Virus record (IMG/VR): IMGVR_UViG_3300046320_000024
DNA length: 20,000 bases
Strand: one strand, 5' to 3'
Source of the DNA: an uncultured virus (IMG/VR IMGVR_UViG_3300046320_000024)
Lineage: Duplodnaviria; Heunggongvirae; Uroviricota; Caudoviricetes
In this document: piece by piece, positions 1-20,000 of the stretch
How positions within the stretch are numbered: the stretch's first letter is position 1
How the letters are laid out: every line of letters begins with the position of its first letter
Notes under the pieces: model-generated
What the model was told of the DNA's origin: nothing
What the model saw: the letters and a program-made list of their open reading frames with translations, nothing else
The model's database searches: none
Translations under genes and position numbers: made by a program

Positions 1-141
1 TTCGACGCAGCGCAACGTCATCTCTGGGCATACAAAGATAATGAAGAACTAGATCCCGAATCAGGTATTCACCACTTGGCGCACGCAATGTGTTGCTTAA
101 TGTTCTTGTATGAACACGATGTAAAATACTCAAAGGAATAA
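1..141 (+). CDS. 3' end of DUF5664-type dATP/dGTP diphosphohydrolase domain protein (partial)
   Basis: Manual frame-1 translation FDAAQRHLWAYKDNEELDPESGIHHLAHAMCCLMFLYEHDVKYSKE*; the RHL...DPESGxxHLAHAxCCLxFL motif is characteristic of DUF5664; not in the ORF track because its start is upstream of the window. Confidence 0.75.
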   Translation, partial: FDAAQRHLWAYKDNEELDPESGIHHLAHAMCCLMFLYEHDVKYSKE

Positions 142-142
142 T

Positions 143-517
143 ATGAGTCTGTGGTCTTGGGAAAAGAAAGAGGACGACCAGTCCTATAAACTGGCTACTG
201 AAAATGTTAAACTCCAGCAAAGAGTTAATGAGTTAGATCATAAGATTAAACAATATCAAGAACGTCTTGAGGGTGACTTTGCTAAGGCTAGTTTTTCTGT
301 CGACTGGAATGCGATGAATGTATTCTCGATCGAGCGCAACAATAATGGTCACGATGGTTACAAGACTATCCTAGGTTATATGTTATCTGAACCTTACACT
401 ACTAGCGATGGCTCTATTACATCTACAGATGTTGTTCGTGAGTGGACTCTGTACTGCTCACATCAAGAACACGAACGTCTTGTAGTTGAGTTCAACGAAT
501 ACAGAGCATCAAAATAA
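143..517 (+). CDS. hypothetical protein with N-terminal coiled coil
   Basis: 124 aa ORF, AAGGA SD upstream, starts 1 nt after the previous stop. Confidence 0.75.
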   Translation: MSLWSWEKKEDDQSYKLATENVKLQQRVNELDHKIKQYQERLEGDFAKASFSVDWNAMNVFSIERNNNGHDGYKTILGYMLSEPYTTSDGSITSTDVVREWTLYCSHQEHERLVVEFNEYRASK

Positions 518-519
518 AT

Positions 520-548
520 TTGGCTGGAAGAGCCGTTTGACGTATAAT
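520..548 (+). promoter_or_regulatory. sigma70-type promoter upstream of gp45
   Basis: TTGGCT (520-525), 17 bp spacer, TATAAT (543-548), intergenic. Confidence 0.55.
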
Positions 549-582
549 CATTTATACATAGTTATTATTACTTGGAGAAAAT

Positions 583-1239
583 ATGAAATTATCTAAAGAG
601 ACAGTTGCCCTAATTAAGAACTTTGCTGGTATCAATAGCAACCTTCTTTTGAAAGCTGGTAATCAGTTGTCCACAATCTCTGCACAAAAGAACGTCATGG
701 CAGACGCTACTGTGACTGAGACATTCCCTGACTTTGGTATCTACGACTTGAATGAGTTCTTGGGTGCTATGTCTTTGTTTGAAGATCCAGAGTTGACCTT
801 TAGCGACAAGTTCGTTAAAATCGAACAAGGTGGTTCAAGCATCAAGTATTTCGCTGCAGATGCTAGCGTGTTGACTGCTCCACAAAAAGCTATCACATTC
901 CCATCCCATGAGATTGAGTTTACTGCAACTGCTGCTATGTTGAATATGATTCATCGTACTGCTTCTGTGTTGCGTGCTTCTGATGTTTCTATCATCGGTG
1001 ACGGTTCCACAATGAGCGTTGTTGTTGGTGATAAGAAGAATACCACTGGTAACTCTTATAGCGCAAATGTTGGCACTACTGACAAGTCTTTCCGTGTGAA
1101 CTTGAAAGTAGAAAACTTGAAGATGATTCCTAACGACTATACTGTTAGCATCTCAAGCAAGAAAATCTCTCGATTCAAAGCTGCAGGTGACTTGGTTTAT
1201 TACGTAGCTGTTGAAGCAGATTCTTCATTTGAATTCTAA
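583..1239 (+). CDS. gp45: DNA polymerase sliding clamp
   Basis: MKLSKETVALIKNFAGINSNLL, FGIYDLNEFL and YYVAVE match T4 gp45; 218 aa; GGAG SD; upstream of clamp loader genes. Confidence 0.96.
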   Translation: MKLSKETVALIKNFAGINSNLLLKAGNQLSTISAQKNVMADATVTETFPDFGIYDLNEFLGAMSLFEDPELTFSDKFVKIEQGGSSIKYFAADASVLTAPQKAITFPSHEIEFTATAAMLNMIHRTASVLRASDVSIIGDGSTMSVVVGDKKNTTGNSYSANVGTTDKSFRVNLKVENLKMIPNDYTVSISSKKISRFKAAGDLVYYVAVEADSSFEF

Positions 1240-1245
1240 TAAATA
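1238..1245 (+). promoter_or_regulatory. possible T4-type late promoter for the halogenase
   Basis: AATAAATA is a 7/8 match to TATAAATA, 25 nt before the halogenase ATG; AT-rich context makes a chance match possible. Confidence 0.3.
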
Positions 1246-1269
1246 TAATTACTTAACTATAAGGATTGT

Positions 1270-2748
1270 ATGAAGAAGATTTTGGTATTGGGTGGAGGAA
1301 CAGCTGGTCTGATTTCTGCCTTAGTAATGAAAAGAACTTTCCCAGAGTATAACATTACAGTTATAGAGTCTGACTCTATCGGTATCATTGGTGTTGGTGA
1401 GGGGTCTACTGAACATTGGAAAATGTTCATGGACTACTGTGATATTAATGCCCACATGCTCGTTAGAAAAACTGATGCTGCTCTTAAGAAGGGCATTAAG
1501 TTCGAGAATTGGAATGGAGATGGTAAAAGCTATTTCCACTCTTTGGGCGATCCATTCTATTCTGAATATGGTCAAGACACTGGACACAGACTTTTGTTTA
1601 TCAAATCATTGATTGCCAATGGTATTAAAACTGAAGATGTTTTGGTGGATACCAATCTTGTGACCATGCAAGGTGGTATTAATAGCACAAACCAATACCA
1701 CTTCAACACATTTAAACTAAACGAAGTTCTCCATGAGATTTGTTCTGAGCGAGGTGTGAATTTTATTCATACAACTATCTCTGACGTTTCAGTTAAAGAG
1801 AATGGTGACATCGAATCTCTAACAGATACTGCTGGCGTTACACACGAAGCTGATTTCTTTATTGATAGTAGTGGTATGAAAAGAATCATCTCCTCCAAAC
1901 TTGGAGTGAAGTGGGTTTCTTATAAAAAGTATTTGCCGATGAATCATGCATTGGCATTCCCAACTCAAGATGTTTCTGACTTGAAACCGCACACTCTGTC
2001 TCGTGCTCTTTCTTCTGGTTGGAATTGGAGAATTTCTACACAAGGGAGATATGGTAATGGGTACGTGTTCTGTGATGATTTTATTGATTCTACTAAAGCC
2101 CATGCTGAAGTTCAGACAGTATATTCAGAAGAAGTTAAAGTAGCCAAAGACATTAAGTTTGATGCAGGACGTGTAGATAAATTTTGGGTTAACAATTGCG
2201 TTTCTATCGGATTGTCGGCTTCTTTTGTAGAACCACTAGAGGCTTCTAGTATTGGTAATTCTATTCTTCAGTCTATCGGTTTGGCTAGGATGTTTGGTTC
2301 TTGGGAGCTAGATCGTAAGATTTCAGAAAAGTATAACAGTAAATTTGTTTCTTGTTTTAATAATATCGTAGACTTCGTTCAGTTGCATTACATAACAAAA
2401 CGTGATGATACTGAATTTTGGAGAGCACTACCATCAATGATGACCAAGACAGACTTCGTACAAGAACACTTGGAAACATTTAAGAAAACATTACCAAACC
2501 AGACATATTTTATGGATGAATATAATATGTTTAATGCACCAAACTGGGCGCAGGTTATGGATGGTCTTGGTCTTTATGATAAACAATATATCACTAAGAC
2601 TCTGCATACTACATATGGAGATAAAGTTGTTCAAGAACAATTAAACAAGTATAATGAATACTTGGCTAATGTTCAACGAGGTGTTTACATTGAGCATAAA
2701 GTGTTATTGCAACAAAACAATATTGTGGTTAAATTCGACCAACAATAA
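1270..2748 (+). CDS. flavin-dependent halogenase (tryptophan halogenase/PrnA family)
   Basis: GGGTAG FAD-binding motif, IGVGEGST, KxGIKFENW around the catalytic Lys position, GWNWRI (WxWxI), FVEPLEASSI; 492 aa. Confidence 0.92.
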   Translation: MKKILVLGGGTAGLISALVMKRTFPEYNITVIESDSIGIIGVGEGSTEHWKMFMDYCDINAHMLVRKTDAALKKGIKFENWNGDGKSYFHSLGDPFYSEYGQDTGHRLLFIKSLIANGIKTEDVLVDTNLVTMQGGINSTNQYHFNTFKLNEVLHEICSERGVNFIHTTISDVSVKENGDIESLTDTAGVTHEADFFIDSSGMKRIISSKLGVKWVSYKKYLPMNHALAFPTQDVSDLKPHTLSRALSSGWNWRISTQGRYGNGYVFCDDFIDSTKAHAEVQTVYSEEVKVAKDIKFDAGRVDKFWVNNCVSIGLSASFVEPLEASSIGNSILQSIGLARMFGSWELDRKISEKYNSKFVSCFNNIVDFVQLHYITKRDDTEFWRALPSMMTKTDFVQEHLETFKKTLPNQTYFMDEYNMFNAPNWAQVMDGLGLYDKQYITKTLHTTYGDKVVQEQLNKYNEYLANVQRGVYIEHKVLLQQNNIVVKFDQQ

Positions 2749-2763
2749 TTTTTAGGATATATT

Positions 2764-3717
2764 ATGATTGATTCACGTGATAACCAGTTTTTGTGGGTAG
2801 AGAAATATCGTCCACAAACGATCGATGAGTGCGTCCTACCAGAAGCACTCAAGAAGACTTTTAAAGAGTACATTGATCAGGGTGAACTCCCACATTTTTT
2901 ATTCGCAGGTACGGCAGGTATCGGTAAGACTACTGTAGCTAAAGCACTGTGTAACGAGATTGGTGCTGAGTATATTATCCTTAACGGTTCTGATACAGGT
3001 GGTCACATCGACACACTTCGCACCCAGATTAAGGGATTCGCTTCTACAGTTTCCTTAACGGATGCTAAGAAGATTGTTATCCTCGATGAGGCTGATTATC
3101 TTCAAGCCAACTCTACTCAACCAGCACTTCGTGCGTTCATGGAAGAGTATAGTGCTAACTGTCGTTTTATCTTCACGTGTAACTATAAGAACAAGATTAT
3201 CGAACCGCTGCACTCTCGTTGTGCTGTTATAGAATTCAAGATTGAGAATAAAGACAAGCAGCAACTTGCTGGCACATTCTTCAAACGTGCTACTCAGATC
3301 TTGAAACAAGAAGGTATTGAGTTTGATCCTAAAGTTGTAGCTGAACTGGTGACTAAACACTTTCCAGACTGGCGTCGAGTATTGAATGAACTTCAACGCT
3401 ATTCTGTTTCTGGTAAGATTGACTCTGGTATCTTAGTTAATCTTGGAGAAGAAACCTATAAAGAATTAGTCAAGCACCTGAAAGATAAAAATTACGCTGA
3501 GGTTCGTAAGTGGGTTGGAAAGAACTCAGATGCTGATACTGTTGCATTGTTTCGTGAGTTGTATGACAATTCTGCCACAACAATGGAAGCTGGGTCTATC
3601 CCATCTCTAGTTTTGGTTCTAGCTGATTATCAGTATAAGGCAGCATTCGTCGCTGATCATGAACTAAATATCATGGCAGCGTTGACTGAGATTATGATGC
3701 AATGTAAATTTAAGTGA
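2764..3717 (+). CDS. gp44: clamp loader large subunit (RFC-like AAA+ ATPase)
   Basis: LWVEKYRP, Walker A GTAGIGKTT, Walker B ILDEAD, SRC motif; 317 aa. Confidence 0.96.
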   Translation: MIDSRDNQFLWVEKYRPQTIDECVLPEALKKTFKEYIDQGELPHFLFAGTAGIGKTTVAKALCNEIGAEYIILNGSDTGGHIDTLRTQIKGFASTVSLTDAKKIVILDEADYLQANSTQPALRAFMEEYSANCRFIFTCNYKNKIIEPLHSRCAVIEFKIENKDKQQLAGTFFKRATQILKQEGIEFDPKVVAELVTKHFPDWRRVLNELQRYSVSGKIDSGILVNLGEETYKELVKHLKDKNYAEVRKWVGKNSDADTVALFRELYDNSATTMEAGSIPSLVLVLADYQYKAAFVADHELNIMAALTEIMMQCKFK

Positions 3718-3724
3718 GGATGAT

Positions 3725-4051
3725 ATGGAAGATTTTTTGTCTTTTGGCGTATTTGCTTTAGGGTTTATTTTAGGTTGGATCCTTCGAGAGGAACTTGCTA
3801 AACGTCGAGTTGATAAACTATTGGCAGAACTCGAGGGTGATATTGAAGAGAAATCTGATGCTATTCGTAAGAATACTATTCCTATTAAAATTGAGATACA
3901 TAATGGTGCATATTATGTATTTAATACGGACACTGATGAATTCATGGCGCAAGGTAAAACTCGTCCAGAATTAGAAATCGAACTTGCTAAACGCCACCCA
4001 GAAAAGCGATTCATCGCTACACCAGATAATTTAAAAGAGGTAGGATTTTAA
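3725..4051 (+). CDS. hypothetical protein with N-terminal membrane anchor
   Basis: GAGGA SD; hydrophobic FLSFGVFALGFILGWIL followed by a charged helix. Confidence 0.75.
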   Translation: MEDFLSFGVFALGFILGWILREELAKRRVDKLLAELEGDIEEKSDAIRKNTIPIKIEIHNGAYYVFNTDTDEFMAQGKTRPELEIELAKRHPEKRFIATPDNLKEVGF

Positions 4052-4233
4052 TGAACACCATATACGAAACAGAAGAACGTAGTGCTAATATCGAACAGCA
4101 AGCTACCAAAGATTATATGGTAGAGTTCGCCGATAAAGAAACTTGCCAGTCTCAATTTGAAACATTCCATACACTTGAACAAGCACAAGACTCTGCCAAG
4201 CGTTGGTTGATTCATGCTTACACCCCACTGTAA
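4051..4233 (+). CDS. small hypothetical protein
   Basis: 60 aa ORF, TAATG overlap with the upstream stop, AGGA upstream, fills the gap to gp62. Confidence 0.6.
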   Translation: MNTIYETEERSANIEQQATKDYMVEFADKETCQSQFETFHTLEQAQDSAKRWLIHAYTPL

Positions 4234-4234
4234 T

Positions 4235-4624
4235 ATGAGCCCATTTGATTATGTGAAAGCTATCAATGAAACCAAAGTTGATTTACTATCAGGAGATCCA
4301 GAAGCAGTTAAAGATTATAACAAGGTAAAGTTCATTGTGAACCGAGCCTTGGGATATTTCCCCGATACAGTTATGCAAGCTAATCAGATGAATCAACATT
4401 CTGATATTCCTGCAGACTGGCAATTTTCTTTTTTCCTAAATACTATTTCGAAGAAACGACGTTTCAGTAAATGGGCAAAAGCCGACGCTGAATCCGCTTC
4501 TTTAGAACTCGTAAAAGAGTACTATGGGTATTCAAGCGAAAGGGCGAAAGAGGCACTCAGTGTCCTTTCCGATGAACACTTGATTATGATAAAAGAAAAA
4601 TTATTCAAAGGTGGAAAATCATGA
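4235..4624 (+). CDS. gp62: clamp loader small subunit
   Basis: MSPFDYVKAIN, FIVNRAL, KKRRFSKW and VKEYYGYS match gp62; directly before regA; start placed at ATG 4235 (track start 4214). Confidence 0.92.
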   Translation: MSPFDYVKAINETKVDLLSGDPEAVKDYNKVKFIVNRALGYFPDTVMQANQMNQHSDIPADWQFSFFLNTISKKRRFSKWAKADAESASLELVKEYYGYSSERAKEALSVLSDEHLIMIKEKLFKGGKS

Positions 4625-5040
4625 CTGTTGAAGTGATTTATTACGACTGGACTCCTGAGTCCATGCTCGAGGTGACGTTGCCAGAACCAGATGCATTTCT
4701 AAAGGTTCGTGAAACTCTAACCCGTATCGGGATTGCCTCAAGAAAAGAACAAAAGCTATATCAATCTTGCCATATTTTACATAAACAAGGTCGATACTTC
4801 ATCGTGCACTTCAAGGAATTGTTTGCACTCGATGGTAAAGAATCGAATATTACCGCAGGTGATATCGAGAGACGCAATGCTATTGCTAGTTTGCTACAGG
4901 ACTGGGATCTGTTAAAGATCCTAAATACTACGCAAGCTGAACAAAAGGCTTCGCTGTCTCAAATTAAGGTGGTCTCTTACAAAGAAAAAGACCAGTGGGA
5001 ATTAGTTCCAAAATACAACATAGGAAAAAAAGCAAAATGA
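4621..5040 (+). CDS. regA: translational repressor RegA
   Basis: FLKVRETLTRIGIAS, LYQSCHILHKQGRYFIVHFKELFALDG and WELVPKYNIG are RegA signatures. Confidence 0.97.
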   Translation: MTVEVIYYDWTPESMLEVTLPEPDAFLKVRETLTRIGIASRKEQKLYQSCHILHKQGRYFIVHFKELFALDGKESNITAGDIERRNAIASLLQDWDLLKILNTTQAEQKASLSQIKVVSYKEKDQWELVPKYNIGKKAK

Positions 5041-5204
5041 TTAAACTTGAATTGACTGTAGATGAAGTAAACGTTATTCTTCGTTCTTTGGGTAAGCACC
5101 CGTTTGATGAGATCGCCCAATTGATCGTTAAGATCAAACAACAAGGTGATCCACAAGCTGTTGCTGCATCCGCAGAAGCTACTGCTGAAACACCAGCAGC
5201 CTAA
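5037..5204 (+). CDS. small hypothetical protein
   Basis: ATGA overlap with the regA stop; MIKLELTVDEVNVILRSLGKHPFDEIAQLIVKIKQQ, 55 aa. Confidence 0.7.
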   Translation: MIKLELTVDEVNVILRSLGKHPFDEIAQLIVKIKQQGDPQAVAASAEATAETPAA

Positions 5205-5209
5205 CCAAA

Positions 5210-5355
5210 CCCACCTTAGGGCTGTTGTCGTCTACGGTATAGGCGTCCGTGCAATTGAACTGACATACGTAATTGTCGCCAGATAAAGTAACTGGCACTG
5301 TCTTGCCTTCGGGGAGACACTTTTATCACTAACTCGCTTAATAGGAGAAACTCGA
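5210..5355 (+). ncRNA. structured leader upstream of hsp20 ending in a ROSE-like SD-sequestering hairpin
   Basis: Consecutive stems 5229-5245, 5251-5276, 5278-5296 and 5299-5319 (CUUCGG loop), then CUCGCU-UAAU-AGGAG at 5333-5347. Confidence 0.55.
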
Positions 5356-5838
5356 ATGCCAAAACCATTCACACCATCATTTTTTAGTCAAGACACTTTC
5401 AAGGACTTCGATAAGTTCTTCGTAGGTTTCGATGAACAGTTCGAGAAAATGCAAGCATTGCATGACGACTTGACAAAGAACATCCCAAACTACCCACCAT
5501 TTAACGTTCGCAAGAATGGCAATACCTACACAATCGAAATTGCTGTGGCAGGTTTCGCACAAAACGAAATCGACGTCACCATCGATGGCGGTAAGCTAAT
5601 CGTTAAGGGTAATGTAGAGTCTAAAGAAGCTGAAGATAACTTCTTGTTCAAAGGTATTTCCAACCGTGCATTTACACGTGCTTGGGCTATTGGTGATCAG
5701 TATGAAGTTAAAGATGCTGAAATTTTCAACGGTATGTTGAAAATCGCTCTCGATAAATTAGTACCAGAAGTTCCAAAGGCTAAGAAGGTTCCAGTTAAAA
5801 CTGGTTCTGGAAAACAGTTCCTACAGGAAGGTGAATAA
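5356..5838 (+). CDS. hsp20: small heat shock protein (Hsp20/IbpA family)
   Basis: FVGFD, NYPPFNV, IEIAVAGF, FLFKGISNRAFTR and AEIFNGMLKI match the IbpA-type alpha-crystallin domain. Confidence 0.95.
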   Translation: MPKPFTPSFFSQDTFKDFDKFFVGFDEQFEKMQALHDDLTKNIPNYPPFNVRKNGNTYTIEIAVAGFAQNEIDVTIDGGKLIVKGNVESKEAEDNFLFKGISNRAFTRAWAIGDQYEVKDAEIFNGMLKIALDKLVPEVPKAKKVPVKTGSGKQFLQEGE

Positions 5839-5996
5839 TGTTAGAAGTACTAAAACAATTTTTCGTTTATGTATTTCGTGACCGTTCCCAAACTCTGGAA
5901 CAATACATTCTTTCTCAAAATCCACAAAACCAAATGCATGTCGAACAACTTGAGCGACAGTATTATGCTAGAGTGGCAAGAAATCGAATGATCTAA
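5838..5996 (+). CDS. small protein, possibly DUF3563-like
   Basis: Manual translation MLEVLKQFFVYVFRDRSQTLEQYILSQNPQNQMHVEQLERQYYARVARNRMI* (52 aa, below the track cutoff); TAATG overlap with hsp20; family call from loose resemblance only. Confidence 0.6.
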   Translation: MLEVLKQFFVYVFRDRSQTLEQYILSQNPQNQMHVEQLERQYYARVARNRMI

Positions 5997-5999
5997 TCA

Positions 6000-6017
6000 A
6001 TGGGGCGTAAGCCCCAT
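6000..6017 (+). terminator. GC-rich hairpin, probable terminator or stability hairpin
   Basis: ATGGGGC-GTAA-GCCCCAT perfect 7 bp stem with GNRA loop immediately after a stop; weak U-tract. Confidence 0.55.
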
Positions 6018-6025
6018 ATTCAATT

Positions 6026-6586
6026 ATGATCCCAAGAAAATTAACCCAATTAGATCGAGATGCTATAGTAGCACATTTAACTTCTCTTGAAGGAGAAGAC
6101 CGTCGCTTACGTTTCGGTGCCATGGTTTCTGATAACTTCATCGAGCACTACGTACATTCTTCTTTCAACGACCAGTCAAAATGGTTTGGGTGCGAAGACG
6201 CTGAAGGTAATATTATTGCAGCTTGTCATGCGGCAGTTGTGAAAGATGACGCTGAACTTGGTTGTTCTGTCAATAAAGAATATCGTGGTCATGGATTAGC
6301 GCAAGATATGTTTGATCGTGCCGTGACTTGGTTACGCACACAAGGTATTAAAGAAGTATTCATGCACTGTCTTACTGAGAACCAAGTCATGAGACATATC
6401 GCTCGAAAGAATGATATGACAATCGTTAGTGAGTATGGTGAGTCAGATGCTATTGTTGGTATTCAACCAGCAACTACAGCGACTGTGATGAAAGATGCTT
6501 ATTTAGATAGAATTGCGTTTTATGATATGTTAATAAAAACAAATTATAATGCGTTCGACTTCTACTGGAGACGCAACAATACCTAA
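6026..6586 (+). CDS. GNAT family N-acetyltransferase
   Basis: DRRLRFG, AELGCSVNKEYRGHGLA (acetyl-CoA motif A), HCLTENQVMRHIARK. Confidence 0.88.
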   Translation: MIPRKLTQLDRDAIVAHLTSLEGEDRRLRFGAMVSDNFIEHYVHSSFNDQSKWFGCEDAEGNIIAACHAAVVKDDAELGCSVNKEYRGHGLAQDMFDRAVTWLRTQGIKEVFMHCLTENQVMRHIARKNDMTIVSEYGESDAIVGIQPATTATVMKDAYLDRIAFYDMLIKTNYNAFDFYWRRNNT

Positions 6587-6598
6587 ATAATTAGGTAT
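6579..6598 (+). promoter_or_regulatory. hairpin covering RBS and start, overlapping a late-promoter-like CTAAATA
   Basis: ATACCTAA-ATAA-TTAGGTAT perfect 8 bp inverted repeat; CTAAATA at 6583-6589; ATG at 6597. Confidence 0.45.
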
Positions 6599-6800
6599 GA
6601 AAGCAAGACTCTCTCCCAACCTAATTTCATTTGTCACGGTTCTTCGTGGCAATTGGATACTCAAGGTATCTGTTTTTAAAAACAAACAGATTATGGTAGT
6701 GAGTCGACACTGTTTTGATATGGACAGGACGAATGTGAATTTCTTCATGGACCAAAATCTTGCAGCAGATTTTATTGAACAACTTGTTATAGAGGAATGA
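6597..6800 (+). CDS. hypothetical protein
   Basis: 67 aa ORF tightly packed between neighbours. Confidence 0.7.
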   Translation: MKARLSPNLISFVTVLRGNWILKVSVFKNKQIMVVSRHCFDMDRTNVNFFMDQNLAADFIEQLVIEE

Positions 6801-6801
6801 T

Positions 6802-7101
6802 ATGGGAATTAAAGTATTTAAATTGATTAGTGGTGAAGAACTTATCGGCAGTATAACTGCTGGATCAGATGCTGGTTACTTTGTTGAAGGTGCTGCTACT
6901 ATTATGCTCCAACAAACCGAAAATGGTATTGGAGTTGGTCTTGCACCTTACATGCCATACGTTGAAGGTGATAAAGTTTACATCTATAAACACGCTATCG
7001 CCTCCGAAGGTGAGCCAGCCGTGGCCATGAGAAACGAATACAGCCGTATGTTCGGTTCTGGTATCGAGATCGCTCCTGCCAGCGCCCTCTACACAGGCTA
7101 A
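6802..7101 (+). CDS. conserved T4-like phage protein, possible Sm-like fold
   Basis: IKVFKLISGEELIG, LAPYMPY and EYSRMFGSGI resemble a widespread T4-like phage family; GAGGA SD. Confidence 0.7.
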   Translation: MGIKVFKLISGEELIGSITAGSDAGYFVEGAATIMLQQTENGIGVGLAPYMPYVEGDKVYIYKHAIASEGEPAVAMRNEYSRMFGSGIEIAPASALYTG

Positions 7102-7164
7102 AGCCTACCTGCTAGCCCTCTATTCTAGAGGCTTCTAGCTCCCCAAACCCCCTGTAGAATCAAC

Positions 7165-7193
7165 ACCTTACAATCCCCTGCGGGTTGTAGGGT
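7165..7193 (+). promoter_or_regulatory. 12 bp hairpin immediately upstream of an early-type promoter
   Basis: ACCTTACAATCC-CCTGC-GGGTTGTAGGGT, fully paired with two G-U pairs. Confidence 0.5.
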
Positions 7194-7208
7194 CATTGCA
7201 TTTAGTTG

Positions 7209-7237
7209 TTGTCTTAGGTTCCTATCTGGTGTATAAT
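7209..7237 (+). promoter_or_regulatory. sigma70-type (early) promoter
   Basis: TTGTCT (7209-7214), 17 bp, TATAAT (7232-7237); followed by AGGAG SD and ATG 7263. Confidence 0.75.
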
Positions 7238-7262
7238 AACTACAGTTGATTAGGAGAACAGA

Positions 7263-7472
7263 ATGGGTTTCGAAAAGATTGTGCTGAATGAGATCGATGG
7301 CTACTTGGAATCTGGCGAGTGTGCCCAGTTTGTTGGTGGTTCTTTGTTTGTGACTTGTTCACCAAAGACTGCCTCTGAGATCGAAACTGTCTTGACCGAT
7401 ATGAATTTTGGTGGTATAATTGTTACTCCCATCGGTGCTCCTGCCCGTGAATTTGCTTACGACTTCGTTTAA
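7263..7472 (+). CDS. small hypothetical protein
   Basis: 69 aa ORF with AGGAG SD directly after the promoter. Confidence 0.75.
   Translation: MGFEKIVLNEIDGYLESGECAQFVGGSLFVTCSPKTASEIETVLTDMNFGGIIVTPIGAPAREFAYDFV
7392..7420 (+). promoter_or_regulatory. intragenic sigma70-type promoter with extended -10
   Basis: TTGACC (7392-7397), 17 bp, TGgTATAAT (-10 at 7415-7420). Confidence 0.65.
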
Positions 7473-7485
7473 TAAAGGGTATATC

Positions 7486-7629
7486 ATGTTTACAGTAAAA
7501 TCAAAAGCTGAGTTGCGTGCTGAAACTGAAAAGCAGATGAAGGCTTTTCTCAAACATGGTGGTCACGTCCAAGTCATTGAGACTAAAAAGAAGGCTCCAT
7601 CTGGTGCTCGCACTTGGATGAAAAAATGA
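7486..7629 (+). CDS. small basic protein resembling the SutA RNA polymerase-binding domain
   Basis: MFTVKSKAELRAETEKQMKAFLKHGGHVQVIETKKKAPSGARTWMKK, 47 aa; start reassigned to ATG 7486 behind AAGGG; helix plus FLxxGGxVQxI. Confidence 0.55.
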   Translation: MFTVKSKAELRAETEKQMKAFLKHGGHVQVIETKKKAPSGARTWMKK

Positions 7630-7808
7630 GAGCGTTACAGGAAACCACCAGTGATTGGAGCCATAAGGTTTCTAATCACATCTACTACGTCAATGATACT
7701 AGGACAAAGCTGGTTGCATTCTACAACGTGGACACCAAGACCACTAAGAAGTTTTCCAAGCCTCTGCCCTTCTATACAAAATACAGAACCTTCAAAGAGT
7801 TAAAATGA
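7626..7808 (+). CDS. small hypothetical protein
   Basis: ATGA overlaps at both ends; MRALQETTSDW...FYTKYRTFKELK. Confidence 0.7.
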   Translation: MRALQETTSDWSHKVSNHIYYVNDTRTKLVAFYNVDTKTTKKFSKPLPFYTKYRTFKELK

Positions 7809-9100
7809 ACATCAATCAATTCCTAGACGGCATCGCCGCAAATGCATCTCGTAACTTCAAACTCGAACAGTTGGAAGCCAACAAAGACAATGAACTCTTG
7901 CGTGAAGTTATTCGTCTAGCATTGTGTCCATTCACTCAGTTCTACATTCGTAAGATTCCTGCTTACACCCCTAACGCTACTAGCCATGCAGCATCGCTAG
8001 CATCAATTCTCCCAGCCCTATACGACCTAAAAGAACGAATCGTTACTGGTAATGCCGCCATTGATCACCTAAAGTCAATGCTGGAAGCTGTATCACCCGA
8101 TGATGCTAAGGTTTTGGAGCGAATCATCCAGAAAGATCTACGTGCTGGTTTCTCAGCATCAACCTCCAACAAAGTTTGGATGGGCTTGGTGCACGAGTAT
8201 CCTGTTATGCTCTGCTCACCGTTCGAGCAAAAGTTGGTGGACAAAATCAAATGGCCATCCACAGTCCAACTGAAGATGGATGGTATGCGATTCAACGCCA
8301 TCGTTCGTGATGGTAAGTGCGAATTCCGCTCACGCAACGGCAAAGAAATTCAACTGCTGGGTAATCTTGAACAAGACTTCATTGATATGGCTGGAGTTGT
8401 GGACTGCGTATTCGATGGTGAACTCTTGGTCATGGAAGGTGACAAGATTTTAGATCGTCAGACTGGTAACGGTATCTTAAACAAAGCCAACAAGGGTACA
8501 ATCTCCAAAGCCGATGCTGCAAAAGTTCGTGCCACTGTCTGGGACATTATCCCTTACGTATTGTTTGAGGCTGGTTACTGTGCCACTCCATACTCTCAAC
8601 GTATCGATACACTGGCTAATCTGCTGGCGACTCATGAGCCTGAGAAAGTTTACTTGGTACAAAAGACCACAGTAGAAAATATCGAAGAAGCCAATGTTAT
8701 CTTCGAGCGTTACCTTTCCATGGGTCAAGAAGGTATCATCCTGAAAGACTTGAGTGGTGTCTGGGAAGACAAACGTTCCAAGACCCAGATCAAATTCAAG
8801 GGCGAGTTAGAATGTGACTTGCGTATCGTTGGCATCGAAGAAGGTACTGGCAAGTATGCAGGAATGCTTGGTGCAATTCTCTGTGAGTCTGCTGATGGTG
8901 TGATTAAAGTTCGAGTTGGCTCTGGCTTCTCTGACGAACAACGCAAGAATCTCGGCGAGAATATAGTTGACAAAATCGCCGCTATCAAGTATAATACTAG
9001 AATCAAGAACAAAGCTGGAGAAGAATCTCTGTTCCTGCCTATCATTCTCGAGATTCGTGATGACAAAGAAGTTGCGGACTCCTCTAAGGACATTAAATGA
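7805..9100 (+). CDS. gp30: ATP-dependent DNA ligase
   Basis: Motif I QLKMDGMR, FDGEL, EGIILK, KRS...IKFK, VGSGFSD and SLFLP; 431 aa. Confidence 0.96.
   Translation: MNINQFLDGIAANASRNFKLEQLEANKDNELLREVIRLALCPFTQFYIRKIPAYTPNATSHAASLASILPALYDLKERIVTGNAAIDHLKSMLEAVSPDDAKVLERIIQKDLRAGFSASTSNKVWMGLVHEYPVMLCSPFEQKLVDKIKWPSTVQLKMDGMRFNAIVRDGKCEFRSRNGKEIQLLGNLEQDFIDMAGVVDCVFDGELLVMEGDKILDRQTGNGILNKANKGTISKADAAKVRATVWDIIPYVLFEAGYCATPYSQRIDTLANLLATHEPEKVYLVQKTTVENIEEANVIFERYLSMGQEGIILKDLSGVWEDKRSKTQIKFKGELECDLRIVGIEEGTGKYAGMLGAILCESADGVIKVRVGSGFSDEQRKNLGENIVDKIAAIKYNTRIKNKAGEESLFLPIILEIRDDKEVADSSKDIK
8967..8995 (+). promoter_or_regulatory. perfect sigma70 consensus promoter inside the ligase gene
   Basis: TTGACA (8967-8972), 17 bp, TATAAT (8990-8995), about 100 nt before ORF 9097. 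Confidence 0.8.
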
Positions 9101-9450
9101 AAGTTGTAATCAATAAATGCTTCGGTGGTTTCGGTTTGAGCCACGAAGCCATTCTGAAGTATGCTGCAGCAGCTGGCATTGCTATGGTTGTTGTGGATAA
9201 GAATCCAGAAAGTAAGTGGCTTCGTTATGAATACTACAAGGATAGTATCGCAGACGAAAACTTCTGGAGTGAGTATCAGATCGATCGCACTGATCCAGCT
9301 CTTGTAAAGGTTGTTGAGCAGATGGGCGAGGCGTCATGGGGTGATTGTGCTGAGTTGTCTGTAGTAGAAATTCCAGATGGTATTGAATGGCATCTGGGTG
9401 AATACGATGGTATTGAACACATCGCTGAAAATCATAGAACTTGGAGATAA
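9097..9450 (+). CDS. conserved phage hypothetical protein
   Basis: KVVINKCFGGFGLS, RTDPALVKVVE and EYDGIEHIAENHRTW; ATGA overlap with ligase. Confidence 0.8.
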   Translation: MKVVINKCFGGFGLSHEAILKYAAAAGIAMVVVDKNPESKWLRYEYYKDSIADENFWSEYQIDRTDPALVKVVEQMGEASWGDCAELSVVEIPDGIEWHLGEYDGIEHIAENHRTWR

Positions 9451-9452
9451 TA

Positions 9453-9848
9453 ATGGATGAAATGAAAGAGTATGACGACTTCGCTAAGCGAATGGAAGAG
9501 AAGTATCCTGCCATGTTTGTTGGAGCATATGGTGGCTTTGCTATAGGTAAAGGTTGGTGGCACATCATTGAAACTCTTTGCTCCAACATCCAACACCACA
9601 TTGATTGGGCTAACAGGAAAGAACAAGTTGTTGAACAAGTAGTTGTGGCTCAGATCAAAGAAAAGTTCGGTGGTCTCCGTTTCTATTACGACGGTGGTGA
9701 CGAGCAAGTTAGTGGTATGGTTCGTATGGCAGAAGCATGGGCTGATCAGTCTTGTGAGACCTGCGGTGATAAAGGCGAACGTCGTAGTGGTGGTTGGATT
9801 CGTACCCTGTGTGACAAACACGAAGCTGAAAGAAAACAAAATGTCTGA
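9453..9848 (+). CDS. conserved phage hypothetical protein with C-terminal Zn-binding motif
   Basis: QIKEKFGGLRFY, CETCG...TLCDKH; start at ATG 9453 after GGAG. Confidence 0.8.
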   Translation: MDEMKEYDDFAKRMEEKYPAMFVGAYGGFAIGKGWWHIIETLCSNIQHHIDWANRKEQVVEQVVVAQIKEKFGGLRFYYDGGDEQVSGMVRMAEAWADQSCETCGDKGERRSGGWIRTLCDKHEAERKQNV

Positions 9849-10125
9849 TAAAGTATGGGTGATGGTGGATGCGATCTCCACCTTTCGTATGCGCTATGTG
9901 ATTGAAGCGCCAGCTGATCATCCAGAGTATGCGCTTGATGATGTGACACTGGAAACTGCAAAAGAGTTTTCTCAAGAGTGGCTAGGTGAACAGATTGTAT
10001 CACATCGAGTTGTCTCTGAAGAAGAAGCCCTTGCAGTTTGCGATGTAGACAATTCATATTTGAAATCGTGGTCAAAAGAAGATAAGATTAGGGTTCTGTT
10101 TACTAAAGAAGGTGAGTCCCGATAA
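9841..10125 (+). CDS. hypothetical protein
   Basis: Start placed at ATG 9841 (MSDKVWVMVDAISTFRMRYVIE); the longer track start overlaps the upstream gene. Confidence 0.75.
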   Translation: MSDKVWVMVDAISTFRMRYVIEAPADHPEYALDDVTLETAKEFSQEWLGEQIVSHRVVSEEEALAVCDVDNSYLKSWSKEDKIRVLFTKEGESR

Positions 10126-10691
10126 TGTTTATGTTCGACGTTGAAACACTTGGTGTAGAATCTAATGCTGTAGTTCTGTCTGCAGCATTAGTGTATTTCG
10201 ACCCAGAAGAAAAACCTTCTTACCAGAAGATGCTTGATGGGGCTTGCTTTGTTAAGTTCAAAGCAAAGGAACAAGGAGAGATGGGTCGTACTGTAACCTT
10301 GTCCACTCTTGAGTGGTGGAAGACTCAACACGAGTATGTTCGTAAGGTTTCACTCGAGCCATCTGGTTACGACTTGACTGCCGTAGAAGGTATGAACGTC
10401 CTTTACGAATATATGAGCAAGCACCCCACCGCACAAAAGCAAACTATGTGGGCACGTGGTTCTCTTGATCAGTTGGTGATTGATTCATTGGCTACAAAAT
10501 TAGGCATGGAGCCGTTGACAGGATACGCACAGTGGCGTGACGTTCGCACTGCAGTAGATATCTTGTACGGCACATCAAATGGTTACTGTGGTGTTGATCA
10601 TCCAGACTTTGAACGAGCACAAGTTATTAAACACCATCCAGTTCATGATTGCGCATACGACGCAATGATGTTAATGTACGGAAAGAACTAA
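10125..10691 (+). CDS. dexA: DEDDh 3'-5' exonuclease, DexA-like
   Basis: FDVETLG (Exo I), WARGSLD (Exo II), WRDVRT, HHPVHDCAYD (Exo III). Confidence 0.8.
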   Translation: MFMFDVETLGVESNAVVLSAALVYFDPEEKPSYQKMLDGACFVKFKAKEQGEMGRTVTLSTLEWWKTQHEYVRKVSLEPSGYDLTAVEGMNVLYEYMSKHPTAQKQTMWARGSLDQLVIDSLATKLGMEPLTGYAQWRDVRTAVDILYGTSNGYCGVDHPDFERAQVIKHHPVHDCAYDAMMLMYGKN

Positions 10692-13177
10692 TGGAATTTT
10701 ATACATCAGCCCACGCATTTGGAGACAAGATCCTTGTGCGTGGTTACGAGAATGGACGACCATACAAACGTAAGATCGACTTCTCCCCAACTCTCTATGT
10801 CCCAGCAAAGAAACCCTCCAAGTGGCAAACACTGGAGGGTACGTTCGTTGATGAAGTCCAGCCTGGATCCATCAGAGAGACTCGTGACTTCATCAAACGT
10901 TACGAAGGCATCGAAGGGTTTCCAGTCTATGGACAGACCAACTACGCCTATCAATATCTCAGCGACACTTACGATACCCTTGTTAACTGGGACATGGATC
11001 TATTCAAGATCTTTACCATCGACATTGAGACCAAGACTGAGTCTGGATTCCCAGATATCAAAACTGCCAATGAAGAAGTGACGTTGATCACGATTAAAGA
11101 TCTATTCACTAAGCGTATCATCACATTCGGTGTTGGTGCGTTCGTTCACAATCGTGACGATCTGGTTTACATCAACTGTGCAACAGAACAACAACTCCTT
11201 AAAGAGTTTATGATTTTCTGGCAGAATAATTATCCAGATGCTGTTACAGGATGGAACACTGACTTTTTCGACGTGCCTTATTTGGTTCGTCGTATCACTC
11301 GAGAACTTGGTGACTCTTTCGCTAACAAGATCAGCCCATGGGGTTATGTTAACGAGCGTAAGACTTTCATCAAAGGTAATGAAGAGATTCACTACGACAT
11401 CGTAGGTATTGCTCAGCTAGACTACCTAGAACTGTACAAGAAGTATACTTACCAAAAGCAAGAGTCTTATCGTCTTGATTACATTGCTGAACAAGAACTC
11501 GGCGACCGAAAGAAAGAAAATCCAGGCGATTCATTCAAAGACTTCTACACAAACCATTGGCAACAATTCGTTGAATATAACATTCATGACGTAGAGTTGG
11601 TTGACCGAATGGACGACAAGATGCGTCTGCTTGAACTGCATCTAACGATGGCGTATCAAGCCAAGATCAATATGGAAGACGTTTACTCGCAGGTTCGTAT
11701 GTGGGACTCTATCATCTATAACCATCTTCGTGCCAAGGGTATCGTGATTCCAGCGAAGGCGTTCTCTGGTAAAGATGCGCAGTTCGAAGGTGCGTTCGTC
11801 AAGGATCCGCTGATTGGTCTTCACAAGTGGGTTGCTTCATTTGACTTGAACTCACTGTACCCTCACTTGATTATGCAATACAACATCTCACCAGAGACTT
11901 TGACTTCAGAGAAACTCCCAGTGTCTGTTGATAAGCTGCTCACCAAAGAAGCCGATACTAGCTACGCACACAAGCGAGATCTAACTGTAACTGCCAACGG
12001 CTGGTGCTATCGTAAAGACATCAAAGGCTTCATGCCCGAGTTGATGGAGAAGATGTACAAAGATCGTTCCAAGTTTAAGAAGCAGATGCTTGGAGTTGAA
12101 CAAGAGTATCAGAACGACAAGACAAAGGTTCATCTCCTGAAAGAGATTAGCCGACTGAACAACTTGCAGATGGCAATGAAGATTGCCCTAAACTCTGCTT
12201 ACGGTGCGATGGGTAATCAGTATTTCCGATACTTCGATATCCGTATGGCTGAAGGTATTACCACATCTGGTCAGTTGTCCATTCGTTGGATGGCTAACAA
12301 GATCAATGCTTACATGAACAAGGTCATGAAGACCGAAGGTAAAGATTACATCGTTGCCATCGACACTGACTCAATCTACCTGACTCTCGAGAATCTGGTT
12401 GAACATACTTGCTCTGGTAAGACTACCGAACAAAAGATCAAGTACATGGACAAAGTCTGTGAAGAGATTTTCCAACCGTTCATTGATACTGGTTATCAGG
12501 AATTGGCTCAGTACATGAATGCATATTCTCAGAAGATGGTTATGAAGCGAGAAGTTCTTGCCGACAAAGCTATCTGGACTGCGAAGAAGCGATACATTAT
12601 GAACGTCCATAACTCCGAAGGTGTGCAGTTTGCTAAGCCGAAGGTTAAGGTCATGGGTCTTGAGATGGTTAAGTCTTCAACCCCAGCCGTCATTCGTGAT
12701 AAGCTGAAAGACTCTATTGATGTTATCCTACTGGGTGATGAGAAAGAACTGCATAAGTATGTGACTGAGTTCAAGAAAGAATTCGATCAGATGCCTCTGG
12801 CTGATGTAGCATTCCCTCGTGGTGTTAACGGTATGAAACAGTACGCTGGTTCTCCGATCTATTCTAAGGGTACTCCAATTCATGTTCGTGGTGCCCTGCT
12901 TTACAATCACTACATCAAGAAGCATGGTATCGATAAGAAGTACGCTGCGATTCGAGATGGTGATAAGATTAAGTTTGTGTATGTTCGTACACCCAACCCA
13001 CTACAGGAAGACGTGATTGCGTTTAGCCAAGAACTACCAAAGGAGTTTGGATTGCATACATATATTGACTATGACAAACAATTTGAAAAGGTATTCTTGG
13101 ATGCGCTACAAATTGTAATACAGCCATTGGGTTGGAAGACGCAAGAACAAAGTTCACTAGAGGACTTTTTCGGGTGA
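10691..13177 (+). CDS. gp43: family B DNA polymerase
   Basis: DIET exonuclease motif, SFDLNSLYPHL, KIALNSAYG, IDTDS and KKRY; C-terminal QSSLEDFF; start ATG 10691 (TAATG overlap). Confidence 0.98.
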   Translation: MEFYTSAHAFGDKILVRGYENGRPYKRKIDFSPTLYVPAKKPSKWQTLEGTFVDEVQPGSIRETRDFIKRYEGIEGFPVYGQTNYAYQYLSDTYDTLVNWDMDLFKIFTIDIETKTESGFPDIKTANEEVTLITIKDLFTKRIITFGVGAFVHNRDDLVYINCATEQQLLKEFMIFWQNNYPDAVTGWNTDFFDVPYLVRRITRELGDSFANKISPWGYVNERKTFIKGNEEIHYDIVGIAQLDYLELYKKYTYQKQESYRLDYIAEQELGDRKKENPGDSFKDFYTNHWQQFVEYNIHDVELVDRMDDKMRLLELHLTMAYQAKINMEDVYSQVRMWDSIIYNHLRAKGIVIPAKAFSGKDAQFEGAFVKDPLIGLHKWVASFDLNSLYPHLIMQYNISPETLTSEKLPVSVDKLLTKEADTSYAHKRDLTVTANGWCYRKDIKGFMPELMEKMYKDRSKFKKQMLGVEQEYQNDKTKVHLLKEISRLNNLQMAMKIALNSAYGAMGNQYFRYFDIRMAEGITTSGQLSIRWMANKINAYMNKVMKTEGKDYIVAIDTDSIYLTLENLVEHTCSGKTTEQKIKYMDKVCEEIFQPFIDTGYQELAQYMNAYSQKMVMKREVLADKAIWTAKKRYIMNVHNSEGVQFAKPKVKVMGLEMVKSSTPAVIRDKLKDSIDVILLGDEKELHKYVTEFKKEFDQMPLADVAFPRGVNGMKQYAGSPIYSKGTPIHVRGALLYNHYIKKHGIDKKYAAIRDGDKIKFVYVRTPNPLQEDVIAFSQELPKEFGLHTYIDYDKQFEKVFLDALQIVIQPLGWKTQEQSSLEDFFG

Positions 13178-13741
13178 TGTCTTGCAGTTATTGAAGTGCC
13201 ATCTAAGCATTGCGTTTAGTTTACCTTCTTTACTGCAATGTGGACATTTTGTTATAACTTGCCCTTCTTTTAGGCTTAACTCTGTTATTAGAGGAGAATC
13301 TTCTGGAAGATAATAAGACTTTTTGCCGTCGTTATAATGTTTATGTTTTACTTTGTAACGATCTTTCATAGACTGTTTATGGGACTCGCTTTTAGGTTTT
13401 CTAAAATTAGTTTTCTTAGACTCTGGTAGTTTATATCCACCTTTGTTTTTGAACTTGTAGTCTCCATTTTGACAGTTTAGCCAGACCTCTGACTTAGCAG
13501 CATTAAGTTTAGATAAGACTTTAGTCTCCCATCTAACCGCTTCTTCTGCAGTTAAGAATGTCCTTCTTACCTGAGTTTGGAAGTTTTCTACTCCATATTT
13601 TTCGATTAGAGTATGAACTCTTTTAGATGATGTGAAGTATGAGTTCCAGAGTTGGTCTGGGTGGCAGTTTGATGAGTACCGAACACCATAGTAAACTTGG
13701 TTAGTTGGGATACACTTAATAAGGTAGGTAAATGGTTTCAT
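13157..13741 (-). mobile_element. free-standing GIY-YIG-like (Seg-type) homing endonuclease gene
   Basis: N-terminal FTYLI...VYYGVR...YFTSS and AVRWE (GIY-YIG variant), NUMOD3-like KPKSESHKQSM, C-terminal CPHC...RWHFNNCK; the only credible minus-strand gene. Confidence 0.7.
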
Positions 13742-13776
13742 ATAAGTATATAGGAATTTAACCTTTTTGGATTACT

Positions 13777-14313
13777 ATGAAGAACATTCGCATTATTAAA
13801 ACAGGACTCAACGTGTTAAAGATTTTGGCACAGTTAGAGAAGCATCCAGAGGACTGGGGAGTTCAAACGAGAATGGATGGAGCTAAGTCCATGCTCACTT
13901 ACGGATTCCCAGTTGTCCAAGCTGGTGTGCTGCAACTTGTAATGGGTGGTATAGAAAAGGTTGGAGACTACGTTGGAGATACAGAGATTTGTATTCCAAC
14001 TACAGCTATCACACACCACACTGAAGTTATCGGCTTTGTCAAACGACACTTTAAGAAAGTCAGTCGTTGCGGTTTTCTTTCACTCCCAGTTGGTGGTGAA
14101 GTGGGACAGCATATTGACATTGGACAATACTACCAAACCAGAGATCGCTATCATCTGTCCATCCAAGGCAGATACATATACACAGTAGGCGATGAATCTG
14201 TTACGGTAGAACCTGGAACCTTGCTATGGTTCAATAATAAATTACCCCATGGAACTAAGAATATTGGTGATGAGGTAAGAGTTACATTTGTGTTTGATGT
14301 TCCCCAGAAATAA
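13777..14313 (+). CDS. aspartyl/asparaginyl beta-hydroxylase-like 2OG-Fe(II) oxygenase
   Basis: HID (HxD), RYHLSI, WFNNKLPH and RVTFVFD match the AspH-type double-stranded beta-helix. Confidence 0.8.
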   Translation: MKNIRIIKTGLNVLKILAQLEKHPEDWGVQTRMDGAKSMLTYGFPVVQAGVLQLVMGGIEKVGDYVGDTEICIPTTAITHHTEVIGFVKRHFKKVSRCGFLSLPVGGEVGQHIDIGQYYQTRDRYHLSIQGRYIYTVGDESVTVEPGTLLWFNNKLPHGTKNIGDEVRVTFVFDVPQK

Positions 14314-14342
14314 TTGCTTTGCATGTGGGGATAGTGTATAAT
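14314..14342 (+). promoter_or_regulatory. sigma70-type promoter upstream of thioredoxin
   Basis: TTGCTT (14314-14319), 17 bp, TATAAT (14337-14342), intergenic. Confidence 0.7.
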
Positions 14343-14361
14343 ATATTTTTAGGAGATGAAT

Positions 14362-14610
14362 ATGAAAGTTTTTAAATTTTACGCTGAGTGGTGTGGTCCA
14401 TGTAAAGGATTGTCCATGGTAGTTAAAGGTGCTGGTGATAAAGTCACAGTTCCAATCGAAGATGTGAATATTGATGAGAACATTATGCTCACTCAACAGT
14501 TCAAAGTTCGTTCTGTTCCAACTATGATTTTAGTTGATGCTCAAGAGAATGAAGTCAAACGTCACGTGGGTTTGATGAATGAAGAAGCTCTATTAGAGTG
14601 GTTGAAGTAA
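14362..14610 (+). CDS. thioredoxin
   Basis: FYAEWCGPCK active site and VRSVPT cis-Pro loop; AGGAG spacing favours ATG 14362 over 14356. Confidence 0.93.
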   Translation: MKVFKFYAEWCGPCKGLSMVVKGAGDKVTVPIEDVNIDENIMLTQQFKVRSVPTMILVDAQENEVKRHVGLMNEEALLEWLK

Positions 14611-14990
14611 TGCAAAACCCATTGAGGAATGTTATGAATAGTGTAAAGATGAATCGTTATGAGTTGCTGACGATCGTTAAACAAAACGCAACAAAGCATG
14701 TGGCTGATTATGATGAAGCTGTAGCAGATTATAAAGTTGGTGTGTTGAAGGTTGCCAAAGCTAATTTGAAGATCGCTAACACATCAGATCTGGAGAAGTT
14801 TACTTTCCATAAGATGCCACCAGCACCAGTAAATTATGCCGACAACTACAACCGAGCAATTCGTATGTTGGAATTGTCTGTGGAAGAAATCATCGAAGTC
14901 GAAGAACATATCTTTAATCAGTTGGTACTCGATGAGTGGGGTTGGAAACAACAATTCGTGGCGCAGTCTAGCCTGTATAAATCTCTGTAA
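14610..14990 (+). CDS. conserved phage hypothetical protein
   Basis: YNRAIRMLELSV...FNQLVLDEWGWK; start at 14610 (TAATG overlap) or 14634 (GAGGA SD). Confidence 0.75.
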   Translation: MQNPLRNVMNSVKMNRYELLTIVKQNATKHVADYDEAVADYKVGVLKVAKANLKIANTSDLEKFTFHKMPPAPVNYADNYNRAIRMLELSVEEIIEVEEHIFNQLVLDEWGWKQQFVAQSSLYKSL

Positions 14991-14998
14991 GGATAACA

Positions 14999-16069
14999 AT
15001 GAGCATTCTAGATAAAATCAAGAAGAACACTACCATCAAGGACTCTGCTGTCCTTAATGTATCTAAGTTCTTCACCAAGAAGGATATGATTCCTACTTCT
15101 ATCCCAATCATCAACGTTGCCTTGTCTGGTCGTCTTGATGGCGGTCTCACTCCAGGTCTTACAATGTGGGCTGGTCCATCGAAACACTTTAAGACTGCAT
15201 TCAGTTTGCTGATGGCTAAGTCTTACCTTGACAAATACCCAGACGCTGCCTTGTTGTTCTATGACTCTGAATTCGGTACTCCACAGTCTTACTTTGATTC
15301 CTTTGGTATTGATACTAATCGTGTTCTGCATACACCTATCACTGACGTAGAACAACTGAAGTTCGACATCATGCAACAGCTTCAGAACGTAGATCGTGGA
15401 GATCGTCTGATGATTGTTATTGACTCAATTGGTAACTTGGCTTCTAAGAAAGAAGTTGATGATGCCTTGGATGGTAAGTCTGTTGCCGATATGTCTCGTG
15501 CCAAGCAGATGAAGTCTTTGTTCCGTATGGTCACACCTCACTTGTCTATCAAAGACATCCCTATGGTTGTAGTGAACCATACATATAAAGAGATCGGTTT
15601 GTATCCGAAAGATATCGTTGGTGGTGGTACTGGTTCATACTACTCTGCCGACAACATCTTTATTCTCGGTCGTCAGCAAGAAAAAGAAGGTACTGAAGTA
15701 ATCGGTTACAACTTCATTATCAACGTGGAAAAATCTCGTTATGTTAAAGAAAAATCTAAGATCCCTGTCAGTGTATCTTTCGATGGTGGTATTAGCAAGT
15801 GGTCTGGTCTACTTGATGTTGCACTCGAATCAGGACACGTTATCAAGCCTAGCAATGGTTGGTATTCGCAAGTAAACCAAGAGACTGGTGTTGTTGAAGA
15901 CAAGAAGTATCGTCTCAAGGATACTGATACCAAAGAGTTCTGGATGCCACTGTTGACTCAGAAGTCGTTCTATGATTACATCAAGAACAAATACTCTATG
16001 GGTCAGTCTGATATGATTCAGTCTGATGCATTGGACAAGACTCTAGAGGAATTAGAATTCGATGAGTGA
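14999..16069 (+). CDS. uvsX: RecA-like recombinase UvsX
   Basis: GPSKHFKT Walker A, LFYDSEFG, IDSIGNLASKKE, DMSRAK and VGGGTG. Confidence 0.97.
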   Translation: MSILDKIKKNTTIKDSAVLNVSKFFTKKDMIPTSIPIINVALSGRLDGGLTPGLTMWAGPSKHFKTAFSLLMAKSYLDKYPDAALLFYDSEFGTPQSYFDSFGIDTNRVLHTPITDVEQLKFDIMQQLQNVDRGDRLMIVIDSIGNLASKKEVDDALDGKSVADMSRAKQMKSLFRMVTPHLSIKDIPMVVVNHTYKEIGLYPKDIVGGGTGSYYSADNIFILGRQQEKEGTEVIGYNFIINVEKSRYVKEKSKIPVSVSFDGGISKWSGLLDVALESGHVIKPSNGWYSQVNQETGVVEDKKYRLKDTDTKEFWMPLLTQKSFYDYIKNKYSMGQSDMIQSDALDKTLEELEFDE

Positions 16070-16394
16070 TCATCTAGCGAAACCACCATTCGTTGTCTTG
16101 GAAAGTCGCAGTGGCGGACAAGATCGACTGAAGTTGATAGAAGGTGATTACTCAGGTATAATCTTCTCTTACGGTGCGGTTCGCTTTGATGAACAGGGTG
16201 ACACTTGTAAAATGCACTTCGAGTATGAGGTGCATGAAGATGCGGGTGTCACTTACAACAAAGAAGAACTAGAACAATATCTTGGTGACTTACTGCAGTT
16301 CATCATTATGGACCAATTGCAGCAAAACAGTATTTCCTACACAGGCGGGGTTGATGAGATTAGAACAACAGATTCTGAGCAGACTGATTTATGA
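16062..16394 (+). CDS. hypothetical protein in the position of T4 gp40
   Basis: 110 aa acidic ORF between uvsX and gp41; the gp40 link rests on synteny and size only. Confidence 0.6.
   Translation: MSDHLAKPPFVVLESRSGGQDRLKLIEGDYSGIIFSYGAVRFDEQGDTCKMHFEYEVHEDAGVTYNKEELEQYLGDLLQFIIMDQLQQNSISYTGGVDEIRTTDSEQTDL
16134..16162 (+). promoter_or_regulatory. intragenic sigma70-type promoter upstream of gp41
   Basis: TTGATA (16134-16139), 17 bp, TATAAT (16157-16162). Confidence 0.6.
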
Positions 16395-17748
16395 TGAGAA
16401 CTACTGTCGAAAAGTAATTCCGTTTCTTAAGCATGAGTATTTTAGCGAGAGAAAAGAGTCAGTTGTAATTAGAGAGATTTCAGAATTCTTTACGAAGTAT
16501 AACAAGCCAATCACAAAAGAGATTTTGGCGATTGAAGTAAGCAACCGTACAGACCTCAACGACAAAGAACTTGGCGAGGTTGGTACATTCCTTGACACTC
16601 TAGTTGACATTCCAACCAATGATGATTGGATGTTGGTCAACACAGAGAAGTTTTGTAAAGACAAGGCGGTGTATAATGCAATCCTTACGTCAATCAGAAT
16701 CCAAGAAGGTAGGGACAAGACTTACACCACTGACTCAATCCCTTCTATCCTTTCCGATGCTCTTGCTGTATCTTTCGACAATCATGTTGGTCATGATTAC
16801 ATTGATGACGCTAATTCTCGTTATGAGTTTTATCATCGCATTGAAGAGAAAATTGCATTCGACTTGGACTTGTTCAATAAGATTACCAAAGGTGGGCTGT
16901 CAAGAAAAACTCTAAACATCGTCCTTGCTGGTACTGGTGTTGGTAAGTCTTTGTTTATGTGTCACGTTGCTGCTGGTGCTCTAAGTGCTGGTCGAAATGT
17001 TTTATACATAACAATGGAAATGGCTGAAGAACGTATCGCTGAACGTATTGATGCGAACCTCTTGAACCTAACCATGGACGAGTTGAAGGTTGTTGACAAG
17101 GATATCTACGAATCCAGACTGGCTAAGTTGGCTAAGAAGACTCAAGGTAAGTTGATCATCAAAGAATATCCAACTGCTGGTGCCCACGCTGGACACTTTA
17201 GAGCATTGCTTGAAGAGTTGAAATTGAAACGAGAGTTTACTCCCGACATCATTATGATTGACTATCTGAACATCTGCGCTTCACAGCGTATGAAGCAAGG
17301 TGGCTCTGTTAACTCTTATACATATATTAAGGCAATCGCTGAAGAGTTGCGTGGTCTTGCAGTTGAGTATAATGTTCCGATTCTATCGGCTACTCAGACT
17401 ACTCGTTCAGGTTATACTAACAGCGATCCAGGGCTGGAAGATACCTCAGAATCTTTTGGTCTACCTGCCACTGCTGACTTTATGTTTGCGTTGGTGAGTA
17501 ATGAAGAACTAGAGCAATTGAATCAGATTATCGTTAAACAACTTAAGAATCGTTACAACGATCCAGGGTTTTACAAACGATTCATCATTGGTGTTGATCG
17601 AGCAAAGATGAAACTCTACGATGTAGAAGCATCGGCTCAAGAAGGACTGGCAGATGCTGGTCACATGAAGAACGATACACCGATGTTTGATAAGAGTGAT
17701 TTTGGTCAACGTGCTAAGGCTGAGAGTTTTGACGGTTGGAAATTTTAA
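16354..17748 (+). CDS. gp41: replicative DNA helicase (DnaB-like)
   Basis: LAGTGVGKS Walker A, ITMEMAEERIAERIDAN, IDYLNI, ATQTTRSG, SESFGLPATAD and KQLKNRY; start ATG 16354. Confidence 0.97.
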   Translation: MRLEQQILSRLIYDENYCRKVIPFLKHEYFSERKESVVIREISEFFTKYNKPITKEILAIEVSNRTDLNDKELGEVGTFLDTLVDIPTNDDWMLVNTEKFCKDKAVYNAILTSIRIQEGRDKTYTTDSIPSILSDALAVSFDNHVGHDYIDDANSRYEFYHRIEEKIAFDLDLFNKITKGGLSRKTLNIVLAGTGVGKSLFMCHVAAGALSAGRNVLYITMEMAEERIAERIDANLLNLTMDELKVVDKDIYESRLAKLAKKTQGKLIIKEYPTAGAHAGHFRALLEELKLKREFTPDIIMIDYLNICASQRMKQGGSVNSYTYIKAIAEELRGLAVEYNVPILSATQTTRSGYTNSDPGLEDTSESFGLPATADFMFALVSNEELEQLNQIIVKQLKNRYNDPGFYKRFIIGVDRAKMKLYDVEASAQEGLADAGHMKNDTPMFDKSDFGQRAKAESFDGWKF

Positions 17749-17757
17749 GGAAAGTAA

Positions 17758-19086
17758 ATGACTAAAATATTAGTAGCACCAATAAAGCATGATTGTTCTC
17801 ATATGCAAGGACAATTCCCTACAGAAAAAGATTATGATCTTCTTATTGAAGAAGACATGGATGTTTATATGCCAGAAATCCCAGGTCACCCTGAGATGAC
17901 TGGAACTGAAGAAAGAATTATCTTAAAGTTCCGTAAGAACTACTTCACTAAAGAACAGCAAGACCAAGCGTATGCTGGGCTTCGTGAAGCTGCAGTAGAA
18001 ACCCAGAACCGTGGTATGGCTGCTGGTCCACGTAATGAGAAGTTGGGTAATCGTGAATGGGTCACTGAGTATGAGTCAGACATTATTGAATACTTTTCAA
18101 ATCCAGGTGCCAATCTATATGGAGACGATCCAGTAGAAGATATTCGTGATAGCCACAAGGGTAAGAAAGATACCGCTTCTACACGTAACAACGTCTGGGG
18201 TATTCAGGCGGTAAAGAAGGATAACTTTGATTTTGAAACATGGGTAGATGCTACTAAGAACTTGTCAGACGATGACAAGAAGAAAGAAGTTGATCGTGTT
18301 GTTAAGAAGTATGTCTGCTCTACTACTTACGCCAATGGTGTTATGTCTGGTATCGCTGGTTGGTTCGATCGTTACCCACGCATCCCTTATGGTCGTGCAA
18401 CATCGTACACTCAACGTGAACCTGAAAAGTTTGCCATGGCGTTTCCATTCCTTCAATCTCTTGCCAAGGGTTTCAAGGACTTGTTGCCAAAACGATTCAC
18501 TGCACAAATGGAAGCTGCAAGTAAAGTTGATAGTGGCTTTTTAGTTCCAGGGACTCCATTCACTACTGTTACAGTAAACAAGACATTCCGCACAGCATGT
18601 CACTTTGACGCTGGTGATTTGACATCTGGTTTGAGTAACTTGCTTGTATTGTCCAACAATGGTAACTACTCTGGTTGTTATCTTGTGGCTCCTGAGTATC
18701 GTGTTGCAGTGAACGTGCGTCCAGGCGATCTCTTGTTGATTAATAATCACGAAGTTATGCACGGTAATACTGAAATCAAATTGCTTGATGAAGAAGCAGA
18801 ACGTGTTTCACTTGTTTGCTATTTCCGTGAGAAGATGCTTGAGCTTGGTTCTAAGCAATATGAAGACTGCCGATATGAGTATGTTGAGTCTCGTCGTTTG
18901 GACAAAGAACATCCAGGCCATAAGAATGAAGATGGCTCTGCCCGTCACTTGTGGAATGGTGTGAGCCAAGGTATGTGGGAAGATCAAGAATGGTACGACT
19001 ACTGCGAGCGTAAACTTGGTGCTGATGAACTTCAGAAGTATCACCCATTGTCTGTAAAATCTAATTCACTTGAAGGCTTTTTCTAA
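17758..19086 (+). CDS. TET/JBP-family 2OG-Fe(II) dioxygenase (putative 5-methylpyrimidine oxygenase)
   Basis: FTTVTVNKTFRTACHFDAGD (H282-x-D284), MHGNT (H335) and ERVSLVCYFRE (R349) fit the TET/JBP catalytic pattern; C-terminal SLEGFF. Confidence 0.8.
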   Translation: MTKILVAPIKHDCSHMQGQFPTEKDYDLLIEEDMDVYMPEIPGHPEMTGTEERIILKFRKNYFTKEQQDQAYAGLREAAVETQNRGMAAGPRNEKLGNREWVTEYESDIIEYFSNPGANLYGDDPVEDIRDSHKGKKDTASTRNNVWGIQAVKKDNFDFETWVDATKNLSDDDKKKEVDRVVKKYVCSTTYANGVMSGIAGWFDRYPRIPYGRATSYTQREPEKFAMAFPFLQSLAKGFKDLLPKRFTAQMEAASKVDSGFLVPGTPFTTVTVNKTFRTACHFDAGDLTSGLSNLLVLSNNGNYSGCYLVAPEYRVAVNVRPGDLLLINNHEVMHGNTEIKLLDEEAERVSLVCYFREKMLELGSKQYEDCRYEYVESRRLDKEHPGHKNEDGSARHLWNGVSQGMWEDQEWYDYCERKLGADELQKYHPLSVKSNSLEGFF

Positions 19087-19772
19087 TGTGTGCAGTTATC
19101 GGTGCTGTGATTAAAAAACCCACAGCAACCCACTTTGATATGATTAGAAGTGTATTCCACGAGTCTCGTATTCGTGGTTTACATGCGACTGGATTGTCCT
19201 ACCTCAAAGGTAGGACAATCCATACTTTTAAAGAACCTGTCCCAGCGGATGAGTTCAGAAAACTAGATGATTTAGAGGAGATGGTTGATGGTGATGGTAC
19301 TCTTTACCTTATTGGTCACTGTAGATATAGCACTAGCGATTTATTGTATAACCAGCCGATAGCAAATGCAACCACGTCAATTGTCCATAATGGTGTTATT
19401 ACTCAGCACGATCCTGCTGATTGGGAAGTCTTGCACGGATACGCATGCGAAGGTAAGAACGACACCGAACTCTTACTCCGTTCCCTCGCTGATTACAGCC
19501 CACTAGAACATTGGAAAGACGCAAGTCTTGCTGTTTGTGAGTTGCATACAGATAGAACCCTGCGAGCATATCGCAATGGCAAGCGTCCATTATACTTGAC
19601 AGTTTTGGATTCTGGGTGTATAATTACTTCTACGGCTAACGTTGCAAAACGTGCCAATTTAAACTATACAACTGTACCGCTGTCTATGAACATCTATCAT
19701 ACTATCGATGAACACTTGTCTCATCTTTTAGAGAAAGTAGACATCCAAGGTGCAGTGGATTATCAATTATGA
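19086..19772 (+). CDS. stand-alone class II glutamine amidotransferase / Ntn hydrolase
   Basis: N-terminal nucleophile MCAVIG, RGLHATG, GHCRYST, NQPI, VHNGVI and NDTE; 228 aa with no synthase domain. Confidence 0.85.
   Translation: MCAVIGAVIKKPTATHFDMIRSVFHESRIRGLHATGLSYLKGRTIHTFKEPVPADEFRKLDDLEEMVDGDGTLYLIGHCRYSTSDLLYNQPIANATTSIVHNGVITQHDPADWEVLHGYACEGKNDTELLLRSLADYSPLEHWKDASLAVCELHTDRTLRAYRNGKRPLYLTVLDSGCIITSTANVAKRANLNYTTVPLSMNIYHTIDEHLSHLLEKVDIQGAVDYQL
19596..19624 (+). promoter_or_regulatory. perfect sigma70 consensus promoter inside the amidotransferase gene
   Basis: TTGACA (19596-19601), 17 bp, TATAAT (19619-19624), about 145 nt before ORF 19769. Confidence 0.8.
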
Positions 19773-20000
19773 TTCTTGTAAACTCAACAAAAGTACAACA
19801 GCTTATCGAAAGCAGTCCAGCTGGTAAGAACACCAAGTTCTTATCGGCTGCACACTCATTGTGGACTCGTTTTCATAACTACGATAAGTCTCTGCCGATG
19901 GCTTATGAAGTCAACGGTGAAGTTGTTTCTTTAATCTTTGCTACATTTAATCGGGATGGATATGCTAACCTCTACGAAATCGTCACACTCGAAGGTCAAG
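19769..20000 (+). CDS. probable GNAT acetyltransferase (5' part, truncated by window end)
   Basis: Manual translation MILVNSTKVQQLIESSPAGKNTKFLSAAHSLWTRFHNYDKSLPMAYEVNGEVVSLIFATFNRDGYANLYEIVTLEGQ; ATGA overlap; strand pattern fits the lead-in to GNAT motif A, but the motif itself lies outside the window. Confidence 0.5.
   Translation, partial: MILVNSTKVQQLIESSPAGKNTKFLSAAHSLWTRFHNYDKSLPMAYEVNGEVVSLIFATFNRDGYANLYEIVTLEGQ

Follow-up and report, generated by a model that had tools for sequence, protein, structure and literature searches.

The window, a 20,000-nt stretch of DNA from an uncultured T4-like phage, carries the replicative helicase gene gp41 at 16282..17748 (+ strand; DnaB_C and phrog_19 matches). 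The helicase stop codon TAA ends at 17748, and after a 9-nt gap an ATG at 17758 opens the first of three genes on the same strand. These encode a long T4-type TET/JBP (5mYOX) Fe/2OG dioxygenase of 442 aa (ORF1, 17758..19086), a stand-alone class II (Ntn) glutamine amidotransferase (GATase) domain of 228 aa (ORF2, 19086..19772), and the N-terminal 77 aa of a 213-aa GNAT (ORF3, 19769..20000), which runs open at the window edge. ORF1 and ORF2 overlap in TAATG, and ORF2 and ORF3 in ATGA. Coordinates and junctions agree with a preliminary description of this DNA, which had proposed the three coupled genes as a hypermodification operon. Contig L007, 99.06% identical to window positions 15942-20000, extends the operon past the edge: the full GNAT gene runs to 4469 and is followed by genes for an amino acid:DNA transferase (AADT, 4469-5488), ORF157 (5485-5958), and a P-loop kinase (5955-6560), with the junctions TAATG, ATGA, and ATGA in that order. 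The AADT and kinase were read from this 99% identical contig, beyond the window sequence itself.

We compared 80 related viral loci. gp41 lay upstream in 78 of them, and genes for GATase, GNAT, AADT, and kinase were present in 77, 71, 66, and 46, respectively. The loci without these genes had at most 38, 705, 1515, and 3990 nt of downstream DNA, and wherever 4 kb or more of downstream sequence was available (33/33 loci), all four genes occurred. The coupling is beyond chance, because the four genes recur across the 80 loci and are missed only where downstream DNA is short; the linkage of the original three genes in related phages was thereby borne out. A radical SAM gene, found in 6/80 loci, was rejected as a core member and regarded as an occasional insert.

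ORF1 matched Pfam Tet_JBP (PF12851) with an E-value of 2.6e-25 and 89 bits (cut-off 34.9). H282, D284, H335, and R349, the HxD...H iron triad and the 2OG-binding Arg, were invariant in 17 aligned homologues, so the TET/JBP motifs read earlier were confirmed. The preliminary description had considered that the oxygenase might group with small-molecule hydroxylases; a TauD-type enzyme was rejected, as that profile gave 23.3 bits, below the cut-off and over 45 residues only. The GenBank label "SNF2 DNA repair protein" on the homologues of DLP6, Cr30, and S-CBWM1 had no Pfam support. ORF1 has the DRYPRIPY motif in common with seven tested ParB-associated 5mYOX constructs in the available part of PMC13229309; the tested constructs measure about 290-335 aa, compared with 442 aa for the window TET. 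A ParB partner was found in 0/4 related records with PF02195, and two phage ParB queries gave no match in G002 or G004, although a very divergent ParB could escape them. In the accessible text of PMC13229309, clade C1 enzymes without ParB were inactive in E. coli. Phage 5mYOXs are capable of iterative oxidation. ORF1 is a putative thymine hydroxylase acting on DNA.

Gene absences were scored in the related records G001-G005, of which G002, G004, and G005 are 96-100% complete. Neither a C5-methyltransferase (0/5 records, three of which have a completeness of 90% or more) nor a ThyA/dUMP-hydroxymethylase (PF00303, 0/5) was found, and phmmer and profile searches for dUMP hydroxymethylase gave no match in G002 and G004. 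ThyX was present in 4/5 records and in 3/3 near-complete ones. Homologues of the PaMx11 flavin lyase gp47 were absent from G002, G004, and 80 window-type loci, and no PLP enzyme homologue was detected in G002 or G004. Thymine or 5mC had both been considered as the substrate. Thymine is the likely one, judging from gene content, because no C5-methyltransferase was found while AADT and kinase are present; 5mC is unlikely because the methyltransferase occurs in 0/5 related records.

ORF2 matched GATase_6 (E 1.9e-9, above cut-off); its Pfam families were GATase_6 and GATase_7, with no GATase_4. The class II motifs previously noted (Cys2, GHxRxST, HNG) correspond to C2, GHxRYST (77-83), and HNG (101-103), together with D126. 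PDB sequence searches with GATase, GNAT, and AADT alignments gave nothing useful, so fold comparison was needed. The ORF2 structure model (pLDDT 91.9) matched best the GlmS glutaminase domain and PurF (1xff, E 1.6e-11; 1ao0, E 7.6e-11); EgtC ranked 39th (E 4.3e-9) with a similar TM-score (0.65). ORF2, GlmS, and PurF share the Ntn fold, N-terminal Cys, R-Y/W loop, HNG, and Asp. GlmS and PurF channel ammonia to a synthase site, whereas ORF2 is a stand-alone domain whose proposed acceptor is a DNA base held by an HhH-glycosylase-like transferase.

We next considered the partner of the GATase. Relatives at E 1e-10 numbered 3146 among 8000 scored candidates. Thirteen longer relatives comprised seven GATase-AADT, two GATase-GNAT, and two GATase-amidoligase-like fusions and two others; five further GATase-AADT fusions among the 150 best AADT representatives brought the total to 12 fusion proteins. 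GATase-fused members fell in at least three separate parts of an AADT tree (quick method with midpoint rooting; 133/163 rows retained on domain length). The predicted GATase-AADT complex scored 0.90, against 0.00 for the best of three controls; the score mark was reached by 116/157 solved pairs and 2/215 mismatched pairs. Runs shared at least 98% of contacts with partner pLDDT of at least 89. On the GATase, the predicted interface includes loops bordering the catalytic site (residues 28-33, 81-83, and 103-104), and on the AADT it involves residues 38-46 and 279-285. At interface positions, the 12 fused AADTs were 54% identical to the L007 AADT and 35% elsewhere, whereas 51 sister-clade AADTs showed 23% and 32%, respectively, a gap matched by 0/2000 random block sets. 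Within 6 kb of window-type AADTs, GATase was found in 60/80 loci (27/27 of those with 3 kb on both sides) and a PLP enzyme in 0/80, whereas sister-clade loci had GATase in 0/80 and a PLP enzyme in 46/80; this contrast represents two clades, not many independent events. GATase accompanied AADT even where TET was absent (L270-L272). Scanning bacterial genomes gave mostly weak GlmS/PurF-level matches, with AADT in L113 alone of 77 loci, and viral scans for neighbourhoods of P0007, a natural fusion protein, and of P0002 found nothing. An amidoligase was rejected as the GATase partner here, since neither the first 80 loci nor G004 contained one; the query gave one weak 79-aa match in G002 (E 9.4e-5). 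PF12224 matched in 0/5 records, but this profile is insensitive because it misses the L112 and L265 copies. On account of the fusions, predicted complex, co-occurrence, and conserved interface residues, the GATase is most likely a glutaminase subunit of AADT, the binding itself being model-based. That the two proteins work together in some way is highly probable.

The L007 AADT matched PF18724 (ADDT; aGPT-Pplase2) with an E-value of 2.9e-20 and 73.4 bits (cut-off 26.2). It has the ExxxC motif as E241 and C245, a motif described as essential in the portion of Lee et al. available to us (2021, PMC8989533). Its model aligned with PaMx11 gp46 over 256 residues (Z 19.0, rmsd 3.5) at 12% identity in the structural alignment. 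The glycine-binding W146 and K150 of gp46 are not kept; this loss is no pointer to ammonia, because the ViI, Cr30, and Zemanar AADTs also lack both equivalents. AADTs described in the literature consulted use an amino acid or polyamine as substrate. The preliminary description had suggested inspecting the downstream genes for an amino acid:DNA transferase and a 5hmU kinase, and a kinase-like gene was indeed present downstream of the AADT: its product matched Ploopntkinase3 with an E-value of 4.4e-6 and 26.8 bits, just below the Pfam cut-off of 27, and the profile also matches M6 gp54 (E 9.8e-6) and PaMx11 gp49 (E 3.7e-6). ORF157 matched no Pfam family below an E-value of 0.05, and its Atlas scores did not exceed 0.81. 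Catalytic residues of the operon enzymes were conserved across many genomes.

The 77-aa ORF3 fragment had no Pfam match by itself. It is identical in 77/77 residues to the N-terminus of the 213-aa L007 ORF, which matched Acetyltransf_1 (E 5.7e-6, 27 bits; cut-off 20.7), in keeping with the GNAT-like N-terminus seen at the outset; its top Atlas matches were GNAT clusters with scores of 0.95-0.99. Homology to PaMx11 gp48, a GNAT that acetylates 5-aminomethyl-dU in DNA, was not detectable (E 0.58), and the phage records of the collection gave no match; no cultured phage among them has this GNAT. The GNAT is not an obligatory partner, because it is missing beside the GATase-AADT fusions in L110, L111, and L113 and in L270-L272. 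A sister variant (L276, L328) carries an amidoligase-like protein and a different GNAT, and the GNAT and the amidoligase-like gene never occurred together (0/20). By analogy, the GNAT may be a 5-aminomethyl-U N-acetyltransferase.

TET, GNAT, and AADT end in tails resembling that of the gp43 DNA polymerase. In the window, the acidic-hydrophobic TET tail (19063..19083, + strand, ending SLEGFF), a putative gp45 clamp-binding motif, can be compared with the gp43 tail SSLEDFFG (13151..13174, +); the candidate docking partner, the gp45 sliding clamp, lies at 583..1239 (+; gp45-slide_C and phrog_223). The motif was found in 79/80 complete TET ORFs, and a TET/AADT-like tail in 67/69 complete GNAT ORFs. 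In two near-complete relatives, the motif occurred in 7/278 and 6/251 ORFs, and four of these in each were gp43, TET, GNAT, and AADT. The gp43, gp33, and gp55 tails are interchangeable hydrophobic, acidic C-terminal motifs (PMC2988020). T4 alpha-glucosyltransferase, likewise a DNA-modifying enzyme, co-purifies with gp45, although in T4 the extent of modification depends mainly on factors other than the clamp link (PMC13216743); here three enzymes of one pathway have a predicted clamp tail. The tail sequences suggest that TET, AADT, and GNAT probably ride on the gp45 clamp.

Taken together, the operon (gp41, then TET, GATase, GNAT, AADT, ORF157, and kinase) is very probably devoted to thymine hypermodification. 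Post-replicative DNA hypermodification, as first proposed, was upheld, but the three window genes are not self-contained, as AADT and kinase lie past the edge. The gene set most likely turns thymine of finished viral DNA into an amino-bearing base, which is probably acetylated. In the proposed route, the phage would make ordinary thymine through ThyX, and TET would oxidize some of it in DNA to 5hmU after replication. The P-loop kinase would convert this to 5-phosphomethyl-U, and E241/C245 of AADT would expel the phosphate via an exocyclic methylene, as in M6 gp51; these steps follow characterized homologues. The bound GATase would split glutamine and pass ammonia to the AADT intermediate, giving 5-aminomethyl-dU in one step that lacks a DNA precedent, and the GNAT, again by homology, would acetylate the amine to 5-acetylaminomethyl-dU. 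TET, AADT, and GNAT would be docked on the clamp through their tails, and the likely purpose would be nuclease evasion. Addition of a glutamine-derived nitrogen had been anticipated; as AADT and kinase lie just beyond the window edge, the Ntn enzyme most likely acts through AADT and not directly on the oxidized base. Ammonia transfer from glutamine is reasonably probable, and the complete six-step route has a somewhat better than even chance. 5-Acetylaminomethyl-U, the acetylated pyrimidine suggested before, is the likely end product; it is the base of PaMx11, but here it would be made without glycine or a flavin lyase.

Other readings differ mainly in what the GATase and GNAT do. AADT might add glutamine or a gamma-glutamyl compound to 5-PmdU, after which the bound Ntn enzyme would cut the adduct amide as EgtC does and the GNAT would cap the freed amine, leaving a base larger than 5-AcNmdU. 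This agrees with characterized AADTs using amino acids or polyamines and with EgtC being among the fold matches (E 4.3e-9), and the fusions, predicted binding, and PLP-enzyme exclusion fit it equally. However, GlmS and PurF outrank EgtC, the Pfam families are GATase_6 and GATase_7 and not GATase_4, and a predicted interface over the catalytic-Cys loops would be better suited to delivery to a partner than to reaching a DNA adduct; we consider this course unlikely. Somewhat less probable still is that 5-aminomethyl-dU forms as proposed and the GNAT transfers a different acyl group or acetylates protein, so that the virion base would be 5-NmdU or another N-acyl form. The dissimilarity to gp48, the GATase-AADT modules without GNAT (L110, L111, L113, L270-L272), and the different GNAT of the sister variant point that way. 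Against it stand the presence of GNAT in 33/33 well-flanked loci, its fusion to GATase in two proteins, the tail kept in 67/69 ORFs, and the 0/20 overlap with the amidoligase-like gene, which would follow if that gene supplied an alternative cap for the amine.

The preliminary description had envisaged a route without kinase and AADT, in which TET, GATase, and GNAT alone would aminate oxidized T or 5mC, for example at a 5-formyl intermediate. In its favour, the trio is contiguous and coupled, GATase-GNAT fusions exist, and iterative oxidation would be possible for phage 5mYOXs; nevertheless, AADT and kinase are present in the L007 continuation and follow in 33/33 well-flanked loci, related records have no C5-MTase, and GATase tracks AADT even without TET (L270-L272). 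This version was abandoned as very improbable. The modification might also be confined to a few selected sites for packaging or regulation, or the oxygenase might be inactive without a further factor, so that no general restriction shield would result. Available sections of O'Toole et al. (2026, PMC13229309) report limited, sequence-specific oxidation, raise a regulatory role, and describe ParB-less C1 members as inactive in E. coli; on the other side, the catalytic residues are all retained in many genomes, and thymidine hypermodifications withstand many restriction enzymes according to the literature. Such restricted use, which concerns extent and purpose and is compatible with the proposed chemistry, appears improbable.

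The earlier view that the route was uncharacterized needs amendment, as clusters of TET, GATase, kinase, and AADT are already in print (PMC8989533, PMC13229309); the glutamine step was uncharacterized in the literature searched. As far as the sources could be consulted, mined contigs had GATase in 10.8-11.5% and GNAT in 6.5-7.5% (O'Toole et al. 2026, PMC13229309), amidotransferases and amidoligases were unexplained partners (Lee et al. 2021, PMC8989533), and neither paper stated a product or a GATase role for the clusters. In the literature searched, no role was assigned to the GATase of these clusters, though earlier accounts may discuss it, and glutamine was not shown as a nitrogen source for any DNA. 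As presented in the accessible material, metavirome 5mYOX clade C1 clusters and the window operon share TET/JBP, P-loop kinase, AADT, and GATase, and dUMP hydroxymethylase is missing from both; the window operon differs in that no ParB was found and in its clamp-like tails and position behind gp41. The PaMx11 5-AcNmdU pathway (gp49 kinase, gp46 glycine:DNA transferase, gp47 flavin lyase, gp48 GNAT) resembles it in having a kinase, a GNAT, and an AADT fold that bears the E/C catalytic pair, and it ends in the product proposed here. PaMx11 obtains 5hmU from dUMP hydroxymethylase, whereas the window operon would use TET after replication; it also has GATase in place of flavin lyase and a GNAT not detectably homologous to gp48. 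Among cultured phages, mycobacteriophage Zemanar (gp1-gp4) and Caulobacter phage Cr30 have a TET-like gene, AADT, and kinase, with no GATase or GNAT found adjoining and AADTs without the predicted interface residues; Zemanar has ParB.

A more far-reaching combination is tentative, and we lean against its holding in every part. GATase and AADT would form a two-subunit glutamine-dependent DNA amidotransferase delivering ammonia to a dsDNA base, TET, AADT, and GNAT a clamp assembly line with the clamp in ParB's activating role, and sister phages would cap the same amine with the amidoligase-like enzyme and another GNAT. If so, a class II amidotransferase would have a glycosylase-fold DNA enzyme as its synthase half, and the sister-phage caps would yield further undescribed bases. 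The clamp tails could be a reason for the inactivity of ParB-less clade C1 oxygenases in E. coli. The amidotransferases beside thymidine hypermodification genes are unexplained in the two papers, and a GATase serving as AADT glutaminase subunit is a specific proposal for them. If true, glutamine-dependent amination would be new to DNA chemistry and would shorten the path to 5-aminomethyl-U, which is useful in DNA labelling as a reactive handle; a base would also be assigned to a widespread group of uncultured phages. IMG/VR contained 384 related stretches.

The preliminary description had placed an operon of three coupled genes at 17758–20000, and the window sequence bore out these coordinates, the 9-nt gap behind the helicase gene gp41, and the TAATG and ATGA junctions. 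The proposed assignments also stood: ORF1 matched the TET/JBP oxygenases (TET; E 2.6e-25), with H282, D284, H335 and R349 invariant in 17 homologues, and ORF2 matched the class II glutamine amidotransferase domain (GATase; E 1.9e-9), with C2, GHCRYST, HNG and D126 present. ORF3, an acetyltransferase (GNAT), runs off the window edge and is hence only a fragment. A near-identical IMG/VR contig, L007, continues past this edge; it is 99.06% identical to window 15942–20000, with 1 of 442 TET residues changed and none in the GATase or the GNAT fragment. L007 encodes the full-length GNAT (213 aa), followed by an amino acid:DNA transferase (AADT; PF18724, E 2.9e-20), a 157-aa ORF with no family match (ORF157; L007:5485-5958), which is coupled to both its neighbors, and a P-loop kinase (PF18751, E 4.4e-6; score 26.8 bits, just under the cut-off of 27). 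Stops and starts overlap at every junction from GNAT to kinase. The three genes are the front part of an operon that extends beyond the window.

The window is a T4-like phage replication region (gp45, gp44, gp62, RegA, ligase, gp43, UvsX and gp41). Also present were a second GNAT outside the operon, after Hsp20 (6026–6586; Acetyltransf_3, E 3.2e-9; phrog_1249), a tryptophan-halogenase-like flavoprotein between gp45 and gp44 (1270–2748; E 5.1e-99), and an Asp/Arg-hydroxylase-like cupin downstream of gp43 (13777–14313).

An IMG/VR scan returned 384 related stretches, of which 80 were kept for counts. GATase was present in 77, GNAT in 71, AADT in 66 and kinase in 46, and downstream DNA was too short in each case of a miss. 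All four genes were found in 33/33 loci with at least 4 kb downstream, and ORF157 in 31 of these 33. Because the 80 loci are close kin (TET identity 73–100%), the counts indicate conservation, not independent origins. Variable inserts were seen within the operon: radical SAM genes after AADT in 6/80 loci (L009:6881-8392, L015, L039), which may serve an optional tailoring step or be unrelated filler; small 2OG oxygenases in L011, L037 and L018; and a 225-aa insert separating GNAT from AADT (L039:4702-5379, L037:11114-11791), which had no Pfam match and looks nuclease-like on inspection of its sequence.

Gene content, motifs, folds and linkage were observed directly, and we infer from them a route from T to 5-acetylaminomethyl-U that, taken whole, we regard as somewhat probable. 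TET would oxidize T to 5hmU in DNA, the kinase would convert this to 5-phosphomethyl-U, and AADT would form an enzyme-bound methylene, which ammonia from glutamine would turn into 5-aminomethyl-U for acetylation by GNAT. In Lee 2021 (PMC8989533), TET_JBP genes were reported with kinase and AADT, amidotransferases and amidoligases were named as partners to which no function was assigned, and the pathway leading to 5-AcNmdU in PaMx11 was defined. Oxygenase clade C1 was linked to GATases, kinases and AADTs (O'Toole 2026, PMC13229309; the preprint agrees), and Burke 2021 (PMC8256090), Wen 2024 (PMC11472151) and PMC13458397 were also considered. In a search that covered subscription literature thinly, we found no publication assigning GATase a role or describing GATase-AADT fusions. 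The operon is of a published kind; its proposed glutamine step would be new and is well supported.

In the five related virus records (three at least 90% complete), neither a C5-methyltransferase nor ThyA/dUMP hydroxymethylase was found, and ThyX occurred in four, the three near-complete ones among them. Thus, the phage most likely makes T and then oxidizes it in DNA, as Lee 2021 (PMC8989533) concluded for such contigs. ParB was not found by profile search of four related records or with ParB queries against G002 and G004. Assays of ParB-less clade C1 oxygenases in E. coli detected no activity (O'Toole 2026, PMC13229309), which counts against T oxidation. The long TET also occurs in the cultured phages DLP6 (L001), with a TET-associated glycosyltransferase, Cr30 (L002), with AADT and kinase close by, and C48C1 (L003), with a UDP-galactopyranose mutase; two of these TETs carry the GenBank label SNF2 repair protein.

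In the L007 AADT, E241 and C245 form the ExxxC motif, mutation of which inactivates M6 gp51 and ViI gp247 (Lee 2021, PMC8989533). The best structural match of its model (pLDDT 96.9) was PaMx11 gp46 (Z 19.0, rmsd 3.5, 256 aligned; runner-up Z 10.2), which again ranked top in Foldseek, but with an E of just 0.017. The kinase profile matched M6 gp54 and PaMx11 gp49 at E about 1e-5. Homologues of the PaMx11 flavin lyase and the M6/ViI PLP decarboxylases were not found in G002 or G004. Other AADT forms (P0216, P0254, P0137, P0175, P0181, P0135, P0221, P0250) included TET-AADT, AADT-kinase and low-molecular-weight phosphatase-AADT fusions and intein-bearing AADTs.

Fusions, a predicted complex, neighborhoods and interface identity point to GATase as the partner of AADT. 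Among 13 longer GATase relatives, seven were GATase-AADT, two GATase-GNAT, two GATase-amidoligase-like and two other; five more GATase-AADT fusions among the 150 best AADT representatives brought the total to 12, which fall into no fewer than three distinct regions of the AADT tree (quick method, 133/163 rows). The predicted L007 GATase-AADT complex scored 0.90 (runs 0.93, 0.90, 0.81; best control 0.00), above a mark reached by 116/157 solved and 2/215 mismatched pairs, which is rough for the alignments used here. Contacts agreed by at least 98% between runs, partner pLDDT was at least 89, and the predicted interface takes in GATase residues 28–33, 81–83 and 103–104, around the catalytic site. 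The model supports binding of GATase to AADT.

Within 6 kb, GATase accompanied 60/80 window-type AADTs (27/27 with 3 kb on both sides) and 0/80 of a sister clade sharing about 30% identity (0/33), whereas a PLP enzyme, labeled by similarity to M6 gp52 and ViI gp226, accompanied 0/80 and 46/80. At 25 predicted AADT interface positions, identity to L007 was 54% in the 12 fused AADTs, compared with 35% at their other positions; in the 51 sister-clade AADTs that remained once near-copies were removed it was 23%, compared with 32%. This gap was reached by 0/2000 random block sets. In ViI, Cr30 and Zemanar, identity at these positions was 20% (28% elsewhere). These neighborhood and interface contrasts compare two clades, a third lying outside the scan. 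L270–L272 carry GATase, AADT, kinase and hydroxymethylase, and TET and GNAT were looked for there and not found; GATase therefore follows AADT, not TET. An integrase-flanked element in an acidobacterial MAG (L113:4770-7949) carries part of a TET, a P-loop protein and a GATase-AADT fusion that is interrupted.

GlmS and PurF channel ammonia, and the GlmS glutaminase domain and PurF were the nearest folds to the GATase model (pLDDT 91.9). The trimming hydrolase EgtC ranked 39th with a similar TM-score, which leaves an EgtC-like trimming role in place of ammonia supply as a less probable reading.

The window-type GNAT (profile score >150) was found in 20/80 window-type AADT loci, none with an amidoligase-like gene (labeled from one Pfam match, P0004; the L112 and L265 copies had no Pfam match). 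The amidoligase-like gene occurred in 45/80, nearly always with a different GNAT. This sister variant (L276, L328, L112 and others; 45/80 loci) comprises TET, GATase, the amidoligase-like gene, the different GNAT, AADT (up to 75% identical to that of L007) and kinase, and would yield a different, undescribed base, perhaps with a gamma-glutamyl cap. In L265, TET, the amidoligase-like gene, GNAT, a PLP enzyme, a sister-clade AADT and kinase were found, and no GATase; this T4-like locus (L265:2-5582) has the same long TET, with PLP enzyme and sister-clade AADT replacing GATase and window-type AADT. We read these operons as two modules, a primary-amine maker (GATase, PLP enzyme or flavin lyase) and an amine capper. 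The window GNAT showed no detectable relationship to PaMx11 gp48 (E 0.58), so its substrate is suggested by context only.

The window gp43 ends in SSLEDFFG and the TET in SLEGFF. Such tails bind the sliding clamp gp45 in T4 gp43, gp33 and gp55 (PMC2988020), and T4 alpha-glucosyltransferase co-purifies with gp45 (PMC13216743). TET, GNAT and AADT of this operon end in a gp43-like tail, a putative clamp-binding motif as judged here from sequence. The tail was present in 79/80 complete TET ORFs and 67/69 GNAT ORFs, and in 0/71 GATase and 0/41 kinase ORFs; the 22 distinct AADT ends all read GL[ED]xF. A looser pattern matched 7/278 ORFs in G002 and 6/251 in G004, and in both genomes four of the matches were gp43, TET, GNAT and AADT. 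Among distinct TET ends, 0/19 beside ParB and 51/71 without ParB had the tail, with lineage as a confounder. L337, which carries ParB, a short TET, GATase, window-type GNAT, AADT and kinase and has no clamp-like tails, is a natural control for the idea that the tails bind the clamp. The TETs of DLP6 and C48C1 retain the tail.
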